DNA of 64,000 nucleotides from Thermoanaerobaculia bacterium (GTDB lineage: Bacteria > Acidobacteriota > Thermoanaerobaculia > Gp7-AA8): NCBI GenBank assembly GCA_017883205.1, contig JADGNZ010000033.1, forward strand, positions 3,595 to 67,594, written 5' to 3'. This document shows, piece after piece, positions 1 through 64,000 of this stretch. The position numbers and the translations under genes were made by a program. Below the pieces are notes generated by a model. The model ran no database searches. It was not told the origin of the DNA and was given only the letters and a program-made list of their open reading frames with translations. How positions within the stretch are numbered: the stretch's first letter is position 1; every line of letters begins with the position of its first letter.

Positions 1-1991
1 TTCGCCACCTTCACCGCCTTCCCTTCATCCATCACCTTGAATGCGTTCTCGGCCAGGTCGTTGATCGGGCGGCCATTGCGCATCACGGTCGTCGGCAGCT
101 CGACGAGGTGGACGTTCACCTCTTCCATGAACTGCGGCGTGTTGATCATCACGAGATCTTCGACAGGAGGCTGCGGATCGTCTTTCAGTTGTGCGACGGC
201 GCGGATGTAGCCGACACCCTCCTGCGCCGGAATCTCGATCGTCTGCACGTATGGCGGGCCGTAGAGCGAGGCCATCTTCGTCTCGTTCAGGAAGAGGTCG
301 ACGTGATCGAGCTTCTTCCCCTCGGGCACGTTGACTCCCATCTCCACGCGCGTCCGGCCGTGCAGTTTGAAGGCGACACGCGGCGAGATGATGCGCACGC
401 GGAACGGGTCGTTGCCGGTGTTGAGCATCAGCTCGTCGCCGGTGATCGGCTCGCCCTTGTCGTTGATGGCCACGGCACGCACGCGGCGCACCTGAGGCAC
501 GGTGCCGAAGTCGAGATCGAGCGTGTACGGCGGCTGGCGCTTCGTCATCACCTTCTTGCCGTCGAGGTAAAACTCCACGCCCTTGATGTCGTCGCCGAAT
601 GCGATTGTGTCGATGTGCTGGATGCCGCTGAGAAGATCGTCCGTGAGCGGCACGATGCGCAACCGGGTACTGGTCGTCTCGATGTCGTCCTTGAGCTGCG
701 AGAGCGCCGCGGTCGCGCTCTCTTTCGCTTTCTGCTGTTCGGGCGTGTCGAAGATTTCCGGCACGGTGATGCGCTTCTCGACGATGGCCTCCGCGCCGGA
801 GTTGATGTCCTGCACGCGGACGCGGGCCACGTAATCGGCAGGCCGGAGGAAGCGGTCGATGACGATGGCCACCTTGTCGTTTTTCAGGTCGCCCGGGTAA
901 TCGAAACGATAGCGATAGTTCTCGAAGAGCTGATCGTCCTTAAGCACCTCGCCGGTGACGTCGAGGCTGTAGAGCTTCGAGTTGTTGACATCCTTTCGCG
1001 TGAGTTGCGCGAGCGGGACCATGATCGTGATCTCGGTATCGGTGCGGCTGCCCTGCTTGGCTGGGAACTGGACCGCGACCTCGTGCGTGAGCTTCGGCGC
1101 GTTCGGATTCGCCAGCACTACAGACCGCAGGATCTTGTGTACATCCTCTTCGTTGACCTGCGGAGGCTCGAAGACTCGCTGGATATCCCATTTGTTCAAC
1201 TGTGCCTGCGTGACCGCCCGCAGATACTCGTCGCCGTCCCTGCATTGAAGCTCAACGTTGCTCACGCCGGCGCCCAGACCGGCCGGACCAAAGACGCGGC
1301 TCGTGGCGGCGTCGCCGGTCATGTCCATCCCGATCTCGTCCTGGGATATGAGCTGTTTGATCATGTCGGGATCGATGGGGGAGAAGAGCTTGAAGTCGAT
1401 GCCGTTGCGTGCCTGGAAGAAGAGAAAACGTACGTCGTGACCCATCTCCGGTAGGAACGCGTACTTCCAGATCTCGGCAGGCTGCAGCAGGCGGCAGTCG
1501 ATCTTGATGCGGTCGGTCGGCGCGCCGTGGATCAGATAGATGCGGCTGCGATCGGACGAGACATTCTTGAACTCTTCCTTCGCGGTCTCGAGCCGTTCGT
1601 AATAGTCGTCGCGGAAGCTGTGATTGGTCGTGCCGTTGACGGTGTCGCGCCTGCGCCAGAACTCGGTGACGTAGATCTCGCGCTGCGGGTCGGTCTCGAG
1701 GATGAGAAAGGTATCGAGCTCCGTCGGATTCATGATCGGCTCGACATCGGTGAGAAACTGGCGGAACTTCTCCGAGAGGTTCTTGATGCGGTCCTTGCGC
1801 TCGCGGCGGGAGAGTTTGCGGACGCCGAGGTCAGGCGCTTGTTTCGCGGGCGCGGCTGCGGAGGCTTGAGGCGGCGGGGTCTGCGCGGCGGGCGCCGGAG
1901 CGGGCGGATCGTTCGTCTGTTGTGCGGCGTTGAGTACGGCAGTCAGGTTGACCAGTACGAGCAAAACTGCACACCAGGGCATCTTCCTCAT
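1..1991 (-). CDS. GWxTD-domain / Ig-like / VWA-domain secreted protein (3' end outside window)
   Basis: Not in the ORF track (no stop in window). Hand translation of parts of the frame from ATG 1991: MRKMPWCAVLLVLVNLTAVLNAA signal peptide, Pro/Ala linker, then ELDTFLILETDPQREIYVTEFWRRRD...SDRSRIYLIHGAPTD (GWxTD-like). The same frame at the window edge reads VNVHLVELPTTVMRNGRPINDLAENAFKVMDEG, typical of the start of acidobacterial VWA domains. Confidence 0.8.
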   Translation of the reverse strand, partial: MRKMPWCAVLLVLVNLTAVLNAAQQTNDPPAPAPAAQTPPPQASAAAPAKQAPDLGVRKLSRRERKDRIKNLSEKFRQFLTDVEPIMNPTELDTFLILETDPQREIYVTEFWRRRDTVNGTTNHSFRDDYYERLETAKEEFKNVSSDRSRIYLIHGAPTDRIKIDCRLLQPAEIWKYAFLPEMGHDVRFLFFQARNGIDFKLFSPIDPDMIKQLISQDEIGMDMTGDAATSRVFGPAGLGAGVSNVELQCRDGDEYLRAVTQAQLNKWDIQRVFEPPQVNEEDVHKILRSVVLANPNAPKLTHEVAVQFPAKQGSRTDTEITIMVPLAQLTRKDVNNSKLYSLDVTGEVLKDDQLFENYRYRFDYPGDLKNDKVAIVIDRFLRPADYVARVRVQDINSGAEAIVEKRITVPEIFDTPEQQKAKESATAALSQLKDDIETTSTRLRIVPLTDDLLSGIQHIDTIAFGDDIKGVEFYLDGKKVMTKRQPPYTLDLDFGTVPQVRRVRAVAINDKGEPITGDELMLNTGNDPFRVRIISPRVAFKLHGRTRVEMGVNVPEGKKLDHVDLFLNETKMASLYGPPYVQTIEIPAQEGVGYIRAVAQLKDDPQPPVEDLVMINTPQFMEEVNVHLVELPTTVMRNGRPINDLAENAFKVMDEGKAVKVA

Positions 1992-2031
1992 CACGGGACC
2001 TCGGGATACCAACGACAATAGGACGACTCTC

Positions 2032-3165
2032 ATGCGCATCTACCTCGACAACAACGCAACCACACCGCTCGATCCGGCCGTGCTGGAAGCGGTTGAAACC
2101 TCACTGCGTGATGTCTTTGGCAATGCATCGAGCATTCACAAAGAAGGCCAGACAGCGCGCCGCGGCATTGAGGATGCTCGCGAGTCGGTGGCGCGCCTGA
2201 TCGCTGCCGAAGCGCGAGACGTCATCTTTACGAGCGGCGGCACCGAGTCTAACAACGCCGCGATCTTTGGGGCGGCAGGGCATGACGGTCGTCATCACAT
2301 TGTCACAACAGCGATCGAGCACCCATCTGTGCTCGAGCCTGTTTCGGAATTGGAACGGCGCGGTCACAGCGTGACGATCGTGCCGCCGTCGCGCAACGGT
2401 GTCGTCGACGCGAATGCCGTCATCGATGCACTGCGGCCGGAGACGCGTCTCGTGGCGATGATGCTCGCGAACAACGAGACCGGCGTCATCCAGCCGGTCG
2501 CCGATGTCGCGCGCGTCTGCCGCGAGCGATCGATTCATTTTCACTGCGATGCTGTGCAGGGCGCAGGCAAGATCGCGGTCGACGTGAGCGAGCTCGGAGT
2601 GGACACGCTCGCGCTCTCCGCGCACAAGCTGCATGCGCCGAAAGGCATCGGTGCGCTCTACGTTCGCCGCGGTCTCTCGCTCGACCGGCACATCCTCGGC
2701 GGCGCGCAGGAACGCCGGCGGCGAGCAGGAACGGAGAATGTGCCGCTGGCCGTCGCCTTCGGTGTCGCCGCGGACCTCGCCCGCAAGCCATCAGACGTTG
2801 GCGCGTTACGCGACGCATTGGAGAGCGACCTACGCGCTTCCGGTTGCTCGATCGCCATCAACGGCGCCGACGCTCCACGCATCCCGAATACCAGCAGCGT
2901 GACGTTCCGCGGTGCCGACGGCGAAGGAATCGTCATCGGCCTCGACCTCAACGGCGTCGCGGTATCGACCGGCTCCGCCTGCTCCTCCGGCCGCGTCGAG
3001 CCAAGCCACGTCCTCCTGGCCATGGGCCTCACCCCCGACGAAGCGCGAAGCACCGTCCGCTTCTCGCTGAGCCGCTTCACGACACGCGATGAGATCGCGC
3101 AGACCGTGGCGATTCTGCGGGAGGTAGTGCCGAGGTGCATGAAGGGGGTCGGGAGTCGGGAGTAG
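2032..3165 (+). CDS. iscS: Cysteine desulfurase (IscS/NifS family, PLP-dependent)
   Basis: IYLDNNATT, FTSGGTESNN, HCDAVQ, SAHKLHAPKGIG (PLP Lys), STGSACSSG (catalytic Cys). Start moved to ATG 2032. Confidence 0.92.
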   Translation: MRIYLDNNATTPLDPAVLEAVETSLRDVFGNASSIHKEGQTARRGIEDARESVARLIAAEARDVIFTSGGTESNNAAIFGAAGHDGRHHIVTTAIEHPSVLEPVSELERRGHSVTIVPPSRNGVVDANAVIDALRPETRLVAMMLANNETGVIQPVADVARVCRERSIHFHCDAVQGAGKIAVDVSELGVDTLALSAHKLHAPKGIGALYVRRGLSLDRHILGGAQERRRRAGTENVPLAVAFGVAADLARKPSDVGALRDALESDLRASGCSIAINGADAPRIPNTSSVTFRGADGEGIVIGLDLNGVAVSTGSACSSGRVEPSHVLLAMGLTPDEARSTVRFSLSRFTTRDEIAQTVAILREVVPRCMKGVGSRE

Positions 3166-3240
3166 GGGGTCGGAGAGGTTATTCGCCCAGATCCGGCAAT
3201 CCAGGCCAGCTCCGACCCCCGACCCCCGAAACGCGACTCC
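3146..3240. repeat. Heptamer-based inverted repeat pair (GGGAGTC/GGGGGTC ... CGACCCC)
   Basis: ggggtcgggagtcgggagtagggggtcggag followed by ctccgacccccgacccccg; the same family recurs near 10.25, 42.75, 43.75, 44.4 and 51.4 kb. Confidence 0.7.
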
Positions 3241-3299
3241 TCGACAACGAATATCCCTTGCCCGAGCCCGGTTTGTCTGAGACAGTTAACTCGGTCCTG

Positions 3300-4445
3300 A
3301 TGCAGGAAAACCAAATTCTTACGGGCGATCTCTCGCGCATTCAGTTGCCGGACGTGCTCAGCTTCCTCTCCATGATCCGCGGATCAGGCAAGCTGTTGCT
3401 GCGCAAGCCTCCGATGGAGCGTTCGATCCACTGGAAAGACGGCGAGATCGTCTTCGCCTCCTCCAACTCTCCCGAGCACTCCCTCGGTATGTTCCTGCTG
3501 CGCAACGGCAAAATCACCCAGGCGCAGTACGACGAGTCGAAGCGGCGCGTGACCGCGCAAATGCGTCACGGCAAACTGCTCGTGCAGATGGGAGCAATCT
3601 CGCCGAAGGATCTCTGGTGGGGCGTCAAGAATCAGGCCCTGGAGATCATCTACTCGCTCTTCAGTTGGAAGGAGGGCGTCTTCGTTTTCGGCGACACGCA
3701 GGATGAGCTGTTGAACGAGCGGATCGTGCTCTCGATCAATACCGCCACCGTCATCATGGAAGGCATCCGCCGCCTCGACGAGACCGCGATGATCCGCGAG
3801 AAGATCACCAGCCTGGACATGGTCTTCGTCAAGGAGCAGGGCGCAGTTCCGGACTTCGCGTCGCTGGAGCTGAGCGATCACGAAGTCGCGCTTTACAACG
3901 CCATCGACGGCAAGCAGAACATCCGCGCGCTGATCAGCCGTTCCGAGATGACCGAGTTCGAAGTCACGCGCATCCTCTTCCAGCTCCTTTCGGCGCGCCT
4001 CATCGAGGTGTCGTCCGAGGAGAAGTCGTTCCGCCCGGTCTTCCTCGATGTCGAAGACTCGCCGGAACTGCTGAAGGTGATCTCCACCTACAACGACATG
4101 TTCGGCCGTCTCTACGAAGCGCTCCTCGGCGCGGTAGGCGAGGAGACAGCGCGCGACATCGTCATGACGGCGATGCAGAACGCCGAGAGCGATGAGCTCT
4201 GGAGCGGCGTCTTCTTCGATCAGTACGGCCGTTTCGACGAGAACATGTTGATCGCCAACATCTCCGAGCTTCCCTTCGAGCGCCGCAAGGCCGTGCTCGA
4301 CGAAGGCCTGAACACGCTCCTCTCCGTCCAGCTCTTCGAAGTCTCGCAACACCTCGACTCCGCCGGCAAAGTCGACGTCTTCCGCTTCATCAGCGATCAG
4401 AAGGCGTCGCTGGAATCGGCGTTCGCGGCGCGGAGCCTCTCCTGA
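3300..4445 (+). CDS. DUF4388 (PatA-N-like) domain protein
   Basis: LTGDLSRIQLPDVLSFLSMIRGSGKL...GEIVFASSN...LGMFLLRNGKIT...LFSWKEGVFVF pattern. Start placed at ATG 3300 because the upstream part of the ORF is repeat sequence. Confidence 0.75.
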   Translation: MQENQILTGDLSRIQLPDVLSFLSMIRGSGKLLLRKPPMERSIHWKDGEIVFASSNSPEHSLGMFLLRNGKITQAQYDESKRRVTAQMRHGKLLVQMGAISPKDLWWGVKNQALEIIYSLFSWKEGVFVFGDTQDELLNERIVLSINTATVIMEGIRRLDETAMIREKITSLDMVFVKEQGAVPDFASLELSDHEVALYNAIDGKQNIRALISRSEMTEFEVTRILFQLLSARLIEVSSEEKSFRPVFLDVEDSPELLKVISTYNDMFGRLYEALLGAVGEETARDIVMTAMQNAESDELWSGVFFDQYGRFDENMLIANISELPFERRKAVLDEGLNTLLSVQLFEVSQHLDSAGKVDVFRFISDQKASLESAFAARSLS

Positions 4446-4527
4446 CGTCGAGCGTAGCGAGCCTCAGATACTTGTTGCTCCGACACCCGACCCCCGACTC
4501 GCGACACCCGCGATAGACTCCACTCAC

Positions 4528-5328
4528 ATGTATCCGACTCTCATCAAAATCGGCTCATTCGAGATCACGACCTTCGGCCTGATGATGTTCGCCGCCTTCA
4601 TCGTCGGCGGCTGGGTGCTGACGCGCCAGTTCCGCCGCTACGGTCTGACCGACGATGCCGCGTCCTCCATGGTCATGGCCGCCGCCCTCGGCGGAATTGC
4701 CGGCGCCAAGATCTACTACGCGATCCTCTTCCACGACTGGCACCTCCTGTTCGACCGCGCCGGCCTGGTCTGGTACGGCGGCATGATCGGCGGCTTCCTC
4801 GGCTGCGCCGGCTATCTCTTCGCGAAAAAGATCGACTTCCTGACCGCCGCCGACGCCGCCGCCCCCGGCATGGCCATCGGCTACGCCCTCGGCCGCATCG
4901 GCTGCTTCCTGGTCGGCGACGACTACGGCCGCCCGACCAATTCCTGGATCGGCATCGCCTTCCCCAAAGGCTCTCCGCCCACCACCGCCGAGGCGTTGCG
5001 CCAGTTCGGCGTCCGCGTCGACCCTGCGATCCCACCCGATCAGATCCTGCGCGTCCACCCCACGCAGCTCTACGAGTCCGCCGCCGCCTTCGTGATGTTC
5101 GCGATCCTGATGGCCGTCTCCCGGCGTTCGTACTCGAGAGGCCGCATCTTCGGCCTGTTCCTGATTCTCATGGGCATCGAGCGTTTTCTCGTGGAAATCG
5201 TTCGAGCGAAGGATGACCGGTTCCTCGGCCCGTTTACGATCGCGCAGTTGATCAGTGTGATCATTCTGTTGATTGGAAGCGTCCTCATCCTGAACCGTAG
5301 CGCAGCGAAGGTTCAGGATCTCCGGTGA
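4528..5328 (+). CDS. lgt: Prolipoprotein diacylglyceryl transferase
   Basis: MYPTLIKIG, GLVWYGG, GRIGCFLVGDDYGRPT, HPTQLYES, ERFLVE motifs; multiple TM segments. Confidence 0.93.
   Translation: MYPTLIKIGSFEITTFGLMMFAAFIVGGWVLTRQFRRYGLTDDAASSMVMAAALGGIAGAKIYYAILFHDWHLLFDRAGLVWYGGMIGGFLGCAGYLFAKKIDFLTAADAAAPGMAIGYALGRIGCFLVGDDYGRPTNSWIGIAFPKGSPPTTAEALRQFGVRVDPAIPPDQILRVHPTQLYESAAAFVMFAILMAVSRRSYSRGRIFGLFLILMGIERFLVEIVRAKDDRFLGPFTIAQLISVIILLIGSVLILNRSAAKVQDLR
5287..5322. repeat. REP-like palindrome left of GIY-YIG gene
   Basis: atcctgaacc-loop-ggttcaggatctc hairpin, inverted relative to the copy at 5659-5687; overlaps the lgt 3' end. Confidence 0.55.
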
Positions 5329-5338
5329 CACCGCGCGG

Positions 5339-5641
5339 ATGGATGCCTATGTCTACATCCTGAGCAACAAGAGCCATCGCCTGTACATTGGCGCGACGAC
5401 GGACTTAGCTCGACGTGTTGCCGAGCACCGAAACAAGAAGTACGCCACGGCGTTTACCGCGCGCTATCACTTTGATCGTCTTGTCTACTACGAAGTTTTA
5501 CCGGACTTTGCCGCAGCCCTGGAACGGGAGCGGGCCATGAAGCAGTGGCATCGCGCCCGAAAAGTGGCGTTGATCCAGGCGGAGAATCCGAACTGGCTCG
5601 ACCTCACGCCGCGGTTGACTGACCTGTCGTTCTTGCGATGA
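5339..5641 (+). CDS. Small GIY-YIG nuclease family protein (UPF0213-like)
   Basis: YVYILSNKSHRLYIGATTDLARRVAEH...FTARY...LVYYE...ALERE...K...RARKVALI...NPNW. Confidence 0.88.
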   Translation: MDAYVYILSNKSHRLYIGATTDLARRVAEHRNKKYATAFTARYHFDRLVYYEVLPDFAAALERERAMKQWHRARKVALIQAENPNWLDLTPRLTDLSFLR

Positions 5642-5658
5642 TCGGCGCGGTATGACCA

Positions 5659-5687
5659 GAGATCCTGACGCGCTTCGCCGTCAGGAT
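5659..5687. repeat. REP-like palindrome right of GIY-YIG gene (possible bidirectional terminator)
   Basis: gagatcctgacg-cgcttcgc-cgtcaggat hairpin between convergent genes. Confidence 0.55.
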
Positions 5688-6859
5688 TAATACTCTCCTA
5701 CGCGTGCCACATACCCTTCAAAATTCCCCCTCATCTCCCCTAACGAATCCCCCCCAAACTTCTCGCGCATCGCATCGGCGAGCGCGATCGCCAGCATCGC
5801 TTCGCAGACGACGCCGCAGGCGGGGACGGCGGTGACGTCGCTTCGTTCCCATTGGGAGCGGTGGGGCTCGTGCGTTTCGATGTCGACTGAGGGGAGACCG
5901 CGGCGGAGGGTGGAGATCGGCTTCATGTAGGCGCGCACGACGACGTCCTGTCCGTTGGTGACGCCTCCTTCGAGGCCGCCGGCTCGGTTTGAGGTGCGGT
6001 GGTAGCGATGTTCTTCGTCGAAGTAAATCGGATCGTGAACCTCGGAACCAACGCGTTGCGCGGCAGCGACTCCGTCACCGATGGCGACCGCTTTGACCGC
6101 GTGGATGGAGAGGATGGCCTGGGCGATGCGGCCGTCGAGTTTCTCGTTCCACTGCACGTAGGAGCCGAGGCCGATGGGGACGTTGTGGGCGGCGGCGACG
6201 ATCGTGCCGCCGAGGGTCTCGCCAGCCTCGCGTGCTTTATCGACCTCGGCCACCATCGCGGCTTCGGCATCGCGATCGACTGCGCGCATCGGCGAGTCGT
6301 CGTCGACGGCGCCGAGGTCGTCCCAGGTTGTTGCGCGGTCGGGGTCGCCGGCGGGACCGATGGAGACGACTCCTGAGCGAAGCTCGATGCCGAACGCTCG
6401 CAGCAATTCTTTGGCGATCGCGCCGGCCGCGACGCGCGAGGCGGTCTCGCGGGCGGAGGCGCGCTCGAGGACGTCGCGCAGATCACGGCGGTCGTACTTC
6501 ATGCCGCCGATCAAATCGACGTGGCCGGGGCGCGGCGCATGGACGCGGCGTTTGTGAGCTTCGTTAGCGTCGACTTCCCATACACCCATCGCCGCTTCCC
6601 AGTTCTTGAAGTCGGCATTACGAATGCTGATTGCGATCGGCGAGCCGAGCGTTTCGCCGCCGCGGACGCCGCCGACGATCTCGATCTCATCGTGCTCGAT
6701 CTTCATCCGTCCGCCGCGGCCGTATCCATGCTGGCGGCGGGCAAGATCGCGGTTGATGCGCTCGCGGTCGAGGCGCACTCCGGCCGGGACGCCGGTGACG
6801 ATGACGGTAAGTTGCGGTCCATGCGACTCGCCGGCGGAGAGGAAGGTGAAGTGCGACAT
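5687..6859 (-). CDS. aroC: Chorismate synthase
   Basis: FLSAGESHG, RRQHGYGRGGRM, PRPGHVDL, ERASARETA, NRAGGLEGGVTNG, MKPISTL, ERSDV. True start is MSHFTF at 6859. Confidence 0.95.
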   Translation of the reverse strand: MSHFTFLSAGESHGPQLTVIVTGVPAGVRLDRERINRDLARRQHGYGRGGRMKIEHDEIEIVGGVRGGETLGSPIAISIRNADFKNWEAAMGVWEVDANEAHKRRVHAPRPGHVDLIGGMKYDRRDLRDVLERASARETASRVAAGAIAKELLRAFGIELRSGVVSIGPAGDPDRATTWDDLGAVDDDSPMRAVDRDAEAAMVAEVDKAREAGETLGGTIVAAAHNVPIGLGSYVQWNEKLDGRIAQAILSIHAVKAVAIGDGVAAAQRVGSEVHDPIYFDEEHRYHRTSNRAGGLEGGVTNGQDVVVRAYMKPISTLRRGLPSVDIETHEPHRSQWERSDVTAVPACGVVCEAMLAIALADAMREKFGGDSLGEMRGNFEGYVARVGEY

Positions 6860-6870
6860 CGTGCGGAAGT

Positions 6871-7428
6871 CTAGTAGATGCCGGGAATCAGCTGCTTCGA
6901 GCGCCGCATGTAATCGCGATAACGGTCGCCGAAGTGCTCGATCAGCGCCGACTCCTCGACGAAGATGCGGTAGGAGAAGCCGGCGATCGTCGCGGCCGCG
7001 ATGATGGCCACGCTGAGCCAGTTGCGGAAGGCGAAGCCGAGCCCGATGAACGAGAGGAGCGAGCCGGTGTACGCGGGATGGCGAATGACGCCGTAGAGCC
7101 CGCGATCGACGAGCTCGTGACCCTCGCGGATGGAGACGTCGACCGTGAAGTAGCGCCACAGCGTGACGATGGCGATCGCGCGAATGATGATGCCGGTCAC
7201 GATGAGTGCCATGCCAACCCAGAACAAAGCGCCTCCCATGCGTGTCGGCGGATACCGTTGCACCATCGACCCGGCAAACACGGCGATGGTGATGCCTCCC
7301 CACAGCAGCGCCAACGATCCGCGATCGCGACGCGAAGCATTGCCGCGAGCATGTTTGAGGACCATGACCACCAACTCCGAGGCGACCCAGAGGGCGGAGA
7401 CGATGGCGAGGAGAGAGCTGTGACGCAT
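6871..7428 (-). CDS. Isoprenylcysteine carboxyl methyltransferase family (ICMT/Ste14-like) membrane protein
   Basis: Hydrophobic protein with HELVDRGLYGVIRHPAYTG and RIFVEESAL...FGDRYRDY...LIPGIY. Confidence 0.85.
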   Translation of the reverse strand: MRHSSLLAIVSALWVASELVVMVLKHARGNASRRDRGSLALLWGGITIAVFAGSMVQRYPPTRMGGALFWVGMALIVTGIIIRAIAIVTLWRYFTVDVSIREGHELVDRGLYGVIRHPAYTGSLLSFIGLGFAFRNWLSVAIIAAATIAGFSYRIFVEESALIEHFGDRYRDYMRRSKQLIPGIY

Positions 7429-7464
7429 GAGTGAATGGTACGGCGCTTGGGTGTTGGATGTTGC

Positions 7465-7542
7465 ATCCGCAGATGACGCAGACGTACGCAGATTGGGGTC
7501 GCTTCCATGTCTTATCGGTGTACATCTGCGTCATCTGCGGAT
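7465..7542. repeat. ATCCGCAGATGACGCAGA-type inverted repeat
   Basis: atccgcagatgacgcagacgtacgcagat ... atctgcgtcatctgcggat; second copy at 27814-27875. Confidence 0.75.
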
Positions 7543-7572
7543 AAATGGTCCCCTCTGCTAACCTCATCCGCG

Positions 7573-8703
7573 ATGGACAAGTCCACACTCCGCGGCCTCT
7601 TCCCCGTCACAAAGAACGTCGTCTACTTCAACCATGCCGCGGTCGGCCCGCTTTCGGTTCGCGCGTACGAGGCGATGGAACGGCACGCGCGCGATCAGCG
7701 TGACTTCGGCGCGCTGCACTGGCGCGACTGGTATGCCGAATATGTTCTTTTTCGCAACGCCGCCGCGCAGTTGATCGGCGCGGAGCCGGGCGAGATCGCC
7801 ATCCTCAAGAACACCTCGGAGGGCCTGTCATTCGTTGCCGAGGGTTTCCGATGGGAGCGGGGAGACAACGTCGTCACCACCGACCTCGAGTTCCCATCCA
7901 ACTCCACACCGTGGAGAAAACTTGACAGGCGAGGGGTGGAAACGCGCGTCGTGCGGAGTCACGATGGCGCGTTCACGGTCGATGATGTCGAGCAACACAT
8001 CGATGAACGAACGCGCATCGTCAGCGTTTCGTCGGTGGCGTTTCACAACGGCTTCGCCGCGGACCTCGACGCCATCGGCGCGTTGTGCGCGCGGCGCGGC
8101 GTGCTCTTTTGCGTGGACGCCATCCAATCGATCGGCGTCCTTCCGATGGACGTGCGCCGCTCGAACATCGCCTTTCTCGCCGCGGACGGCCACAAGTGGA
8201 TGTGCGGCGCCGAGGGGGCGGCGATCTTCTTCGTGGCGGCGGAACATCGAGACAAACTCGAAGTGCTCGAGAACGGCTGGACGAACATCGAGCGAAAGGG
8301 GAAGTTCATCGACTGTCCGATCGATCTCCTGCCGGACGCGCGTCGCTTCGAGGCCGGATCACTCAACACGAACGGTATCTACGGCTTGCGCGCGGCGATC
8401 GACCTGCTGCTCGAGATCGGAATCAACGACATCGCCGAAGAGAGCACGCGCATCGCCGCGCTGCTCGCCGAACGACTCGACGCCATCGGCTGGCAGGTTG
8501 CGTCACCGCGTCCGATCCGCTCCGCAATCGTCGGCGCCTTGCCGCCATCGTCCGAACCGTCGCTGCTCAAATGGCACCGCTTGCTGGAAGAGCACGGCGT
8601 CGTCTCCGCCCCACGCGAAGGGATGCTGCGCTTCGCCCCTCATTTCTACAACGATGAGCAAGAGGTGGAGCGCGTGATCGCGGTTTTGAAAACGATTGTT
8701 TGA
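7573..8703 (+). CDS. Class V PLP-dependent aminotransferase / C-S lyase-like enzyme
   Basis: YFNHAAVGP, KNTSEG, EFPSN, VDAIQS, DGHKWMCGAEG, RFEAGS, LRFAPHFYN; no IscS/SufS catalytic Cys loop seen. Confidence 0.85.
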   Translation: MDKSTLRGLFPVTKNVVYFNHAAVGPLSVRAYEAMERHARDQRDFGALHWRDWYAEYVLFRNAAAQLIGAEPGEIAILKNTSEGLSFVAEGFRWERGDNVVTTDLEFPSNSTPWRKLDRRGVETRVVRSHDGAFTVDDVEQHIDERTRIVSVSSVAFHNGFAADLDAIGALCARRGVLFCVDAIQSIGVLPMDVRRSNIAFLAADGHKWMCGAEGAAIFFVAAEHRDKLEVLENGWTNIERKGKFIDCPIDLLPDARRFEAGSLNTNGIYGLRAAIDLLLEIGINDIAEESTRIAALLAERLDAIGWQVASPRPIRSAIVGALPPSSEPSLLKWHRLLEEHGVVSAPREGMLRFAPHFYNDEQEVERVIAVLKTIV

Positions 8704-8768
8704 ACCACAGAGACACAAAGGACACAGAGTTGGAGTCGCATTCTCTGTGCTCTCTGCGTCTCTGTGGT
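8704..8768. repeat. CACAGAG-type inverted repeat
   Basis: accacagagacacaaaggacacagag ... ctctgtgctctctgcgtctctgtggt; related copies near 26051-26107, 38289-38351 and 56844-56882. Confidence 0.7.
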
Positions 8769-8870
8769 GATGCCTTTACGACTCTACAAATCGGAGAGTC
8801 GCCGCACCCTCTTCCATAGGCACAGCCCAACCCGCTTGACCCTCCCGCACCAACCGCGCATCATCCCTTC

Positions 8871-10232
8871 ATGTCCCTCATGACGATTCTCCTCAGCGTG
8901 GCCGCCCTCATCATTGGCGCGGTCGCAGGGTGGGTGGTGGCGAGCGCGAGGAAGAGCGGCGACGTCCAGCGCGCCGAGGCCGAGCGCGATCTCGCGCGGG
9001 CGGAGCGTGAGCGTAGCGAAACCGCCGTCATCGAAGCGCGCCGCTTTGCCGCCTCCGAATCCCACGCCCGCGCCGTTGCCGAGACCCAGGCCAGCTTCCT
9101 CGGCGACGCCCGCAAACAGATGGAAGAGGCCTTCGCCGCCACGGCGCAAAAAGCCCTCGCATCGATCAGCACCTCCTTCCTCGATCTGAACAAAGCGCAC
9201 ATGGACGGTTCGAAAGGCGAGATGGTCGCGTCGCTCGACACGAAGAAAGCCGAGATCGACACGATGCTGCAGCCGCTGCGCGACATGCTCGGCCGCTACG
9301 CCGGCGATCTGCAGAAGAGCGAGCACACGCGCAACGAGGCCTACGGCGGATTGCAGGAACAGATCCGCGCTCTTCTCAGCGCGCAGGAGGGTGCCCAGCG
9401 CGAGGCTTCGCGTCTTGCCAATGCGCTGGCATCGCCGACGGTTCGCGGTTCGTGGGGAGAGAACTCCCTGCGCCGCTGCATCGAGCTGGCAGGAATGAGC
9501 GAGCTGTGCGACTTCGACGTTCAGGAGACCTTCCTGACGGACGAGGGACGCCGCCTTCGTCCCGACGTCGTCGTCCATCTGCCCAACAAGAGGATCATCG
9601 CCATCGACGCGAAAGTGCCGCTCAGCGACTACAGCGTCGCCGCCAACGCCACCGAGGAAGCGCGCAAGCTCGAAGCGCTGACAGCTCACGCGCGTACGTT
9701 GCGCCGGCACATTGATGCTCTGAGCCGCAAGGACTACCAACTCAACATCGGCGACAGCCTCGACTTCACAGTGATGTTCCTGCCGGGCGAGCATTTCCTC
9801 TCCGCCGCGCTGGTCACCGATCCGATGCTCTTCGAGTACGCGGTCGAGAAGAAGATTTACCTTGCGTCACCAACAGTACTTCTGCCGCTGCTGCGCGCCG
9901 TGGCCGCCGGTTGGAAAGCGGAACGCACCGAGGAGAACGCCAAGAAGATGCACGACGCGGGCGTCGAGCTCTTCAACCGCTTCGTCAAAGTGATGGACCT
10001 GATCACCGATATCGGCTCGGCGCTGGCGAAAACGGTCGAGCAGTACAACAAAGCGATCCGCTCGATTGACACGCGCCTCTGGCCGAAAGGTCAGGAGCTG
10101 CAGCGCATGGCCGGCAGCGGCCAGGAGCTGGAAGCGCTGTCGCAAGTGGACACGCTGCCGTTGGAGTCCTCGAAACTGCGGCTGACGATGCAAGGGGAGG
10201 AACCTGCTGAGGTGGTGCCTTTCAGGGAGTAG
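8871..10232 (+). CDS. rmuC: DNA recombination protein RmuC
   Basis: N-terminal TM and coiled coil, then RGSWGE, LRPDVVVHLP, IAIDAKVPL, LDFTVMFLPGE, ASPTVLLPLLR. Confidence 0.92.
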   Translation: MSLMTILLSVAALIIGAVAGWVVASARKSGDVQRAEAERDLARAERERSETAVIEARRFAASESHARAVAETQASFLGDARKQMEEAFAATAQKALASISTSFLDLNKAHMDGSKGEMVASLDTKKAEIDTMLQPLRDMLGRYAGDLQKSEHTRNEAYGGLQEQIRALLSAQEGAQREASRLANALASPTVRGSWGENSLRRCIELAGMSELCDFDVQETFLTDEGRRLRPDVVVHLPNKRIIAIDAKVPLSDYSVAANATEEARKLEALTAHARTLRRHIDALSRKDYQLNIGDSLDFTVMFLPGEHFLSAALVTDPMLFEYAVEKKIYLASPTVLLPLLRAVAAGWKAERTEENAKKMHDAGVELFNRFVKVMDLITDIGSALAKTVEQYNKAIRSIDTRLWPKGQELQRMAGSGQELEALSQVDTLPLESSKLRLTMQGEEPAEVVPFRE

Positions 10233-10334
10233 GTTGTCGGGAGTCGGGGGTCGTAGAAGAACCGAGGCATTCTCGACTTCCGACTCCCGACAACCGCTTC
10301 CACCCCCCACTCCCCAAAACCCACACTCCACCTA

Positions 10335-10343
10335 TGCTATCCT
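10335..10343 (+). promoter_or_regulatory. Putative extended -10 promoter of the trp operon leader
   Basis: TGc-TATCCT, 9 nt before the leader ATG at 10353. Confidence 0.45.
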
Positions 10344-10352
10344 CCGCCCGCC

Positions 10353-10421
10353 ATGAACTTCCCCGCGCATGAGGTCAACGAGTCGACGAGCTGTCCGGTC
10401 GACTCGTGTCTTTGGCTCTGA
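10353..10421 (+). CDS. Putative trp operon leader peptide (22 aa, MNFPAHEVNESTSCPVDSCLWL)
   Basis: Hand translation; single Trp at the penultimate codon; overlaps a perfect 10-bp stem acgagtcgac/gtcgactcgt; 83 nt upstream of trpG. Confidence 0.45.
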   Translation: MNFPAHEVNESTSCPVDSCLWL

Positions 10422-10504
10422 CCCCCTCCCAACCCTGACCTCGCGGTGCCCTTGGCGTAGCTCCTGATTCCCGTCTGTCCACCCGCCGACGTTCAGGAGC
10501 TGCC

Positions 10505-11077
10505 ATGATCACTGTTGTCGATAACTACGATTCATTCACCTACAACCTGGTGCAGCAGATCGAGAAGATCTCTGCGTTCGAGTTGCAGGTCATCCGCAAC
10601 GACGCCTTCGATGTCGACGCTCTGCTCGACCAGGAGCCGGAGGCAATCGTGATCTCGCCCGGTCCCGGCACGCCGTCGCGTGCGGGCCGCATCCTCGATC
10701 TGATCCGCTCCAACGAGTCCATCCCGCTGCTCGGCATCTGCCTCGGGCATCAGGCGATCGGCGAAGCATTCGGAGGACGCATCGTGCGAGGGCGCGTGCC
10801 GGTTCACGGAAAGCTCAGCGACGTTCGCCACGAGGGACGCGGACTTTTCACCGGCTGTCCGACGCCGATGCAGACCGCGCGCTATCACTCGCTCGTCGTC
10901 GATCGCGAGTCGATGCCGGATGAATTACGCATCGACGCCGAGACCGACGATGGCGTGATCATGGCAATCGCCCACCGCGACCGGCCGATCTACGGCATCC
11001 AGTTTCATCCTGAATCGTATGGCACCGAGGGAGGGGATCGGCTGATTGCGAACTTCCTGTTGGAGGTGCGGCAATGA
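10505..11077 (+). CDS. trpG: Anthranilate synthase component II (glutamine amidotransferase)
   Basis: VDNYDSFTYNL, SPGPGTP, LGICLGHQ, RYHSL, GIQFHPES; first gene of the trp cluster. Confidence 0.9.
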   Translation: MITVVDNYDSFTYNLVQQIEKISAFELQVIRNDAFDVDALLDQEPEAIVISPGPGTPSRAGRILDLIRSNESIPLLGICLGHQAIGEAFGGRIVRGRVPVHGKLSDVRHEGRGLFTGCPTPMQTARYHSLVVDRESMPDELRIDAETDDGVIMAIAHRDRPIYGIQFHPESYGTEGGDRLIANFLLEVRQ

Positions 11078-12090
11078 TCGACACCGCCATCCGCAAAGTC
11101 GTCGACGGCAAGGACCTCGGGCGCGACGAAATGCACGAGGTCTTCGGCGAAGTCATGGACGGCCGCGCCACCGATGTGCAGAAAAGTGCGCTGCTGATCG
11201 CGCTCCGAATGAAGGGCGAGACCTCCGAGGAGATCACCGGCGCCGCTCTGGCCATGCGCGAGCGCGTGAGCCCGCTGACCGTTGACCGCGAACGGATCAT
11301 CGATACCTGCGGCACCGGCGGCGACGGACGAGGCACGTTCAATGTCTCGACGATCGCAGCGCTCGTTGCGGCCGGCGCCGGCGCCTCGGTGGCGAAGCAC
11401 GGCAACCGCGCGGTGTCGTCGTCGTGTGGCAGCGCCGACGTCCTGGCCGAGCTTGGCGTGGCTATCGACCTCGACGCCGCTCGGATGAGCGAAGTGCTAA
11501 GCCGCACGGGTATCTCGTTTCTCTTCGCGCCGAAGCTGCACCCGGCGATGGGCGCGGTGGCAGGCATCCGGCGCGAGCTCGGCGTCCGCACGATCTTCAA
11601 CGTCCTCGGGCCATTGACGAACCCCGCGTTCGCGCGGCGGCAGGTGCTCGGCGTCTATTCGCTCCATCTCGTCGAGATTCTCGGCCGCGTGTTGCTGGCC
11701 CTCGGCGCGGAGCACGCGTTGGTCGTTCACAGCGCAGACGGGCTCGATGAGATTTCGATCTCCGCGGCGACGTACGTCTGCGAAGTGCGCGATGGCGATG
11801 TGCGCGGATTCGAGCTGACACCGGAAGAGATCGGAGCGGGACGTCATGTGATGGCGGAAATCTCCGGAGGCGACGCGCGAGAGAACGCACGGATCGCCCG
11901 TGAGGTCCTCGGCGGCGCGGACGGAGCACGCCACGAGATCGTTGCCGCGAATGCCGGAGCGGCCTTGTATGTGTCGGGCGCGGCCCCGACGATTCGCGAG
12001 GGCGTAGCGATGGCACGCGAATCGATCAGCAGCGGTCAGGCGATGACGAAGTTGCAGGAGTTGGTGGCGGTGACGAATGAGCTGGCGTAG
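11074..12090 (+). CDS. trpD: Anthranilate phosphoribosyltransferase
   Basis: DTCGTGGDG, FNVST, KHGNRAVSSSCGSADVL, RTIFNVLGPLTNP, GLDEIS; ATGA overlap with trpG. Confidence 0.95.
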   Translation: MIDTAIRKVVDGKDLGRDEMHEVFGEVMDGRATDVQKSALLIALRMKGETSEEITGAALAMRERVSPLTVDRERIIDTCGTGGDGRGTFNVSTIAALVAAGAGASVAKHGNRAVSSSCGSADVLAELGVAIDLDAARMSEVLSRTGISFLFAPKLHPAMGAVAGIRRELGVRTIFNVLGPLTNPAFARRQVLGVYSLHLVEILGRVLLALGAEHALVVHSADGLDEISISAATYVCEVRDGDVRGFELTPEEIGAGRHVMAEISGGDARENARIAREVLGGADGARHEIVAANAGAALYVSGAAPTIREGVAMARESISSGQAMTKLQELVAVTNELA

Positions 12091-12147
12091 ATCGGACACT
12101 CAGACTCTTTCCGCACGTCTTTCCAATCGAGCCTATCGCACGACTCT

Positions 12148-12367
12148 CCAATCGAGCGCCTTCTCCCCCACGCTTTTTGTGGGGGAGAAGGTGGCGAAGC
12201 CGGATGAGGGGGTGTTGCAAGAGAACCGCGTCAGCGCGTGTGGCAGGTTTTTGACATGGCTCGAACGACGCGTGATTGATCGCGCTGCGCATTTGCTCCC
12301 CCCTCATCCGTCCTTCGGCCACCTTCTCCCCCCGCAAAAAGCGCGGGGGGAGAAGGCGCTCGATTGG
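12148..12367. mobile_element. About 220-bp REP-doublet / MITE-like element, copy 1
   Basis: About 65-bp terminal inverted arms (ccaatcgagcgccttctcccccac...gggggagaaggtggcgaagccggatgagggg and its reverse complement), each with an internal hairpin; sits between trpD and trpC. Confidence 0.8.
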
Positions 12368-12447
12368 AAAGAGCTTCAAGAAAGAGGAAGAGCTGAAGCA
12401 AGCGGTGCACGGAGAGTGTGCGAACTGCCGGGACGGCGGCGTTTCGT

Positions 12448-13221
12448 ATGACCATCCTCGACGAGATCGTCTCGCGCACGCGCGCGCGCCTCGGCGGCGA
12501 AGCGCCGCCTGACCGCGCGGCGGCGGAGCGTGCCGCGCGGAACAGGCGCTCGTTCGCGTTGACGGAGGCCTTGAAGCGCGAAAGCGTCAACGTCATTGCC
12601 GAGATCAAGTCAGCGTCGCCTTCGGCCGGACCGATTGTCGAGAATCCGGATGTCGAAGGTATCGCGGCGGCGTACAAAGAAGGCGGTGCCGCTGCCATCT
12701 CCATCGTTACAGAGCCTGACTTCTTTCGCGGTTCCCGAGGATGGATCGAGCGGGCGGCGCGATCAAGCGGCCTTCCCGTGCTGATGAAAGACTTCATCGT
12801 CGATGAGTCGCAGCTCATTCGTGGCGTTGCCGCCGGCGCGAGCGCGATTCTGCTGCTGGCGTCGCTGCTCGATGCAACCCAGATTCGCGACTTCATCGCC
12901 TGCCTCGACGAGTTTTCCTGCGATGCCCTCGTCGAGGTGCACGACGAGGCTGAGCTGGCGCGGGCGGTGGGTGGGGGGGCCCGCATCATCGGCGTCAACA
13001 ACCGCAATCTGCGCGACTTTAGCGTCGACCTCGGCGCGTCGGAACGGCTGGCGCGGCAGATGCCGGAAGGCGCGCTACGCGTCGCCGAGAGCGGGATCAA
13101 AACGCGCGCCGACGTCGACCGGCTCCGCGCCGCCGGCTTCGATGCCTTTCTCGTCGGCGAATCGCTGTTGCGGCAGAATGACCGCGCCGCAGCGGTGCGG
13201 CAACTGGTGATGGCGCCATGA
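12448..13221 (+). CDS. trpC: Indole-3-glycerol phosphate synthase
   Basis: VIAEIKSASPSAG, ISIVTEPDFFRGS, PVLMKDFI, LVEVHDE, IGVNNRNL, VAESGI, FLVGESL. Confidence 0.95.
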   Translation: MTILDEIVSRTRARLGGEAPPDRAAAERAARNRRSFALTEALKRESVNVIAEIKSASPSAGPIVENPDVEGIAAAYKEGGAAAISIVTEPDFFRGSRGWIERAARSSGLPVLMKDFIVDESQLIRGVAAGASAILLLASLLDATQIRDFIACLDEFSCDALVEVHDEAELARAVGGGARIIGVNNRNLRDFSVDLGASERLARQMPEGALRVAESGIKTRADVDRLRAAGFDAFLVGESLLRQNDRAAAVRQLVMAP

Positions 13222-13835
13222 CCAAAATCAAAATCTGCGGCATTACCAACGAAGATGACGCGCTCTTCTGCGCCGAATGCGGCGCCGACTTTCTCGGCTT
13301 CATTTTCGTTCCCGGTTCGCCGCGCTTCATCGAGCCGGAAAAGGCAGGCGCGATCGCGGCGCGGCTTCGCGAAAGCAGCAACTCATCGAAGATCGTCGGC
13401 GTGTTTCGCGATGCTTCCAACGACTACATCCGCGAGATCAAAGGAGTCGCTGGTCTCGATCTCGTTCAATTACACGGCAGCGAGATTGACGACGACATTC
13501 GCGAGCTCGGCATCCCCGCGATCAAGACGCTGCATGTCGCTGGCGCCCTTCCTGACACGCACGCCACGCCCACCGCGGCGTGGCTTCTCTTCGACACATA
13601 CGATGAACAGCGCGCTGGCGGCACCGGCCGCCGTTTTGACTGGTCGCTCATGGCGACGTATGAGCGATCCAAGCCTTTCTTTCTTTCCGGCGGACTCAAT
13701 CCCGACAACGTCGTCGCGGCGATCAGCATGGTGCGTCCCGACGCCATCGACATCGCCAGCGGCGTCGAAGCCAGGCCGGGCATCAAAGATCACGCCGCAG
13801 TGGCGCGTCTGTTCGAGCGCGTGAGGAGACCATGA
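13218..13835 (+). CDS. trpF: Phosphoribosylanthranilate isomerase
   Basis: [52 protein letters not shown]. Confidence 0.95.
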
Positions 13836-15049
13836 CTCGATCCGAGACGCGCCCGCGCGCGGGTTCACTACCCGACCGCCGCGGCTACTTTGGCGAGTTC
13901 GGCGGCCGCTACGTGCCCGAGACACTGATGGCGGCGCTCGACGAATTCGAAGCTGCGTATCGCAACCTTCGCCGCGACCGCGCGTTCCAAAGTGAGCTCG
14001 ATGATGTGCTGCGCGACTTCGTCGGGCGGCCTACGGCGCTCACCGAAGCGAAGCGGTTTGCCGAAGCGTGCGGCGGGATGCGGCTGTTTCTGAAACGCGA
14101 GGATCTTAATCACACCGGCGCGCACAAGATCAACAACGCCATCGGCCAGGCGCTCATCGCCAAACGGATGGGCAAGCAACGCATCATCGCCGAGACCGGC
14201 GCCGGACAGCACGGTGTTGCCACCGCCACGGCCTGCGCGCTCCTCGGCCTCGACTGCGTCGTCTACATGGGCGAGGTTGACATGGCCCGCCAGGAGCTCA
14301 ACGTCTTCCGCATGCGCCTCCTCGGCGCCGAAGTCGTTCCCGTTTCCAGCGGCAGCCGCACGCTGAAGGACGCGATCAATGAAGCGATCCGCGACTGGGT
14401 GACGAATGTCCGCACGACGCACTACATCATCGGCTCGGTCCTCGGGCCGCATCCCTACCCGCTGGTCGTGCGCGATTTTCAATCCGTGATCGGGCGCGAG
14501 GCGCTTGGCCAACTGAAGAAACGAACCGGTGCGGTTCCGGACGTCGCCGTCGCTTGCGTCGGCGGCGGATCGAACGCCATCGGTCTCTTCTACGAGATGC
14601 TGCAACACGATTCGATTCGCTTCATCGGCGTTGAAGCGGGAGGGCGCGGTCCAGCCCTCGGCCAGCACGCCGCACGATTCAGCGGCGGTGCCCTCGGCGT
14701 CCTTCACGGCACGCGGTCGATGGTGTTGCAGGACGAGTTCGGACAGATCGCAGAGACGCATTCGATCTCCGCTGGCCTCGATTACCCCTCCATCGGTCCC
14801 GAGCACGCCTATCTGCAGCAGATCGGCCGCATCGAATACTACGATTGCAGCGATGACCTCGCCCTCGAGGCGTTTCACAAACTGAGCGAGCTCGAAGGCA
14901 TCATCCCCGCCCTCGAATCCTCCCACGCCCTCGGCTGGCTCCTGCGCAACGGCGCTTCGATCGGCCGCGAGAAAATCGTGGTCGTGAACCTCAGCGGACG
15001 CGGCGACAAAGATGTGCCGCAGATCGCCGCGCTGGAGATGACGCGATGA
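13832..15049 (+). CDS. trpB: Tryptophan synthase beta chain
   Basis: [61 protein letters not shown]. Confidence 0.97.
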
Positions 15050-15144
15050 GCGGGAACGTGATGAGACGGAGCGCAATGAGAAGGAACCCTGCAAGCGCAA
15101 GCACGGCGCTGACGCTCACGGCTGTGCTGCTGGCGCAACCCCAA

Positions 15145-15369
15145 CAATCGAGCGCCCTTCTCCCCCGCGCTTTTCAGCGGGGGAGAAGGTGCCGAAGGCG
15201 GATGAGGGGGCTCTTCAGTAGACCCGGATGTGACACTACAAGCCCCTTTCGCTTGCCGGGAGCGAGCGCATCATCTAATGACAAGCGCCCCGCATTTGGA
15301 ACTACCCCCTCATCCGCCTTCGGCACCTTCTCCCCCACAAAAAGCGTGGGGGAGAAGGACGCTCGATTG
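15145..15369. mobile_element. About 220-bp REP-doublet / MITE-like element, copy 2
   Basis: Same inverted arms as copy 1 with a more divergent core; sits between trpB and trpA. Confidence 0.8.
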
Positions 15370-15431
15370 GGGAGTCTGTGGCAATTCAGCATTTCTCGCG
15401 CGAATGCGAAGCACCTTCTTGGGGTGGCCGC

Positions 15432-16241
15432 ATGAACCGAGTACGAAAACTCTTTACCCGTCTTCGTGCCGGACATCGCTGTGGATTGATCGCTTACGTC
15501 ACCTGCGGCGACGGTCCGACCGTCGAGATCGTTCACGCGCTGGAAGATGCGGGCGCGGATGCGATCGAGCTTGGTGTTCCCTTCTCTGATCCGATCGCCG
15601 ACGGCCCGGTCATCCAGATGGCCGCCCAGCGCGCGTTGAAGAACGGGACGAACATCGGCGACGTCTTCGCCATCGCGGACGAGGTCCGGACGCGCAGCGA
15701 TATTCCGTTGATTGCCTTCTCCTATCTGAATCCCGTTCTGCGATACGGCGTCGACAGATTCGCGGACGATGCCGCAACGGCCGGCATCGATTCGGTGCTT
15801 TTGACGGATCTGCCAACCGAAGCAGCGGCGGAGGTTAGACCGTCATTCAGAAAGCGCGGGTTGGGATCGATTTTCCTTCTCGCCCCGACTTCGAGCGACG
15901 CACGGATCGCGGCCGTGAATCGAGTCAGTGACGACTTCATCTACTACGTCTCGACGACGGGCGTCACCGGAACCCGCAACGAGCTCGATCCGACGCTTCT
16001 GACGCGTCTCGACGAGGTTCGTGCTCGCGTCACGAAGCCGCTTGCAGTCGGCTTTGGCATCTCGCAGCACGTTCATTACGAGTTGCTGCGCGATCACTGC
16101 GACGCCATCGTCGTCGGCAGCGCCATCGTACGCGCGGTTGCGAGCGGCGACGCTGCGGGAGCGCCGGGCCGCGCAGCCGCGGTCGTCAAAACGATTCTTG
16201 ACAGAGACGCGCCTGCGCCCTTACTCTCACCCGCCACATGA
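15432..16241 (+). CDS. trpA: Tryptophan synthase alpha chain
   Basis: IAYVTCGD, IELGVPFSDPIADGPVIQ, YLNP, FLLAPTS, YYVSTTGVTG, AVGFGIS, IVVGSAIV. Confidence 0.95.
   Translation: MNRVRKLFTRLRAGHRCGLIAYVTCGDGPTVEIVHALEDAGADAIELGVPFSDPIADGPVIQMAAQRALKNGTNIGDVFAIADEVRTRSDIPLIAFSYLNPVLRYGVDRFADDAATAGIDSVLLTDLPTEAAAEVRPSFRKRGLGSIFLLAPTSSDARIAAVNRVSDDFIYYVSTTGVTGTRNELDPTLLTRLDEVRARVTKPLAVGFGISQHVHYELLRDHCDAIVVGSAIVRAVASGDAAGAPGRAAAVVKTILDRDAPAPLLSPAT
16198..16227 (+). promoter_or_regulatory. Internal sigma70-type promoter inside the trpA 3' end
   Basis: TTGACA (16198-16203), 18-nt spacer, TACTCT (16222-16227), 10 nt before the leader ATG. Confidence 0.6.
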
Positions 16242-16288
16242 CCCGCACCGCCCAGCGTTTTGCGTATTACTACGGCTACTTTACGTAA
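16238..16288 (+). CDS. Tyr/Phe-rich attenuator leader peptide (MTRTAQRFAYYYGYFT)
   Basis: Hand translation: 4 Tyr + 2 Phe in the last 9 codons, directly upstream of chorismate mutase/aroF and a terminator. Confidence 0.85.
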   Translation: MTRTAQRFAYYYGYFT

Positions 16289-16343
16289 GCGTGGGGCATA
16301 TCGCGCCCCGCTACGGAGGGGTGCTGACCGCTGAGTCGATCCG

Positions 16344-16376
16344 AACCTCTTCCCGCGCGGCAAGAGGTTTTTTCTT
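16344..16376 (+). terminator. Attenuator terminator hairpin with U-tract
   Basis: aacctctt-cccgcgcggc-aagaggtt followed by ttttctt; the 3' arm contains the likely RBS (aagagg) of the next gene. Confidence 0.8.
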
Positions 16377-16670
16377 ATGGATCGAACGGACGCAGAACAA
16401 GAGCTCACCCGCCTTCGCGACGCCATCGACCGCGTCGACGAGGTCATCGTGCGCCTCCTCAATCAACGCGCGAAATACGCGATCGAGATCGGTGAGATCA
16501 AGGCCGTTCTCGATATGCCCATCTACGCCCCCGAGCGCGAGAAGCAGGTCCTCCTGCACGTCGAGCGCACCTCGGACGGCCCACTCGATCCAGCGACTGT
16601 GAGGCGTCTTTTTGAACGAATCATCGATGAATCGCGGCGCGTAGAGCGGCAGGCTACGAATCGCAGCTAG
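16377..16670 (+). CDS. Chorismate mutase (AroQ / type II)
   Basis: LTRLRDAIDRVDEVIVRLLNQRA...IGEIK...IYAPEREKQVL...LFERIIDESR. Confidence 0.9.
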   Translation: MDRTDAEQELTRLRDAIDRVDEVIVRLLNQRAKYAIEIGEIKAVLDMPIYAPEREKQVLLHVERTSDGPLDPATVRRLFERIIDESRRVERQATNRS

Positions 16671-16701
16671 ACATCAGGTAGACAGGGGCAGGGAGGATTT
16701 C

Positions 16702-17715
16702 ATGGTCATTGTGATGGAAAAACACGCGTCGGACACCGACATCGAGCACGTCGTTGCAGTGCTCAGCGAGCGCGGCTTCGACGTACATCGCTCCACCGGT
16801 GCGGACCAGACCGTCCTGGGCGTCGTCGGCGATGTTGCCAGCGTCGACCCGCGCGAGTTCGGGGTGCTGCACGGCGTTCAGGAAGCGGTCCGCGTCAGCG
16901 AGCCGTACAAGCTCTCCAGCCGCTCGTTCCGGCGCGAGAAAACGATCGTCAAGGCGCGCGGCGTCTCCATCGGCGGCAGCGACGTTGTGGTCATGGCTGG
17001 CCCATGTACGATCGAGAACGAACGGCAAATGTTCGAGACGGCGCGCCGCGTGGCCCGCGCCGGAGCGCGCGTACTGCGCGGCGGTGCGTACAAGCCGCGC
17101 ACTTCGCCGTACGCGTTTCAGGGAATGGGCATCGAAGGACTGAAACTTCTGCGCGCTGCCGGCGACGAGAACAACATGGCCACGATCTCCGAGGTCATGG
17201 AGATCAGCCAGATCGAAGCGATGCTCGATTATGTGGACATCCTGCAGGTCGGCGCGCGCAACATGCAGAACTACAACCTGTTGTCGGCCCTTGGCCAGAT
17301 CCGCAAGCCGGTGCTCCTCAAGCGCGGCATGTCCGCCACGATTCAGGAATGGCTGCTGGCGTCGGAGTACATCCTCTCCGGCGGCAACTACGACGTCATC
17401 CTCTGCGAGCGCGGCATCCGCACCTTCGAGACCTACACGCGCAACACCCTCGACATCTCAGCCATCCCGGTCATCAACAAACTCTCGCACCTGCCGATCA
17501 TCGCCGACCCCTCGCACGCCGTCGGCCGCCGCGACAAAGTGATGCCCCTGGCCCGCGCCATCGTCGCCGCCGGTGCGGACGGCGTCCTGATCGAGGTCCA
17601 TCACGAGCCAGAAAAAGCCGTCTGCGACGGCCCCCAATCGCTCTACCCCGACCAGTTCGCAAGACTGATGGACGAACTGCGGATCATCGTCCCGGCAGTG
17701 GGGCGGACATTGTGA
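16702..17715 (+). CDS. aroF: DAHP synthase (class I-beta, N-terminal regulatory domain)
   Basis: MAGPCTIE, LRGGAYKPRTSPYAFQG, QVGARNMQN, LLKRG, LCERGIRTFE, DPSHA, IEVH. Confidence 0.95.
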   Translation: MVIVMEKHASDTDIEHVVAVLSERGFDVHRSTGADQTVLGVVGDVASVDPREFGVLHGVQEAVRVSEPYKLSSRSFRREKTIVKARGVSIGGSDVVVMAGPCTIENERQMFETARRVARAGARVLRGGAYKPRTSPYAFQGMGIEGLKLLRAAGDENNMATISEVMEISQIEAMLDYVDILQVGARNMQNYNLLSALGQIRKPVLLKRGMSATIQEWLLASEYILSGGNYDVILCERGIRTFETYTRNTLDISAIPVINKLSHLPIIADPSHAVGRRDKVMPLARAIVAAGADGVLIEVHHEPEKAVCDGPQSLYPDQFARLMDELRIIVPAVGRTL

Positions 17716-17848
17716 TGGGGGAGTCAGCGTAGCGCGAGCGAACGTAGCGCCGGCGGCTCGCCGGCTGGTCCGCCGCCGGCCCGGCGGCATTGCCATTCAG
17801 CGGAGGTCGAAGGATCACAGCGCCGGCTGCGCCCGCAACCCAAAATGA

Positions 17849-17876
17849 CCCGGGCGCGCCTGCGAGCGCGCCCGGG
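17849..17876 (-). terminator. GC-rich hairpin downstream of cassette A gene
   Basis: 11-bp stem cccgggcgcgc/gcgcgcccggg, followed on - by tcatttt; stem nearly identical to 29089-29118. Confidence 0.65.
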
Positions 17877-17893
17877 CCACAGACTCCTCTACT

Positions 17894-18433
17894 CTACGCT
17901 TTCGGTGCCGTGGACGTGTCGTGGGTTGGTGGCGGCGTCGCTGGAGGGGCCTGCGTCGTCTTCTTGCGGCGCGCGGCGCCTTTCAGCCGTTTGACCTCCT
18001 CGACGTGCGGCACGAGCACCGCCCTTGCCGGGTCCTTGGCGAGCTGCGACCCGATCGTGTACGCCTGCATGGCGATGAGCCCGAGCCGTTGACGGCGAAT
18101 GAGGTTTGCGCCCTCGAGGCCATTCAGGAACGCGCGCGCCTCATCGACCGCGGCGTCCCAGCGGAGCGAGTCGTCCTGCAACTGACGGACTTCGTCGAGC
18201 GGCTGCCCGATCGCCTCCGATACGTTGTCGAGCACGCCGATGACGTTGATCGATGCCTCGACGATGGTCTTCGGCTGTCTCCGGAGACGCTTTTTGAGCA
18301 GCTTGCGCTGCTCCTTCGACAACGGCGCGAGGTCGTCGATCTGCGACCCGATGGCGCGCAACTGCGCGATGACCGCTTCGGGGGCCATCCTGGCCGGATC
18401 AGGGTTTGATGGAACAGGGGTGGTATTACTCAT
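17894..18433 (-). CDS. Hypothetical alpha-helical protein, cassette A (paralog of 28533-29057)
   Basis: RBS agggag upstream; shares PEA-x4-LRA-x3-QI, IN-x-IG, RW, ANL-x-RR-x-RLG, AY and L-x-PH with the paralog; basic then Pro-rich tail. Confidence 0.8.
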   Translation of the reverse strand: MSNTTPVPSNPDPARMAPEAVIAQLRAIGSQIDDLAPLSKEQRKLLKKRLRRQPKTIVEASINVIGVLDNVSEAIGQPLDEVRQLQDDSLRWDAAVDEARAFLNGLEGANLIRRQRLGLIAMQAYTIGSQLAKDPARAVLVPHVEEVKRLKGAARRKKTTQAPPATPPPTHDTSTAPKA

Positions 18434-18695
18434 GACGTAGTCTCCCTATGCGAGCTAGGCCGGAGGTGACGTCACGACTCGTCGACAAGTGCGAGCGGCC
18501 ACCGGCTGGAAATCCCGGCCACGCGCCGATTCTTCCGGTTGATGTTTGCCCGAGGCGTGTACACACCTCGGGTGCCCGCGGCAGGAGGAGATCAACTCAA
18601 CTCCCGCGCCGGTACAGGTCTGATGTGCTTATCCAGCACGCCCGTACCGCCGACAGCCGCCAAAGCCGGAGGTCTTACGATCTTCGACTTTGTAG
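18434..18695 (-). ncRNA. Putative structured 5' leader / ncRNA of cassette A
   Basis: About 260 nt between promoter and ATG with several hairpins (ggtac..gtacc, gtgct..agcac, cccgaggtgt..acgcctcggg) and motif blocks shared with 28190-28532. Confidence 0.5.
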
Positions 18696-18700
18696 CAAAA

Positions 18701-18729
18701 GATATAAGCCGGTTGAGACGTGATGTCAA
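18701..18729 (-). promoter_or_regulatory. sigma70-type promoter of cassette A
   Basis: On - strand: TTGACA, 17 nt, TATATC, followed by ttttgctacaaa. Confidence 0.65.
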
Positions 18730-18774
18730 GGGCACTGTGGAGACAAGTGCGGGTTGTAACGCTGCCGCAGTTTG

Positions 18775-19330
18775 TGCGCGCACCTGCGCACCGAGGTGAC
18801 CGCGTTGCTGTCCTTCATGGCCACATGTGCGGCGCAAGGTGACCGCATTGCGGCCCTTCATGTCCGCACGTACGGCGCAAGGTGACCGCATTGCGGCCCT
18901 TCATGGCCGCACGTGCGGCGCAAGATGACCGCATTGCGGCCCTTCATGTCCGCACGTGAGGCGCGAGTTGACCGCATTGCGGCCCTTCGTGTCCGCACGT
19001 GCGGCGCAAGTTGACCGCATTGCTGCCCTTCATGACCGCATTGCTGCTCTTCATGTCCGCACGTGCGGCGCAAGATGACCGCATTGCGGCTCTTCATGTC
19101 CGCATGTGAGGCGCGAGTTGACCGCATTGCTCCACGCCGTGTCCGCACTGCGGCCCGAGGTGACAGCGTTGCCGTACGCCGTATCCGCACTGCGGCCCGA
19201 TGGCGCAACGCTACGCGCGCCGTTTCCGAACGTGTGCACCGGAGGCGCAACGTTGCTGCGCGCCGGGTTCCACACGTGCGCGCCGAGGGTGTAGCGCTGG
19301 CGACACTGGAATGCACAGACGTGTGTTGCC
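18775..19330. repeat. Tandem array of 43-bp units (21+22-bp palindromic half-units)
   Basis: gaccgc(a/g)ttgc recurs at 18798, 18841, 18884, 18927, 18970, 19013, 19034 (half unit), 19077, 19120; degenerates beyond about 19160. Half-units carry ccgcattgcgg and ccgcacgtgcgg dyads. Confidence 0.92.
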
Positions 19331-19414
19331 ACGTCTCGGGGTCGACGGTCTCGACGCCGTCGCCACGATGAAGTCGTGATCATGGTTCATGGATGGGATG
19401 GAGTAGGAAATCCG

Positions 19415-19894
19415 CTAGCGTCTTGTCGCCACGAGTGAAACCGTGTCGATCCCCGACCCGCAACATGGGCCGGAAGTTGGACCGGTTAGCGTTGCCCTGA
19501 TCACACCGTTCGATACGCTGCCCGTGCCGTCGAGGGTGTACATACATGCGGTGAAGCCATTCCTCAGCGAAAGGTCGATCGCCGATCCCTTCACAGTCCC
19601 TCGCACAGTCGGGAGGTCAGGATTGATATTCGCAGAGAACGCGCACCCGTTCTGCCGAAGCTCCCAGCTCGCCAGGTAAACGCCGGTGGGACAATGCCCC
19701 TCGTACACCACATCGTAGATGCCCGAAACATCGGCACAGCCGGCAGGCGGGACTACTGCACGACCCCGTCCCACGCGAGTCGCCTCGGTGGTTACCGGGT
19801 GTGCGCTTTGCGCCGATTGCATCGGAGAGGTCGGCAACTCCTGTGAGCAGCCGGCAAAGAGCAGAGCCACGACGACAACCGCGAGCGCTTTCAT
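19415..19894 (-). CDS. Hypothetical Cys-containing lipoprotein
   Basis: Lipobox LFAGC after a hydrophobic signal; beta-strand-rich mature region with 6 further Cys. Confidence 0.7.
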   Translation of the reverse strand: MKALAVVVVALLFAGCSQELPTSPMQSAQSAHPVTTEATRVGRGRAVVPPAGCADVSGIYDVVYEGHCPTGVYLASWELRQNGCAFSANINPDLPTVRGTVKGSAIDLSLRNGFTACMYTLDGTGSVSNGVIRATLTGPTSGPCCGSGIDTVSLVATRR

Positions 19895-19921
19895 ATCGAA
19901 GAGAATGATACTCGTCGTAAT

Positions 19922-20024
19922 CCGAGAGGGGTCAGGTCGAAACCGAAACTGACGACAGCTTGCATCGAGCGGAATGGTCGTAGCGAAGTGTCGTCAGTTT
20001 CGGTTTCGACCTGACCCCTCTCGG
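19922..20024. repeat. Perfect 36-bp inverted repeat with 31-nt loop
   Basis: ccgagaggggtcaggtcgaaaccgaaactgacgaca (19922-19957) / tgtcgtcagtttcggtttcgacctgacccctctcgg (19989-20024). Confidence 0.9.
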
Positions 20025-20059
20025 TTCGTGCCAATCACGCGACGTTGGGGAGGTCTTTG

Positions 20060-20992
20060 ATGCCGGATCCGCGGCTCACCGTCATGGGGAGTTTCGTTGC
20101 CGATCTCGCGTTCCGAGCGCCGCGTCTGCCCGCCTGGGGTGAGACGGTCATGGGTTCCCAGTTCCGCCTCGGACCCGGCGGGAAGGGATCGAATCAGGCC
20201 GTTGCGGCCGCGCGCCTCGGCGGAACAGTCACCTTCATCAGCAAGCTCGGGCGCGATCCGTTCGGCGAACTGGCGCGCCGTACGTACAAGGAAGAGCGCA
20301 TCGACACTCGCTTCGTTTTCGAAACGCTCGATCATCCGACAGGCGGTGCAGCCGTCATCGTCGATGATGCAACGGGGGAGAACGCGATCGTCGTCGTGCC
20401 CGGCGCCGGTTTTCACGTGACCTCCGGCGACATCGATCAGGCCCGTGACGCCATCGTCCGGTCCGCCGTCTTCATGACGCAGCTCGAGCTCTCGCTCGAC
20501 GCCGTCGAGTACGGACTGCAGGTGGCGAAGTCTCTGGGCGTTCCGACGATCCTGAATCCTGCGCCCGCGTTGTCGCTTCCCGATCGCATCTATCCGTTTT
20601 GCGACTACATCACGCCGAACGAAACGGAAGCGGCGATCCTCGCGCAACAGCCGGTGACGGATCGACGAAGCGCGGAGCGCGTGGCGGAGATTCTGCTGTC
20701 GCGCGGCGCCGGCAACGTCGTGGTCACGCTCGGCGCGCAGGGTGCTCTCGTCAAGACGGCGAAGGTGACGCAGCATGTGCCAGCCATCGATGCCGGCCCG
20801 GTCGTCGAGACCACGGGCGCAGGCGACGCCTTCAACGGCGGTTTCGCTGTCGCTCTGGCGGAAGGTCTCGACATCGTCGCTGCGACACGCTTCGGTTGTG
20901 CCGTGGCCGGAATCTCGGTCACGAGGCACGGCACGGCTACCTCGATGCCGAAGCGCTCGGAAGTCGACGCGCTGTTGAAGAGCCTCTCGTGA
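20060..20992 (+). CDS. rbsK: Ribokinase (PfkB family)
   Basis: VMGSFVADL, GPGGKGSNQAVAAARLG, LNPAPA, ITPNETEA, VVTLGAQG, ETTGAGDAFNG. Confidence 0.88.
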   Translation: MPDPRLTVMGSFVADLAFRAPRLPAWGETVMGSQFRLGPGGKGSNQAVAAARLGGTVTFISKLGRDPFGELARRTYKEERIDTRFVFETLDHPTGGAAVIVDDATGENAIVVVPGAGFHVTSGDIDQARDAIVRSAVFMTQLELSLDAVEYGLQVAKSLGVPTILNPAPALSLPDRIYPFCDYITPNETEAAILAQQPVTDRRSAERVAEILLSRGAGNVVVTLGAQGALVKTAKVTQHVPAIDAGPVVETTGAGDAFNGGFAVALAEGLDIVAATRFGCAVAGISVTRHGTATSMPKRSEVDALLKSLS

Positions 20993-21179
20993 TGCGATAT
21001 TGCTGGCCGCAACGAAGGGCGATTCCAGTCACTATGCTGGCTGGTCATTACGAGGTGGAGACGCCGAAACCGGCTGAGACGGGTCATGCCGAAAGCGAAA
21101 GTGACGGCGCCTCGCGAACCGTTTCGCTGCTCGACCTTGCACATCAATCGCGCCGTTGACCTTGGCTTTCTGTCCCAAG

Positions 21180-21605
21180 TCAGTCGCTGACAACCTCAAC
21201 GCCGAGTGCACGTGCGGTGCGCAGTGCGCATCCAATGGGGTCCTTATTCACTTCGTGTTCCCAAAAACGGATCACTGTCCACCCATCCGCCTCGAGCCTG
21301 CGGTTGTTCCGGATATCGCGCTCGTGGTTCGTTCGTCGCTTCTCGGACCAGTACTCCAAGTTGGACTTGGGTGCGCGACCGTCAGGGCAGTCTGGACATG
21401 AATGCCAGAAACACCCATCCACGAACACCGCGACTCGCTTTTTCCCGAATGTGATGTCTGGCCTGCCAGGTATCTTCGAATGGAGACGGTAACCACGCAA
21501 GCCGCTCAGCCAGAGGAGCTTCCGAAGGATGATTTCAGGCTTTGTGTTCGTCGCCCGAATCCTTGACATGTTGAACGATCGGGTAGCTCTGTCGTGGACG
21601 TCCAT
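21180..21605 (-). CDS. vsr: Very short patch repair endonuclease
   Basis: MDVHDRATRSFNMSRIRATNTKPE, PGRPDI, VFVDGCFWH, GWTVIRFWEHE. Confidence 0.93.
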   Translation of the reverse strand: MDVHDRATRSFNMSRIRATNTKPEIILRKLLWLSGLRGYRLHSKIPGRPDITFGKKRVAVFVDGCFWHSCPDCPDGRAPKSNLEYWSEKRRTNHERDIRNNRRLEADGWTVIRFWEHEVNKDPIGCALRTARALGVEVVSD

Positions 21606-21670
21606 CGGCGTGTTTTCTACGAGAAGTAGAAGGTCTTGCGCTCACGAAAGCTTCCGGTACACTGAGCTTG

Positions 21671-22675
21671 ATGCCGACGGTATTCGAAATTTGCGCGGGA
21701 GCAGGCGGACAGGCCATTGGGCTTGAAGCCGCAGGTTTCGACTGCGTCGCGGCCGTCGAGCTTGACCATCACGCTTGCGAGACGCTCCGCCTCAATAGGC
21801 CGGAGTGGAACGTGGTCGAGGAAGATGTTCGTAAGGTTGATGGCACCCGGTATCGGGGTCAGGTCGACCTGCTGGCCGGCGGCGTACCTTGTCCCCCGTT
21901 TTCTATCGCCGGGAAGCAGCTCGGCAGCGATGACGAGCGCGATCTCTTCCCCGAAGCCCTCCGGCTTGCCGCTGAGATGCAACCGCGTGCGATCATGCTC
22001 GAGAATGTTCCCGGGTTTGCGTCAGAGAAGTTCCGCGAGTATCGCCGCGGCCTCTTTGCCCGGCTCAAGCGACTTGGTTACATCGCTGACTTTAGGATTC
22101 TCAACGCATCGAGCTTCGGTGTTCCCCAACTTCGACCACGCTGCGTCGTGGTTGCGCTGAAAGCCGACGACCTCGACTACTTCCGATGGCCGGAAGCGAA
22201 TGGGCTCGTCGCTTCAAGCGTCGGCGAGGTTCTCTCTGACCTGATCGCGGCCGGCGGCTGGCGCGGCGTCACCAAGTGGATGCGCCGTGCGAATGGAATT
22301 GCTCCGACGGTCGTCGGCGGGTCGAAGAAGCACGGTGGACCCGATCTTGGGCCGACGCGAGCCCGGGCTCAGTGGGCGCAGTTAGGCGTCGACGGCCTCG
22401 GAATCTCGGACGCGGCGCCAGATCGGGATTTCCCCGTCGATGCGATGCCGAAACTCACCGTTCGCATGGTTGCGAGGATTCAGGGTTTCCCCGACTCCTG
22501 GCAGATCGCCGGTCGGAAGACGGCCGCATACCGGCAAGTGGGAAACGCCTTTCCGCCGCCGGTCGCAGAGAAGGTTGCCGAGGCGATCCGTCGCGCTTTC
22601 GAGCGCGTGTATGAAGTCCCACTCGACGGAGAGCAGATTCGTATCTTCGGTCGCAAGCGGGCAGCCACCTCCTGA
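21671..22675 (+). CDS. DNA (cytosine-5) methyltransferase, M.NaeI/M.NgoMIV-like
   Basis: ICAGAGG, GGVPCPPFS, ENVPG, PQLRPR, QVGNAFPP; TRD APTVVGGSKKHGGPDLGPTRA resembles GCCGGC-specific enzymes. Confidence 0.9.
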   Translation: MPTVFEICAGAGGQAIGLEAAGFDCVAAVELDHHACETLRLNRPEWNVVEEDVRKVDGTRYRGQVDLLAGGVPCPPFSIAGKQLGSDDERDLFPEALRLAAEMQPRAIMLENVPGFASEKFREYRRGLFARLKRLGYIADFRILNASSFGVPQLRPRCVVVALKADDLDYFRWPEANGLVASSVGEVLSDLIAAGGWRGVTKWMRRANGIAPTVVGGSKKHGGPDLGPTRARAQWAQLGVDGLGISDAAPDRDFPVDAMPKLTVRMVARIQGFPDSWQIAGRKTAAYRQVGNAFPPPVAEKVAEAIRRAFERVYEVPLDGEQIRIFGRKRAATS

Positions 22676-22776
22676 GCGCGTGGAATCTGTCCTACAAGTT
22701 CTACAGATCGTAGAGTAGGCTTCCTCAGCGATCGATGACGCCGGTTCAGTAAGCTTGGTGTCGTCGCGCGCCGGAC

Positions 22777-23637
22777 ATGCCCGGACAACACCAGAACGAC
22801 GAGATACTTCTCCTGATCTCCAACGCGCTCCTGAAGTCCGCGGGCGGGTTAACAAAACTCTCTCTGGAGGTGGGGGAGCTTCTCCGTGAATGCTTCGACG
22901 GGGTCATCAAGACTCCGAAGACGGGGCGGCGACTCTACGAGGAGCTTGAGAAGACAGAGAAGACGCACATCGGCACCTGCGTCGAGATCGAGCTCCGTCA
23001 CCGCCTGAAGCTCGCACGCGGCAAAATGCTGGACTGCGAGATCGCCGGACTTGAAGTAGACATCAAGTTCAGCGTTGGTACGTCTTGGATGATCCCTCCA
23101 GAAGCGTTTGCCAGACCATGCATCATCATCTCTGCCGACGAGAAGAATGCGCGCTGCTGCTTCGGCTTCTTCATCGCGCAGGGTGAATACCTGAGTGCGG
23201 GCAACCGCGATAAGAAGTGCAGCATCAACAAATTGGGGCGAGAGAGCATACGGTGGCTCCTGAAAGACGAACCGTACCCACCGAACTTTTGGCAGTCGGT
23301 ACCCCGAGACGTCGCAGACCAGATCGCATCCGGCCGGAGTGGGAACGATCGGATGATCACGCTCTTTCGCGAGGTAATGGACCAGCCGATCAGCCGTAAG
23401 GTGATTGAGGATGTCGCAGCGCAAAAAGATCCCACAAGGCGCGTCCGGGGCGACAAGACACGCGGAACGCGGAACCGCCTCGCGAAAGACTCGATCATTC
23501 TGCTGTGTGGCGATTGGTCCGAAGCCCAGGAGTTCATCAGCAGCGCCGGCCTGCCATCGCTAGGCAAGAGTGAGTTCATGTCCCACCGCGTGGTTGGAGA
23601 TGAAGTCGCGCTCGCCAAGAAACTCGGTTTGCTATAG
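22777..23637 (+). CDS. NaeI-family type II restriction endonuclease
   Basis: TGRRLYEELEKTEKTHIGTCVEI, VDIKFS, WMIPPEA, GNRDKK, QKDPTRRVR pattern; adjacent to C5 methylase and vsr. Confidence 0.82.
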   Translation: MPGQHQNDEILLLISNALLKSAGGLTKLSLEVGELLRECFDGVIKTPKTGRRLYEELEKTEKTHIGTCVEIELRHRLKLARGKMLDCEIAGLEVDIKFSVGTSWMIPPEAFARPCIIISADEKNARCCFGFFIAQGEYLSAGNRDKKCSINKLGRESIRWLLKDEPYPPNFWQSVPRDVADQIASGRSGNDRMITLFREVMDQPISRKVIEDVAAQKDPTRRVRGDKTRGTRNRLAKDSIILLCGDWSEAQEFISSAGLPSLGKSEFMSHRVVGDEVALAKKLGLL

Positions 23638-23824
23638 CCGCCTGGGATTGAGTTGGTGTCCTATCTGGAACCCCAACTAACGGGCGCGCGCGAGAGAGTT
23701 TTCGGTAAGTTGGTTTCCCCGATGCGACCGCAACCTTAACGTCTCGATTGGCGTCGTTCCCATCGCCAATTTCGTGACCCAGCGCACGTCCGCCCATCCT
23801 TCGCCCGCGCAGAATGAAATCCGC

Positions 23825-25969
23825 ATGAAAGCCCTCCTCCTCGCCGTCACGCTTGCCAATCCCATTCTCTTCGTGACGCAGGTGCCGGTTCCTGGCGACT
23901 TCACCACCGTTGCGTCGACGTTTGGCAACCATCTGGCCGCGGTGGCGGAGGCGCCGCGTGGGGGGGATCTTTGGATCCGGTATCCCGATGGGACGACGAA
24001 GAACCTCACGCGGGCGGCGGGGTTCGGGAACGGCGGGATGCAGTCCGCGGCGTCGATCGCCGTGCGCGAGCCGTCGGTGCACTGGAGCGGGACGAAGGCT
24101 CTCTTCAGCATGGTCATCGGGGCGCCTTCGCAGCAGTATGTCTGGGAGACCTACTACTGGCAGATTTACGAGATCACAGGACTCGGCGAGAACGAGACGC
24201 CGGTCATCCGCAAGATCCCCAATCAGCCGGCGAGCTACAACAACGTCAGTCCGTTCTATGGCACCGACGACCGCATCCTCTTTACGTCCGACCGCCCCCG
24301 CAGCGGCGAACGGCATCTCTACCCGCAGCTCGATGAGTACGAAGAGGCGCCGACCGTCACCGGACTCTGGAGCCTCGATCCCGTGGCCGGCGATCTGCGG
24401 ATGCTCGACCACACGCCGTCGGGGCTCTTCACTCCGTCGATCGACAGCTTCGGCCGTGTGATCTTCACGCGATGGGATCACCTGCAGCGCGACCAGCAGG
24501 CCGACACCGATGCGACGGAAGGTGGCTCGTATGGGACGTTCGACTACGCGGACGAATCAGCGAGCGCGGCGCGTCTCGATCAGCGCGTGGAGATCTTTCC
24601 CGAGCCGCGCAGCAGCCGGACCGATCTTCTCGCCGGCACCAACCTCGAGGGGAACAGCATCAACCACTTCTTTCCGTGGGAGATCAATGAGGATGGGACA
24701 TCCGAGGAGACGGTGAACCATGTGGGGCGCCACGAGCTCTTCGGGTACTTCAACCGGAGCATGAACGACAGCGGGCTTTCGGAGTTCAATGGCGACGTTA
24801 ATCGGGCAAACCAGAACATCGTCGACAGCCTTTTCCAGTTGCACGAGGATCCGACTCGGCCGGGCGTCTACTATGGCGTCGATGCGCCTGAGTTCCAGAC
24901 CCACGCCTCGGGACAGATCGTCCGCTTCGCCGCGGAGCCGTCGCGAACGGCGGACAACATCGCCATCACGTACATCACCCCTCGCTCGACGCGCGACGTC
25001 GCGCAGGGCACGCCGGCGGCCGACGCGTCGGGGCACTATCGCGATCCGCTGCCTCTCGCGGACGGGACGTTCCTCGCGGTGCATACGAGCGAGTTGCGCG
25101 GGGACAACAACGACGGCTCGCGCGCGGCGCCGACGTCGCGATACGCATTCCGCATCCGGACGATGACGCCTCAGGGCGGCGTCTACGTGCCCGGACAGGC
25201 TCTGACTCAGGGCATCCAGGGAAGCGTGTCGTACTTCGATCCCGACGTATTAGTGACTTGGTCGGGCGAGATGTGGGAGCTGAGTCCGGTGGAGGTGCGG
25301 GCGAGGCAGCGGCCGGCTCGGCGGACGACGCTGATCGAGGAGCCGGAAGCGAAGATCTTCCGCGAGGAGAACGTCGACCTCGCCGCGTTTCGCGCGAACC
25401 TGCAGGCGCGCAATCTCGCGCTGATCGTCAGCCGCAACGTGACCGCGCGCGATGGGGCGGACAAACAGCAACCCTACAACCTTCACGTCACCGGCAGCTC
25501 GACGCAGAAGGTGGAGGGGAGCAGCAAGCTATTCGACATCGCTCACCTCCAACTCTTCCAGGCCGACCAGCTCCGCGGCCTCGGCGGCACCGCATCGCCG
25601 CGCGACGGGCGCCGCGTACTCGCGCGCGTGATGCACGACCCCGCAGTGAAGAACGCGCCGACCTCGGGCCCGGCTGGCAGCGTGCAGATCGCCGCCGACG
25701 GATCGATCGCCGCGTTCGTCCCCGCGCATCGCGCCATGAGCTGGCAACTGACGGACGCCGCGGGAACGCCGGTCGTGCGCGAGCGCTACTGGCTGACGTT
25801 CCAGCCCGGCGAGGTCCGCGTCTGCAGCGCCTGCCACGCTGTCAACTCCCACGATCAGCTCGGCGCCTCCGCCCCGACGAATTCCCCCGAGGCGCTGCGA
25901 ACGCTGCTGCGAACGTGGAAGGCATCGCAGACGACAACGCCATCACGACGCCGATCGGCAGGGAAGTGA
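23825..25969 (+). CDS. Secreted HzsA-related beta-propeller protein with C-terminal CxxCH
   Basis: Short signal peptide; VREPSVHWSGTKALFSM, YNNVSPFY, ILFTSDRP, GRVIFTRWD; DGSIAAFVPA...WLTFQPGEVRVCSACH; tail SRRRSAGK. Confidence 0.7.
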   Translation: MKALLLAVTLANPILFVTQVPVPGDFTTVASTFGNHLAAVAEAPRGGDLWIRYPDGTTKNLTRAAGFGNGGMQSAASIAVREPSVHWSGTKALFSMVIGAPSQQYVWETYYWQIYEITGLGENETPVIRKIPNQPASYNNVSPFYGTDDRILFTSDRPRSGERHLYPQLDEYEEAPTVTGLWSLDPVAGDLRMLDHTPSGLFTPSIDSFGRVIFTRWDHLQRDQQADTDATEGGSYGTFDYADESASAARLDQRVEIFPEPRSSRTDLLAGTNLEGNSINHFFPWEINEDGTSEETVNHVGRHELFGYFNRSMNDSGLSEFNGDVNRANQNIVDSLFQLHEDPTRPGVYYGVDAPEFQTHASGQIVRFAAEPSRTADNIAITYITPRSTRDVAQGTPAADASGHYRDPLPLADGTFLAVHTSELRGDNNDGSRAAPTSRYAFRIRTMTPQGGVYVPGQALTQGIQGSVSYFDPDVLVTWSGEMWELSPVEVRARQRPARRTTLIEEPEAKIFREENVDLAAFRANLQARNLALIVSRNVTARDGADKQQPYNLHVTGSSTQKVEGSSKLFDIAHLQLFQADQLRGLGGTASPRDGRRVLARVMHDPAVKNAPTSGPAGSVQIAADGSIAAFVPAHRAMSWQLTDAAGTPVVRERYWLTFQPGEVRVCSACHAVNSHDQLGASAPTNSPEALRTLLRTWKASQTTTPSRRRSAGK

Positions 25970-26183
25970 TGTTGGGGAACTGATCGGGATCGAACCGATT
26001 ACGCTCTGAGCGCGATCTGCGCGGCTGTGGGTCAATTTGGAAAACCGATCACCACAGAGGCACAAAGGTCACAGAGACACCTCCGCGTTCTCTGCGTCTC
26101 TGTGGTTGTCCTTGCTTTGGCGACACGATTAAGCCGTTACGTATTTCGTGCCCTCGGCAGATTACAATCGGCCAGGAGCACCG

Positions 26184-27800
26184 ATGATCTCGCTCACGCG
26201 CGCAACCTTCCCCGCGATCCTGCTGTTGGTACTCGTGACCTCACCGCTCACGGCGGCGACGCGCACCTGGAGTGGCGCCGTGAGCGACCGTTGGAGCGAC
26301 CTTCAGAATTGGGATGGGAGCGGGCCCCTTGCCGGCGACGATCTGGTCTTTCCCCATCTGAGCGGGGGTGGGGGGGGCACTACGAACGACCTCCCTCCCG
26401 GAACGATGTTCCATTCGATCACGCTCAATGGCTTCGGCTACCGGTTCGGCGGAAACGGAATCGTCCTCGGCGCAGGTGGACTCATCCTCCACAACCCTTT
26501 CCTCGCCTCGCTGATCCACACCGATTTGAAGTTCGCCAGCATTACGCTCGGGGAGTCGCAGACCTGGAGCGGGCCTGCCGGTGAATACACCCACCTCGGA
26601 CCGCTGAACCTCAACGGCAAGACATTGACGATCACGAATTTCGTCCGCCCGGAATTCGACTCGATCAGCGGGACGGGCGCCATCATCGAGAATAATCCGA
26701 ATGGTCTCGTGAGCAGCGCCAGCTCGACCTATCTCGGCACGGTAACGGTCGATTCCGGCTTGTTCCAGATCAGTGGGACGGCAGGCGACGTCCAGGTCAC
26801 CGGTCACGGTTTCGGCGGCGACGACCAGGCGAATCAGGCGAACGCGACGCTCGGACTGGCCGGTGCCAACGTCGCCAATGTGACGGTGAACGGCAGCGGC
26901 GCGCTCACTCTTGATTCCTATCCGGGAACATCGTATGCCGGCAGTCTTGTCTTCGCGCCCGCGGCCGGAGATCCCGCGTGGTTCGTCCTCGCGGACGGTC
27001 CGCTTCCGGTAGCCTGCAACGTCGCCGGCAACGTGGCACTCGGCAACGCGCTGCTCGTTGTCGGTCCCCACTCCGCGTTCACGCTCATCCACAGTCAGGG
27101 TGCCGGTCCGGTCGGCGGTACGTTTCTTGGTTTGCCGGAGGGAGCGATTTTCGGTAACGGGATGTGGGCTCGCATCTCCTATACCGGTGGTGCCGGGAAT
27201 GACGTGACTCTCACGCCGGTGAGCACGGCCGTCACCGGCACCACGACGACGATTACGTCATCCGCAAATCCATCTGCGCCAGGACAGGTCGTCACGTTCA
27301 CGGCAGCCGTGACTTCGGCCTCGGGCACGCCGGCGGGCGAGGTTCGCTTCTACGACGGAGGCCTCCTTCTCGGCACGTCCGTGCTGAGCGCATCGGGTCG
27401 TGCCGCCTTGGCCACGTCGTTCGCGGCAGGATCGCACCTCGTCACGGCGGCATATCTCGGCGCGGACACCGTGGCAACCAGTCAGGCAGGCGTCCGGCAG
27501 GCCGCCTGCGACCCGCCGATCCTGACCCAACAGCCGGCATCGCAGACGATCGCTTCAGGGCAGCGGATGACGCTCATGGTTCAAACGAGCGCCACGCCAC
27601 CGTTCTCGCTCCAGTGGTACCAGGGATTGTCGGGCGACACGTCGACGCCAATCTTCGGCGCGATCTCGCAGACGTTCACGCCGCCTGCGCTGACGCGGAG
27701 CACGTCGTTCTGGGTGCAGCTCACCAGTGTCTGCGGCAACGTGCAAAGCGCCACAGCGACGATCACCGTCCAGTCGAGGCGGCGAACCGCCGGCCACTGA
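26184..27800 (+). CDS. Secreted protein: autotransporter-passenger-like repeats plus Ig-like domains
   Basis: Signal peptide, TRTWSG...WSDLQNW, ISYTGGAGNDVTL, Big_3-like (SSANPSAPGQVVTFTA), Ig (QQPASQTI...QWYQG); tail SRRRTAGH; RBS aggag. Confidence 0.75.
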   Translation: MISLTRATFPAILLLVLVTSPLTAATRTWSGAVSDRWSDLQNWDGSGPLAGDDLVFPHLSGGGGGTTNDLPPGTMFHSITLNGFGYRFGGNGIVLGAGGLILHNPFLASLIHTDLKFASITLGESQTWSGPAGEYTHLGPLNLNGKTLTITNFVRPEFDSISGTGAIIENNPNGLVSSASSTYLGTVTVDSGLFQISGTAGDVQVTGHGFGGDDQANQANATLGLAGANVANVTVNGSGALTLDSYPGTSYAGSLVFAPAAGDPAWFVLADGPLPVACNVAGNVALGNALLVVGPHSAFTLIHSQGAGPVGGTFLGLPEGAIFGNGMWARISYTGGAGNDVTLTPVSTAVTGTTTTITSSANPSAPGQVVTFTAAVTSASGTPAGEVRFYDGGLLLGTSVLSASGRAALATSFAAGSHLVTAAYLGADTVATSQAGVRQAACDPPILTQQPASQTIASGQRMTLMVQTSATPPFSLQWYQGLSGDTSTPIFGAISQTFTPPALTRSTSFWVQLTSVCGNVQSATATITVQSRRRTAGH

Positions 27801-27813
27801 TCTGCAAAGGCTT

Positions 27814-27875
27814 ATCCGCAGATTACGCAGATGAGACGCAGATAAAGAACTCTTCGATCTGCGTCATCTGCGGAT
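27814..27875. repeat. ATCCGCAGAT-type inverted repeat, copy 2
   Basis: atccgcagattacgcagat ... atctgcgtcatctgcggat. Confidence 0.75.
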
Positions 27876-27914
27876 CATGAACCTTCCTCTCGATATTCGA
27901 GTCTTCAGTCTCGA

Positions 27915-28150
27915 TATCGACAGGGCATCGTGATCGAAGGGAGCGCCTTCGATGCCAAACGGTGCGTCGCCGTTTCCAAACGGTGCGTCGCCCTTTTCAA
28001 ACGGTGTGCCGCCGTTTCCAAACGGTGCGTCGCCCTTTTCAAACGGTGCGCTGCCCTTTTCAAACGGTGCGCCGCCGTTTCCAAACGGAGTATCTCTGTT
28101 TCCAAAAAGGAGTGTCTCCAATTCGAAACGAGCGTCTCCAATATCGAAGG
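27915..28150. repeat. Tandem array of 21-bp palindromic units
   Basis: aaacgg at 27957, 27978, 27999, 28020, 28041, 28062, 28083 (exact 21-bp period) with degenerate flanking units; unit aaacggtgcgtcgcc(gtttcc|cttttc). Confidence 0.92.
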
Positions 28151-28155
28151 ACATT

Positions 28156-28185
28156 TTTACAGAAGATGATTGCTGTATCTATCTT
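28156..28185 (+). promoter_or_regulatory. Putative sigma70-type promoter of cassette B
   Basis: TTTACA, 18 nt, TATCTT, followed by gttacaaa (compare tatcttttgctacaaa in cassette A); locally AT-rich. Confidence 0.5.
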
Positions 28186-28189
28186 GTTA

Positions 28190-28532
28190 CAAATTGACCG
28201 CCTTTTTAGCCGGGGGTGCTTCGTCTAAGTATGTCGAGGACGGCAAGGTCACCCGCAAAGAGCGGATGCCCGTTGCCCTACTCGAACGAGGTACTGAGCC
28301 CGTCAAGCTTGAGCCATGGCGCGACGGACCCGGCTGCAAAGTGGGGTTGAGCGGTAGCTCCTCCAGCCTCGGAAGTATCCCCCGCAGCCGCGGACTGTGG
28401 GGGCAGGCGAGCGAACGGATTGCGACGTTTCGCTCATGACGTTCCAACCCGGGACTACGTCCGAGCTGCGCACTCAGTCCGAATGACGTCCCATAACCAA
28501 GTTGCCCTTCGGGGCAGGAAAGGAGTTTCACC
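28190..28532 (+). ncRNA. Putative structured 5' leader / ncRNA of cassette B
   Basis: About 340 nt with hairpins (cccccgcag..ctgtggggg, gagcgaac..gtttcgctc, tgcccttcggggca) and motif blocks shared with the cassette A leader. Confidence 0.5.
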
Positions 28533-29057
28533 ATGTCGAATGAGAATGCAGTCAGTCAAACAAACGCCGCTGCGGCGGCAGACGGTCAGTCCGCCACGCC
28601 GGAAGCGATCGTGGAGACGCTTCGCGCACTGCGCGAGCAGATCCCCGAGTACGTGCAGTTGGCGCCCGCGGACGCGAGGTCGAGTCAGCCTATCGCCAAT
28701 CTCCATCCGGATTTTGCCCAGGCGGCCATCAACGCCATCGGCGCATCGCCGTTGGTCCAGGCCGTCGTCGGCCAAACGCCGGAGGCATTGCAGCAGGAAG
28801 CTGAGTCGGCCGCGCGCTGGTCGAAAGTGGAGGACGAGCTGTTGGCGATGCTGAAAGGCGTCTCCTACGCGAACCTGATGCGGCGTAACCGCCTCGGCGA
28901 AGCAGCCCTGACGGCCTACGCGGTCAGCAAGAAGCTGGTGCGCTCACCGGCGCATGCTGCCCTTCTGCCGCACCTCGCGCTGATGCGGAAGGCCAATCGT
29001 CTCGGACGCAAGTCCCAGCCGACGCCCCCGGCACCGGTTTCAGCGCCCGGTGTCTGA
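28533..29057 (+). CDS. Hypothetical alpha-helical protein, cassette B (paralog of 17894-18433)
   Basis: Strong RBS aaggag; motif-level similarity to the cassette A protein along the full length. Confidence 0.82.
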   Translation: MSNENAVSQTNAAAAADGQSATPEAIVETLRALREQIPEYVQLAPADARSSQPIANLHPDFAQAAINAIGASPLVQAVVGQTPEALQQEAESAARWSKVEDELLAMLKGVSYANLMRRNRLGEAALTAYAVSKKLVRSPAHAALLPHLALMRKANRLGRKSQPTPPAPVSAPGV

Positions 29058-29088
29058 TGCAGTCATGTAGTTGCGCAGTCATGTAGCA

Positions 29089-29118
29089 GCCGGGCGCGCC
29101 GATCGCGGCGCGCCCGGC
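29089..29118 (+). terminator. GC-rich hairpin downstream of cassette B gene
   Basis: 13-bp stem gccgggcgcgccg/cggcgcgcccggc. Confidence 0.65.
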
Positions 29119-29242
29119 CCTTGCCAAGGAGTGCAGGCGTCTCGCCTGCGGCCGGCGGGCGTCCTCGCCCGGCGGTGGTTTCCGTGAAGCCCGGTTCTGT
29201 ACCTGCCCGTTCACCGCTGGCGCACACCGGAACCGAGGACTT

Positions 29243-29339
29243 GCACAGACAAGAGTGTCTGTGCCACACCAGCACCCGCACGAACAAGAGTGTCTGTGGC
29301 ACATCAGCACCCGCGCAGACGAGAGTGTCTTTGCCACAT
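29243..29339. repeat. Three tandem REP-like palindromes (35-bp period)
   Basis: gcacagacaagagtgtctgtgc consensus; gagtgtct at 29253, 29288, 29323. Confidence 0.8.
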
Positions 29340-29358
29340 TGCCCTACAATCCGCGCGC

Positions 29359-30738
29359 ATGAAACGGCTTGTGGTCGTATTTCTGCTCGTGGCGGCATCG
29401 TCCGTCGCTGCACCGCCGCCTCTTGACGCGAAGACGAAGCAACTCGTCTTCGACATCTACAAAGAGCTGATCGAGATCAATACCACCGACTCGGCCGGGA
29501 ACAACACGACCGCGGCAAACGCGATGGCCGCTCGGTTGAGAGCGGCGGGGTTTTCCGCGGGCGATGTGCAGGTGCTGGGGCCGGATCCACGCAAAGGCAA
29601 TCTTGTGGCCCGGCTGCATGGGCGCGGAACGGAGAAGCCGTTGCTGCTGCTCGCGCACCTCGACGTCGTCGAAGCGAAGGCCGAGGATTGGTCGATGAAT
29701 CCGTTCGTGCTCACGGAGAAGGACGGCTACTACTACGGCCGCGGGACGAGCGACGACAAGGCCATGGCGGCGATCTGGATCGCCACGCTCATCCGCTTCA
29801 AACAGGAAGGATGGGTGCCCGACCGCGATGTGATCGTGGCGCTTACGTCCGACGAGGAGACCGGCGGCGCGAACAACGGCGTGGCCTGGCTGCTTGCGAA
29901 TCACCGCGATCTGATCGATGCCTCGTTCGCGCTCAACGAAGGGGGCTCCGGGCGGCTGGAGAACGGCCGCAGGCTTTACAACGGCGTCGGCGCCAGCGAG
30001 AAGGTCTACGTCTCGTTTCGTCTGGAGACGCACAACAAAGGTGGACACAGCTCCGCGCCGCGCAAGGACAACGCCATCTATCAACTGGCGAATGGCCTGG
30101 TGCGGCTGGAGAACTACGAGTTTCCCGTCGCCTTGAACGAGGTGACCCGCGCGTACTTCGAACGGATGTCGTCGATCGAAGAGGGGCCGACGGCGGCGGA
30201 CATGAAGGCCGTCACCGCCGGCGACGCCGCCGCGGCGAAGCGCCTCTCCGCAACGCCGGCCTACAACGCGCAGATGCGCACGACGTGCGTTGCCACGCGC
30301 CTCGAGGGGGGGCACGCGGACAACGCGCTGCCGCAGATGGCACGCGCCACCGTGAACTGCCGGATCCTGCCCGGCGAATCGGCCGATGCCGTTCGCGACA
30401 CGATCGTCAGAGTCCTCGATGATCCGGGAATCGAGATCACCTGGATCGACAAGCCGAAACCAAGCCCGCCGTCGCCGCTCACGCCGGCTGTGATGAAACC
30501 GATCGCCGACGTCACGAACGAGCTCTGGCCCGGCACGCCGGTGCTGCCGCTCATGTCCGCGGGCGCGAGCGATGGCCTCTACCTCCGCAACGCCGGCATC
30601 CCGACGTACGGCGTCTCCGGCCTTTTCGGCGAGCTGACGGACGCCCGGGCGCATGGCCGCGACGAACGGGTGCGCATCGATTCGTTCTATGACAGCGCGC
30701 AGTTCCTTTATGTGCTCGTGAGACGGCTGGCATCGTGA
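29359..30738 (+). CDS. M20/M25/M40 family metallo-hydrolase (secreted)
   Basis: LLLAHLDVV, YGRGTSDDK, TSDEE, LNEGG, GGHSS, GASDG, AHGRDER; signal peptide. Confidence 0.9.
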   Translation: MKRLVVVFLLVAASSVAAPPPLDAKTKQLVFDIYKELIEINTTDSAGNNTTAANAMAARLRAAGFSAGDVQVLGPDPRKGNLVARLHGRGTEKPLLLLAHLDVVEAKAEDWSMNPFVLTEKDGYYYGRGTSDDKAMAAIWIATLIRFKQEGWVPDRDVIVALTSDEETGGANNGVAWLLANHRDLIDASFALNEGGSGRLENGRRLYNGVGASEKVYVSFRLETHNKGGHSSAPRKDNAIYQLANGLVRLENYEFPVALNEVTRAYFERMSSIEEGPTAADMKAVTAGDAAAAKRLSATPAYNAQMRTTCVATRLEGGHADNALPQMARATVNCRILPGESADAVRDTIVRVLDDPGIEITWIDKPKPSPPSPLTPAVMKPIADVTNELWPGTPVLPLMSAGASDGLYLRNAGIPTYGVSGLFGELTDARAHGRDERVRIDSFYDSAQFLYVLVRRLAS

Positions 30739-31352
30739 GGCGTCGATCGATCGCAGCTGTGTGCCTGCTGGTGCTCGCTTCCTGTGGTGGCAATACGCCC
30801 GCGCCGGCACCTGCGCCGGAGCCCGCGCCTTCCGCGCCCGCGCCGGCGGCGACGACCCCCGAAGCAGCTGCGGCCGGGACGGTGCGCGTCAACGTCAGCA
30901 CGCTCAACGTGCGGGACGATGCGTCCGTGTCGGCAGCAATCGTCGGGCATGTGCGGCGTGGCGAGCGTCTGACGCTGATCGCCGAATCGGGCGATTGGCT
31001 GCACGTCCGGCTTCATGACGGCACGACCGGCTGGGTGTCGTCGCAGCTCGTCGTCCGCGATGGGGAAGCAGCGCGCTCCAAACGCGCGGGCTGCCCGTCC
31101 GACAGCGCCTACTCCTTCGTCAACCCGCCGAAGCCTTCGTTTGCCGAACTGGGTCCGCACGGGATGGTCGTGGTCGAAGCGACGGTCGACGCGCGCGGCG
31201 TCGTGACGGCGACGCGGGTCATCTCCAACGACACGCACGACAGTTCGCTCGCCGCGCTGGCCGAGCGCGAGATCCGCGGCGCCCGCTTTGCACCGCCGAT
31301 CCGCAACTGCGTGCCGCGGCCGTTTTTCTTTACGTACAAACGGGCGTTCTGA
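30735..31352 (+). CDS. Lipoprotein with bacterial SH3 domain and TonB-C-like domain
   Basis: Lipobox LASC, Pro/Ala linker, LNVRDDAS...WLHVR...GWVSSQL (SH3b), GMVVVEATVDARGVV...RFAP (TonB-C-like). Confidence 0.75.
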   Translation: MRRRSIAAVCLLVLASCGGNTPAPAPAPEPAPSAPAPAATTPEAAAAGTVRVNVSTLNVRDDASVSAAIVGHVRRGERLTLIAESGDWLHVRLHDGTTGWVSSQLVVRDGEAARSKRAGCPSDSAYSFVNPPKPSFAELGPHGMVVVEATVDARGVVTATRVISNDTHDSSLAALAEREIRGARFAPPIRNCVPRPFFFTYKRAF

Positions 31353-31362
31353 TCCTTGACGA

Positions 31363-31399
31363 AAGCAGCGCGGCCGGATTGTCTCCGGCCGCGCTGCTT
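31363..31399. terminator. Hairpin between convergent genes (probable bidirectional terminator)
   Basis: 16-bp stem aagcagcgcggccgga/tccggccgcgctgctt. Confidence 0.75.
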
Positions 31400-31406
31400 C
31401 GGAAGG

Positions 31407-34004
31407 CTAGTGTCCCGCGGCGTGCCCGCGCGATTGGCCTACAGTAACGGTTACCGTGCCAAAAGCGCTGTTGCCGCTGAAGTCGGTCGTCTGGATCGTG
31501 AGCGTGTAGACCCGGTCGGTTCCGCCGGCGCGCTCGGCGCGAATATCAGCGGTCAGCGGTCCGGTGATATTCCAATCGGGCGACGTGTTGCCGTCGCCAC
31601 TTCCGTTGACCGGTTCACTCGACGAGATCGACACGATATGCGAGACCGGATTCGGGTCGACGAGATCGGATGCGATCACGGTGACTGTGACTGCAACCAT
31701 CTTGTGATTCGGCGGCCAGAGACTGTTCGGCGACGCCGTGATCGAGGCGATCGTCGGCGGTGTGGTATCACGCACGATGACCGAGAACGAGCCGTGTGCC
31801 GTGTTGTTGTGCGTGTCGGTCGCGGTGCACTGTACGGTCGTGGTGCCGAGCGGGAAGGTCGAGCCCGATGGGGGCGTGCAGGTCACCGGTCTCGACCCGT
31901 CGACGATGTCGGTCGATGTTGCGGTGTACGTTACAGCCGCGCCGCTCGTGCTCGTTGCCTCCTTCGTGATCGTTGCCGGGAGCGTGAGGACTGGCGGTGT
32001 GGTGTCGCGGACCGTGACCGTGAACGATCCGGTGGCGGTGTTGCTGTGAAGATCGGTTGCGCTGCATTGAACGGTCGTTGTGCCCAACGGGAACGTTGAG
32101 CCGGATGCCGGTGTGCACGTCACCGGTCGTGCTCCGTCGACGAGGTCGGTGGATGTCGCCGTGTAGGTGGCTGTTGCGCCGGACGCGCTCGTCGCTTCCG
32201 TCGTGATGTTTGCCGGCAGAGCGAGAGCAGGTGGTGTGGTATCGCGAACGGTGACCGTAAACGAGCCGTTCGCCGTGTTGCTGTGCGCGTCGCTAGCGCT
32301 GCACTGAACGGTTGTCGTTCCGATCGGGAATGTCGATCCGGACGCAGGGCTGCACGTCACCGCGACCGGTCCGTCGACGCCGTCGTTTGCCGACGCCGTG
32401 TACGTAACGACGGCGCCGGAAGCGCTGGTTGCTTCGGCCGTGATGTTTGCCGGCAGAGCGAGAGTCGGCGGGGTGGTATCACGAACGGTGACCGTAAACG
32501 AGCCGTTCGCCGTATTGCCGTGCGCGTCGGTTGCACTGCACTGGACGGTCGTCGTTCCGATCGGGAATGTCGATCCGGACGCAGGGCTGCACGTCACCGC
32601 GACCGGTCCGTCGACGTTGTCGTTCGCCGATGCCGTGTACGTAACGACGGCGCCGGAAGCGCTGGTTGCTTCGGCGGTGATATTCGACGGCAGCGTGAGG
32701 ACTGGCGGCGTGACGTCGGCTGACACGATGACCATGAAGGTTCCGCTGGAAGTGTTGAATCTGCTATCCGCCGAAACGCACGTCACGACCGTCGTTCCGA
32801 TCGGGAACGTGGAGCCGGAAGGCGGATTACAGAATACGGGCGTGCTTCCATCGACGAGATCGGCGGCTGTCGCAGCGAACGTGACGACCGCGCCGGCGCC
32901 GCTCGTGGCGCCCGCGTTGATCGTGCCGGGGAGCGTCAACACCGGCGCGGTCGTATCGACGACCGTGACGTGAAAGCTATCGCTTGACGTCCCACCCGCT
33001 GACGTCGCCGAGCAGGAAACGGTCGTCGTCCCAAGGGGGAAGGTCGCGCCCGAGGCGGGGCTGCAACTGATCGTGGCGCTACCGGTCGCGGTGACGCTGA
33101 ACGAGACGGCTGCGCCCGCCGCACTGGTTGCCTCGGCCGTGATGTCGTTCGGGACGGTGATCACGGGTGCGGAGGCGCCGCCCGTAACGGTGATTTTGAA
33201 CGAACCGGCAGAGCGGTTGGCGTGCGAGTCGGTGGCTGTGCACTGGACCGTCGTCGTTCCGACGGGGAACGTCGAGCCCGATGCCGGACTGCAGAAGATG
33301 ATGGGACTCGGATCGGTATTGTCGGTCGCGGTGACGGCATAGGTCACGACCGGGTTGCTGGTGATGATCGTTGCCGGAAGCTGCAGGACCGGAGGCACGG
33401 TGTCCGTGACATTGATCTCGAAGGTTCCTGACGTCGTCCCAAAGGCGTCAGTCGCCGAACAGCTGACCGTCGTGATGCCGACGGGATAAAGAGCGCCGGA
33501 ATTGTGATCGCAGTTGACCGGTACTGGCTGCGAGTCAGCGAAGCTGATGGCACTCACGGTGAAGGTGACGACGGAGCCGGAGGCGCTGGTCGCCTCGGCG
33601 GTGATGGACTCCGGAAGGGACAGCAGCGGCGGCTGCGATGAGCCGTTCGGGATCACATCGAAAGAGCCGGGACCGATCGAGCGCGTGCCGCCGCTGTCGA
33701 TCGCCTCGACGGTCACCGATACCGTGCCGGGAACCGAGAGAACGAAATCAGGGATGCTCACGAAGAGGATTGTTCCGTCGGGGGCGCCGGGACTGGCCCC
33801 AACGGTGGTCGTGCCGAAAGGTCCCGACAGGACGACCTGAGTATCGACGTCTCCCACCAGTCCGGTGCCATCGATCTGGATGAATTGTTCGATGTCGCCT
33901 TGATTGAATGCCGACGGCGTGATCGAAGTGATCGAATCAGCGAAAGCCGCAGGTACGAAAACGAGAATACACAGCAGCAGCAGGCAAAAGGCCGCAGTTT
34001 TCAT
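31407..34004 (-). CDS. Secreted HYR-domain repeat protein
   Basis: Signal peptide; about 8 repeats of DTTPPVLTLP-x-ITAEATS...CSPASGSTFPIGTTTVQCSATD (79-aa period); C-terminal SLWPPNHKM...AERAG domain; tail SRGHAAGH. Confidence 0.9.
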   Translation of the reverse strand: MKTAAFCLLLLCILVFVPAAFADSITSITPSAFNQGDIEQFIQIDGTGLVGDVDTQVVLSGPFGTTTVGASPGAPDGTILFVSIPDFVLSVPGTVSVTVEAIDSGGTRSIGPGSFDVIPNGSSQPPLLSLPESITAEATSASGSVVTFTVSAISFADSQPVPVNCDHNSGALYPVGITTVSCSATDAFGTTSGTFEINVTDTVPPVLQLPATIITSNPVVTYAVTATDNTDPSPIIFCSPASGSTFPVGTTTVQCTATDSHANRSAGSFKITVTGGASAPVITVPNDITAEATSAAGAAVSFSVTATGSATISCSPASGATFPLGTTTVSCSATSAGGTSSDSFHVTVVDTTAPVLTLPGTINAGATSGAGAVVTFAATAADLVDGSTPVFCNPPSGSTFPIGTTVVTCVSADSRFNTSSGTFMVIVSADVTPPVLTLPSNITAEATSASGAVVTYTASANDNVDGPVAVTCSPASGSTFPIGTTTVQCSATDAHGNTANGSFTVTVRDTTPPTLALPANITAEATSASGAVVTYTASANDGVDGPVAVTCSPASGSTFPIGTTTVQCSASDAHSNTANGSFTVTVRDTTPPALALPANITTEATSASGATATYTATSTDLVDGARPVTCTPASGSTFPLGTTTVQCSATDLHSNTATGSFTVTVRDTTPPVLTLPATITKEATSTSGAAVTYTATSTDIVDGSRPVTCTPPSGSTFPLGTTTVQCTATDTHNNTAHGSFSVIVRDTTPPTIASITASPNSLWPPNHKMVAVTVTVIASDLVDPNPVSHIVSISSSEPVNGSGDGNTSPDWNITGPLTADIRAERAGGTDRVYTLTIQTTDFSGNSAFGTVTVTVGQSRGHAAGH

Positions 34005-34071
34005 GCTTAATCCTCCGGTTCGGAGTGACCATTATGCGCGCCTTTTGCCCGTATGTAAATGGAATGAATAA

Positions 34072-35301
34072 TTATTCGTAACGCAGGGCTTCGATCGGGT
34101 GCAGCGAGGCGGCTTTCCAGGCGGGATAGGAGCCGAAGCCGATGCCGATCATCGAGCAGACCAGAAGGCCGGTGCCTGCCCAGAGCCACGGGAAAACCAT
34201 GCTCATGTCGAAGGCAAGGGCGACTCCGTTGCCGCCGAGGACACCGGCCGCGATTCCGGCCAATCCGCCCAGCTCTGAGAGAAGAACGGCCTCGATGAGG
34301 AACTGTTTGATGATGTCGAACTTTCGCGCGCCGATCGCTTTGCGCACGCCGATCTCGCGCGTCCGCTCCGTGACGCTGACGAGCATGATGTTCATGATGC
34401 CGATGCCGGCGGCCAGCAGGGCGATGACGCTGACGACAAACGCGCCGACGCGCACCGTGTCGGCCACCTGTGCGAAAGCCGTGAGCAATGTGTCGTTCGA
34501 GTAGATTTCGAAGTCGTTGTCCTGCCCGAGCTTCAGACCGCGCGCAGTTCGCATCGCCCCGATCGCTTTATCGAGAGTGTCGTTGTAAGTGGCCTGCGAC
34601 GTCGACTGGATGGCGATGTTGACCGTGCGGTTCTCGTGGCCGAAGTCGGAAAAGAATTTCGTGAGCGGCACGAGCACGAGGTCATCCTGACTGTTCCCGA
34701 ACGAGGAGCCCTTCTCATCCAGCACGCCGATGATCGTGTACGGCTTGGAGTTGACCTTGACCGTCTTGCCAAGAGCTGACTGGCTCGGAAAGAGCTTCTT
34801 CTGGATGCTCGCGCCGACGACGGTCACGTTGCGGCCGAGCTCCACATCGTCGGGCGAGATGTTGCGGCCGTAGGCGATGGCGTAGCTGTTGGCGGTGAGG
34901 AAGTACTCGTTGGTGCCGACGACGGTGCGTCCCTGCAAGGTCACCGGGCCGTTGCTGATCGGCCGGCCGCCGTCGAACACCTTCAGGGCGATGGCGTTCG
35001 CCTCGCCACCCATGAGGCGGATGAACTCGTTCGCGTTGTCGAGCGAGATGTCCTTCCGGTTCCTGTACTTCTCCTCGGCGTTTCCTCCGTTGTTGATGAC
35101 CGGATACTTGGCAAACTGGAAGATGTTACTGCCGAGGAAGCTGAGGCCCGTTTCGATGGAGCCCTGGATGGCGCTGAGCGCCGTCATGACGCCGATGACG
35201 GAAAAGACGCCGATGGCCACGCCGAGCATCGTCAGTGCGGAGCGAAGCTTGTTCGTCCGCAACGAACCAAGGGCCATTCGAAAGATTTCGGTGAAGAACA
35301 T
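34072..35301 (-). CDS. ABC transporter permease (MacB/FtsX family)
   Basis: LRSALTMLGVAIGV, GIGIMNIMLVSVTERTREIGVRKAIGA, PIEALRYE. Confidence 0.93.
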   Translation of the reverse strand: MFFTEIFRMALGSLRTNKLRSALTMLGVAIGVFSVIGVMTALSAIQGSIETGLSFLGSNIFQFAKYPVINNGGNAEEKYRNRKDISLDNANEFIRLMGGEANAIALKVFDGGRPISNGPVTLQGRTVVGTNEYFLTANSYAIAYGRNISPDDVELGRNVTVVGASIQKKLFPSQSALGKTVKVNSKPYTIIGVLDEKGSSFGNSQDDLVLVPLTKFFSDFGHENRTVNIAIQSTSQATYNDTLDKAIGAMRTARGLKLGQDNDFEIYSNDTLLTAFAQVADTVRVGAFVVSVIALLAAGIGIMNIMLVSVTERTREIGVRKAIGARKFDIIKQFLIEAVLLSELGGLAGIAAGVLGGNGVALAFDMSMVFPWLWAGTGLLVCSMIGIGFGSYPAWKAASLHPIEALRYE

Positions 35302-35378
35302 GGTGTCAAAGCAGAGGGCAGAGTGCAGAAGGCAGAAGTGAAAAGGAACTTCTGCTTTCTGACTTCAGACCTCTGACC

Positions 35379-36659
35379 TCACTCGTACCTCAACGCTTCA
35401 ATGGGATCCAACCGCGACGCCGACAACGCCGGCGCGAAGCCGGAGAGGATGCCGGTGAGCGTCGAGACGATCATCCCGATGATCACGAGTCCGGCGGAGA
35501 ACTGCATCGGGAATGATGGGAAGGCTGCCGCCACGCCGGAGGTCATCAGGAACGAGAGCGCCAATCCCGCGCCTCCGCCGATCAGGCAGATGCAGACGGC
35601 CTCGACGAGGAACTGCAACAGAATCGTTCGCCGCCGCGCGCCAACGGCCTTGCGCGTACCGATCTCGCGCGTCCGTTCCTTCACGCTCACATAGGTAATG
35701 TTCATGATGCCGATGGCGCCGACGAACAGCGCCAGGCTGGTGACGAACAGGCCGGCGATGGCGATGCCCGCTTTGACCGGCTCGATCGTGCTGCGCAGAC
35801 CTTCCTGCGCGTTGATCTCGAAGTCGTCCTTCTGCTCCGGCCGCAGACCGCGGACGCGGCGCATGTCGCCGGTCAGCTCATCGCGCGCCTGGGCAAGATG
35901 TTCTTTGTCTTTGACCTTGACGCGGATCGATGTATCGAGGCGCGAGCTGAAGGTCTTCATGAATGCGGACATGGGGACGACGACCTGGGTGTCGAAGCTG
36001 AAGAGGCCGAGGAAGGTTCCCTGTTTGCCGTAGACGCCGATGACGCGGAAAGGACTGCCGCCGATCATCACCGTCTTATCGAGGGCGGACTGCTTCGGGA
36101 AGAGGGCGTCGGCCACGTCGTAGCCGAGCACGCAGACGTTGCGCGCTCCGCGGGACTCGATGGCGGTGATGAAGCGCCCCTCTTTGAACGTGGCCGTCGA
36201 CGTCACGAGAAACTCTTCGGTCGTTCCCTGTGTGAAGACGTTCTGCACTTCGTTGTCGCCGTACTTGACGCTGCGATTCGTGTTCAGCGTCGGTACGGCG
36301 GTGATGAGGTTCGAGTTCGGCGTCGCGGCGATGAGACGCTTCAGGGTATCGGCGTACTGCGGCTCGATCCTGCGGCGGTTGCGATAGTTCCACCAGTCAT
36401 CGACGTTGTGCCACGGCCACTTCTCGACGTAAAGGATGTCGTCGCCGATGACGGCAAGGCTGCGCTCGAATCCGATCTCGATGCCGCCGATGGCCGATCC
36501 CATCAGCGTGACGGCGATGATGCCGATGATCACGCCGAGCGCCGTGAGAATCGAGCGCATCTTGTGCGCCCGGATCTGAGTAAACGCAATCCGGAAGCTC
36601 TCCAGCAACTCGATGCGGAAATCGCGGAAAAGGAGTCGGTCGATCAGGCGGTTGCTCAT
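35379..36659 (-). CDS. ABC transporter permease (MacB/FtsX family)
   Basis: MRSILTALGVIIG, IGIMNITYVSVKERTREIGTRKAVGA, DPIEALRYE. Confidence 0.93.
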   Translation of the reverse strand: MSNRLIDRLLFRDFRIELLESFRIAFTQIRAHKMRSILTALGVIIGIIAVTLMGSAIGGIEIGFERSLAVIGDDILYVEKWPWHNVDDWWNYRNRRRIEPQYADTLKRLIAATPNSNLITAVPTLNTNRSVKYGDNEVQNVFTQGTTEEFLVTSTATFKEGRFITAIESRGARNVCVLGYDVADALFPKQSALDKTVMIGGSPFRVIGVYGKQGTFLGLFSFDTQVVVPMSAFMKTFSSRLDTSIRVKVKDKEHLAQARDELTGDMRRVRGLRPEQKDDFEINAQEGLRSTIEPVKAGIAIAGLFVTSLALFVGAIGIMNITYVSVKERTREIGTRKAVGARRRTILLQFLVEAVCICLIGGGAGLALSFLMTSGVAAAFPSFPMQFSAGLVIIGMIVSTLTGILSGFAPALSASRLDPIEALRYE

Positions 36660-36699
36660 GTGTGTCTCGCAGTCTCGCTGTTACTGGTGTTTGTGGAAG

Positions 36700-36800
36700 C
36701 AGAGATCAGAGACAGAAGAGATCAGAGACAAGAGATTCCGCACCTTGGCTGGTCTCTGGTCTCTGATCTCTAGTCTCTGATCTCCTGATCTCTGATCTCT
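36700..36800. repeat. AGAGATC/GATCTCT heptamer inverted repeat pair
   Basis: agagatcagagacagaagagatcagaga ... tctctggtctctgatctctagtctctgatctc; related tracts at 35310-35378, 51415-51512 and 53495-53618. Confidence 0.75.
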
Positions 36801-36804
36801 CGAA

Positions 36805-38151
36805 TTAACCCTTCCCCTGCTTCTCGATCTCCACCTTCGCTCCATCCTTAAGCTTGCGGCTGATGGCGGTGTAGCTGCCGGAGACGACTTCGTCGCCGAT
36901 CTTGATGCCGTTCTTGATCTCGATGAAAGTCGTGTCGGCGATTCCGGTCTCAACCTTCTGCTGGCGCACCGTGTCGCCGTTCTTGATGAAGACGACGCGC
37001 ACGAGCTTCTCGCGCTGCTCGCGCTCTTTCTGTTTCTCGAGCGTCTGGTTGCTCACTTCGGCTTTGTTGTCGTCGTCTTTGGAGACGCTTTGCGAAGTCT
37101 GTTTCTCGCGCTCCTCGGGCGACAGTTTGCTGTCCGTGCTGCGGACGGTGACGCTCTGGATCGGCACGACGACCGCGTTTTGCACCGTGTCGGTCTCGAT
37201 GTCAGCGGTCGTGCTCATGCCGGGACGCAGATGCACCGATGGATCGTTGACGCGGATCTTCACTTCGAAATTCGTCACCTGCTCCTGCGTGCCGGCGTTG
37301 TTCGTGGTTGCGGTGCTGGCGATCTCGCGGACGACGCCGGCGATCTTGCGGTCGGGATAGGCGTCGACGCTGATGCGCGCCGTGTCGCCGACTTTCACGT
37401 TGACGATGTCATTCTCGTTGACGTTGACGCGCGCCTCCATGCTGGTGAGGTCGGCGATGCGCATGACTTCCGTGCCTGCGAACTGACTGGTGCCGACGAC
37501 GCGCTCGCCGAGGCGGCTGGAGAGAGAGCTGATGGAGCCGTCGCTCGGCGCGACGATGGTCGTTTTCGATAACGCATCATTGATCTGTTTGAGTGCGCCC
37601 TCGGAGCGCTGGATGTCGAACTGCGACGCATTGAGCGCCGACTGTGCGATCTCATAGCTCGTCTGAGCAGCCTTCCGGTCGGACTCGGGGATCAGCTGCG
37701 ATTCGAAAAGATGCTGCGATCGCTGATAGTCGGCCTGCGCTTTGGCGAGCTGCGCTTTTTGCGTCGCGCTCGCGGCGCGGGCGCTGCTCAGCGCCGCCTG
37801 CTGCTCTTCAACCTGTGCCCGGTACGCGTCGGGCTTGATGCGCAGCAGAAGGTCGCCCTTATGCACGATCTGCCCTTCTTTGACCGGCAGGTCGATGATC
37901 TCTCCCGAGACTTCGGGTGAGATTTTCACTTCGATCTCCGGCTGGATCTTGCCGGTTGCAGTAACGAGCTGCGTGATCGTTTTCCGGAACGCCTTGTCCG
38001 TCGTGACGGGGATCGGCTTCTCGCGCTTTTTCGACATGACCCCTGCAACGGCGGCGATGGCGACGACGAGAATGATGCCGATGATCCAGTAGAGCTTCTT
38101 GCGCGAGCGTTTCGGCTTCGGCTTGGTGAGTGACGATAGGACAGCGCTCAT
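36805..38151 (-). CDS. Efflux periplasmic adaptor subunit (MacA-like)
   Basis: N-terminal TM, ATGKIQPEIEVKISPEVSG, VKEGQIVHKGDLL, TTIVAPSDG, LRPGMS, VVVPIQSV. Confidence 0.9.
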   Translation of the reverse strand: MSAVLSSLTKPKPKRSRKKLYWIIGIILVVAIAAVAGVMSKKREKPIPVTTDKAFRKTITQLVTATGKIQPEIEVKISPEVSGEIIDLPVKEGQIVHKGDLLLRIKPDAYRAQVEEQQAALSSARAASATQKAQLAKAQADYQRSQHLFESQLIPESDRKAAQTSYEIAQSALNASQFDIQRSEGALKQINDALSKTTIVAPSDGSISSLSSRLGERVVGTSQFAGTEVMRIADLTSMEARVNVNENDIVNVKVGDTARISVDAYPDRKIAGVVREIASTATTNNAGTQEQVTNFEVKIRVNDPSVHLRPGMSTTADIETDTVQNAVVVPIQSVTVRSTDSKLSPEEREKQTSQSVSKDDDNKAEVSNQTLEKQKEREQREKLVRVVFIKNGDTVRQQKVETGIADTTFIEIKNGIKIGDEVVSGSYTAISRKLKDGAKVEIEKQGKG

Positions 38152-38364
38152 GTGACTTTCAACTCCAGACGGGCCTCAGCCCTGGTGATTGGACTGCCTG
38201 ATGTCAACGGATTCGCGACGGGAAAGTTGCAGACTTGGACCGTTTTTCGCCAACAGCCCGCGGATGCGGCCTATTCTGCGGAGGTCCGTCACGGAGGGAT
38301 GCAGAGGCCGCAGAGACGGTTGATCTCTGTGGCCTCAGTGTCTCCGTGGTTCATTCCTATCGGA

Positions 38365-40008
38365 CTAGCGCACTGCCCGTTTCCGCGCGGGCACGCCTCC
38401 CACCGCGAAGAGGTGGCCGCTGGATTGCGCGTAGATGCGTCCCTGCGCGTCGATGGCAACGGGCGTGTAGGCGGCGCCGAGCGGTGCGGAGAGGGAGAAG
38501 CGGTCGAGGGGGATGCCGCCCTGGGCGATCGCGTAAAGGATTCCATCTTCGCCGTTTGCGTAGACGGTGCCCTGCGCATCGATGGCCGTGGCGTTGACGC
38601 ACCACTCGAAACCAAACTTCTGGTCGGCGCAACTGCCGCCCCGGCAGATCGTCCGCGATGGATTGCGGTATTGCCACTCCACCTGCAACTGCGGGCTGAG
38701 CTGCGTCACGAAATGACCCGGAGCCGTCCGCAGCAGAGGATCGCCGTAGAAGTTCTCCTTCGTCACCAGCGAGTAGGTTCCGTCGTGCTGCCAGACCGCC
38801 GGCGTCGTGTCCCAGCCGAATGGATAGTCGCCGAGGTACGCGCCGCTGGCGGAGAAATGCATCAGGTGGCCGTTCCGGTCGTTGTAGTAGGTGTACGAGC
38901 CGTAGACGATGGATCCGTCGGGGAGAACGACCGGCGAGGCGGTCGAGCTGTCATCGACGCGGCCCGACCCCGGCAGATTGTCGTCGGGGTCGACTCCGGC
39001 ATGCGCGCCCGCGCTGCAGTTGGTGGGCGGGAGCAGGACGCCGCAGCCGTCGTGAAAGCGCTCGCGTAACGACTGGCTCCATTTCGGTGTGAGGTCGGGA
39101 TTGATGGCGACGAGATAGCCCCATCGGTCGTTGAAGTGCGTGCGGCTGATCATGTAGATCGTCCCGTCCGAGGCGACCGCCGGGGCGACGTTGATGCCCG
39201 GCCGCTGCGCGCCGCAGGTTCGTTGCGGCGCGACTGCGTTCGGCGATGGCGGATGCTGCGTCGAGCCGAACACAAACTCCCAGGTGCAAAGGGCGTTCGG
39301 TGCCGGAGCGTTAGTCACGAGCGGCGCGAACGGCACGGCGGTGGCGGCGCCTGCCGGCGTCACGCGAACGAGCCAGGAGGCGAGGATGTCGCCGAACCAC
39401 GGTGCGTTCTGTTGTAGCCGGAACACGCCATAGATAATGTTCCCCGAGGAATCCGCGGTCGGTGGACCGGAGACGAACGTCATGACATCGAGCGATCCGA
39501 AGGGATTGATGCGGCGGATGATCTCGCCGGTGGTCCGGTCGAGTTGCAGGAGCGTCCCGCCCATGGCCGGAGCGTAGATGGAATCGTTGGCGAGGACCGG
39601 CTGCATGGCCGGCTCCCAGATCCCGGCCCCGTCCGGAATCGGGTACCAGTCGCTCGGCTGCGCCCATTTCTCGACGAGCTGTCCATTCTCCCAATGCAGG
39701 CGATGCACGCTCCACCTCGGGATCCCTTGGAACGGTCCGATAAAGATCAATTCTTTGTACGACATGAAGACGTCGTCGCCGTCGAGAAGCGGTCCGGCAT
39801 AGTGAACGAAAAGGTCGCCCGATGTTGGATCGATCTCATCGGGAACGAGGGGGTCGTGCACGACGTCCGCGAGGGTGCGCACGAGCGGCTGTCCGACGAC
39901 CGAGGTGTTTCCGGTGTGCCTCTGGTTGGCCCCAAATTGGGACCATTGGGCCAGCGCGGAAGCCGCCGCCGCAAACTGGATCGTCAGCGCAAATAAACGT
40001 CTGAGCAT
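38365..40008 (-). CDS. Secreted beta-propeller (PQQ-like/BamB-like) hypothetical protein
   Basis: Signal peptide then QWSQFGANQRHTG; APAVASDGTIY, SPVVLPDGSI, TAIDAQGTVY, TPVAIDAQGRIY blades; tail ARKRAVR. Confidence 0.7.
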   Translation of the reverse strand: MLRRLFALTIQFAAAASALAQWSQFGANQRHTGNTSVVGQPLVRTLADVVHDPLVPDEIDPTSGDLFVHYAGPLLDGDDVFMSYKELIFIGPFQGIPRWSVHRLHWENGQLVEKWAQPSDWYPIPDGAGIWEPAMQPVLANDSIYAPAMGGTLLQLDRTTGEIIRRINPFGSLDVMTFVSGPPTADSSGNIIYGVFRLQQNAPWFGDILASWLVRVTPAGAATAVPFAPLVTNAPAPNALCTWEFVFGSTQHPPSPNAVAPQRTCGAQRPGINVAPAVASDGTIYMISRTHFNDRWGYLVAINPDLTPKWSQSLRERFHDGCGVLLPPTNCSAGAHAGVDPDDNLPGSGRVDDSSTASPVVLPDGSIVYGSYTYYNDRNGHLMHFSASGAYLGDYPFGWDTTPAVWQHDGTYSLVTKENFYGDPLLRTAPGHFVTQLSPQLQVEWQYRNPSRTICRGGSCADQKFGFEWCVNATAIDAQGTVYANGEDGILYAIAQGGIPLDRFSLSAPLGAAYTPVAIDAQGRIYAQSSGHLFAVGGVPARKRAVR

Positions 40009-40191
40009 GGAGAGAGATTACGCGATTTCCGGTGCCGCACGTTTGCCCATTTTCGCGGACGCTCCGTCCTCGATCGAGGAGGTCGGTTCCCCTTGTTACA
40101 TTTGGCTTCTCTCGTAGGAATGAGCCTGCCGGCTGGCTCAAGCGTCGCATAACTATCGCGTAGTTTGGTAACCTTTCTAAGGGAGAAACCC

Positions 40192-40644
40192 ATGAAGAAA
40201 CACATCATTCACGCAGTTGCCGCTCTCTTTCTCGTGATGGTGGCCGCGCCGCTCTTCGCCGTGCAGCGGAACATCGTCGACGAGGTCATCCGTATGACGA
40301 GGGCCGGTGTCGCTGAGGACGCCATCCTCGAATATGTCGACAAAACGGACATTCGGATCGTCGTTACCGGCGATGACGTCATCGCCATGACGGAAGCGAA
40401 CGTGCCGAAGGCGGTTATCAAGGAAGTGGTCGATAACTCTGCAGGCAGCGGCCGCAACTACCGCGACCGCAGCTTCGTCTCGCCGCGCGTCGTCGTCGCG
40501 CCGTATTACTACGATCCTTACTATTACTACGATCCGTTCTGGTACCGCCCGAGCCTCTACCTCGGCTTTGGCTTCGGCGGGTTCTACGGCGGCGGTTTCC
40601 GCGGAGGCCACTTCGGTGGTCACGGCGGCGGTCGTCATCACTAA
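40192..40644 (+). CDS. Hypothetical secreted protein with Tyr/Pro- and Gly-rich tail
   Basis: RBS agggag, signal peptide, DEVIRMTRAGVAEDAIL, PYYYDPYYYYDPFW, GGFRGGHFGGHGGGRHH. Confidence 0.75.
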   Translation: MKKHIIHAVAALFLVMVAAPLFAVQRNIVDEVIRMTRAGVAEDAILEYVDKTDIRIVVTGDDVIAMTEANVPKAVIKEVVDNSAGSGRNYRDRSFVSPRVVVAPYYYDPYYYYDPFWYRPSLYLGFGFGGFYGGGFRGGHFGGHGGGRHH

Positions 40645-40684
40645 CTCGTAGCCTTCGTAGTAAGCCCTCTCACACGGTCGACGG

Positions 40685-40715
40685 AAGCCCGGGCCTCGCG
40701 CCCGGGCTTTTTTTT
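40685..40715 (+). terminator. Rho-independent terminator
   Basis: aagcccgggc-ctcgc-gcccgggc followed by a run of 8 T. Confidence 0.9.
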
Positions 40716-40787
40716 GTGGCGGTGATGAGGGCTAACTCCGGCTAACTCGCTTTCTCACACTCTTCTCGCGACCTTTCTCGCAACCTT

Positions 40788-41007
40788 CCAATCGAGCGCC
40801 TTCTCCCCCACGGTTTTTGTGGGGGAGAAGGTGGCCGAAGGCCGGATGAGGGGGCGTCCCAACAAGTACGACATCCGTGCATGTACCGCGTTTTCAAGCA
40901 GTTCGGACGAGGCGAGGTTGATCGCCCTGCGTATTTGCTCCCCCCTCATCCGGCTTCGCCACCTTCTCCCCCCGCAAAAAGCGCGGGGGGAGAAGGCGCT
41001 CGATGGG
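40788..41007. mobile_element. About 220-bp REP-doublet / MITE-like element, copy 3
   Basis: Same arms as copy 1; core acgacatccgtgcatgt...cggacgaggc matches the reverse complement of the copy 4 core. Confidence 0.8.
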
Positions 41008-41150
41008 AAAGCACTCCAGAGAAGAAGGAAGAGGCGTAGGCGAGAAGGTGCACCAAGCGTGTGAGAAGTGGCGGCACCCCCCTTTCTTTTTTTGCGGCGT
41101 GCCCCCGCAATTTCACCCTCGCGTCATGTTTGGGCTGATACTTAGCGCCC

Positions 41151-42704
41151 GTGTCGATCCGATGGCTTGCGCTGCTCGTTCTCGCCGCGGCGAGCGCGCA
41201 GGCCGCTGAGCCGGTGCGCATCGGGCGCATCACCATCGACGCAGTGCCCGTCTTCAGTGGTGCCGAGGCTGCGCATGGTCGGTTTTATGGGCTCATGAAC
41301 GTGCTTCATGTGCAGACTCGAGTCGCTCTGCTGCGCCGGTTTCTGCTCTTCCGCGAAGGGGATCCGTACGATCCTGCACTGATCGAGGAGACGGAGCGCG
41401 CACTGCGACTCTTCGACTTTCTCGAGAGTGCTTCGGTCACCGCATCGGCTCCGCATGACGGCGTCGTCGACGTCGCCGTGGTCACTCACGATGCGTTGAC
41501 GACGGCCATCAACGCGGACTTTTCGAATGAGGGAGGGATCGCCGCGTATTCGGCCGACGTCACGCAGAAGGATCTCTTCGGATCCGGCAGTTCGCTCGAT
41601 CTGCATACGGAGCATGGGATCGAACGGAGCGGGACATCGGCCGAACTGACCGATCCGGCGCTCTTCGGACCGTACTGGAATCTCGACACGCTCTACGCGA
41701 AAAACTCGGATGGCAGCGAAGAGAAGGTGGCGATCGACCGGCCGCTTTACTCCTACCGGACTCCCTGGACCGCGAGTGCACTTTTCGATCGACTGCAACG
41801 CAACGAACGGATCTTCGCGCTCGGTGAGGTGGCCGCGCGGTTCCGGCACGAACATCGCGAGCTTGCGCTCTCCCGTTCGAAGGTGCTGCACGCCGACCGG
41901 GATGGCTCTTCGAGCATCGTCGCTGCGATCGATCTGCTCGATGATTCGTTCGCCGTGCTGCCGGAGCGCACGGGCGACGTCATTCCGCGCGCGCGTCACT
42001 TCCGCTTCGTCGAAGCCGGCTACGAGAGCACCGGTTTCCGTTTCGTCAAGCTCGATTACGTCGACCGCGACATCCGCGAGCAGGATTTCAACCTCGGCCA
42101 CTACGCGACGATTCGCGCGGCAATCTCGCCAGCGCAATCGAGCGATCGTTCCTCGACCTTCCGGCTTCGCGCTGCTGCCGGAGCGGGATACGCGTTCAGC
42201 GAGCGCGCGTTCGTCGTCGGCCAGATCACTGCGTCGACGCGCGCGCCGCGCGACCGCAACACGATGATCGCGCTCGACGGCCGCGCCGTATCCCGTTTCC
42301 AGACGCGCTACCCCCAGGCATTCGTCACTCGAACTCACCTGGATCTGGGCTGGCAGCTCGATCGCGACTTGCAGTTTCTTGCCGACGGTCAGAGCGGGCT
42401 TCGCGCCTATCCCGACTTCGCGTTCGAAGGAAGCAGGCGGCTGATCGTGAATGCGGAACATCGCATCTTTCTCGGGCGCGAGTTGCTCCAGCTTGTCGGC
42501 CCGGGCGTGGCGGTGTTCGCCGATTCCGGACAAGCGGTTGATGGTCCATTCCGAGGGATGAAGAGCGATGCCGGAGCAGGATTGCGCCTCGGCATCTCCC
42601 GCCTCGATGCGCTGATCCGGATCGATTGGGCATACGCGTTCAACGACAGCCCGCGAAGCCGCCGCGGTCCTGTCTGGTCGATCTCGACGTCGCAGGCGTT
42701 TTGA
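41151..42704 (+). CDS. BamA/TamA-like outer-membrane beta-barrel protein with POTRA-like domain
   Basis: Signal peptide, LLFREGDPYD...ETERALR, GLRAYP, LIVNAEHR, FADSG, GAGLRLG, IRIDWAY, C-terminal SQAF. Confidence 0.78.
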   Translation: MSIRWLALLVLAAASAQAAEPVRIGRITIDAVPVFSGAEAAHGRFYGLMNVLHVQTRVALLRRFLLFREGDPYDPALIEETERALRLFDFLESASVTASAPHDGVVDVAVVTHDALTTAINADFSNEGGIAAYSADVTQKDLFGSGSSLDLHTEHGIERSGTSAELTDPALFGPYWNLDTLYAKNSDGSEEKVAIDRPLYSYRTPWTASALFDRLQRNERIFALGEVAARFRHEHRELALSRSKVLHADRDGSSSIVAAIDLLDDSFAVLPERTGDVIPRARHFRFVEAGYESTGFRFVKLDYVDRDIREQDFNLGHYATIRAAISPAQSSDRSSTFRLRAAAGAGYAFSERAFVVGQITASTRAPRDRNTMIALDGRAVSRFQTRYPQAFVTRTHLDLGWQLDRDLQFLADGQSGLRAYPDFAFEGSRRLIVNAEHRIFLGRELLQLVGPGVAVFADSGQAVDGPFRGMKSDAGAGLRLGISRLDALIRIDWAYAFNDSPRSRRGPVWSISTSQAF

Positions 42705-42852
42705 ACTGCGGGGGTCGGTTTTCGGGGGTCGGGGGTCGGGGGTCGGAGTTGGCCCCGGCCTTCGCCTTTGTCTCCGCCTTTGTCTCCCGAGAAAACATCC
42801 GGGTCGACGGCAGTTGCGGCTTCTGCTCCGACTCCCGACCCCCGACCCCCGC

Positions 42853-43662
42853 TCACACTCCGAAGGTCACAAATCGCTCTTGCACGGTTGCCCCGCACGC
42901 TTTGCGATAGAACTCGATCGCGTCGGTCCAGGGAATCACGGCGCTCTGGTGGCCGAGTCGGTGCAGATCGGCGAGCGAGGCATGGAGCAGTCGCGCGCCG
43001 AGGCCGCGGCCGCGGCGGGCGCGGGCAACGCCGGTTGGGCCGAAAAATCCGAGTCCGCGATTGTTCGCATCATGCGCGGCGAAGCCGGCAATCTCGTCGT
43101 CCACTTCGACGTAGAAAAGAGTCGGTGGATCGTTCTCGAACGCACGCCCGGCCTCAAAGCGCCAGATGCGGCCGAATTCTTCTTCGATGAAGTGGAGAAT
43201 GCGCTCGCGCGTGGCCGGTGTGGTGCGAACCACTCCCGCATCCACCCCCCCACTTTCAACGCCCGCCACCAGATTCTGCGTCGATGCAATCTCGCGGTAT
43301 CCGCGCTTGACGAAAAAATCGATCGCCGGCTCGTCGCTGGCGGCGATGCCGGGCGTGAAGTAGTTGCCCGCCTCGGCGGCGACGATTTGCGCGCGTCCGC
43401 GCTCCCGCGCTTCGCGCAGCAACGCGCTCCCCACGCCGCGTCCTCTGCGGGCGCGATCGACCGCCAGGATGCGAAGGTAGGTGCCGCAGGTAACGCTGAT
43501 GCCTGCAAAATCATCAGCGACGCGCACCTCGGGCTCACCGGCAACTCCGGCGCCGAAGCACTTCTCCTCGGCGACGCGGGCAAGGTCGTAGGGCGCGTCG
43601 TTAGCCCGCGCCAGCAGCTTCACGATGCGCGGCAGGTCGTCGCGTGTGGCGGTTCGGATCAC
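42853..43662 (-). CDS. Tandem GNAT N-acetyltransferase
   Basis: Two acetyl-CoA motifs (LAVDRARRGRGVGSALL; GVARARRGRGLGARLL) and FYRK. Start set at GTG 43662 because upstream is repeat DNA. Confidence 0.82.
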   Translation of the reverse strand: MIRTATRDDLPRIVKLLARANDAPYDLARVAEEKCFGAGVAGEPEVRVADDFAGISVTCGTYLRILAVDRARRGRGVGSALLREARERGRAQIVAAEAGNYFTPGIAASDEPAIDFFVKRGYREIASTQNLVAGVESGGVDAGVVRTTPATRERILHFIEEEFGRIWRFEAGRAFENDPPTLFYVEVDDEIAGFAAHDANNRGLGFFGPTGVARARRGRGLGARLLHASLADLHRLGHQSAVIPWTDAIEFYRKACGATVQERFVTFGV

Positions 43663-43679
43663 GATGGGGATTACACCAC

Positions 43680-43890
43680 GGGGGTGGGGAGTGGGGGGTG
43701 GGGAGTGGGAGCCGGGAGTCGGGGGTCGGGGGTCGGGGGTCGGAGAATCGCGCAATGTCTCTGGTTGCCAACATAGTTTTCCCGTCCAGCCGCGCGCTTC
43801 CTTGCTTCTTCTCCGACTCCCGACCCCCGACAGGCGACTCCCGCGCAGGCTTCTTCTCCGCCTCCCGACCCCCGACAAGCGACTCCCGCG
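43680..43890. repeat. G-rich/C-rich heptamer repeat pair plus 46-bp direct repeat
   Basis: ggggtggggagtggggggtggggagtggg...gggggtc x3; gcttcttctccg..cccgacccccgaca.gcgactcccgcgcagg occurs twice. Confidence 0.7.
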
Positions 43891-43925
43891 CAGGACCGGC
43901 CCACCTTTCGCAGTACCGCACTCCC

Positions 43926-44357
43926 ATGGACGAGATCGTTCGTTGTGCGAGCTGTGGTCAGGCCAATCGGGTTCCTCCAGTCGGGAGTGGACGGAAGGCT
44001 GTTTGCGGAAGGTGCAAAGCGCCCCTGACGGCCGGATCGGACGGTCATCCCATCGACGTCACCGACGCGAATCTCGCCGAGACAATTCGTCACGGTGCAT
44101 TCGTCGTCGACTTCTGGGCGGCGTGGTGCGGGCCGTGCCGGATGATTGCTCCGATCATCGAGGAGCTCGCGGCGTCGCGAAGGGACGTGCGCTTCGCCAA
44201 GCTCAATGTCGATCAGAACCCTAAGGCGGCGTCGCAGTACCGCGCGATGAGCATTCCGCTGCTGGTCTTCTTCAAGGATGGCGTGGAAGCGGGCCGCGTC
44301 GTCGGCGCCGTGCCGCGCGGCCGGATCGAGGCGGCGATCAAGCAGTACTTCGGGTGA
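43926..44357 (+). CDS. trxC: Thioredoxin 2 (zinc-finger type)
   Basis: CASC...ANRV...CGRC zinc finger; VDFWAAWCGPC active site. Confidence 0.88.
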   Translation: MDEIVRCASCGQANRVPPVGSGRKAVCGRCKAPLTAGSDGHPIDVTDANLAETIRHGAFVVDFWAAWCGPCRMIAPIIEELAASRRDVRFAKLNVDQNPKAASQYRAMSIPLLVFFKDGVEAGRVVGAVPRGRIEAAIKQYFG

Positions 44358-44399
44358 GGGGTGGGGAGTGGGGGGTGGGGTGTGGGAGAACTGCCGCTT

Positions 44400-44449
44400 G
44401 ATGCCGGCGGCCAGCAGTGCAATGACGCTGACGACGAACGCGCCGACGC
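44400..44449. other. 50-bp copy of ABC permease coding sequence (34402-34451) in intergenic DNA
   Basis: 47/50 identity by direct comparison; encodes VGAFVVSVIALLAAGI on - in both places. Confidence 0.9.
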
Positions 44450-44596
44450 CAGGAAGACCGGTCACGCGAAGACGCGAAGACGCGAAGGGGTAGCCCGTGA
44501 TTCATGAACAGTTCTACGACCCCCGACCCCCGACAACCCACTCCCCACCCCCCACACCCACCCCGTGCTACCCTTTCCCGACTCCCTTAATTCAAC

Positions 44597-46522
44597 ATGG
44601 TCAAGCTCCCGACGGTCGATCGAGTCATCTCGCTCGTGCGCAAACCTGGGCAACCGCTGCCTCCGCCCGGTGCCTCGAAGACGCGGGAGTCGCGTCTGCG
44701 CGGCGCGTTCGACCATGCGCCGATCGGAATCGCACTCGCCTCGATGCACGGCACGTGGCTGGAAACGAACGAGCGATTCTGCGAGCTGATCGGCTACACG
44801 CGCGACGAACTGGCGCGCATGACGTTTGCCGACCTCACGCATCCCGACGACGCGCGGAGCGAGGAGCGTCTGATGCGGCGGCTGCTCACCGGCGATGTGC
44901 CGAGCTACCGCATCGAGAAGCGCATCATGGGAAAGAAGGGGAGATACCGCGAGCTGGAAGTGACCTGCGCGATCTCCGGCAGCGAGGACGCCCCTTTCCT
45001 CATCTACGTTGTCGACGAGCGCTCGCGCGTAGCGGCGGATCAGGCGCAGGTGGAGGCGCAGGCGCATGCGCGCACCGCGGCGCACAACGCGGAACAGTTT
45101 CTGCTCGCCGTCATCGACCAGCTCGCCGATGTGGCCATCATCCGCACCGATGACAAGGGCATGATCGCCGGGTGGAACGCCGGCGCGGAGCGCATTCTCG
45201 GCTACCAGCGCGACGAGATTCTCGGCCGCCCGCGAAGGATGCTCTATCGCGACAACGAAGGGTGGGCCGGCGTCTCCACGCAACAACTCAACGCCGCCGC
45301 CGCGTCGGGCAGCCTCGAGTTGGAAGACTGGCGCATGCGCAAGGACGGGAGCGAGGTGTGGGTCCGCACCAGCATCACCGCGGTGCGTATCGCCGGCAGC
45401 GTCAAAGGCTTCGTCGAGGTGATCCGAGCGCCGGAGCGTCCGCAACCGCAGACGGCTGCATTGAAACAGAGCGTCGAGTCGATGCAGGCGGAGCTTCACA
45501 AGCGCGATCGAACCGAGGATTCCCTTCGCTCAGCCGTCGAAGAGTTGCGCCTCACCGGCGAGCAGACGATGGACGAGCTCAAGATCATGACCGACGCGCT
45601 TCGCAAGGAGCTCGAGCGGCGCAAACGCGCGGAAGAGGAGTTGCGCGCGATCCACGAGCGCGCCTCGCGCGCCGTCGTCCTGCCGCCCGCGCCGGCGGAG
45701 TCGGAGATCGTCTCGACCTCGATGCCGCCGCCGCGAAAGTGGAAATCGCTCGGCGACGGGAATCCCGCCGAGCTGCTCGTCAAGCACATCTCGCACGAGC
45801 GCACGGGACGGCTCGTCGTGGCTAGTGGTCCGCGCGAGAAAGAGCTGTTCGTCGACAAGGGAAAGATCATTTCCTGCTCCTCAAACGATCCTTCGCGTTT
45901 TCTGGCGCAGCGCCTCATCGCAAGCGGGTTGATCTCCGAGGAGCAGAGGCAGAAGGCGCTGGAGATCCAGAGCGAGACGCGCCTCGCCCTCGGCCGTATC
46001 CTGGTGATCCTCGGCGCCCTGACCGAGAACCAGCTTCATGACGCCATGCGCAGCAAAGCGGAGGAGGAGATCGCGGAGCTCTGTGGGTGGCGTGACGCGA
46101 AGTTCGTGTTCGTTGAGGAAGAGATACCGACCCTGCAGCTCGTCCCTCTCCGCATCGACGCCGCCGAGCTTCTCGTTCATCAGGTGGTGCAGCAGATCGA
46201 CCATCGCGCGGCGCCGGTTCCGGCTACATCGCATGGTCTGGAAGCGATCGATGTCGCGCGCATCGTCGACGACGCCGTCACCGACCTGGTCATCGACGAC
46301 ATCGCCTCGGCCGCCGACGAGATCGCATTCAACATCGAAGCGATCTCCTCGAAAGCCGAGATCCTGATCGCCAGCGCCACGGGCAAGACCAAACGCTTTC
46401 ATCGCGCAAGCTGCGGCAGCGCCAAGCGCCTCGCTGACGAAACCCGCGTCGTCTTCATGAGCGCGCAGGAAGCGATGATGGCGGGTTACGATGCCTGCCG
46501 GATGTGCTTTCGGGATTGGTGA
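44597..46522 (+). CDS. PAS-PAS / coiled coil / DUF4388 / Ada-like metal-binding domain protein
   Basis: FDHAPIGIA...NERFCELIGY...LTHPDD; WNAGAERILGY...RKDGSEVWV; ERTGRLVV...LCGWRDAKFVF; FHRASC...AQEAMMAGYDACRMC. Confidence 0.75.
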   Translation: MVKLPTVDRVISLVRKPGQPLPPPGASKTRESRLRGAFDHAPIGIALASMHGTWLETNERFCELIGYTRDELARMTFADLTHPDDARSEERLMRRLLTGDVPSYRIEKRIMGKKGRYRELEVTCAISGSEDAPFLIYVVDERSRVAADQAQVEAQAHARTAAHNAEQFLLAVIDQLADVAIIRTDDKGMIAGWNAGAERILGYQRDEILGRPRRMLYRDNEGWAGVSTQQLNAAAASGSLELEDWRMRKDGSEVWVRTSITAVRIAGSVKGFVEVIRAPERPQPQTAALKQSVESMQAELHKRDRTEDSLRSAVEELRLTGEQTMDELKIMTDALRKELERRKRAEEELRAIHERASRAVVLPPAPAESEIVSTSMPPPRKWKSLGDGNPAELLVKHISHERTGRLVVASGPREKELFVDKGKIISCSSNDPSRFLAQRLIASGLISEEQRQKALEIQSETRLALGRILVILGALTENQLHDAMRSKAEEEIAELCGWRDAKFVFVEEEIPTLQLVPLRIDAAELLVHQVVQQIDHRAAPVPATSHGLEAIDVARIVDDAVTDLVIDDIASAADEIAFNIEAISSKAEILIASATGKTKRFHRASCGSAKRLADETRVVFMSAQEAMMAGYDACRMCFRDW

Positions 46523-46570
46523 GTAAACAGGGTTGATTGATCGGTTCGGAGTGATCAAGCAGTTAGCGGG

Positions 46571-46987
46571 ATGAAGGCGGAACTTCTCGTGGGTAAGGCG
46601 TCACGCAGGAAACACCATCGATTAGGATCAGGCAAGATCGATCTTGAGCCCGACGCCAGGAAGGCTTCAACGCGGCTGGCACAGTTGATCGAACCGCATA
46701 TGGCGGCTGACGAAACAAAACATAGCTACGAAGCATTAGTGGCATTGGGTGCGATCGCTTGGAATCTGTCGCTCGTCCCAGCGCAGGAACGTGGCGACTT
46801 GATCCGAGAGGCTGTCCGCGGCGCGGTCAGCCGCGGGATTCCACTTACCGACCGCTGGCTGAACGATCTGATTGAGCGGAGGATGAAGCTCTTCCCTTCG
46901 GAGGAGCGCTGGATCGAGAGTTACGAAGTCACCGTTAAACCTGACGGCAGGCTTGTCATTCTAGTTGCGACCTTAAGCGCTGGCTAA
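46571..46987 (+). CDS. Hypothetical protein
   Basis: 138-aa ORF with AIAWNLSL...LIERRMKLFP; more A/T-ending codons than neighbours; no family recognised. Confidence 0.55.
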   Translation: MKAELLVGKASRRKHHRLGSGKIDLEPDARKASTRLAQLIEPHMAADETKHSYEALVALGAIAWNLSLVPAQERGDLIREAVRGAVSRGIPLTDRWLNDLIERRMKLFPSEERWIESYEVTVKPDGRLVILVATLSAG

Positions 46988-47188
46988 CGGACGCAAGCTA
47001 ATCGGCGTGTCGCGATCATTTTGAATCATCACGATTCGATCAGTCCGCACGCGCGGCGGCGAGACGCCGCCAGGGCCAGCCGCCGGGACGGCGGCGTTCC
47101 GATCGTCTTCATCTCGCTTGCTGCTCAGAAGATCCGCCCCCTGCTACAATCCACACGTCCGGCTTCCCGCGACGACACTGGAGAAGAC

Positions 47189-48532
47189 ATGCGACGAATC
47201 GGCGCGGCGGCTATTTTTCTCTTCACCACCCTTCCTCTTTTCGCACAAACCCCAGGCGACGGACAGGCCGCGAACGACTGGACGTTCAAGACGCGGATCG
47301 AGTTGCGCGCCAACTACCGCGACAGCAAAGAGCAGCGGTTCGCCCTCAAGTTCCCGTTCGCGCCGAGCCAACTGCCGGTTGGCCAGACGGCCGGCTTCGA
47401 GGAGACGGTGGATGCCGGTGCGCATGCGGAGCTCAGCGTCGCCCAGCTCAAGCTCGACCTCGGATACGGCGACTGGTTCCTCGCGCACACGCAACTGCAT
47501 GCGCTGGACAAGTACCGCCGCAATCCGACCAGCGCCGACCGGAAGATCGACGCCGACGAGCTCTGGATCCAGCTGGGTCCCCGGCCGGAGTTTCTGGCCC
47601 GTCCCGAGCGGACGTCGTTCTTCGTCCAGATGGGCAAGTTTGTGAAGATGGAGCGCCAGCCGATCCGCGTGTTGGAAAGCTACGGACTGGCAGCGACAGC
47701 ATTCAACCGGTTCGAGGATGTCGGCGTCATGACCGGCGGTTCGATCGGCCGCAATCTGTACTGGCGCCTCACCGGCACGACCGGCAATCCGCTCTACATC
47801 CGCGATCCGAACGCGCTGGCCGGCGACAACGGGATCAATGAACTGCTGCAGCCGAATCCTGATCCGCGGCTGAAGTCCGGATTCCCGATCCTGTACGACA
47901 CGCGCGTCGAGGACCTGGCGCTCGACACGAAGAACAAATCACTCGGGCAGGGACTGGGGTACCGCTGGCAAAACGACGCGCAGACATTCGGTTTCGATGC
48001 GGTCGCGTTTCACTACCGCCGCAAGTTGCGTGACGGTGAGAACGCGCCGCTGACCGGAACGTTCTACGGCGTCGATCTCGACTTGCTCGAGGGCCCGCTG
48101 GACCGCGGCCTGCCGATTCGCGGCGACAAGAAGGAAGAGACCGGCGCGCGCATCTACACGGAGTTGAAGGGCTTGACGTCCACGATCCAGTTCACCAGCC
48201 AGTCGGTGGCGGGCATGCACCGCAGCGGCGCCGAGGCGGAGTTTGGCTACAAGTTCGGATGGTTGGGTGGCCCGTCAGTCGGCGGCGAGTCGCTGCTGCA
48301 GAACGTCCAGCCCGCCGTGCGCTGGAGCGAGTTGCACTACGGCTTCAAGGGAAACGGCGCTCAGTATCCGGCGCCGAGCATCTGGTGGAACTGGACGAAG
48401 ATCGACGCCGGCATCCGCATCGGCTTCGCAAAGAACGTTGACCTGACCATCGAACGCGCGCGGAACAACATCGGCGCGCCGAAGAAGATCCATCCCGACG
48501 AGACGCTGGCGACGGTACGCATCCGAATTTGA
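47189..48532 (+). CDS. Hypothetical outer-membrane beta-barrel protein
   Basis: RBS ggag, signal peptide, alternating beta-strand pattern, aromatic-rich, ends LATVRIRI; TGc-TACAAT at 47142-47150. Confidence 0.65.
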   Translation: MRRIGAAAIFLFTTLPLFAQTPGDGQAANDWTFKTRIELRANYRDSKEQRFALKFPFAPSQLPVGQTAGFEETVDAGAHAELSVAQLKLDLGYGDWFLAHTQLHALDKYRRNPTSADRKIDADELWIQLGPRPEFLARPERTSFFVQMGKFVKMERQPIRVLESYGLAATAFNRFEDVGVMTGGSIGRNLYWRLTGTTGNPLYIRDPNALAGDNGINELLQPNPDPRLKSGFPILYDTRVEDLALDTKNKSLGQGLGYRWQNDAQTFGFDAVAFHYRRKLRDGENAPLTGTFYGVDLDLLEGPLDRGLPIRGDKKEETGARIYTELKGLTSTIQFTSQSVAGMHRSGAEAEFGYKFGWLGGPSVGGESLLQNVQPAVRWSELHYGFKGNGAQYPAPSIWWNWTKIDAGIRIGFAKNVDLTIERARNNIGAPKKIHPDETLATVRIRI

Positions 48533-48594
48533 TCGCTACACCTTTCTTGCTACACCTTCTTGCTACACCTCTTCCTTCTTTCTTGGAGTGCTCT

Positions 48595-48816
48595 CCAATC
48601 GAGCGCCTTCTCCCCCCGCGCTTTTTGCGGGGGGAGAAGGTGCCGAAGGCGGATGAGGGGGGGAGTCAAAGCGCAGGACGATCAAGCATGCCTCGTCCGA
48701 AACTGCCTGGAAATGTGGCACATGCACGGATGTCGTGCTCGTTGGAACGCCCCCTCATCCGGCCTTCGGCCACCTTCTCCCCCACAAAAAGCGTGGGGGA
48801 GAAGGCGCTCGATTGG
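48595..48816. mobile_element. About 220-bp REP-doublet / MITE-like element, copy 4
   Basis: Same arms; core is the inverted homolog of copy 3. Confidence 0.8.
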
Positions 48817-48975
48817 AAGGACGTGCGATAGGAGCGTGAGAAGACTGGGCTAACGGCAACGCGCTCTGAAACTTAAAGTCTGTCGACCTCGACGTTGAAG
48901 TCCGTGACTTCAAAGAAGGAGTAACGTGAGAGCGGCCCGGCGCTTGCTCTCCTCCATCCACCGAAGGGAAAACAA

Positions 48976-49203
48976 ATGAGAAACGAGATGATCGGCGCCG
49001 TCGTCAGGCGGGCCATCGAACACCCGGAGTTTCGCCGGCGGCTGGTCGAGGATCCGCGCGAGGCGCTGACCGCGCATGGGTTCGTGCTCGAAGAGTCGGA
49101 TATGGCCGAGCTCGAAAAGATCCGCGCGAAGCTCGGGAACGGTGATGCCGGGCAACAACTTGTTACGATCGCCGGACATTACGGCCTGAATCCGGGCATG
49201 TAG
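48976..49203 (+). CDS. NHLP/Os1348-like RiPP precursor-type small protein
   Basis: VVRRAIEHPEFRRRLVEDPREALTAHGFVLEESDMAEL resembles nitrile-hydratase-like leader peptides; RBS aaggg. Confidence 0.6.
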   Translation: MRNEMIGAVVRRAIEHPEFRRRLVEDPREALTAHGFVLEESDMAELEKIRAKLGNGDAGQQLVTIAGHYGLNPGM

Positions 49204-49379
49204 AGGCCGGTCAACTCAGCTTCCAGCATCGGTCGCGTATCCTTTTGCCGCCTGATCCGTCACACAATCGATCAGTGGGAACCACCAATCGATCGAGAAA
49301 TTTGTCTCCGGTGATGCCGGTTCGGAACGGGAGCAAATTTCGCGGTCTCAAGTCACTTTCAGGGGCAAAAACCGATCCG

Positions 49380-51335
49380 ATGAGCGTGCACTCTCTGAAG
49401 CGCAGTCTTCTCTTCTCTTTTCTGGCAGTCCTCGCCGCGAACGGAGCGTTCGCGGTTTCACCGTCCGCGCGTTACGAAACGCGCATGGTTTGGGACCCGG
49501 CCATCCACCGTGCCGTGTTGTTCGGCGGGCTGACCGCGATCGATTCCGGCACCAAGCTCGCCTATGAGCTGGGCGATACCTGGCAATGGACGGGTAACCG
49601 CTGGATCGCGACGTACCCCGCTCACAGCCCGACGGCGCGCGCCGGTCATTTGATGATCTTCGACTCCGCTCGCAACCGCGTCGTCATCTTCGGCGGCCGG
49701 CATGGGAAGACGAACCTCAACGATACGTGGTCCTATGACGGCAACGATTGGACGCAGCTCTTCCCTCCGACCTCACCGTCGGTTCGCGAGCTCTCGGCCC
49801 AGGCCTACGACTCCGCACGCGACCGCATCGTCATGTTCGGCGGGTATTTGCAGACGTACAGCGCAGATGGAATCACGCTGACGGAGACGCCGCTGCACGA
49901 CACCTGGGAGTTCGACGGCACGACGTGGAAGCAGATCCTCAGCGACGGTCCGAATGTCATCAGGCCAGCCCTCGAATACGACCCCATCCGCAAACAGACC
50001 ATCATGATCGCGGCCGAGCCCACCAAGAGCACCACGCAGATGTACGCGTGGGACCCCGTGGCCGCGAAATGGAATCAGTTGGCCCCGGCCCTTCTGCCGG
50101 CATGCGCCCTCGGCGGCGAGATGACCTGGCAGAGCTCTGACAACACCATTCTCTACACCGGCGCCGTTTGCACCGATTCTGCAGCCACCGAAGATACGTA
50201 CGAATGGGACGGCACGAACTGGACGAAGATCGCTCTAACCCTTTTCGCGGGCCGCTACTTCGGCTCCGCTCTCACCTTCGATCCCGATCATCAGCTGGCC
50301 GTCTTATTTGGCGGCGCGAACGCCTCCGGCATTCTTAACGGGAGCACCTTCACGTACGCCAACGCGATCTGGTTTCCTGTCTCTGATTCAACGTATCCCG
50401 CGGCCCGGTCGTTATTCGCCTTCACCGCCGATCCAGCCAGAAGCGTCATCGATCTCTACGGTGGTCTGAACGAGTCCACCTCCTTCTTCGATTACTGGAC
50501 CTATCAGAACGGTGTGTTCCGGCTGCAGTCCGGCACCACGGGTCAGCCGACGGACTGCAGCTCACCACTGACGGTATTCGATACCGATCATCAGAAGCTG
50601 GTGATGCTCTGCGATAGCAGTGCGACGTTGGACTTCGACGGTACGACGTGGACAACCTACGATGTTTCGAAGAGCGCGCCGCCGCAACACCGCTTCGGCG
50701 CCCTGGCGTATGACCAGACGCTGAAGAGGACCGTTTTCTTCGGCGGCTATGACGACACCAATTCCGTCTATCTCAACCAGACCTGGACGTTCGATGGAGC
50801 CAGCTGGACTCAGGTGAAAAAGAATCCGGCGCCGTTCCGAACCCTCACCTCGATGTGGTGGGATCCGACACTGAAGAAGACCGTTCTCTATGGTGGCCTC
50901 GGCCGTCTCACCGCCAACGACAGGCTGACCCGCTTCAGCGACATGTGGTCGTTCGACGGAACCGGGTGGCTCGAGATCAAACCGGCCTTGACACCCGGCA
51001 TGCGCTACGGCGCGTCAGTGGTCGTCGATCCGAAGACCGGCCATGCAATCCTCTTCGGCGGAATCCGCGTCGACACCGACGCCAACCTCATTCAGACGCA
51101 GGTCTACGCGGACGACATGTGGGAATGGGATGGCACCACGTGGACGAAAGTGACGTCCAGCATCCTGACGCCGCCCGGACGCGAGAACGCCGGCTTCGCC
51201 GTCGACCCGTATCTCAACCAGTTCATCCTCTTCGGCGGCTACAACGGCACCTATCTTTCCGACGTCTGGATCTTCGGCAACGGCCAGTGGAGGCAGAGCA
51301 CGGAAGTTCTGAACCGGCGCCGGGCGTCGCATTGA
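49380..51335 (+). CDS. Secreted Kelch-repeat protein
   Basis: Signal peptide; repeated LFGG...DTW-x-(W/F)DG-x-x-W blades (about 12); tail NRRRASH. Confidence 0.85.
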   Translation: MSVHSLKRSLLFSFLAVLAANGAFAVSPSARYETRMVWDPAIHRAVLFGGLTAIDSGTKLAYELGDTWQWTGNRWIATYPAHSPTARAGHLMIFDSARNRVVIFGGRHGKTNLNDTWSYDGNDWTQLFPPTSPSVRELSAQAYDSARDRIVMFGGYLQTYSADGITLTETPLHDTWEFDGTTWKQILSDGPNVIRPALEYDPIRKQTIMIAAEPTKSTTQMYAWDPVAAKWNQLAPALLPACALGGEMTWQSSDNTILYTGAVCTDSAATEDTYEWDGTNWTKIALTLFAGRYFGSALTFDPDHQLAVLFGGANASGILNGSTFTYANAIWFPVSDSTYPAARSLFAFTADPARSVIDLYGGLNESTSFFDYWTYQNGVFRLQSGTTGQPTDCSSPLTVFDTDHQKLVMLCDSSATLDFDGTTWTTYDVSKSAPPQHRFGALAYDQTLKRTVFFGGYDDTNSVYLNQTWTFDGASWTQVKKNPAPFRTLTSMWWDPTLKKTVLYGGLGRLTANDRLTRFSDMWSFDGTGWLEIKPALTPGMRYGASVVVDPKTGHAILFGGIRVDTDANLIQTQVYADDMWEWDGTTWTKVTSSILTPPGRENAGFAVDPYLNQFILFGGYNGTYLSDVWIFGNGQWRQSTEVLNRRRASH

Positions 51336-51575
51336 GGGTGTGGGGAGTGGGGGGTGGGGGTGGGGAATCAGAGATAGGAGATCAGACGGGGAGTAGGGGG
51401 TAGGGTGTGGGAGAATCAGAGATCGGCGTCTGACCTCTGACGAGTCTCATATCTCTGATCTCTGACGAGTCTCTGATCTCTTGTCTCTGATCCCTTGTCT
51501 CTGATCTCTGATTCTCCCACATCCCACTCCCCACTCCCCACTCCCCACTCCCCACCCCCCGCCCCCCACACCCCG
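51336..51575. repeat. Nested heptamer inverted repeats (GGGGAGT/ACTCCCC enclosing AGAGATC/TCTCTGA)
   Basis: gggtgtggggagtggggggtgggg...gaatcagagat ... atctctgattctcccacatcccactccccactccccactcccc. Confidence 0.75.
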
Positions 51576-51607
51576 CATGCTATTCTCGCGCGCCGATCGT
51601 GAGCTCT

Positions 51608-52864
<1,257 letters not shown>

Positions 52865-52867
52865 AAG

Positions 52868-53491
52868 TTGGCCGAGCTTCGCTGCTACGTGTTCATTGAC
52901 AGCCTGCAGCCGCAGTTCGCGTCGTTCCTCGGAACCGTCGCGCAGGGATTTCTTCCGGTGCCGGGACAGGCGGCGCTTTTCGTCGAGATCGCGCCGGGCA
53001 TGGACATCATGCGCGTCACCGACGTCGCGCTGAAGGCGACCGATGTCAAGCCTGGGATGATGATCATCGAGCGCGTCTACGGCATGCTCGAGCTCCACGC
53101 GGACTCACAGGCCGACGTTCGTCAGGCCGGACAGGCCATTCTCGACATGCTGAGTTTGAAGGAAGAGGATCGCATCAAGCCTGAGATCACTTCCAGCCAG
53201 GTGATCCGCAACATCTCCGACTATCACACGCAGCTCATCAACAGGACGCGCCACGGCGACATGATCATTCCGGGGCAGTCGCTGTATGTGATGGAAGTGG
53301 CGCCCGCCGGCTACGCGGCGATCGCGGCGAACGAGGCGGAAAAAGCAGCCAACATCAATGTCCTCGAGGTACGTGCCTTCGGAAGTTTCGGGCGCGTCTA
53401 CCTCGGCGGCGAAGAACGCGACATCGATGTCGGATACCGGGCGGCGGAGCAGGCGATCGAATCGATCGCCGGACGCGCCGGCCGGCCGTAA
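52868..53491 (+). CDS. BMC shell trimer (BMC-T, CcmP-like permuted type)
   Basis: ELRCYVFIDSLQPQFA, EIAPG, IERVYGMLELH, AANEAEKAA, FGSFGRVYLGG. Confidence 0.85.
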   Translation: MAELRCYVFIDSLQPQFASFLGTVAQGFLPVPGQAALFVEIAPGMDIMRVTDVALKATDVKPGMMIIERVYGMLELHADSQADVRQAGQAILDMLSLKEEDRIKPEITSSQVIRNISDYHTQLINRTRHGDMIIPGQSLYVMEVAPAGYAAIAANEAEKAANINVLEVRAFGSFGRVYLGGEERDIDVGYRAAEQAIESIAGRAGRP

Positions 53492-53636
53492 GAACCAGAG
53501 ATAAGAGACCAGGAAGCAAGGAACAGAACCAGAGAACAGAACCAGAAACCATAAAAAGAAAAACGCACAAGGGACCCCCTGGTCTCTAGTCTCTAGTCTC
53601 TAGTCTCTGATCTCTGATTTTAAGGAGGAGTAACGC

Positions 53637-53948
53637 ATGACAGACGCACTGGGCATGATCGAAACGAGGTCTTTTCCGGCGGTGGTCGAAGCCGCTGACG
53701 CAGCGGTGAAGGCAGCGCGCGTGGAGCTCGTCTCCTATGAGAAGACAGGTGGTGGCTACACGACGATCGTCATTCGCGGCGATGTCGCCGCGGTGAAAGC
53801 GGCGTGTGATGCCGCGCAGACGGCGGCAGGACGTGTCGGCGATGTCGTCACGGTTCACGTGATCGCGCGGCCGCACGATCAGGTCGACGTCATCATGCCG
53901 CTCGGCCGCACCGCGGCTCCGGCAGCACCCGCTCGCGCGAAGAAGTAG
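53637..53948 (+). CDS. BMC shell hexamer (BMC-H, EutM/PduA-like)
   Basis: ALGMIETR, VEAADAAVKAA, RGDVAAVKAA, HVIARPH; RBS aaggagg. Confidence 0.93.
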   Translation: MTDALGMIETRSFPAVVEAADAAVKAARVELVSYEKTGGGYTTIVIRGDVAAVKAACDAAQTAAGRVGDVVTVHVIARPHDQVDVIMPLGRTAAPAAPARAKK

Positions 53949-53963
53949 CAGGACCTCAGTCCA

Positions 53964-54251
53964 ATGCAACTCGCGAGAGTCGTCGGTACCGTCGTCGCCA
54001 CGCGGAAAGAGGACAGCATGCAGGGGCTCAAGCTCCTGGTCGTGCGCCCTCTGGACGAAGAAGGCCGCGAGAGCGGTAACGCCATCGTGTCTGCCGACGC
54101 CGTGGGAGCCGGTCCGGACGAGATCGTCCTGATTGCCGCGGGCAGTTCCGCCCGGCAAACCGCGGTCACGGACAAGCGCCCCGTCGATTCGGTGATCCTG
54201 GCCATCGTCGACAGTTGGTACGTCGGCGATGCCGTGAAGTACAAGAAGTGA
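53964..54251 (+). CDS. BMC vertex pentamer (BMC-P, EutN/CcmL family)
   Basis: MQLARVVGTVVATRK, DAVGAG, GSSAR, PVDSVILAIVD. Confidence 0.93.
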   Translation: MQLARVVGTVVATRKEDSMQGLKLLVVRPLDEEGRESGNAIVSADAVGAGPDEIVLIAAGSSARQTAVTDKRPVDSVILAIVDSWYVGDAVKYKK

Positions 54252-54258
54252 GTCACCG

Positions 54259-55692
54259 ATGAGCCGCCTGACCGATCAGGAAATCGAACAGATCGCGCGG
54301 CGCATCGCCGCTGACATGGGACGTGTTGCCGCGGAACAGCCGCCGGCCGTTCAAGCGCAGGCGACCGGGTTGGGCGTCTTCGCTACGGTCTCGGATGCCG
54401 TAAGCGCCGCGGCTGTCGCGCAGAAAGAATTCGTCGCACTCAAGCTCGAGCATCGCGGCCGCATCCTCGAGGCGATGCGGCAATCGATGCGCGAGAACGG
54501 CACGATGCTGGCGAAGGCCGCGTTCGACGAGACCGGCTTCGGGCGGTACGAAGACAAGATCGTCAAGAACCGCCTCGTCACCGAAAAGACGCCGGGACTG
54601 GAAGATCTCGCTCCGATCGCGACCACCGGCGACTACGGCCTCGCGCTCATCGAGCCCGCTCCGTTCGGCGTGATCGGCGCGATTACGCCGGTTACCAATC
54701 CAACCTCTACGATCATCTGCAACTCGATCGGGATGCTCGCTGCCGGCAACAGCGTCGTCTTCAACGTCCATCCCTACGCAAAGAGCTGCTGCATGCAGAC
54801 GATCGCCCTACTCAACAAGGCGATCACCGGTGCGGGCGGTCCTTCCAACGTGATCACCGGCATTGCCAACCCGACGATCGAATCGGCCCAGGATCTGATG
54901 AAGCATCCTGGTGTCCGCCTCGTCGTCGTGACCGGTGGGGGAGAGGTCGTCAAAGTCGCCATGGCCAGCGGCAAGCGCGCAATTTGCGCCGGCCCGGGGA
55001 ATCCGCCTGTCGTGGTGGACGAGACGGCGGACATCGACCAGGCCGCGCGCGACATCGTTCTCGGCGCCTCCACTGACAACAACATCATCTGCACCGACGA
55101 GAAGGAGACGATCGCCGTCTCGTCGATTGCCGACGCACTCATCGCCTCGATGGGACGGCAGGGTGCCATCGTCATTCCTCGCGAGCGGCTCCCCGAGTTG
55201 GAGAAAGTCGTCTTCACCGAGATGAAGGGCCCGCGGCAGAAAGCATGGATCGACAAGAACCTCGTCGGCAAGAACGCCAACGTCATCCTCGCCAAGATGG
55301 GGATGAACGTCCCCGACTCCGTTCGCCTCGTCGTCGTCGAGGTCGATGAGAATCATCCGCTCCTCTGGACCGAGCAGATGATGCCGGTCATGCCGGTCGT
55401 TCGCGTTCCGGATTCGAACCGCGCCATCGATCTTGCCGTGCAGGTCGAAGGCGGAAACCGTCACACCGCGGTGATGCACTCGAAGAATCTCGACAATCTG
55501 AGCCGGATGGCGAAAGCGTGCGACTGCTCAATCTTCGTTAAGAACGGCCGCTCGCAAGCCGGCCTCGGGCTCGACGGCGAAGGCTACTGCTCCTTCACCA
55601 TCGCCAGCCCCACCGGCGACGGTCTGACCAGTCCGCGGTCGTTCTCACGCTGGCGCCGCTGCACACTCGTCGGCGCCTTCAGGATCACATGA
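54259..55692 (+). CDS. Acylating aldehyde dehydrogenase (EutE/PduP family) with N-terminal encapsulation peptide
   Basis: PFGVIGAITPVTNP, VTGG, GPGNPPVVVDETADI, DNNIICTDEK, EQMMP, FTIASPTGDG; N-terminal LTDQEIEQIARRIAADM helix. Confidence 0.92.
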   Translation: MSRLTDQEIEQIARRIAADMGRVAAEQPPAVQAQATGLGVFATVSDAVSAAAVAQKEFVALKLEHRGRILEAMRQSMRENGTMLAKAAFDETGFGRYEDKIVKNRLVTEKTPGLEDLAPIATTGDYGLALIEPAPFGVIGAITPVTNPTSTIICNSIGMLAAGNSVVFNVHPYAKSCCMQTIALLNKAITGAGGPSNVITGIANPTIESAQDLMKHPGVRLVVVTGGGEVVKVAMASGKRAICAGPGNPPVVVDETADIDQAARDIVLGASTDNNIICTDEKETIAVSSIADALIASMGRQGAIVIPRERLPELEKVVFTEMKGPRQKAWIDKNLVGKNANVILAKMGMNVPDSVRLVVVEVDENHPLLWTEQMMPVMPVVRVPDSNRAIDLAVQVEGGNRHTAVMHSKNLDNLSRMAKACDCSIFVKNGRSQAGLGLDGEGYCSFTIASPTGDGLTSPRSFSRWRRCTLVGAFRIT

Positions 55693-56309
55693 TGGGGAGG
55701 ACCTCTGCTCTTGCCGTCCTCGATTTCGCGGACATTCCGGCAGGCGTCTGCGCGGTCGACGCCATCCTGAAAAAGGCGCCCATTGCGTTCGTGCGCGCCG
55801 GAACGGTGACGCATGGCCGCTACCTGGTCGTGTTTGGCGGTTCGACGGCGTCGACAGCCGAATCGCTGGCCGAGGCGTTGGGAACGAGCGGCGACGCAAT
55901 CATCGATTACACGTTTTTGCCGGACGCGCATCCGGCGCTCTTCGACGCGGCCTTCGGTGCGCGCCGGAAATCCAACGGCTCGCTCCTCATCATCGAGACC
56001 GAGACCGCGGCTTCGATCGTTCGCGCGGTGGAAGCGGCGCTCAAAGGAACGCCGGTCGAGCTGATCGAGATGCGCCTCGCTGACGAGGGGTTGGCAGGCA
56101 AAGGGATCGCGCTGATGGCGGGTACGCTGCACGACGTCGAATACGCAGCGATCCTGGCGGCAAACGGAGTGGGCGTCGATGCTCCGCCGCCCCGCGGCTT
56201 CTCGCATCGTCTGATCGCCGCGCCGCACGAGATTCTGGAGCGCGACATCGCCGCAGTCACACGATTCGACCGCGCCCCTCTTCTCGAGCTTGACGGGGAG
56301 GCCGGCTGA
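55689..56309 (+). CDS. BMC shell protein (tandem BMC domains, PduT-like)
   Basis: AVDAILKKA...GRYLVVFGG; IVRAVEAALK...EGLAGKG...IAAPH. Confidence 0.82.
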   Translation: MMGRTSALAVLDFADIPAGVCAVDAILKKAPIAFVRAGTVTHGRYLVVFGGSTASTAESLAEALGTSGDAIIDYTFLPDAHPALFDAAFGARRKSNGSLLIIETETAASIVRAVEAALKGTPVELIEMRLADEGLAGKGIALMAGTLHDVEYAAILAANGVGVDAPPPRGFSHRLIAAPHEILERDIAAVTRFDRAPLLELDGEAG

Positions 56310-56578
56310 TGCTCCTCGGGCGCGTCATCGGCCAGGTCGTGTTGTGCGTCGTGACGCCGGGACTGGAAGGCGTGCCGATGCTCCTCGTGCAGCCGCTGGA
56401 CAAGACGTTGAAGCCGAAAGGGAAGGCGATCGTCGCCGCCGATGCCACGCGCATGGCCGGTCCGGGCGAGCTGGTCTCGTACGAGGGCGGACGTGAGGCG
56501 GCAATGGCTCTCGATCCCGCATTCGTCCCGGTCGATCACGCCATTCTGGCCATCGTCGACGGAGTCAGCATCACATGA
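56309..56578 (+). CDS. BMC vertex pentamer (BMC-P)
   Basis: MLLGRVIGQVV, AGPGELV, REAA, PVDHAILAIVD. Confidence 0.88.
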   Translation: MLLGRVIGQVVLCVVTPGLEGVPMLLVQPLDKTLKPKGKAIVAADATRMAGPGELVSYEGGREAAMALDPAFVPVDHAILAIVDGVSIT

Positions 56579-56841
56579 TCCTCGGGCGCGTCATCGGCGA
56601 GATCCACGGCTCGATCAAGCACCCGTTCTACGAGGGGAAGAAGCTTCTGGTGATCGAGAAGACATCGCCCACCGGCGTGGCTACAGGCGACTATCTCATC
56701 GCCGCCGATTCGGTCGGCGCCGGCGCCGATGAGCGCGTCCTCGTCCTCGATGAAGGCAACGGCGCGCGCCAGGTGTTCGACTCGAAAGACGGCCCGGTCC
56801 GCGCCGTCGTCGTCGGAATCATCGACGACATCGTCACTTGA
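56575..56841 (+). CDS. BMC vertex pentamer (BMC-P)
   Basis: MILGRVIGEI, DSVGAG, EGNGAR, PVRAVVVGIID. Confidence 0.88.
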   Translation: MILGRVIGEIHGSIKHPFYEGKKLLVIEKTSPTGVATGDYLIAADSVGAGADERVLVLDEGNGARQVFDSKDGPVRAVVVGIIDDIVT

Positions 56842-57039
56842 GATCACAGAGGTTTTCTCTGTGTCCTCTGCGCCTCTGTGGTGCATGCCTTTTCGCGCGA
56901 CTTTCCAAAAACATGCAGACGAGCGAGCCGGTTGAGACGTAAGTTGAGTTCTGTCGCTGATCCGAAATTCTGCAGCGACCCAGTGGGCGCACTCTAGCGC
57001 GTCAGCCCGTTGCGACGGCCGAGCAACGGGCATTTTCTT

Positions 57040-57411
57040 TTATCCGGTTCTTTGCATCTGATGCGCGACGAGCATCAGATCGACCGTCGAGATGAGATCG
57101 TCCTGGATCTGGAAAGTCTTGATCGTGCGCACGTGGGGCAATGCGCGGCTGAGTGCATCGACAGACTGCGTGACGACGAGCACGGCCACGTTCTGATCGT
57201 GCCGCGCTTCGATCCTGCGGGCGAAGTTGATTGCGGCCAGCACCGGCAGTTCGACGATCAGGCCGTCGACGTGGCTGCTGCCGGCGATCTCCACCGCGAT
57301 GGTGTCGTCGTCGATCCTGCTCACCATGTAGCCGGCGGAGCGGAGCAGCGACGCGGTTTCCGATGAGCCGGGATCAGCTCGGAGGAGCAGATGCGGTACG
57401 AGTTGGGTCAC
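57040..57411 (-). CDS. Degenerate receiver-like protein
   Basis: LLRSAGYMV...VDGLIVELP (Glu at the phospho-Asp position); co-oriented with two receiver genes. Confidence 0.5.
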   Translation of the reverse strand: MTQLVPHLLLRADPGSSETASLLRSAGYMVSRIDDDTIAVEIAGSSHVDGLIVELPVLAAINFARRIEARHDQNVAVLVVTQSVDALSRALPHVRTIKTFQIQDDLISTVDLMLVAHQMQRTG

Positions 57412-57838
57412 TGAATACCATCCTTTCCCGCGCCATGCGCAGGTAGCGGTGCTGTTTGATCAACGTTTTGACGCGAGCCACGATCTGCATCATGTCGTCC
57501 GACTTCGGGATCACGCCATCGGCGCCGAGCTCTTCGGCCTTTGCCGCCAACTGCCCAAGCGGGAGGCCCGAAAAGAGAATGACCATCGCGTCAGTCTTCT
57601 TGAGCATGCGTTCCCGCCCCATTCGGAAAAATGATTCGCCGGACAGCGTGCCAAAACTGAGATCGAGCAGAATCAGGTCGGGATTGGCCTGCCGGAGGAT
57701 CAGCGGCAGCGTGATCATCGAGTCGTGTGTGGTCACATCCATCCCTTCGGCTTCGAGGAGCGCTTGCATCCCAGCACGAATTTCGGGCTGGTCGTCGACG
57801 ATGAGAACGCGGCCGCGCGGCGGATTGTGCGCGCTCAT
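57374..57838 (-). CDS. Single-domain response regulator
   Basis: VLIVDDQ, PDLILLDL, VILFSG, GADGVIPKS. Confidence 0.85.
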   Translation of the reverse strand: MSAHNPPRGRVLIVDDQPEIRAGMQALLEAEGMDVTTHDSMITLPLILRQANPDLILLDLSFGTLSGESFFRMGRERMLKKTDAMVILFSGLPLGQLAAKAEELGADGVIPKSDDMMQIVARVKTLIKQHRYLRMARERMVFSDPTRTASAPPS

Positions 57839-58269
57839 CGCGTGGCCGCCTGTACGCGGCGAACCAGCCCTGCCAGCATTTGTGGATGCACTGGCTTGAT
57901 GAGGTAGTCGTCGATCCCGTACTTCAGCTTCGCTTCGTTCTGATAGCGCGTGTGTTTGTAAATGGCCGTCATCAGGGCGATGCGCGGATGGTAGTCAGCG
58001 TCGATCCTGCGGATGAAGCGGGAGATCTCGAAGCCGTGCATCTCCGGCAGCAAGCCATCGACGAGGATGAGCTCCGGCCGGCAGTCGCCTGCGATCCGGA
58101 TCGCCTCGTACCCGCCGCTGGCCGTCAGCGCATCGATGTTCATGGCCCGGAATGCGTCAACCAGCGAAGTCCGCTGCTTCCGCTCGTCCTCGACAATGAG
58201 CACGGACGGCAGCCAATCATTCGCCGGGATGTAAGGAAGGTGATCAACTGCGATTTCCGCGACACTCAT
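57835..58269 (-). CDS. Single-domain response regulator
   Basis: VLIVEDE, PELILVDGLLPEMHG, LMTA, DDYLIKP. Confidence 0.87.
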   Translation of the reverse strand: MSVAEIAVDHLPYIPANDWLPSVLIVEDERKQRTSLVDAFRAMNIDALTASGGYEAIRIAGDCRPELILVDGLLPEMHGFEISRFIRRIDADYHPRIALMTAIYKHTRYQNEAKLKYGIDDYLIKPVHPQMLAGLVRRVQAATR

Positions 58270-58805
58270 GGTTTGGACCCCTCTCTCGCTCGAAGACTGG
58301 ACACCATCAGTCCAAGAGGGTTGCCACGGAGCTCGCTTCGGCTAAGTCATTGTGAACTTAGGAAGAAGCCCGATCGGCGGGCACAATCGTGCCGTGCGGA
58401 TTTCGGAGAAGTGTTCGGAAATGGGACGGAGGCCGTTGGGCTGGCGTCAGGGCGGCCGCGCGGCTGGAGCCTTCTCCAAAACGATGGGGAGTCGGTAGTC
58501 GGGGGTCGGAGCGCGGCATCATCCTATCGCCTGCTCCGACATGTTCGGCGGTCATTGAGCGATGAGTCACGGAGTCAGAGCTCTTTCGGATTGGAACCGG
58601 CTTCGGCAAGGTCGTTAAGTAACATTTGTGTTGATTGCAGCATGTTCACTGGAGATTGATAGAAGTTTCATAGACGAAAACTGAAGAAAGGCCGTACCGT
58701 GTACGAATCCATAACACGGTTGGTCGCAGAGGCTAAGTTGGCGCCGGTCCAGGTGCCAGAAGAGCAAGTCGTACAAATGGGCCACAGGCCCGTATCGGAG
58801 GAGTT

Positions 58806-61800
58806 ATGCGTTCATCCTTGCTGCCGACTCTCTCGTCTTTACCAGGGGTTTACCCATCGTTTGGCTCAGCGCCTTTCAAGAGCGAGAGACTCCAGCGTCG
58901 GCCCGCACGAGGTTCCGGACCTCTTGAAAACAGGACACGAGTAGCGCCATCGCTCTCGAACGGCCTCCGATCGTTCCTCATCGCTGTACTGAGTATTCCA
59001 CTGCTATTTCTTGCCTCTCCTGCCGTATGTGCGACCCGCAATGTCAGCAGCGCAGCTGGCTGCAGCGACACGACAGGAAACCCCTATTGCACGATCAACG
59101 CGGCCATCTTGGCTGCCTCGGCTGGCGACACTATTCAGATTGCCGCTGGCACCTACGCTGGAACGATTGCGAGCTTCTCAAAGCCCCTCACGTTCGTGGG
59201 CGCAGGTTCCGGTACGACCGGAACGGTCATCACGAAATCGGTAACGTACACCGGCATCGGGCCTCTCCAAGTCAACAACCTGCGCATCTCGGGCGGTGGT
59301 ACCAACTTCAAGGTCAGCGGTAGCGGAGCCTTCTCCGGGCTTACTCTTTCCGGCGCCGCATTCGTCGGAAACGGGGGCGGAGCGCATGGCGTCTACGTCA
59401 AGCAAAGCGGGACGGTTAGCAACGTCACGGTCACGAACTGCTCGTTCACCGGCCACGGCCAATCCGGAATGCTCATCGAGCCAGGGGCCGGTACGACCAC
59501 CGCTGTCGATCACGTCACGGTGACTGGGTCGACGTTTGATTCCAATGGCGAATACGGTCTGCGTATCGATCCTCCGACGACGAGCCTCCAAGTCTCCGGT
59601 TCGAACATCACCAACAACGCCATCGACGGCCTCCTGCTGCTGAACACGAACGGCGCGACACTTCAAAACCTCACCATCACCGGCAACCGAAACGGCATCC
59701 TGCTCATCCCGCTTACGAGCAGCCAGTCCATCTCCAACCTCACCCTCACAAACGTCAACGCCAGCAACAACACCCGCTTCATCAGCGGCCACTACGGTTC
59801 GGGCATGACACTGACCGGTGACACGGGAGCCATCTCTCATATCACCATCACGGGATCGACCTTTTCCGGCAACGGCATTCACGGCATCGACACGACCGGC
59901 GCCGTCTCACAAGTCTCGATCGATTGCTCAGTCATCGGACCGAATGTGCAGCAAGGCATTCGCGAGGCGTCCTCGCCCTCCGCTCCGCTTACCGCGAAGC
60001 ATGTCTACTGGGGCTGTACCACTGGACCCAACACGACCGGCTGTTCGACGGTCACCGGAAACGTGGCCTTCTTGCCGTTTCGCACTTCCGCCTCCGCGAC
60101 CTGCACGCCGAGTGTCGACCTCGGCGTGACAAAGACAGCCACCCCGAATCCGGTCCCCACCAGCGGAACCCTCACCTACACGATCACCGCGGTAAACAAT
60201 GGTCCTGATCCGGCCACCGGAGTCGTCACCACCGACACGCTGCCGGCCGGAGTCACGTTCGTCTCGGCATCCTCCGGCTGCTCTGCGAGCGGTTCGACCG
60301 TCACCTGCAGCATCGGCAATCTCCCGGTAGCCGGTCAGGTAGTTCTCACGACCACCGTCACCGCGCCAGCATCGCCCGGAGCCATTACAAACACGGTCAC
60401 GGTCGCCGGAAACGAAACGCCGGATCCGAACGCAGCGAACAATTCGAGCAGCGTCACGACGGCGGTGCAGAGCCCGGTCACGTTGTCGAGTGTTGCCGTA
60501 ACGCCCGCAAGCGCATCGCTAATTGCCGGCCAGACCGTGCAGCTAACGGCAACCGCAACCTACAGCGACAACTCCACTCAGAACGTCACTGCGCAAGCAG
60601 CATGGACGACCTCGTCGAGCGCGATCGCGACGGTGAACGGAACCGGTCTCGTCACCGGAAATGCCGAGGGTGTTGCCACCATCACAGCCACCTTCAGCAC
60701 GAAGAGCGGAAATGCGACCGCCACTGTTGCGTCAGCCGAGGCACTCCCGCCCGATCCCTCAACGGTCGCGCCACCAATCGACCAGACGAAGATCTCGAAC
60801 ATCCACGACACCACGAGCTTCCTCTACACCGGCGCAAATCCGATTCAGCGCGGCGTCTCCGCGGAGACCGTCGAGCGGCTTCGGGCTGCAGTTCTTCGCG
60901 GTGTGGTCCAAACGCGCGACGGTCAGCCCCTGCCAGGAGTCCGGGTGACGATCGCCGATCACCATGAATACGGCCACACCCTCACACGCGCGGACGGTTA
61001 CTTCGACCTGGCGGTCAACGGCGGCGGTCCGCTCACGGTGCATTACGAAAAGGCTGGCTACATCGCCGTCGAGCGGACTGTCGAGGTTCCCTGGAACCAG
61101 TTCCGGAACGTCGATGGTGTCGTGATGGTCGGCTACGATCTCGCGGCCAATTCGGTTGCCTTCGGCGCCATAGCAGCGCAGGTCGCTCGCGGCAGCCTCG
61201 TGACCGACGAGGAAGGCACCCGGCGTGCGACGCTCATCATTCCGCCCGGCACGACCGCGACCATGAACCTGGCCGGCGGCGGAACCCAGTCGCTCGCGAT
61301 CGGCACCATTCGCGCCACGGAATTCACGATCGGCTCGACTGGTCCGTCGGCCATGCCGGCAAGCCTTCCACCGCAGAGTGCCTATACATACTGCGTTGAA
61401 CTGAGCGCCGACGAAGCGGTCGCCGCCGGAGCCACGCGCGTCGATTTCAGCACCCCGCTCGCGTTCTACGTCGAGGATTTCCTCAACTTTCCGGCGGGCG
61501 AACAGGTCCCTGCCGGCTACTACGATCGCAATTGCCACAAATGGATCGCCTCACCCAATGGACGGATCGTCACGATCGTCGCCATCACCGCGGGGCGGGC
61601 TTACCTCGACGTGGACGGCGACGGACTGGCGGATGATTCCGATACGATCATCGGTACCACCGTTGCCGAGCGCGAGAAGCTTGCAACTCTTTATGGTGTG
61701 GGCCAGACGCTGTGGCGCATTGTGATTCCACACTTCAGTCCCTTTGATGGCAACTGGGGTTGGCGCCTGCCGGACGATGCGACGGAGCCCCCCAACGCGA

Positions 61801-64000
61801 CTCCGACGGTGGAGAAGCCAGCGTTCTGCAACCTGGACGAGAACGGTAGCATCATCGAGTGCGAAGCGCAGTCACTTGGCGAGTCTGTTTCAATCCAGGG
61901 CACTCCGTTCACGCTGAACTACAACAGCGTTCGCGTGCCGGGTCGCCGCACCGCTCGCAAAACCCACGTCATGCTTTCAGATTTCTCGATATCACCGTCC
62001 GCGAAGAGTATCCACCTGACCGTCGAGGTGGGCGGCACGGTCATCACCAGGACGCTTGCCGCCGACCCGAACCAGAGCCTCGACATCCAGTGGGACGGGA
62101 AGGATCCCTACGGCCGCGATTGGCAAGGAACAGCTCCGGTGAACGTTAAGGTTGGGTATGTCTACAATGGTGTGTACGTCGCTCCTCCAGTCTCTCAGAT
62201 CTTTGACGCCTTCGGCAACATCATCTGGAGGGACGGAACAGCGATCGGCCCTGGCAGCGTCCCGCGCAAGATCACCTTCTCACGTTCGTGGGAGGACGTT
62301 GGCAATCTCGGCACATGGAGTGCCTCTGGGAGTGGCTTTGGAGCCTGGACGCTGGATGTGCAACAAACCTACGACCATTCGGACAAGACCGAGTACGCGG
62401 GCGATGGCTCGCGTCGTGCGACGCCGCCCGGAACGCTCTTGATTCAAACACTTTCAACCGGAGGAGCGAGCTCCGCTAAGGCGCCCGTTCCATCGGCACG
62501 CGGGCTCGTCCACGCGACAACATCGTCGTTCATGAATGTGAGCGGATCGACCGTCGACCCTGCCGGGAACTTCTACTTCGGCGCGGATGGCGTGGTCTGG
62601 TTGAGGAGTCGAACTGGCGCGGTCACCGCCTTCGCGGGGAACGGGTCCGGCGTCTACAACGGCGATGCGATCGCTGCGCTGAGCGCCGGCATCACGCCAA
62701 CGGGCCTGGCCTTCGGCCCGGACGGCGCGCTCTATGTCGCCGATGAGCCAAACCGCCGCGTACGCCGCGTCAAAGACGGTCTGATTACGACCGTCGCCGG
62801 GAACGGCATGCCTGGACTCGGCGCAGACCAAGTCGATGCAGCAGCCAATTCGCCGGTCACGCCCCATTCCCTGGCCTTTGCGAATGACGGCACGCTGTAC
62901 GTCGCCGACCGTGAGAACAGCATCGTTCGCGAGGTGGATCTCTGCACGGGCAAAATGTGGTCGTTGGTGCCGCAGAGTCTGATTGCGGCCCAATCTCTCG
63001 GCAAGAGACTCAAAGCAACCGCAACGTCGTTTGGCGGAGGGCTGCAGCAACCCGCCTCTCTCGCCGTGGCCTCAAACGGCGAAATCTTCGTGGCCGGCAC
63101 CGGCAATGCGATCTCGCGTCTGACGCCGGACGGCCGCATCATCGAGGTCACTTCTCCAGGCAGCGTCTGCGTCGGGTACAGTTGCTTCCCGGAGGAAACA
63201 GGGTCGCTTCTGGCCGTCGGCCAGATACTCTATTTCACGAGCCCGTCCCGGCACATCGTGAGCGCGATCGTTGCCGGCGGTCCGAGCACGATCATCGCTG
63301 GCAAGAGTGGACAGCCCGGCAATGATGGGGACGGTGGCTTTGCTGCTACAGCCAACCTCAATGCTCCCCGCGGTCTGTCCGTTGGACCCGCTGGAGAGAT
63401 CTATATCAATGATTCGGGCAATCACGCGGTTCGCGTCATCTCGAACCCATTCCCAGGGATGGCCGACGGCGAGACGGCCGTGGCCGATGCAAGCGGAGAG
63501 CAATTCTCCGTATTCGATGCTGACGGCCGTCACCTGCGAACGATCGACTCGCTTTTGGGTACTGCGCGCCAGACGCTCGGTTACGACAGCAACGGCTACG
63601 TTTCGACGATCACTGATGTGGATGGAAACGTCACGCGCATCGAGAGGAGCGGGACGCTGGCGAGCGCGATCGTGGCGCCCGGAGGCCAGCGAACGGCCTT
63701 GACCTACACCCCGGGTGGATACCTCGCCTCGATCGCAGACGCCGCCGGCCAAACCCACTCGTTCCAATACGGTCCCACCGGCCTTCTGACCCAGATGACG
63801 GATCCGCGATCGAACGTACACACCTTCCAGTATGACGATGGCGGCAGGCTGCTGGCGGACTTCGATCCTGCCGGAGGCTCAAAGACCCTGACCCGCTCCG
63901 GAAGCGACACCCAGTATGAAGTTGACGTCACGACCGCCGAGGGACGGACATCGGCACACAGTGTTGATCAGTTCCCTGATGGTTCCGAGCTCAGGAGTTT
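58806..64000 (+). CDS. Giant secreted teneurin-like / RHS (YD-repeat) protein, 3' end outside window
   Basis: Absent from the ORF track (no stop in window). ATG 58806 behind RBS ggaggag; sampled translation gives a long N-region plus signal peptide, beta-helix (YCTINAAI...GDTIQIAAGTY), DUF11 (VDLGVTKT...NNGPDPA), Big_2, LPPDPSTVAP...FLYTGANPIQ...TRADGYFDLAVNGGG, NHL repeats, then YD repeats. Confidence 0.85.
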   Translation, partial: MRSSLLPTLSSLPGVYPSFGSAPFKSERLQRRPARGSGPLENRTRVAPSLSNGLRSFLIAVLSIPLLFLASPAVCATRNVSSAAGCSDTTGNPYCTINAAILAASAGDTIQIAAGTYAGTIASFSKPLTFVGAGSGTTGTVITKSVTYTGIGPLQVNNLRISGGGTNFKVSGSGAFSGLTLSGAAFVGNGGGAHGVYVKQSGTVSNVTVTNCSFTGHGQSGMLIEPGAGTTTAVDHVTVTGSTFDSNGEYGLRIDPPTTSLQVSGSNITNNAIDGLLLLNTNGATLQNLTITGNRNGILLIPLTSSQSISNLTLTNVNASNNTRFISGHYGSGMTLTGDTGAISHITITGSTFSGNGIHGIDTTGAVSQVSIDCSVIGPNVQQGIREASSPSAPLTAKHVYWGCTTGPNTTGCSTVTGNVAFLPFRTSASATCTPSVDLGVTKTATPNPVPTSGTLTYTITAVNNGPDPATGVVTTDTLPAGVTFVSASSGCSASGSTVTCSIGNLPVAGQVVLTTTVTAPASPGAITNTVTVAGNETPDPNAANNSSSVTTAVQSPVTLSSVAVTPASASLIAGQTVQLTATATYSDNSTQNVTAQAAWTTSSSAIATVNGTGLVTGNAEGVATITATFSTKSGNATATVASAEALPPDPSTVAPPIDQTKISNIHDTTSFLYTGANPIQRGVSAETVERLRAAVLRGVVQTRDGQPLPGVRVTIADHHEYGHTLTRADGYFDLAVNGGGPLTVHYEKAGYIAVERTVEVPWNQFRNVDGVVMVGYDLAANSVAFGAIAAQVARGSLVTDEEGTRRATLIIPPGTTATMNLAGGGTQSLAIGTIRATEFTIGSTGPSAMPASLPPQSAYTYCVELSADEAVAAGATRVDFSTPLAFYVEDFLNFPAGEQVPAGYYDRNCHKWIASPNGRIVTIVAITAGRAYLDVDGDGLADDSDTIIGTTVAEREKLATLYGVGQTLWRIVIPHFSPFDGNWGWRLPDDATEPPNATPTVEKPAFCNLDENGSIIECEAQSLGESVSIQGTPFTLNYNSVRVPGRRTARKTHVMLSDFSISPSAKSIHLTVEVGGTVITRTLAADPNQSLDIQWDGKDPYGRDWQGTAPVNVKVGYVYNGVYVAPPVSQIFDAFGNIIWRDGTAIGPGSVPRKITFSRSWEDVGNLGTWSASGSGFGAWTLDVQQTYDHSDKTEYAGDGSRRATPPGTLLIQTLSTGGASSAKAPVPSARGLVHATTSSFMNVSGSTVDPAGNFYFGADGVVWLRSRTGAVTAFAGNGSGVYNGDAIAALSAGITPTGLAFGPDGALYVADEPNRRVRRVKDGLITTVAGNGMPGLGADQVDAAANSPVTPHSLAFANDGTLYVADRENSIVREVDLCTGKMWSLVPQSLIAAQSLGKRLKATATSFGGGLQQPASLAVASNGEIFVAGTGNAISRLTPDGRIIEVTSPGSVCVGYSCFPEETGSLLAVGQILYFTSPSRHIVSAIVAGGPSTIIAGKSGQPGNDGDGGFAATANLNAPRGLSVGPAGEIYINDSGNHAVRVISNPFPGMADGETAVADASGEQFSVFDADGRHLRTIDSLLGTARQTLGYDSNGYVSTITDVDGNVTRIERSGTLASAIVAPGGQRTALTYTPGGYLASIADAAGQTHSFQYGPTGLLTQMTDPRSNVHTFQYDDGGRLLADFDPAGGSKTLTRSGSDTQYEVDVTTAEGRTSAHSVDQFPDGSELRS

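Follow-up and report, generated by a model that had tools for sequence, protein, structure and literature searches.

Gene organization downstream of trpA

The window that we analyzed (the whole stretch of 64,000 nucleotides from a Thermoanaerobaculia bacterium) carries a chorismate mutase (CM) gene and a DAHP synthase (DAHPS) gene directly after the trp genes. A promoter-like sequence, a small ORF and a series of segments that can pair in alternative ways lie at the junction between trpA and CM (Table 1).

Table 1. Positions of the genes, the leader ORF and the RNA segments in the window
Feature	Positions	Strand	Remarks
trpA	15378–16241	+	Last gene of trpG-D-C-F-B-A; Pfam Trp_syntA; stop overlaps leader start
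Putative promoter	16198–16227	+	-35 TTGACA 16198–16203, 18-nt spacer, -10 TACTCT 16222–16227; from sequence; within the last trpA codons
Leader ORF	16238–16288	+	MTRTAQRFAYYYGYFT + TAA, 16 codons; from sequence and conservation
Candidate regulatory codons	Phe 16259–16261; Tyr 16265–16273 (TAT TAC TAC); Tyr 16277–16279; Phe 16280–16282	+	From sequence
Segment 0 (A)	16250–16266	+	Inside the ORF; predicted (MFE) to pair with 16282–16297 (ORF end and segment 1) when the ribosome is absent
Segment 1 (B)	16291–16297	+	GTGGGGC; pairs with 16305–16311 (helix 1:2, anti-anti-antiterminator); 3–9 nt after the stop codon
Segment 2 (C)	16303–16311	+	GCGCCCCGC; common to helix 1:2 (16305–16311) and helix 2:3 (16303–16309)
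Segment 3 (D)	16313–16324	+	ACGGAGGGGTGC; 16318–16324 pairs with segment 2, 16315–16321 with 16346–16352
Variable spacer	16325–16345	+	Small hairpin, TGAC 16325–16328 with GTCG 16335–16338; enclosed by helix 3:4; sequence not conserved
Predicted intrinsic terminator	16346–16373	+	Segment 4 (E) CCTCTTCCC 16346–16354, loop, segment 5 (F) GGCAAGAGG 16359–16367, T6 16368–16373; -11.4 kcal/mol
Putative CM Shine-Dalgarno, AAGAGG	16362–16367	+	9 nt 5' of ATG 16377; within the terminator 3' arm
CM, AroQ type, 97 aa	16377–16670	+	Pfam CM_2, 1.6e-24
DAHPS, type I-beta, N-terminal ferredoxin-like regulatory domain	16702–17715	+	Pfam DAHP_synth_1 1.1e-79, DAHP_snth_FXD 1.5e-19

RNA library contigs from close relatives cover the leader, the terminator and CM (16254–16576 and 16273–16628), which is weak evidence for the mechanism proposed below. 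They come from two runs (6–7% of words) and are contigs only, from relatives (most of them 90–95% alike), in which transcript starts and ends cannot be read. The trpA stretch 15600–16209 is without such cover, a gap that is not usable as evidence.

One RNA body in front of three pathways

A covariance model of the RNA (R1) gave 72 sense matches in 39 genomes, which we analyzed as a family; the weak matches G110, G043:C100, G135:C172, G111:C70 and G078 and two matches in genome G131 were left out. The RNA was restricted to one family of Thermoanaerobaculia (35/35 genomes). Three copies are present in the genome studied here: besides the one at CM, a copy of the body lies 3' of a His-run leader that precedes hisZ-hisG-hisD, and another lies 3' of a Trp-Trp leader that precedes aroD/E-trpE. 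Among the 70 loci with a downstream ORF, the next gene belonged to Pfam CM_2 in 25, to HisZ-like tRNA-synt_His in 28 and to DHquinase_I plus Shikimate_dh_N in 16. The ORF picked downstream of the remaining copy, L258, has no Pfam family, and two further copies, L254 and L275, have no downstream ORF in the available sequence.

The composition of the leader follows the downstream pathway in 66 of the 70 loci. All 28 HisZ-linked leaders are rich in His (185 of 468 residues), 13 of the 16 AroD/E-linked leaders contain WW or WWW (the other three are L263, L268 and L272), and all 25 CM-linked leaders are rich in Tyr and Phe. Such a correspondence between codons and pathway is expected of sensing by the ribosome and is not expected of a riboswitch or a plain terminator.

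The body itself (GAAGGGGCGC, CCTCTTC) is strikingly invariant over the three operons, with 28 invariant columns in alignment A1 and 20 in alignment A2, as might be expected if it were bound by a protein or a small ligand and the uORF were incidental or only modulatory. One body cannot, however, specify three amino-acid pathways, whereas the leaders do. In addition, an Rfam cmscan of positions 15000–18000 at E≤10 returned three unrelated weak matches, none of them within 16198–16376, which places the element outside the curated leader families (His_leader, Trp_leader, Phe_leader, Thr_leader, Leu_leader) and outside the T-box and riboswitch families. Because the terminator arms resemble Shine-Dalgarno and anti-Shine-Dalgarno sequences and each segment must pair with two partners, the invariance of the body also has an explanation within a ribosome-sensing leader. 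We consider binding of a ligand or protein very unlikely as the basis of the switch.

In a pattern scan of the genome contigs, about half of the 80 loci were chance matches, as judged by eye from their motifs. L083, L088 and L133 looked like SAM-riboswitch-like leaders before a threonine-synthase-like gene, and L102, L143 and L146 like leaders before a PyrR-like gene (both by eye). Among the loci of other Acidobacteriota, L027 and L076 contain WWW ORFs, which arise when a conserved trpA motif is read out of frame. A weak match of the covariance model in the same genome as the window (C100:84123-84277, E = 0.65) has the look of an ordinary terminator located 3' of an unrelated ORF.

A leader ORF dominated by Tyr codons

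An earlier note on this DNA had described an ORF that overlaps the trpA stop codon, a leader dominated by Tyr, and a promoter TTGACA-18-TACTCT inside trpA; all three were recovered. The ORF starts at ATG 16238, which shares the sequence ATGA with the TGA of trpA (16239–16241), and 6 of its 16 codons are Tyr (four) or Phe (two), ahead of CM-DAHPS. In long ORFs of this genome, Tyr accounts for 2.1% and Phe for 3.7% of codons, and only 20 of 29,830 six-frame ATG ORFs of 10–22 codons contain at least four Tyr or at least six aromatic residues.

A uORF of 12–17 aa rich in Tyr and Phe, located 87–155 nt 5' of CM, was present in all 14 close Thermoanaerobaculia loci that have CM, as the earlier note had proposed to check. 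Among 59 loci from Terriglobia and other groups that have the CM-DAHPS pair, including those with trpA-CM-DAHPS synteny, none had an aromatic-rich uORF together with a T-run. In L015, from a distant member of the Thermoanaerobaculia, DAHPS lies directly 3' of trpA, with neither CM nor a leader. The orthologous leaders exchange TAT with TAC and Tyr with Phe. The 25 CM-linked leaders contain 97 Tyr and 39 Phe among 388 residues, corresponding to an enrichment over background of about 12-fold for Tyr and about 2.7-fold for Phe, and each of the 24 distinct leaders has two to six Tyr. The leader ORF of each locus was chosen by a score that favors enrichment of one residue, a bias that is limited because the position of the stop codon is fixed (11–18 nt 5' of segment 2 in 63/72 members).

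Enrichment of Tyr codons need not mean that Tyr is sensed, since the aroR leader before the aroF operon of C. glutamicum, which contains Phe-Tyr-Phe, responded to limitation of Phe, with no effect of Tyr (Neshat et al. 2014, as reported in PMC11802643). The element could thus be a genuine attenuator whose effective signal is Phe only, or a general slowdown of translation, with Tyr codons that are not limiting in vivo. This leader uses TTT, the rarer form (22% of Phe codons genome-wide), for each of its two Phe codons, and TTT makes up 20 of the 38 Phe codons in leaders of the Tyr/Phe type. Against a signal from Phe only stand the much stronger enrichment of Tyr, its presence in every distinct leader, and the TAT-TAC-TAC run, which is placed where, in our folding model, a stalled ribosome would best free segment 1. 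We regard this alternative as rather unlikely.

Putative promoter and autonomy of the leader unit

The -10 element ends 10 nt before ATG 16238. The pattern TTGACA (at most two mismatches), N16-19, TAnnnT was found in 61/72 family members, and in 56 of these 61 members with a recognizable promoter the -10 ends 7–13 nt 5' of the leader start. A Shine-Dalgarno-like motif upstream of the leader ORF was seen in 0/72 members. Because the leader ORFs begin 7–13 nt past the promoter and without a Shine-Dalgarno, they are probably leaderless or nearly so.

A simple consensus scan reported no promoter at 16198–16227 and five terminators, among which 16346–16373 was not included. These blanks were not counted against either element because the -10 is of the form TAnnCT (TACTCT shares 3/6 positions with TATAAT) and the terminator stem has an internal mismatch. 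Taken at face value, the blank scan and the location directly after trpA would fit a plain trp operon terminator and, behind it, a CM gene without a promoter, the small ORF being there by chance. The comparative data already contradict that reading, which we consider the least credible of all the alternatives. The ORF, its aromatic codons and the position of its stop are conserved, the terminator lies 3' of what appears to be its own promoter, and 19 of the 25 orthologous CM-linked units are without trpA in the upstream DNA examined (about 1.46 kb in 17 cases, only 211 bases for L256 and 226 bases for L251).

The absence of trpA from these 19 loci indicates that the leader is an autonomous unit and not an appendage of trpA. 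This bears on coupling to trpA translation, which the earlier note had raised as a possibility. The ATGA overlap that prompted it is real here, but coupling is not intrinsic to the element, as trpA is upstream in only 6/25 CM-linked copies and overlaps the leader as ATGA in four; an ATGA start context is kept in 22/25 copies, whether trpA is present or not.

Alternative helices

Two of the pairings read by the earlier note were found directly. The hairpin right after the leader stop, GGGGC (16293–16297) with GCCCC (16305–16309), extends to 7 bp (16291–16297 with 16305–16311), and GGAGGGG (16315–16321) pairs with the 5' arm of the terminator, its best register being 16346–16352 (7 bp including two G-U). 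The three-part switch of hairpin, antiterminator and terminator proposed on this basis holds for each of its parts, but it missed the anti-antiterminator helix 2:3, GCGCCCC (16303–16309) with GGGGTGC (16318–16324), which the switch logic needs. The energies of the four helices are comparable here, -13.0 (1:2), -15.9 (2:3), -12.1 (3:4, including the spacer) and -11.4 kcal/mol (4:5). The topology is the six-segment his type, in which helices 0:1, 2:3 and 4:5 form the terminated fold and helices 1:2 and 3:4 the antiterminated fold.

We analyzed covariation in alignment A4. In the terminated fold (2:3 plus 4:5), 96.9% of the cells are paired, 11/16 pairs change on both sides, and 0/500 shuffles scored as high; for helix 4:5 by itself, 95.9% are paired and 7/9 pairs change on both sides. 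The antiterminator 3:4, to which the covariance model was not fitted, has 89.6% of its cells paired, compared with 49–76% when it is slid, and 25 double-change cells, compared with 12.5 ± 3.1 (0/500 shuffles as high). These data support the terminated fold and the antiterminator alike. The columns give moderate support to helices 0:1 and 1:2. On the 24 sequences of the Tyr/Phe type, 67% of the cells of helix 0:1 are paired (59.3 ± 1.4 when shuffled) and 10/15 pairs change on both sides, and the columns of helix 1:2 are 73% paired, a count that is weak because MAFFT shifts segment 1. The 1:2 hairpin reaches -5 kcal/mol or lower in 68/72 members, with a median of -13.0. The folding stability of the whole 171-nt region is ordinary (z = -1.38; matched by 19/200 shuffles).

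The earlier note also held that the terminator and its U-tract hide the CM ribosome-binding site. AAGAGG does lie inside the 3' arm, followed by T6, and it is kept as AAGAGG or AAGGGG across the family, consistent with a role in CM translation. The same leader and hairpins might then act mainly on translation, helix 4:5 hiding the CM Shine-Dalgarno and termination being minor. Four Trp-type copies with a decayed U-tract that keep the hairpin (ATCCTTGT in L261, TCTTGTTG in L264, TTTCGTTG in L271 and CTAACGTT in L274) agree with this. Masking of a Shine-Dalgarno does not, however, call for the uninterrupted T6 that directly follows the GC-rich stem here, and the run of at least four T in most of the 72 members (by eye) would be superfluous for it. 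Control that is mainly translational seems improbable to us, although the two modes are compatible and the choice between them is a matter of degree.

Modeled position of the ribosome and choice of fold

We masked the footprint of a ribosome on the transcript and folded the remainder at equilibrium. With the full transcript the terminator was still the MFE structure even when the ribosome was stalled, so that the switch must be kinetic, as in classical attenuators. As equilibrium folding of the complete transcript is unable to decide the switch, we used transcripts truncated at segment 4. At this locus, a ribosome modeled with its A site at codons 2–15 gave the antiterminator, and a ribosome at the last sense codon or at the stop, or no ribosome, gave helix 2:3. 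In this model, the locus switches between folds in the expected way. At the leader's 3' end, the outcome was the same with footprints of +11 to +15, whereas a footprint of +9 left the antiterminator in place at the last sense codon.

Among the 25 members of the CM class, the stop codon gave helix 2:3 in 22, a Tyr, Phe or Trp codon gave the antiterminator in 21, and both held in 18. The model failed in the other seven, of which three never leave helix 2:3 and others never leave the antiterminator.

Proposed mechanism

The element is very probably a ribosome-mediated transcription attenuator of the CM-DAHPS operon whose main input is the charging of tRNA-Tyr and whose secondary input is that of tRNA-Phe, as judged by comparison of sequences. 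The layout, which the earlier note had recognized as that of ribosome-mediated attenuation, with a uORF, alternative hairpins and a terminator before CM, recurs in 14/14 close loci and 25/25 CM-linked model matches. From it we infer leaderless initiation, the stall positions, termination itself and the effective amino acid, as follows.

Transcription would start a few bases 5' of ATG 16238, from TTGACA/TACTCT, and transcripts of the trp operon would arrive as well; a ribosome would then translate the 16-codon leader. When both Tyr and Phe are plentiful, the ribosome would reach ACG-TAA (16283–16288) and cover segment 1, so that segment 2 pairs with segment 3 and segment 4 remains available to build the terminator together with segment 5. 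Transcription would end at about 16373, with the CM Shine-Dalgarno buried in the stem. When Tyr or Phe is scarce, the ribosome would stall at the Tyr/Phe codons, chiefly at TAT-TAC-TAC, leaving segment 1 free to pair with segment 2; segment 3, thus released, would pair with the nascent segment 4. With the antiterminator formed and no terminator, CM and DAHPS would be transcribed and the Shine-Dalgarno exposed. When no ribosome is present, segment 0 would sequester segment 1, and the default would be termination.

Relation to known attenuators

Leader-peptide attenuation is textbook knowledge in Proteobacteria and Actinobacteria. The pheL-pheA attenuator has the classical four-segment layout; in hisL, helices A:B, C:D and E:F (terminated) alternate with B:C and D:E (antiterminated), and transcription terminates by default when the leader is untranslated. 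The element described here is most likely a new example of this known type of bacterial switch, in a phylum where we found no description of one. Our literature search found no attenuator described for Thermoanaerobaculia, and no natural attenuator in print with tyrosyl-tRNA charging as its primary signal.

The element is like the his attenuator of Salmonella and E. coli (hisL; RF00514) in its run of regulatory codons, its six alternating segments and its predicted default termination without translation. It differs in having Tyr/Phe and not His codons, in regulating CM and DAHPS, in a leader without a Shine-Dalgarno and in its acidobacterial host, and it has no sequence or structure match to the Rfam leader families. 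With aroR, as described in PMC11802643, it shares a leader peptide with Phe and Tyr codons before a DAHPS operon. Compared with that description, the leader here has four Tyr and two Phe, is dominated by Tyr over 24 orthologues, has CM as the first gene and belongs to another phylum. The E. coli pheL leader, in the account of PMC3082878, also attenuates transcription of a chorismate mutase gene through aromatic codons, but it has runs of Phe only and is gammaproteobacterial. The leaderless polycysteine uORFs of mycobacteria (as outlined in bioRxiv 10.1101/834739) are similar in that a sensing uORF without a Shine-Dalgarno lies at or near the 5' end, as it probably does here; they differ in their cysteine codons and in belonging to Actinobacteria. 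A His leader before hisZ/hisS paralogues in Bacilli (Naville & Gautheret 2010, PMC2965389) is, by its description there, a counterpart of the His-run copy in this genome and does not parallel the Tyr/Phe copy.

We offer a broader reading tentatively, with confidence a little short of even: that the three copies are one plug-in chassis, consisting of a near-invariant five-hairpin body, a terminator arm that is also the Shine-Dalgarno and a leaderless mini-ORF, in which only the regulatory codons are exchanged (Tyr/Phe, His, Trp), and that the primary signal of the Tyr/Phe copy is tyrosyl-tRNA charging. If this were true, the chassis would place the first gene under joint transcriptional and translational control, and control of the common aromatic pathway would be divided between the Tyr/Phe copy and the Trp copy, each a ribosome sensor. 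A shared chassis with three sensors would give a concrete map of how aromatic and histidine biosynthesis is regulated in an uncultured soil lineage, and the chassis might serve as a small synthetic part, retargetable through a few codon swaps. The 72 aligned examples and the covariance model could serve in the annotation of such loci. The Tyr/Phe copies would also be a clean natural system in which to ask if Tyr codons can drive attenuation, since in aroR, the one Phe/Tyr leader known to us to have been studied, Tyr reportedly had no effect.

The DAHPS encoded here matches PDB 1rzm/3pg9 over its full length (1.8e-103). In Thermotoga maritima the ferredoxin-like domain of DAHPS binds Phe or Tyr, as described in PMC5526877; the same domain on the DAHPS regulated here suggests that the enzyme and the leader share their effectors.

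Elements between trpA and the chorismate mutase gene

The leader, hairpins and terminator ahead of the chorismate mutase (CM) and DAHP synthase genes very probably constitute a real, conserved, ribosome-mediated attenuator with a Tyr-dominated leader, as judged from comparative sequence analysis. The elements described in the earlier note, namely a promoter in trpA, an ORF starting at ATGA, hairpins and a terminator with a U-tract, were all found in the sequence. The note had also placed the CM ribosome-binding site within the terminator, and sequence inspection bore this out: the AAGAGG of the 3' arm is the sole Shine-Dalgarno-like element ahead of the CM start. The RNA arms are numbered 0 to 5; the terminated fold pairs 0:1, 2:3 and 4:5, and the antiterminated fold 1:2 and 3:4.

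Features of the CM unit (window positions) and its two sister copies (L, compared locus; G000, the window's own genome)
Feature	Position	Description	Basis
Promoter	TTGACA 16198-16203; TACTCT 16222-16227	18 nt spacing; within final trpA codons	sequence
trpA	15378-16241	Trp_syntA	Pfam
Leader ORF	ATG 16238 to TAA 16286-16288	MTRTAQRFAYYYGYFT; 16 codons; start overlaps trpA stop (ATGA)	
Segment 1	16291-97	GTGGGGC	sequence
Segment 2	16303-11	GCGCCCCGC	sequence
Segment 3	16313-24	ACGGAGGGGTGC; variable spacer next	sequence
Segment 4, terminator 5' arm	16346-54	CCTCTTCCC	sequence
Segment 5, terminator 3' arm	16359-67	GGCAAGAGG	sequence
T6 tract	16368-73	directly 3' of segment 5	
AAGAGG, Shine-Dalgarno-like	16362-67	in terminator 3' arm; CM start (16377) 9 nt downstream	
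Chorismate mutase, AroQ	16377-16670	CM_2	Pfam
DAHP synthase type I-beta	16702-17715	ferredoxin-like N-terminal domain	Pfam
His sister copy	L202:1501-1611 (-) = G000:C28:69496-69606; L277	leader MSTNFVQQHHHHHI, leaderless-looking; before hisZ-hisG-hisD and further his genes	Pfam
Trp sister copy	L203:1501-1617 (+) = G000:C54:54127-54243; L276	leader MNASRTSWWFLRS; before aroD/aroE fusion (DHquinase_I + Shikimate_dh_N), then trpE (Chorismate_bind + Anth_synt_I_N)	Pfam

A simple promoter/terminator scan reported neither the promoter nor the terminator of this unit, an Rfam scan gave no family matching it, and folding of the whole region was not exceptional (z = -1.38; 19 of 200 shuffles as stable). 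Tyr and Phe make up 2.1% and 3.7% of codons in long ORFs of the window genome, and at least 4 Tyr or at least 6 aromatic residues were found in 20 of 29,830 six-frame ATG ORFs of 10-22 codons in that genome. The aromatic composition by itself is rare, not unique; therefore, the argument rests on conservation.

Conservation of the Tyr/Phe unit

We retrieved 80 loci with the DAHP synthase as query. The 14 Thermoanaerobaculia loci with a CM gene among them all carried a Tyr/Phe-rich ORF of 12-17 residues, 87-155 nt 5' of CM, and behind it the hairpin segments seen in the window and a T-run. In a 15th, more distant Thermoanaerobaculia locus (L015), DAHP synthase directly follows trpA, with no CM and no leader. 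An aromatic-rich upstream ORF together with a T-run was found in 0 of 59 CM-DAHP synthase loci of Terriglobia and others. Among orthologous leaders, TAT and TAC alternate at Tyr codons, Tyr and Phe interchange by single-base changes, and the ORFs differ in length by whole codons while the stop keeps a constant position relative to the RNA body.

In Terriglobia and other Acidobacteriota (L016-L080), trpA, CM and DAHP synthase commonly follow one another in this order, with neither leader nor terminator in the trpA-CM gap; by this comparison the synteny either predates the attenuator or extends beyond it. At L218:1609-1926 (genome G135), the ORF immediately downstream of the Tyr/Phe leader matches only positions 1-33 of the CM_2 profile and then DAHP_synth_1; it may be a CM-DAHP synthase fusion or a deletion, and the contig ends shortly after. 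A typical Tyr/Phe attenuator (MNQNAPSYAYYYGYVT), near-identical to the Thermoanaerobaculia ones, lies on a 2.5-kb contig (L100) in a Rhodanobacteraceae-labelled bin, where it is probably mis-binned.

One RNA body behind three leader types

A pattern made from the conserved segments detected the same RNA body elsewhere in the same genomes, behind leaders with His runs or Trp-Trp. With a covariance model (R1) built from 43 sequences, the genome that holds the window gave three strong matches: the Tyr/Phe unit, a His copy and a Trp copy. The Tyr/Phe unit therefore has two sister sensors with which it shares an RNA chassis. The placement of the Trp copy suggests a Trp sensor on common-pathway genes and trpE, apart from trpGDCFBA. 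R1 matched 40 of 151 genomes of the class: 35/35 in family f1 (34/34 excluding the unpublished genome G131), 1/1 in f2, 2/20 in f7, 1/1 in f17, and none in the remaining 13 families. Phylum-wide there were matches in 9 of 151, six in f1 or f2 (the window genome counted) and three weak (26-29 bits).

The best 72 full-length sense matches, from 39 genomes, were analyzed, excluding two in G131 and five weak ones. The first downstream gene of the 70 copies with an ORF was CM_2 in 25, HisZ-like tRNA-synt_His in 28, DHquinase_I + Shikimate_dh_N in 16 and of no Pfam family in one. With the leader at each locus picked by a score that favors enrichment and its frame set by a narrow window for the stop, CM leaders were Tyr/Phe-rich in 25/25 (2-6 Tyr each; 97 Tyr and 39 Phe of 388 residues), HisZ leaders were His-rich in 28/28 (185 His of 468 residues), and 13 of 16 AroD/E leaders had WW or WWW, the other three being not assignable. 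This match between codon and pathway is the strongest evidence pointing to the ribosome as the sensor.

A mixed His/Trp leader (MTNALASRHHHGWWHHLS) precedes AroD/E in L225/L081. Four Trp-type copies (L261, L264, L271 and L274) retain the 4:5 hairpin with a decayed U-tract (ATCCTTGT, TCTTGTTG, TTTCGTTG, CTAACGTT) and may act via Shine-Dalgarno hiding rather than termination.

Covariation and alternative folds

On the model-based alignment, 96.9% of cells in helices 2:3 and 4:5 were paired, a figure biased towards the terminated fold to which that alignment was fitted; 11 of 16 pairs changed on both sides, and none of 500 shuffles scored as high. The antiterminator helix 3:4, absent from the model, had 89.6% of cells paired versus 49-76% with a slid partner, and 25 double-change cells versus 12.5 ± 3.1 (0/500 shuffles as high); one position alternates among G-C (22), A-U (16) and G-U (8). 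Support for helices 0:1 (67% paired versus 59% in shuffles, 24 Tyr/Phe-type sequences) and 1:2 (73% paired) is moderate, the MAFFT register being poor in that stretch. The terminator and antiterminator of the switch proposed earlier were thus found, and helix 2:3 was lacking from that version. The his attenuator has a six-segment topology of alternating hairpins, and the Tyr/Phe unit shares it: three hairpins (0:1, 2:3, 4:5) alternate with two (1:2, 3:4).

The window helices are of similar strength, at -13.0 (1:2), -15.9 (2:3), -12.1 (3:4) and -11.4 (4:5) kcal/mol; family medians are -13.0, -16.4, -15.2 and -17.4 kcal/mol, respectively. In the predicted ribosome-free fold of the unit in the window, the 5' half of the ORF pairs (16250-66 with 16282-97), sequestering segment 1. 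We then modeled the ribosome by masking the A site plus 12 nt and folding the transcript truncated where segment 4 ends. With the A site anywhere in codons 2-15, the fold was 1:2 plus the antiterminator; with it at the last sense codon or the stop, or with no ribosome, helix 2:3 formed. The result at the leader 3' end was stable for footprints of +11 to +15; at +9 the last sense codon gave the antiterminator. Across the CM class, the stop gave 2:3 in 22/25, an aromatic codon gave the antiterminator in 21/25, and both held in 18/25. The terminator was always in the minimum-free-energy fold of the full transcript of this unit; therefore, the choice of fold must be kinetic, as it is in classical attenuators.

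Leader initiation and relation to trpA

In 61 of 72 copies a TTGACA-like -35 (at most two mismatches) stands 16-19 nt ahead of a TAnnnT -10, and in 56 of these 61 the leader starts 7-13 nt past the -10 end. Because of this spacing, and because no Shine-Dalgarno-like motif was found 5' of the leader start in any of the 72 copies, the Tyr/Phe, His and Trp leaders are probably leaderless or nearly so.

The earlier note had suggested possible coupling to trpA translation. The ATGA overlap is present in the window, but trpA lies upstream of only 6 of 25 Tyr/Phe units, overlapping in four of those (window included), and is absent from the other 19 (about 1.46 kb of upstream DNA searched for 17, just 211 bases for L256 and 226 for L251). 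The ATGA start context itself occurs in 22/25 units. Coupling to trpA termination is thus possible in this genus, and would be no part of the device itself.

Known attenuators and the regulated enzymes

Leader-peptide attenuation is known; for this phylum and this specificity we found no earlier description. Among papers available without subscription on Tyr-codon leader attenuators and on attenuation in Acidobacteria/Thermoanaerobaculia, the device was not described. The closest described case is C. glutamicum aroR, a Phe-Tyr-Phe leader 5' of the aroF operon that is reported to respond to Phe and not Tyr (PMC11802643); the pheL-pheA leader is Phe only (PMC3082878). Also described are leaderless Cys attenuators in mycobacteria (bioRxiv 10.1101/834739), a His leader 5' of hisZ in Bacilli, and predicted Acidobacteria attenuators almost all without assigned function (Naville & Gautheret 2010, PMC2965389).

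The window DAHP synthase matches PDB chains 1rzm/3pg9 full-length. In Thermotoga maritima, the ferredoxin-like domain binds Phe or Tyr, closing the active site (PMC5526877); with such a domain, the window enzyme and its leader would, by analogy, read the same end products. Contigs of close relatives from two metatranscriptome runs cover leader, terminator and CM (16254-16576 and 16273-16628); these are compatible with readthrough transcripts and carry no information on starts, ends or levels.

Other features of the trp region

The genes trpG, D, C, F, B and A (Pfam) lie 5' of the CM unit. Two ORFs of 124 and 129 aa (12077-12451 and 15046-15435, +) occupy the trpD-trpC and trpB-trpA gaps and have no Pfam match; they may encode uncharacterized small proteins or have arisen as artefacts, from GC-rich sequence and mis-set starts. 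Ahead of trpG (ATG 10505), the region 10338-10421 holds TATCCT (10338-43) and, after 9 nt, an ATG (10353) opening a 22-codon ORF (MNFPAHEVNESTSCPVDSCLWL) with a single Trp codon close to the end as well as a perfect 8-bp hairpin (GAGTCGAC, 10380-87, with GTCGACTC, 10398-10405). Having neither a T-run nor an R1 match, this region may be a leader of a different kind for trpGDCFBA, or chance.

Follow-up and report, generated by a model that had tools for sequence, protein, structure and literature searches.

The window, the whole stretch of 64,000 nucleotides analysed here from a Thermoanaerobaculia bacterium (GCA_017883205.1, JADGNZ010000033.1:3595-67594), contains two cassettes, A and B, placed in a chromosomal region bounded by aro/trp genes and a peptidase gene. 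Each has a tandem repeat array, a predicted promoter, a leader, a gene for a small protein and a GC-rich 3' hairpin (Table 1). This five-part plan had been proposed by a model that saw the DNA alone (the sequence-only reading), and all the parts of both cassettes were found where it had placed them or close by, although the leader is shared only in part. The observation is confirmed and reaches far beyond the 64-kb window: this 6.4-Mb genome (6.37 Mb) harbors about 65 ORFs of the same protein family and 256 arrays of about 21-bp period. The island between the cassettes encodes a PfkB kinase, Vsr, a C5 methylase, a NaeI-type endonuclease, an HZS-alpha-like protein and an Ig-like protein.

Table 1. 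Features of the two cassettes and of the region between them (positions counted from the first nucleotide of the window)
Feature	Position	Strand	Basis and remarks
Cassette A 3' hairpin	17845..17880	-	Terminator-like; terminator scan; core stem-loop-stem 17850-17875
Cassette A gene	17894..18433	-	ORF; 179-aa basic protein, modelled as all-helical, of an uncharacterised family
Cassette A leader	18434..18700	-	Predicted 5' UTR; folding z = -3.10 against shuffles
Leader RNA core, model R1	18491..18662	-	cmsearch, 168.6 bits; 169 positions, 44 base pairs
Cassette A predicted sigma-70-type promoter	18689..18729	-	Read by eye; hexamers conserved in paralogous copies
Array A	18794..19288	.	TRF and self-BLAST; well kept at 18794-19172, degenerate to about 19288
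Island between cassettes	19400..27800	.	Pfam; unrelated, outside the system
Array B	27955..28148	.	TRF; good at 27955-28106, decayed units to 28148
Cassette B predicted promoter and motif	28156..28193	+	Promoter scan, 9/12 matches
Cassette B leader	28186..28532	+	Folding z = -3.08 against shuffles
Cassette B gene	28533..29057	+	174-aa paralog of the A protein
Cassette B 3' hairpin	29090..29117	+	Same 10-bp stem as in cassette A

The two proteins are indeed paralogs (BLASTP, 32% identity over 151 aa, E = 3e-24). Neither belongs to a Pfam, NCBIfam or PHROG family, the family has no PADLOC or PDB match, and no Pfam family recurred across 75 members scanned. The proteins are basic, with a pI of 9.98 for A, 9.1 for B and a median of 9.75 over 75 members, and their dN/dS values (0.19-0.66) indicate purifying selection. 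An AF2 model of the A protein (pLDDT 91.6) has six helices and no strand, DSSP assigning helices only. Its homodimer prediction reached an ipSAE of 0.79, against 0.00 for the best of three controls, with a contact agreement of at least 88% and a partner pLDDT of at least 81 over the runs; among proteins of known structure, 20 of the 30 determined as pairs attained this mark, and 1 of the 23 determined as single chains did. As modelled, the family protein is a small, basic, all-helical, intertwined symmetric homodimer. A Foldseek search of the model against the PDB gave no match at E <= 0.001, and VIA-align matched the long helix alone (Z 6.5 or less), so that no DNA-binding fold was recognised by these comparisons.

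Array A has a 43-bp period in TRF, made of a 21-bp and a 22-bp dyad-symmetric subunit, with 5.7 copies at 90% matches followed by 3.3 copies at 81%. Array B has a period of 21 bp and 7.2 copies at 83%, and arrays of its type occur at four further sites of the genome (C1, C2, C62 and C69). Arrays A and B share no sequence, as the first description held, and the 256 arrays of the genome fall into about 62 unrelated unit types. They contain 5 to 26 head-to-tail copies over 100-700 bp, and 215 of the 256 are intergenic by crude gene calls. Among 356 arrays of at least 100 bp the period is 21 in 181, 22 in 21 and 20 in 5, while double-length periods of 41, 42 and 43 were found in 9, 21 and 13, respectively; periods not divisible by 3 speak against a coding function. 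Dyad arms of at least 5 bp are present in 97 of 221 array units, compared with about 22 of 221 shuffled units, and in 27 of 32 arrays (p = 2e-5) the arms are better conserved across units than the spacers.

The predicted promoters of both cassettes sit between array and leader. That of cassette A consists of TTGACA (18729-18724), a 17-nt spacer and TATATC (18706-18701), and was passed over by the promoter scanner because its second hexamer ends in C; that of cassette B has TTTACA, an 18-nt spacer and TATCTT (28156-28185). The motif TATCTT(tt)GYTACAAA, singled out earlier as common to the two cassettes, is found at 18704-18689 and 28180-28193 and has exactly these 2 occurrences in the 6.37-Mb genome on both strands. 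Both cassettes have a structured leader, but the two leaders are not homologous overall, and the idea of one shared RNA fails for A against B: the R1 covariance model finds in leader B a local match at a single hairpin (28342-28365, 8.3 bits). Relatives of leader B were detected by nhmmer upstream of other family genes. Leader A is about 95% identical over six paralogous copies whose CDS have a synonymous divergence of 0.19-0.65. On 53 copies, 96.4% of the R1 cells are paired, compared with 42-56% with slid partners, and 22 of the 44 pairs have compensatory changes, a level reached by 0 of 500 shuffles. Judged by this covariation, the A-type leader is a real conserved structured RNA, and it is a candidate new cis-regulatory RNA. 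R1 is carried by 8 of the roughly 65 family copies here, and A-type leaders reach up to 18 copies per genome. Rfam at gathering thresholds gave 0 matches in the 64-kb window, and its E-value mode over the leaders gave none at gathering score, the best being 17.6 bits against a threshold of 37. The 3' hairpin was flagged in cassette A by the terminator scan (16 pairs followed by a T-rich tail) and not in cassette B, because no T-run follows the stem there. That the hairpin is a shared part is borne out by its 10-bp stem: the genome has 11 copies of it, and each lies just 3' of a family gene.

The association between gene family and arrays is strong and one-sided. Among the 48 family members having 1 kb of upstream sequence, 38 have an array of about 21-bp period within 1 kb upstream, compared with 221 of 4544 other genes (odds ratio 74, Fisher p ~1e-39), and 10 have none. 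Downstream arrays adjoin 0 of 59 family genes and 267 of 4535 others. Homologs elsewhere mostly keep the upstream arrays as well, at 17 of 24 best-hit loci in congeners and at 16 of 25 loci in three other genera, and the same architecture was seen in four genera. Array type also tracks the protein. Of 21 protein pairs with at least 75% identity, 20 have the same array type, the exception being a pair of 85%-identical proteins with unrelated arrays, and the median protein identity is 74% in same-type pairs versus 24% in different-type pairs. Comparison of the two kinds of pairs revealed no clear specificity segment in the protein. This pattern fits, at the level of sequence, the view that each protein and the array beside its gene are cognate partners; joint duplication of gene and array alone would also make array type follow protein identity. 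Many arrays are orphans: 209 of the 256 do not adjoin any family gene, and this assembly contains no gene-linked array for 37 of the 62 types. The gene-linked arrays are spread over 25 types, no more evenly than expected by chance (26.6 +/- 2.5).

From genome to genome, array density rises with the number of family copies. Arrays of ~21n period per 400 kb sampled and family matches were, respectively, 0 and 0 in the congeners G009 and G015, 1 and 4, 6 and 31, and 16 and 42 in the further congeners G003, G005 and G006, and 16 and 55 in G000; these six genomes are kin, and draft assemblies lose arrays. The examined members in the low-copy genomes G003 and G008 have no array. A generic, scattered nature of the repeats, the case in which the association would lose its meaning, is in keeping with the large share of orphan arrays, but in the genomes sampled arrays are numerous only where the protein family is present. 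In the genomes searched, which cover 21 bacterial families of the class Thermoanaerobaculia, the system was found in a single family.

The co-occurrence of gene family and arrays points to an undescribed protein-DNA repeat system, and no description of such a system was found in the literature searched. Our leading reading, which we hold at a little short of an even chance, is that each cassette is a unit of this lineage-restricted system and that the dimers load on their own arrays; DNA binding, autoregulation and any cellular role are what we infer. The earlier proposal that each protein recognises its own array is supported in part: it gains from the upstream position of the arrays and from the agreement of array type with protein, and it loses from the scatter of arrays and from the lack of a recognised DNA-binding fold. 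The dimer would bind the repeat units of the array directly upstream of its own promoter. Since 21-22 bp (or 42-43 bp with alternating subunits) correspond to two turns of B-DNA, successive sites lie on the same helix face, where many dimers could be loaded side by side, and this binding may in turn regulate the neighbouring promoter. Orphan arrays of the same type elsewhere in the chromosome may be occupied by that protein as well. In the cassette-A subfamily the structured 5' leader RNA may add control after transcription start, and the GC-rich hairpin is the putative transcript end. In evolution, gene and array would have been duplicated as one, followed by fast turnover of the array sequence and homogenisation of units within an array, which would leave an array type common to close paralogs and not to distant ones.

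Rather unlikely, though the best of the alternatives, is a mobile or selfish cassette, in which array, gene and hairpin move together, or the protein helps the arrays to spread as RAYTs do for REPINs; it would then serve recombination or propagation instead of regulation, and orphan arrays would be remnants of insertion or decay. Presence is patchy, the restriction to a single bacterial family coming with extreme copy numbers in one genus (0 to 55 matches), and arrays occur about equally in all four orientations of the flanking genes (50, 47, 47 and 44), convergent pairs included. The gap between the DAHP synthase and M20 peptidase genes is only 26-30 nt in G009, G017 and G011; in other genomes it contains cassettes that differ, an orphan array, or a cassette in rearranged form. 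Many of the copies are located at the ends of contigs. However, no transposase, integrase or HUH motif was found in or beside the cassettes, the junctions read show no target-site duplication or terminal repeat, and no homolog was found on phages or on plasmids (tblastn, 72,556 plasmid records). The purifying selection on the proteins also speaks against this explanation, and mobility would be compatible with DNA binding without replacing it.

A further alternative, slightly less probable than the mobile cassette, is that another host factor binds the arrays, or that they act by DNA curvature alone, the family genes being merely regulated by the arrays upstream of them and their protein having another target, such as its own leader RNA. 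The missing DNA-binding fold, the majority of arrays far from family genes and the A/T-rich spacers noted by eye between dyads in the unit lists, which could curve DNA, are in its favor. So is the structured leader of one subfamily: it lies immediately 5' of the gene, an arrangement known from RNA-binding proteins with autoregulation. But about 62 unrelated unit types cannot all be read by one common factor and would demand many different ones, and no other gene family faces the arrays: the 120 non-family genes with their 5' end facing an array comprise 101 singletons, and the largest cluster has 4 members. In addition, array type follows the adjacent protein, and samples of congeners without the family contain no arrays. 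The leader as target is disfavored by the few copies with R1 and by the different leader of cassette B.

An RNA-level module is improbable. The arrays would be transcribed as runs of small hairpins, which many of the dyad-symmetric units could form, and a basic protein encoded behind a structured leader might bind or process such RNA. Nevertheless, a period of two B-DNA turns has no evident meaning in RNA, the predicted promoters of A and B are downstream of the arrays, and the arms are of 4 bp or less in 124 of the 221 units. That the arrays are generic repeats lying near two genes by coincidence, as the predominance of orphans might suggest, is hardly credible in view of the one-sided enrichment, the covariation of array density with copy number and the four genera with the same architecture.

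The preferred reading, dimers loading on their own arrays, has parallels in known systems. The iterons of theta-replicating plasmids such as P1, F, R6K, RK2 and pPS10 are direct repeats of about 17-22 bp, about two helical turns apart, beside the gene of a self-regulating binding protein, the Rep initiator; extra gene-less iteron clusters titrate or pair with the Rep protein. The helically phased direct repeats adjoining the genes described here, with periods of 21 and 43, are similar, and orphan arrays parallel the gene-less clusters. Unlike Rep, the family protein has about 180 aa, is modelled as all-helical and shows no winged-helix Rep domain (Rep_3 or RepA-type) and no Pfam match. Unlike iterons, the arrays are chromosomal and occur in hundreds per genome, along with dozens of genes for which no homolog was found in plasmid records. 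A location of the cassettes at the replication origin of a plasmid or secondary replicon was rejected on their position between chromosomal genes, their copy number and the lack of a match in the plasmid collection.

In the partition systems ParR-parC, ParG and omega, phased tandem repeats lie upstream of, and overlap, the operon promoter of the binding protein, and the centromere-binding proteins are small ribbon-helix-helix dimers that load cooperatively into one nucleoprotein structure. Side-by-side loading is known both for Rep proteins on iterons and for ParR on parC. The cassettes resemble partition centromeres in having phased repeats upstream of the gene of a small protein modelled as a dimer. 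They differ from ParR and ParG in that the model has no strand and in that no partition NTPase gene (ParA, ParM or TubZ) was found by Pfam among 19 neighbouring ORFs, and from partition systems in general in that a single chromosome has dozens of putative specificities.

REP/REPIN elements are families of short palindromic units, intergenic and in all orientations, whose cognate RAYT gene is flanked by its own repeats; RAYTs are HUH/Y1 enzymes that helped REPINs to spread, and several families coexist per genome. The dyad units described here resemble these in part: most of their arrays are intergenic by crude gene calls and occur in all orientations, and several families coexist in the genome, some of them tied to an adjacent gene. 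In contrast, the family protein has no HUH/Y1 domain, since it matches no Pfam family, and the arrays are long and head-to-tail, with a strict 21-bp period, and lie only on the upstream side of the gene. A CRISPR array, in which unique spacers of similar length set the repeats apart and cas genes are usually present, was also considered and rejected, since the units here follow one another directly, with no spacer, and no Rfam CRISPR repeat was found at threshold.

Eukaryotic satellite DNA consists of fast-turnover arrays of like units, and the proteins that bind it form a family that diversifies. As an analogy only, the arrays described here share the probable fast turnover, the likeness of units within an array and the association with a diversifying protein family; they differ in their bacterial host and in their length. 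A bolder form of the preferred reading, which we consider possible though doubtful, is that one Thermoanaerobaculia family has a bacterial counterpart of satellite DNA, with dozens of mutually specific dimer/array pairs. The arrays of each type, the one beside the gene and those elsewhere, would carry an extended nucleoprotein filament built by the cognate dimer. The roughly 250 arrays might serve as addressable chromosomal sites, whether to pair or 'handcuff' DNA, to silence or insulate locally, or to organise the chromosome. They may instead reflect an arms race between selfish arrays and taming proteins. The new structured leader RNA would tune the level of each protein.

If the proteins bind the arrays, they would form a large natural set of orthogonal pairs of small dimer and DNA site, with about 60 specificities in one genome, useful for studies of the diversification of DNA recognition and for synthetic regulators. 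Bacterial chromosomes could then hold helically phased minisatellites by the hundred, linked to a single gene family. The repeats also break short-read assemblies of this soil lineage. Among 210 contig ends, 28 are close to an array and 20 to a family gene.

In the window, the two cassettes have the same order of parts along the direction of transcription: a tandem array, a predicted promoter, a leader, an ORF for a small basic helical protein and a hairpin. Array A comprises 5.7 copies at 90% matches followed by 3.3 copies at 81% (TRF), and decayed units extend to about 19288 according to self-BLAST. The promoter of cassette A was recognized by eye, being left uncounted by the scanner because its second hexamer ends in C. 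The two proteins are 32% identical (E = 3e-24). The promoter motif proposed in the sequence-only reading occurs twice in the 6.37-Mb genome, in cassettes A and B only, while the hairpin stem has 11 genomic occurrences, all 11 just 3' of genes of the same protein family. Both leaders are more stably folded than their shuffles (z = -3.10 for leader A and z = -3.08 for leader B). The earlier observation of two homologous cassettes with a common part order therefore stands, and what it described is larger than was first seen.

Features of the window, of other contigs (C) of the same genome and of loci (L) in related genomes; positions are those of the window unless a contig or locus is named
Feature	Position	Strand	Remarks
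DAHP synthase gene	16702-17715
GC-rich repeat	17735-17800		after the DAHP synthase stop codon
Cassette A hairpin	17880-17845	-	GC-rich; flagged by terminator scan
Cassette A ORF	18433-17894	-	179 aa
Cassette A leader		-	about 270 nt, between promoter and ORF
Cassette A promoter, predicted	18729-18701	-	sigma-70-like; TTGACA, 17-nt spacer, TATATC
Array A	18794-19172		period 43, two dyad subunits of 21 + 22 bp (TRF)
Island between cassettes	19400-27800		unrelated to the cassettes; missing at the orthologous site of G009, G017 and G011
PfkB kinase	20045-20992		island
Vsr	21180-21605	-	island
C5 DNA methylase	21668-22675		island
NaeI-type endonuclease	22777-23637		island
731-aa protein with HZS-alpha domain; 550-aa Ig-like protein			island
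Palindromic REP-like element	27806-27877		just upstream of array B
Array B	27955-28148		21-bp; 7.2 copies at 83%, then decayed units (TRF)
Cassette B promoter, predicted	28156-28185	+	TTTACA, 18-nt spacer, TATCTT
Cassette B leader		+	about 345 nt, between promoter and ORF
Cassette B ORF	28533-29057	+	174 aa
Cassette B hairpin	29090-29117	+
35-bp unit with inverted repeat	29243-29339		2.8 tandem copies, just upstream of the M20 peptidase gene
CTACAATCC site	about 29340-29362		orthologous sites in loci L111-L120
M20 peptidase gene	start near 29359
Small paralogous ORFs	C103:125039-125347; C31:133923-134165; C3:16303-16545; C88:41715-42020		80-102 aa
Two family genes diverging from one array	C100:100742-102647		43-bp array
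Cassettes with second family-like ORF	C81:49931-50983; C72:92-1126; loci L023, L025, L026, L028
Long tandem repeats	C73:79036-82893 and 91674-94842; C18:12000-16666; C86:26122-31547		period 147-441, mostly multiples of 3

The genome (6.37 Mb, 105 contigs) contains 37 matches to the family in a single-sequence search and 65, some of them fragments, with an iterated HMM run on all ORFs of at least 60 aa. For many copies the contig breaks off on the upstream side of the gene, at a distance of no more than a few hundred bases. Of 210 contig ends, 20 are near a family gene and 28 near an array, and therefore these repeats break the assembly. Of 1034 candidates in public data, 787 proteins match the family at E <= 0.001. 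All of these are unnamed or hypothetical and, where an organism is given, come from Thermoanaerobaculia metagenome-assembled genomes; the family forms 398 clusters at 50% identity among 1.84 billion representatives. Its range was read with the family profile from samples of genomes: within the genus, 16 of 18 further genomes matched, and of the 12 drawn in the same search from outside the bacterial family, none did; in a wider draw, 32 of 72 genomes of the bacterial family matched and none of 228 from 20 other families of the class. No match to the A and B proteins was found in Pfam, NCBIfam, PHROGs or PADLOC, and Pfam searches with 75 aligned members gave scattered noise, with at most three members for any Pfam family. 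In a profile search of PDB sequences the best E was 0.42, and Foldseek of the model against PDB returned nothing at E <= 0.001. VIA-align over 48,161 chains matched the long helix (76-136) alone, with Z <= 6.5, and barely probed the N-terminal part. In the ESM Atlas only the family's own clusters were recovered, the best TM-score to others being 0.40, and tblastn found no family match in plasmid and phage records. In the titles and abstracts by which the literature on bacterial and Acidobacteriota tandem repeats was judged, there is no description of such arrays or of this family.

Whole-genome TRF detected 356 arrays of at least 100 bp, with periods of 21 (181 arrays), 22 (21), 20 (5), 41 (9), 42 (21) and 43 (13). 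Arrays whose period is close to a multiple of 21, 256 in number, were selected for further comparison. According to crude gene calls made for this analysis (4717 genes, 82% coding), 215 of these 256 are intergenic, and the four orientations of flanking genes are about equally frequent (50, 47, 47 and 44). BLAST clustering separated about 62 unrelated unit types, the largest with 23, 23, 20 and 19 members and 25 of them singletons. Of 221 units, 97 have dyad arms of at least 5 bp; the same number of shuffled units gave about 22. In 27 of 32 arrays, arm positions are kept better between units than spacers (p = 2e-5), with arms defined in the consensus, which slightly favors well-kept columns. 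A coding origin of the arrays was rejected in view of the frequent periods of 20, 22, 41 and 43. The strict spacing of two helical turns and the many periods that are not multiples of 3 point to a constraint acting on DNA; at the RNA level the period has no evident reason. The long tandem repeats of period 147-441, which have no relation to the 21-bp arrays, resemble domain repetitions within very large proteins.

Arrays and family are linked locally, by type and across genomes. Where the assembly extends 1 kb or more upstream of a family gene (48 genes), 38 genes have an array within 1 kb upstream. The frequency among other genes is 221 of 4544 (p about 1e-39, odds ratio 74). An array lies downstream of 0 of 59 family genes and 267 of 4535 others. 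An array was also counted at 17 of the 24 best-hit loci of congeners that offer 1 kb or more upstream (23 of 32 if weak secondary matches are included). Homologs in both sets usually carry upstream arrays. With arrays of this period class counted per 400-kb sample, G009 and G015 have neither family matches nor arrays; the closed genome G003 has 4 matches and 1 array, G005 31 and 6, the closed genome G006 42 and 16, and the genome studied here 55 and 16 (256 arrays in 6.37 Mb). Array density tracks family copy number, a strong but informal trend over only six genomes, which are kin; draft assemblies lose arrays. Protein pairs of at least 75% identity share their array type in 20 of 21 cases, and arrays are usually unrelated below about 65% identity. 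Joint duplication of gene and array would likewise make array type follow protein identity.

No second array-linked gene family was found: the non-family genes with their 5' end towards an array number 120, and 101 of these are singletons; the only cluster of more than three consists of four small paralogous ORFs, each facing an array without an adjoining family gene. At one locus on contig C100, two different family genes diverge from a single array whose unit has two alternating motifs; there could be one motif per protein. Some cassettes contain, directly after the first gene, a second and far more divergent family-like ORF (HMM score 39-51), and the two apparently form a two-gene unit.

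The AF2 model of the protein (pLDDT 91.6, pTM 0.67) has helices at 18-31, 40-51, 55-67, 69-75, 79-131 (53 residues) and 135-159, and proline-rich tails. The family is basic (median pI 9.75), and the A-type paralogs have dN/dS of 0.19-0.66. Two copies were modelled as an intertwined antiparallel homodimer, with an ipSAE of 0.79 versus 0.00 for the best of three controls; at least 88% of contacts agree between runs, with partner pLDDT of at least 81. Among proteins of solved structure, 20 of 30 determined as pairs and 1 of 23 determined as single chains attain this homodimer mark. Conservation is strongest at R26, G76, W92, E98, N110, R113 and L140, columns that fall in the modelled interface or beside residues listed there. 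The modelling supports, short of proof, a symmetric dimer, which fits dyad-symmetric sites. The best-supported reading is an iteron- or centromere-like pairing in which, we infer, a novel helical dimer binds its own helically phased array, and such pairing would feed back on the adjacent promoter. The cassettes fail defining protein or repeat features of Rep-iteron, ParR-parC, RAYT-REPIN and CRISPR systems alike.

Several observations limit a picture of one protein for one array. There is no adjoining family gene for 209 of the 256 arrays, and in this assembly 37 of the 62 array types lack any array linked to a family gene, though 17 family genes have less than 1 kb of sequence upstream before a contig end. 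One gene per array type is unsupported, as 25 types have a gene-linked array versus 26.6 expected at random. No array accompanies 10 of 48 family genes, and none was seen for those members inspected in G003 and G008, where copy number is low. One protein pair of 85% identity has unrelated arrays. A search for a specificity segment gave a weak trend, the N-terminal parts being relatively more diverged where arrays differ.

The claim of a leader shared by both cassettes is the one weak point of the sequence-only observation. Leaders are about 95% identical across six A-type copies and two contig-end fragments despite coding sequences that differ by dS 0.19-0.65, and therefore the leader is held by selection or gene conversion. 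A covariance model of this A-type leader, R1, was built from 22 leaders of several genomes (169 positions, 44 base pairs). Towards its 3' end, R1 has a CCUCC stretch. It finds eight copies in the genome, all just 5' of family genes; of the 81 genomes of the bacterial family that were searched, 16 contain it, with up to 18 copies per genome. Over 53 copies from at least four genera, pairing is kept in 96.4% of cells versus 42-56% with slid partners, and 22 of 44 pairs have changed on both sides versus 4-7; none of 500 shuffles reached the observed values, with an alignment fitted to the model, which favors structure. In three other genera, a family gene follows within 400 nt at 28 of 30 R1 matches, and a 21-, 42- or 43-bp array lies 60-250 nt upstream at 16 of 25. 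One local hairpin (8.3 bits) is common to leaders A and B; otherwise R1 has no match to leader B, which has relatives of its own, and pairwise alignment of the two was uninformative. Neither gathering thresholds nor E-value mode gave an Rfam match for the leaders. In many family members, just 16-200 nt separate array and ORF. With R1 confined to some copies and leader B distinct, leaders are thus subfamily-specific, and it is the array that generally accompanies the gene.

The genes for DAHP synthase and M20 peptidase are 26-30 nt apart in G009, G017 and G011 and 11.6 kb apart in the genome studied here, with cassette A at the left edge of the interval, cassette B at the right and both hairpins facing outward. 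The orthologous spot holds one different cassette with its own 21-bp array in G006 and G014. The same array is kept in G018, where the gene and leader are partly inverted and the rest is lost, and G012 has an orphan array only. These differing states indicate that cassettes are gained, replaced and decay, and that decay can leave orphan arrays. In the orthologous array of G006, G014 and G018, units differ in a species-specific manner and are alike within each array, which is concerted evolution. Across the cassette, all contigs obtained from four sequencing runs were short and fragmented; the few low-depth skips inside the array, at less than 95% likeness, are indistinguishable from paralogs.

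Small repeats also populate this interval. The REP-like element has dozens of 60-70-nt copies at 80-86% identity over many contigs, its 30-nt arm has dozens of copies at more than 90% identity, and a short version fills the DAHP/M20 spacer of G017 and G011. The 35-bp unit is a second dispersed small repeat family, with a core of about 32 nt found at more than 90% identity at many loci in G006, G014, G018 and others. The GC-rich repeat also occurs in G004, within the orthologous spacer; its summed contig depth in run X1 peaks at 390-708 versus 20-280 elsewhere, as expected for a high-copy element. In all genomes read, CTACAATCC and 6-7 more bases directly precede the ATG of the M20 peptidase gene, and with a TACAAT box so near the start codon, the mRNA would be leaderless or nearly leaderless.

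Follow-up and report, generated by a model that had tools for sequence, protein, structure and literature searches.

A previously undescribed family of structured leader RNAs, in two related classes, upstream of helical-protein genes in Thermoanaerobaculia

Two gene cassettes lie on opposite strands of the 64,000-nt stretch of DNA analysed in this work (hereafter referred to as the window), each with a long leader in front of its gene. A preliminary description, made by eye, had noted blocks of common sequence in the two leaders, each followed by a hairpin of similar shape and different sequence, and had proposed a new structured RNA. We asked whether the leaders are functional RNAs and, if so, how they might act. 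The analysis revealed that they are a real, previously undescribed family of cis-regulatory RNAs with two related classes, A and B; the structure and the association with the downstream gene are firm. A large covarying RNA with no Rfam family is a candidate for a new class of riboswitch or protein-responsive leader, here in a poorly studied lineage of mostly uncultured soil bacteria.

Cassette layout and the encoded protein family

The genome that holds the window comprises 6.37 Mb in 105 contigs, and the close protein homologs are labelled Thermoanaerobaculia (Acidobacteriota). Cassette A, on the minus strand, is a monocistronic unit made up of a tandem array, a promoter-like site, the leader (18434-18700), a 179-aa ORF and a terminator-like hairpin, in this order; cassette B, on the plus strand, is built likewise from array, promoter-like site, leader and ORF (Table 1). 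Between cassette A and its nearest paralogs, similarity spans 18792 to 17848, that is, from promoter to terminator. The putative promoter A was recognised by eye, and the paralogs repeat its TTGACA and a TAnnnT-like box at equal distance. A consensus scan of 17700-19300 listed no promoter, because the second hexamer, TATATC, ends in C. Judging from the sequence, transcription of cassette A would start near 18695. The scan found no terminator-like site inside leader A. The motif GGGAGA precedes the gene A ATG by 7 nt; the publicly annotated start of gene A seems to lie 15 codons downstream of the actual one.

Table 1. Positions of the features of cassettes A and B in the window
Feature	Position	Strand	Basis or remark
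Tandem array upstream of cassette A, 43-bp units, ~9 copies	18794..19172	.	TRF
Putative sigma-70-type promoter, cassette A	18701..18729	-	TTGACA 18729-18724, 17 nt, TATATC 18706-18701; by eye
P0, small GNRA-capped hairpin (GUAA loop)	18671..18683	-	imperfect in window copy
Core five-helix domain P1-P5, ~178 nt	18488..18665	-	model R1 match, 185.4 bits
P1 5' strand (GGCGGCUGUCGG)	18650..18661	-	partner 18505-18494
P2, long hairpin, GGAUA apical loop	18610..18649	-	
P3, near-invariant hairpin GCG-GGAG-UU-GAGU..AUCU-CUCC-UGC-CGC	18577..18609	-	shared block of the preliminary description
P4, hairpin CCCGAGGUGU-GUAC-ACGCCUCGGG	18549..18572	-	its "equivalent hairpin"
J4/5, unpaired linker CAAACAUCAACC	18537..18548	-	conserved over 77-row alignment
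P5, GGAAG..CGGC-loop-GCCG..UUUCC	18508..18536	-	
P1 3' strand	18494..18507	-	18506-18499 (GCCGGUGG) is the proposed switching strand
Anti-Shine-Dalgarno box CCUCCGGCCU	18457..18466	-	partner either 18506-18499 or the ribosome-binding site; almost no variation over 71 leaders
Shine-Dalgarno GGGAGA 18446-18441 and start codon AUG 18433-18431, gene A	18431..18446	-	sequence
Gene A, 179 aa, all-helical protein, family unknown	17894..18433	-	
Terminator-like hairpin, 16 pairs, closing cassette A	17845..17880	-	directly after gene A
Tandem array upstream of cassette B, 21-bp units, ~7-9 copies	27955..28148	.	
Putative promoter, cassette B: TTTACA, 18 nt, TATCTT	28156..28185	+	read from sequence
Leader B, ~340 nt, second structured leader class	28190..28532	+	MFE -148.8 kcal/mol, z -3.57
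P3 of leader B, GGGG-UU-GAGC-GGUA-GCUC-CUCC	28343..28364	+	
P4-like hairpin, leader B	28379..28403	+	compensatory changes at 2/4 pairs (123-126 with 143-146)
Gene B, 174 aa, paralog of gene A	28533..29057	+	32% identity, E 3e-24

The 43-bp unit of the array in front of cassette A is made of two ~21.5-bp half-units with CCGCA..UGCGG palindromes. An array with a period of 21-22 bp was found upstream of the promoter in 42 of 49 cassettes (26/31 A-type and 16/18 B-type), compared with 0/31 and 1/19 control segments, respectively. Dyad symmetry was rejected as a general feature of the arrays: the best perfect arm averaged 3.45 nt against 2.31 nt after shuffling, and symmetry was absent in 15 of 42 units.

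A tblastn search with protein A gave 37 matches in the source genome. No family for proteins A and B was found in Pfam, NCBIfam, PHROGs or PADLOC, and the ESM Atlas returned only unnamed Acidobacteriota clusters. AlphaFold2 with an alignment of 39 sequences predicted an all-helical protein A (pLDDT 90) with four short helices, a long helical hairpin (residues 79-131 and 135-160) and a basic Pro/Thr-rich tail. With this model, Foldseek against pdb returned nothing at E ≤ 0.001, and the wide VIA-align search gave matches to single long helices only (Z up to 6.5). A helix-turn-helix protein was considered and dropped: Foldseek rows resembling sigma region 4 or a helix-turn-helix were weak and had E > 1, and the N-terminal 67 residues modelled alone reached pLDDT 66.5 and pTM 0.30, a quality insufficient for a structure search.

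Two known kinds of RNA-protein cassettes were considered. Type III toxin-antitoxin loci (ToxIN-like) likewise have a tandem array upstream of a gene for a protein of ~170-180 aa. In cassette A, in contrast, the array is placed before the promoter-like site and not between promoter and gene, the gene is preceded by a long structured leader without repeats, and this leader contains no terminator-like site. With the array misplaced, the protein all-helical and no PADLOC match, this candidate was rejected. Guide RNAs of mobile elements (IS110 bridge RNA, IS605 omega RNA) were rejected as well, since the adjacent protein has no Pfam domain and there is no Rfam match.

A five-helix RNA domain in the A-type leaders

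Eight full paralogous leaders of the A type align well, and each folds alone into the same five-helix junction, with energies of -84 to -97 kcal/mol per ~172 nt. The whole of leader A has a minimum free energy of -119.2 kcal/mol (z -3.0), and this minimum already holds most of the helices. The junction is closed by P1 (consensus GGCGGCYR.CGG with CCG.YGGCCGC), and P4 and P5 are separated by an unpaired linker, AAACAUCAACC. A covariance model, R1, was built from the eight A-type paralogs (177 positions, 48 pairs); it recovers the eight copies of their own genome. Matches to R1 were found in 21 of 101 genomes including the source genome, namely in 20 of 60 from the same family and in none of 40 from 15 other families, and all holders belong to one Thermoanaerobaculia family. 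A single genome has up to 18 matches, almost all of full model length, and the 21 genomes together have well over 100 A-type copies.

Covariation was assessed in an alignment of 77 matches from 76 sources, which includes 40 weaker matches that were fetched and one row that is a reverse-strand artefact. Standard pairs occupy 95.8% of 3451 cells, compared to 33-50% when the partner is slid by 1-3 columns, and double-sided changes occur at 31 of 46 pairs (174 cells). None of 500 shuffles equalled any of the covariation measures. This count overstates significance, as the copies are related to each other (paralogs and kin) and were aligned by fitting to the model. A fairer test is given by the slid controls, which are the stronger evidence together with the results for P3 and for the alternative helix described below, results that the model did not contain.

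The main segment of P1 carries double changes at 6 of 8 pairs (93.4% of cells paired), P4 compensatory changes at 8 of 10 pairs (97.3% paired), P5 at 7 of 9, and the apical part of P2 at 5 of 5. The outer helix of P2 is misaligned by indels and was therefore assessed by unconstrained folding of its segments: 62 of 68 distinct segments fold freely as one end-to-end hairpin (median 14 pairs, mean z -2.6). The family form of P3 is GGAG-UU-GAGC-loop-GCUC-CUCC. Its register in the pairing test was corrected from the compensatory changes, which place GGAG and CUCC as a contiguous helix with a UU bulge; A-U is replaced by G-C in 5 copies and G-C by A-U in 3+3, with 99.7% paired. Since the register that fits differs from that of the model, the P3 changes were not fitted to it. 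Upstream of the core, a perfect GNRA-capped hairpin with at least 4 pairs is found 15-24 nt 5' of the domain in 29 of 75 copies, compared to 1.9 expected from shuffles.

G-U pairs are frequent (at four pairs they occur in 23, 27, 30 and 29 copies, for example), and R1 scores ~30 bits on the reverse strand versus ~180 bits forward. The many G-U pairs and the weak reverse-strand scores argue for an RNA of this strand and against a DNA palindrome. The cassettes are multicopy and some pairs are ~90% identical, as would be expected if the leaders had no function as RNA and were a leftover of recent gene duplication or a DNA-level site; this we consider extremely improbable, as compensatory and G-U changes are kept though the proteins are only 36-50% identical, and the signal is strand-specific.

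In 72 of 76 A-type copies a gene of one family of ~180-aa helical proteins lies directly downstream on the same strand, with the gene start 55-160 nt and the beginning of the family protein alignment 53-160 nt past the RNA core. The exceptions are L092, L095, L097 and L098, in three of which the RNA has large deletions. Leader A is 89.6% identical to the leader of the C3 copy, and the respective proteins are 63% identical. Over the family, protein identity falls to 36-45%, with P3, J4/5 and P1 almost unchanged. Full or partial copies of leader A were found by blastn on 10 other contigs of the source genome, and copies of leader B on 6 contigs. In a collection of 185,579 species genomes the exact P3 pattern occurs at 69 loci, whose titles name Thermoanaerobaculia in 64 cases, Acidobacteria or Acidobacteriota in 4 and a Gemmatimonadaceae MAG in one; in viral contigs it gave 0 matches. 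A loose regular expression for P3-like hairpins returned 95 genome-wide matches, mostly unrelated, and was discarded as too unspecific; only the A- and B-type sites were convincing.

Four metatranscriptome runs from soil or rhizosphere, each of a different study, contain contigs that match leader and gene at 85-99%; these represent copies of relatives, give no information on strand, ends or level and may include DNA, with small shares of 0.05-0.07 of words. One contig of 569 nt spans 17946-18488 and bridges leader and coding sequence, and another spans 18457-18644. An attempt to read a start site from these data was abandoned: coverage fades upstream of ~18725, but loose ends run into other copies. 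In one run the leader has a higher summed contig depth than the coding sequence, as would fit an independent small RNA or an RNP scaffold or guide that merely adjoins the gene; depth is a poor measure here because conserved leaders collect contigs from many copies. Such an RNA is very unlikely: no terminator-like site separates the domain from the gene, the start codon follows at a fixed, short distance, an anti-Shine-Dalgarno box lies between domain and gene, and the bridging contig of the RNA library joins leader and coding sequence. Of the functions suggested in the preliminary description, a guide or scaffold RNA thus found no support. A riboswitch-like or protein-binding leader is favoured, because the RNA follows a promoter-like site, precedes the same gene family and has no internal terminator-like site.

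The B-type leaders and the module common to both classes

The sequence blocks that had first drawn attention to the two leaders were found where they had been reported, gggagttgag...ctcctcctgccgcgg at 18605-18575 on the minus strand in A and ggggttgagcggtagctcctccagcctcgg at 28343-28372 in B, and so were the hairpins that follow them, at 18572-18549 in A (then GGGCA) and at 28379-28403 in B (then CA). The similarity exceeds chance. When 1.2 kb around leader B was searched with R1, which was built from A-type copies only, the best match was 28343-28367 (8.2 bits, E 0.024, filters off). A hairpin GGAG-UU-GAGC-N3-4-GCUC-CUCC followed by a GC-rich hairpin is present in the aligned A-type copies and in 21/21 B-type homologs. 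The further pair of motifs that had been pointed out, tgacgt and ggga(ga)ctacgtc, is present in both leaders of the window; it is not kept in the other A-type subfamily or in the B homologs.

Beyond P3, leader B gives no match to R1, and it was not accepted as a member of the A-type model. Joining A and B into one alignable family was likewise given up, the global MAFFT alignment being poor with scattered identities only. The 21 homologs of leader B, found via protein B, were aligned over ~340 nt. In the central 180 nt of this alignment RNAalifold predicted 32 pairs, 12 of them with compensatory changes. Within a helix UGAGGU/GCCUCA lie a branch hairpin, which covaries, and P3 (GGAG-UU-GAGC-GUUA-GCUC-CUCC); next come the P4-like hairpin and further hairpins. 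The window's own leader B departs from its class in the first ~90 nt, and one copy, L099, is intermediate between the classes. We conclude that A and B are two classes, B being the longer, that share only the P3 and P4 modules.

We compared the leaders with known structured RNAs. None of the 4227 models of Rfam 15 matched the window at gathering score, and at E ≤ 10 a search of 17800-29200 and of each leader alone gave only unrelated weak rows. The structured RNA proposed in the preliminary description is thereby upheld, with strong covariation in the A domain, covariation present in B, and no Rfam family; of the two results named there as speaking against it, a known family and a lack of covariation, neither was obtained. 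The acidobacterial RNA motifs in Rfam include Acido-1, Acido-Lenti-1 and nadA/NAD+-I. As far as the abstracts describe them, these come from the same phylum and were likewise found comparatively, upstream of genes, and none matches the window. The abstracts of the literature on structured RNA motifs of Acidobacteria do not describe this RNA, and a search for Thermoanaerobaculia with riboswitch or noncoding RNA returned no report.

An alternative helix and the possible action of the leaders

A box CCUCCGGCC located downstream of P1, 10-40 nt 5' of the Shine-Dalgarno motif, is kept in all A-type leaders. The 3' strand of P1, GCCGGUGG, is complementary to the anti-Shine-Dalgarno sequence CCUCCGGC (18466-18459) within this region, which allows a helix that competes with P1. 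In a plain MAFFT alignment of 71 leaders 86.2% of the cells of this alternative helix are paired, compared to 33-60% when slid, and double changes occur at 5 of 8 pairs, which 0/500 shuffles reach; this covariation rests on few variable copies that are kin. Examples of compensatory changes are GCCGAUGG/CCAUCGGC, GCUGG/CCAGC, CCGGUGA/UCACCGG and GGAAGG/CCUUCC. The second change in GCCGAUGG/CCAUCGGC is explained by the alternative helix alone, because the changed G opposes a mismatch in P1. Most pairs are invariant, and 60 of 71 copies have a U-U mismatch.

Folds of the 71 leaders with either P1 or the alternative helix forced, compared by nearest-neighbour energies, differ by a median of 0.7 kcal/mol, P1 being better in 34 and the alternative helix in 37. 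The two folds lie within 3 kcal/mol in 27 of 71 leaders and further apart in 44 (range -21 to +16). The free-energy minimum of the window copy includes the alternative helix; with P1 forced, the Shine-Dalgarno sequence and AUG are both paired. Also in leader A, the tgacgt and ggga(ga)ctacgtc motifs mentioned above pair with each other, GUGACGU (18475-18469) with ACGUCAU (18438-18432), covering the start codon. The anti-Shine-Dalgarno box pairs with its own downstream region at -8.74 kcal/mol and with the regions of other copies at -7.79 kcal/mol, a difference reached in 0/2000 permutations and inflated by kinship. Any CCUCC is by its nature complementary to a Shine-Dalgarno sequence, and no more than about half of the 17 variant boxes achieve a good rank with their own region.

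Given the covariation of the alternative helix and the roughly equal energies of the two folds, the A-type leader is probably a cis-acting translational switch, with both its mechanism and its direction deduced from the predicted pairings. With P1 closed and the domain folded, CCUCCGGC would be free to pair with the Shine-Dalgarno sequence, and translation would be off; in the window copy the GUGACGU/ACGUCAU helix would additionally cover the AUG. With P1 open, its 3' strand GCCGGUGG would pair with CCUCCGGC, leaving the ribosome-binding site free and translation on. The trigger that stabilises one of the states would be a factor common to all copies, either a small ligand or a shared protein. 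Such a common factor is expected over each copy's own product because P3, AAACAUCAACC and the bases of P5 and P1 are much more strongly conserved than the proteins. No obvious downstream anti-Shine-Dalgarno box is present in the B-type leaders, and the proposal is therefore limited to the A type. In the predicted fold of leader B the CUCCUCC strand of P3 could pair with the Shine-Dalgarno region; both are invariant and thus uninformative for covariation.

A 5' UTR structure that does not switch, serving as an mRNA stabiliser, as a means of fixing a low translation rate or as a ribosome standby site, would agree with the very stable folds, with the presence of most helices in the whole-leader minimum and with the fact that no effector is known. 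It leaves unexplained why the P1 3' strand and the anti-Shine-Dalgarno box change in a compensatory manner, in competition with P1, and why the unpaired J4/5 and the P3 sequence are strictly conserved, and we consider it quite improbable.

A translational switch could respond to a protein. The encoded helical protein, or one RNA-binding protein shared by all copies, would bind the P3 and J4/5 core and repress translation, a possibility that we regard as real though doubtful. It agrees with the observation that the RNA is tied to a single protein family (72/76 copies) and duplicates with it as a unit, and with the nature of the regulated gene, which is neither an enzyme nor a transporter. P3 resembles a Shine-Dalgarno/anti-Shine-Dalgarno helix and is a plausible protein or ribosome mimic; its CUCCUCC resembles the 16S 3' end and might mimic an rRNA feature. 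Like ribosomal-protein leaders, leader A is structured and stands directly before the gene it would regulate. In contrast to them, the gene encodes a non-ribosomal protein, whose predicted structure gave no match to a known RNA-binding fold in Foldseek and VIA-align searches and which is far less conserved than the leader. Proteins of 36-45% identity facing near-invariant P3, J4/5 and P1 argue against self-recognition by each product.

Alternatively, the switch could respond to a small molecule or second messenger, with the five-helix domain as the aptamer and ligand binding closing P1. Conserved unpaired nucleotides in a multi-helix junction that P1 closes, a P1 3' strand common to an alternative helix and as many as 18 copies per genome all suit this reading, and a structured 5' UTR domain backed by covariation, as looked for in riboswitches, was found. 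In translational riboswitches such as the E. coli thiM TPP riboswitch, a P1 strand competes with an anti-Shine-Dalgarno sequence. Leader A shares with thiM the junction in the 5' UTR closed by P1, has a predicted alternative pairing of the P1 3' strand with an anti-Shine-Dalgarno box that would otherwise mask the ribosome-binding site, and differs from it in having no sequence or model similarity, one protein family downstream and up to 18 copies per genome. The lysine riboswitch (RF00168) is a five-helix junction. Leader A resembles it in size (~175 nt) and in a five-helix junction closed by P1; unlike it, leader A has no Rfam match, other conserved nucleotides and no lysine-related genes. 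The downstream genes are not tied to ligand metabolism or transport, 72 of 76 copies preceding the one helical family with no metabolic gene context, an unusual setting for a metabolite riboswitch. The data suggest no ligand and none of the known riboswitch models is matched, and we hold a riboswitch proper to be rather unlikely.

The expanded protein family (37 matches), the array with a period of 21-22 bp at each locus and the stronger conservation of the RNA relative to the protein suggest a so far unrecognised regulatory module with a common signal. In a wider and speculative reading, to which we give a low probability, each cassette would be a self-contained unit of two-level control without a described precedent, its locus-specific array serving as a platform of protein operators and a riboswitch-like RNA gating 20-40 paralogs per genome in response to that signal. 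The operator might, just as tentatively, be bound by the encoded helical protein or a partner, with the 21-22-bp unit corresponding to two turns of DNA. Equally conjectural within this reading is that RNA architectures A and B might both be built around P3 as a hairpin mimicking the Shine-Dalgarno/anti-Shine-Dalgarno pair. If correct, this would define a new ligand-sensing RNA class that coordinates an expanded protein family in soil Thermoanaerobaculia.

The leaders also affect genome assembly. In the source genome the contig ends 120-330 nt upstream of many paralog genes, that is, at breaks inside the leader. Conserved leaders thus break assemblies, and many contigs of this genome end within them.

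Tandem arrays upstream of the cassettes

In nearly all cassettes (loci L021-L059 and L100-L128) a tandem array lies immediately 5′ of the promoter. Arrays were present at 26 of the 31 A-type loci and 16 of the 18 B-type loci, compared to 0/31 and 1/19 of the respective control segments. Of the arrays, 35 have a smallest period of 21-22 bp and seven one of 42-43 bp. The array unit measures about two turns of DNA, and total length ranges from 59 to 431 bp. The unit sequence is conserved in orthologs, as between cassette A and its counterpart L032, but divergent among paralogs. One idea for the role of the arrays is that they serve as phased protein-binding sites.

Features of the window, with positions in nucleotides
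Feature	Position	Strand	Location or setting
GC-rich element, ~45 nt	17743-17788		intergenic space where gene A and the adjacent plus-strand gene converge
Tandem array of cassette A	18794-19172		upstream of promoter
Vsr mismatch endonuclease	21180-21605	minus	restriction-modification island
C-5 cytosine methylase	21668-22675		restriction-modification island
NaeI-family endonuclease	22777-23637		restriction-modification island
Tandem array of cassette B	27955-28148		upstream of promoter
35-bp tandem repeat, 2.8 copies, internal palindrome	29243-29339		separates gene B from the M20 peptidase gene

Genes without the A-type leader, RNAs without a family gene, and contig ends within leaders

Three members of the protein A family, encoded in the same genome assembly (G000) at C21:5803-6285, C49:125096-125566 and C104:6500-6970, lack the A-type leader. 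They are 41-55% identical to protein A, and their 21-bp tandem repeats extend almost to the gene. Four RNA copies (L092, L095, L097 and L098) have no family gene downstream. Three of the four carry large deletions, with P5 or the 3′ half absent, and these gene-less loci are probably decayed cassettes.

Many contig ends of the G000 assembly fall within A- or B-type leaders (contigs C27, C85, C29, C72, C54, C81, C43, C83, C59 and C17). The A-type leader halves found at contig ends comprise two 5′ and two 3′ halves, with the breaks at P3/P4. The conserved leaders are repeats at which the assembly breaks.

One of the exact matches to P3, locus L132, is in a metagenome-assembled genome titled Gemmatimonadaceae; the remaining 68 are in Thermoanaerobaculia/Acidobacteriota records. 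L132 may possibly lie on a mis-binned contig.

Start of gene A and other elements of the window

The public protein cluster P0003, identical to the gene A product, is 164 aa long, or 92% of the 179-aa open reading frame, its start seemingly having been called at Met16. The ATG at 18433 is backed as the start of gene A by the paralogs and by a Shine-Dalgarno sequence at 18446-18441.

The ~45-nt element next to gene A is present in more than 50 copies of 80-98% identity across many contigs of the genome. It is predicted to fold into GC hairpins and looks like a REP/MITE-like repeat. The 35-bp repeat following gene B overlaps the listed start of the M20 peptidase gene. The window also contains a compact restriction-modification island (21180-23637).
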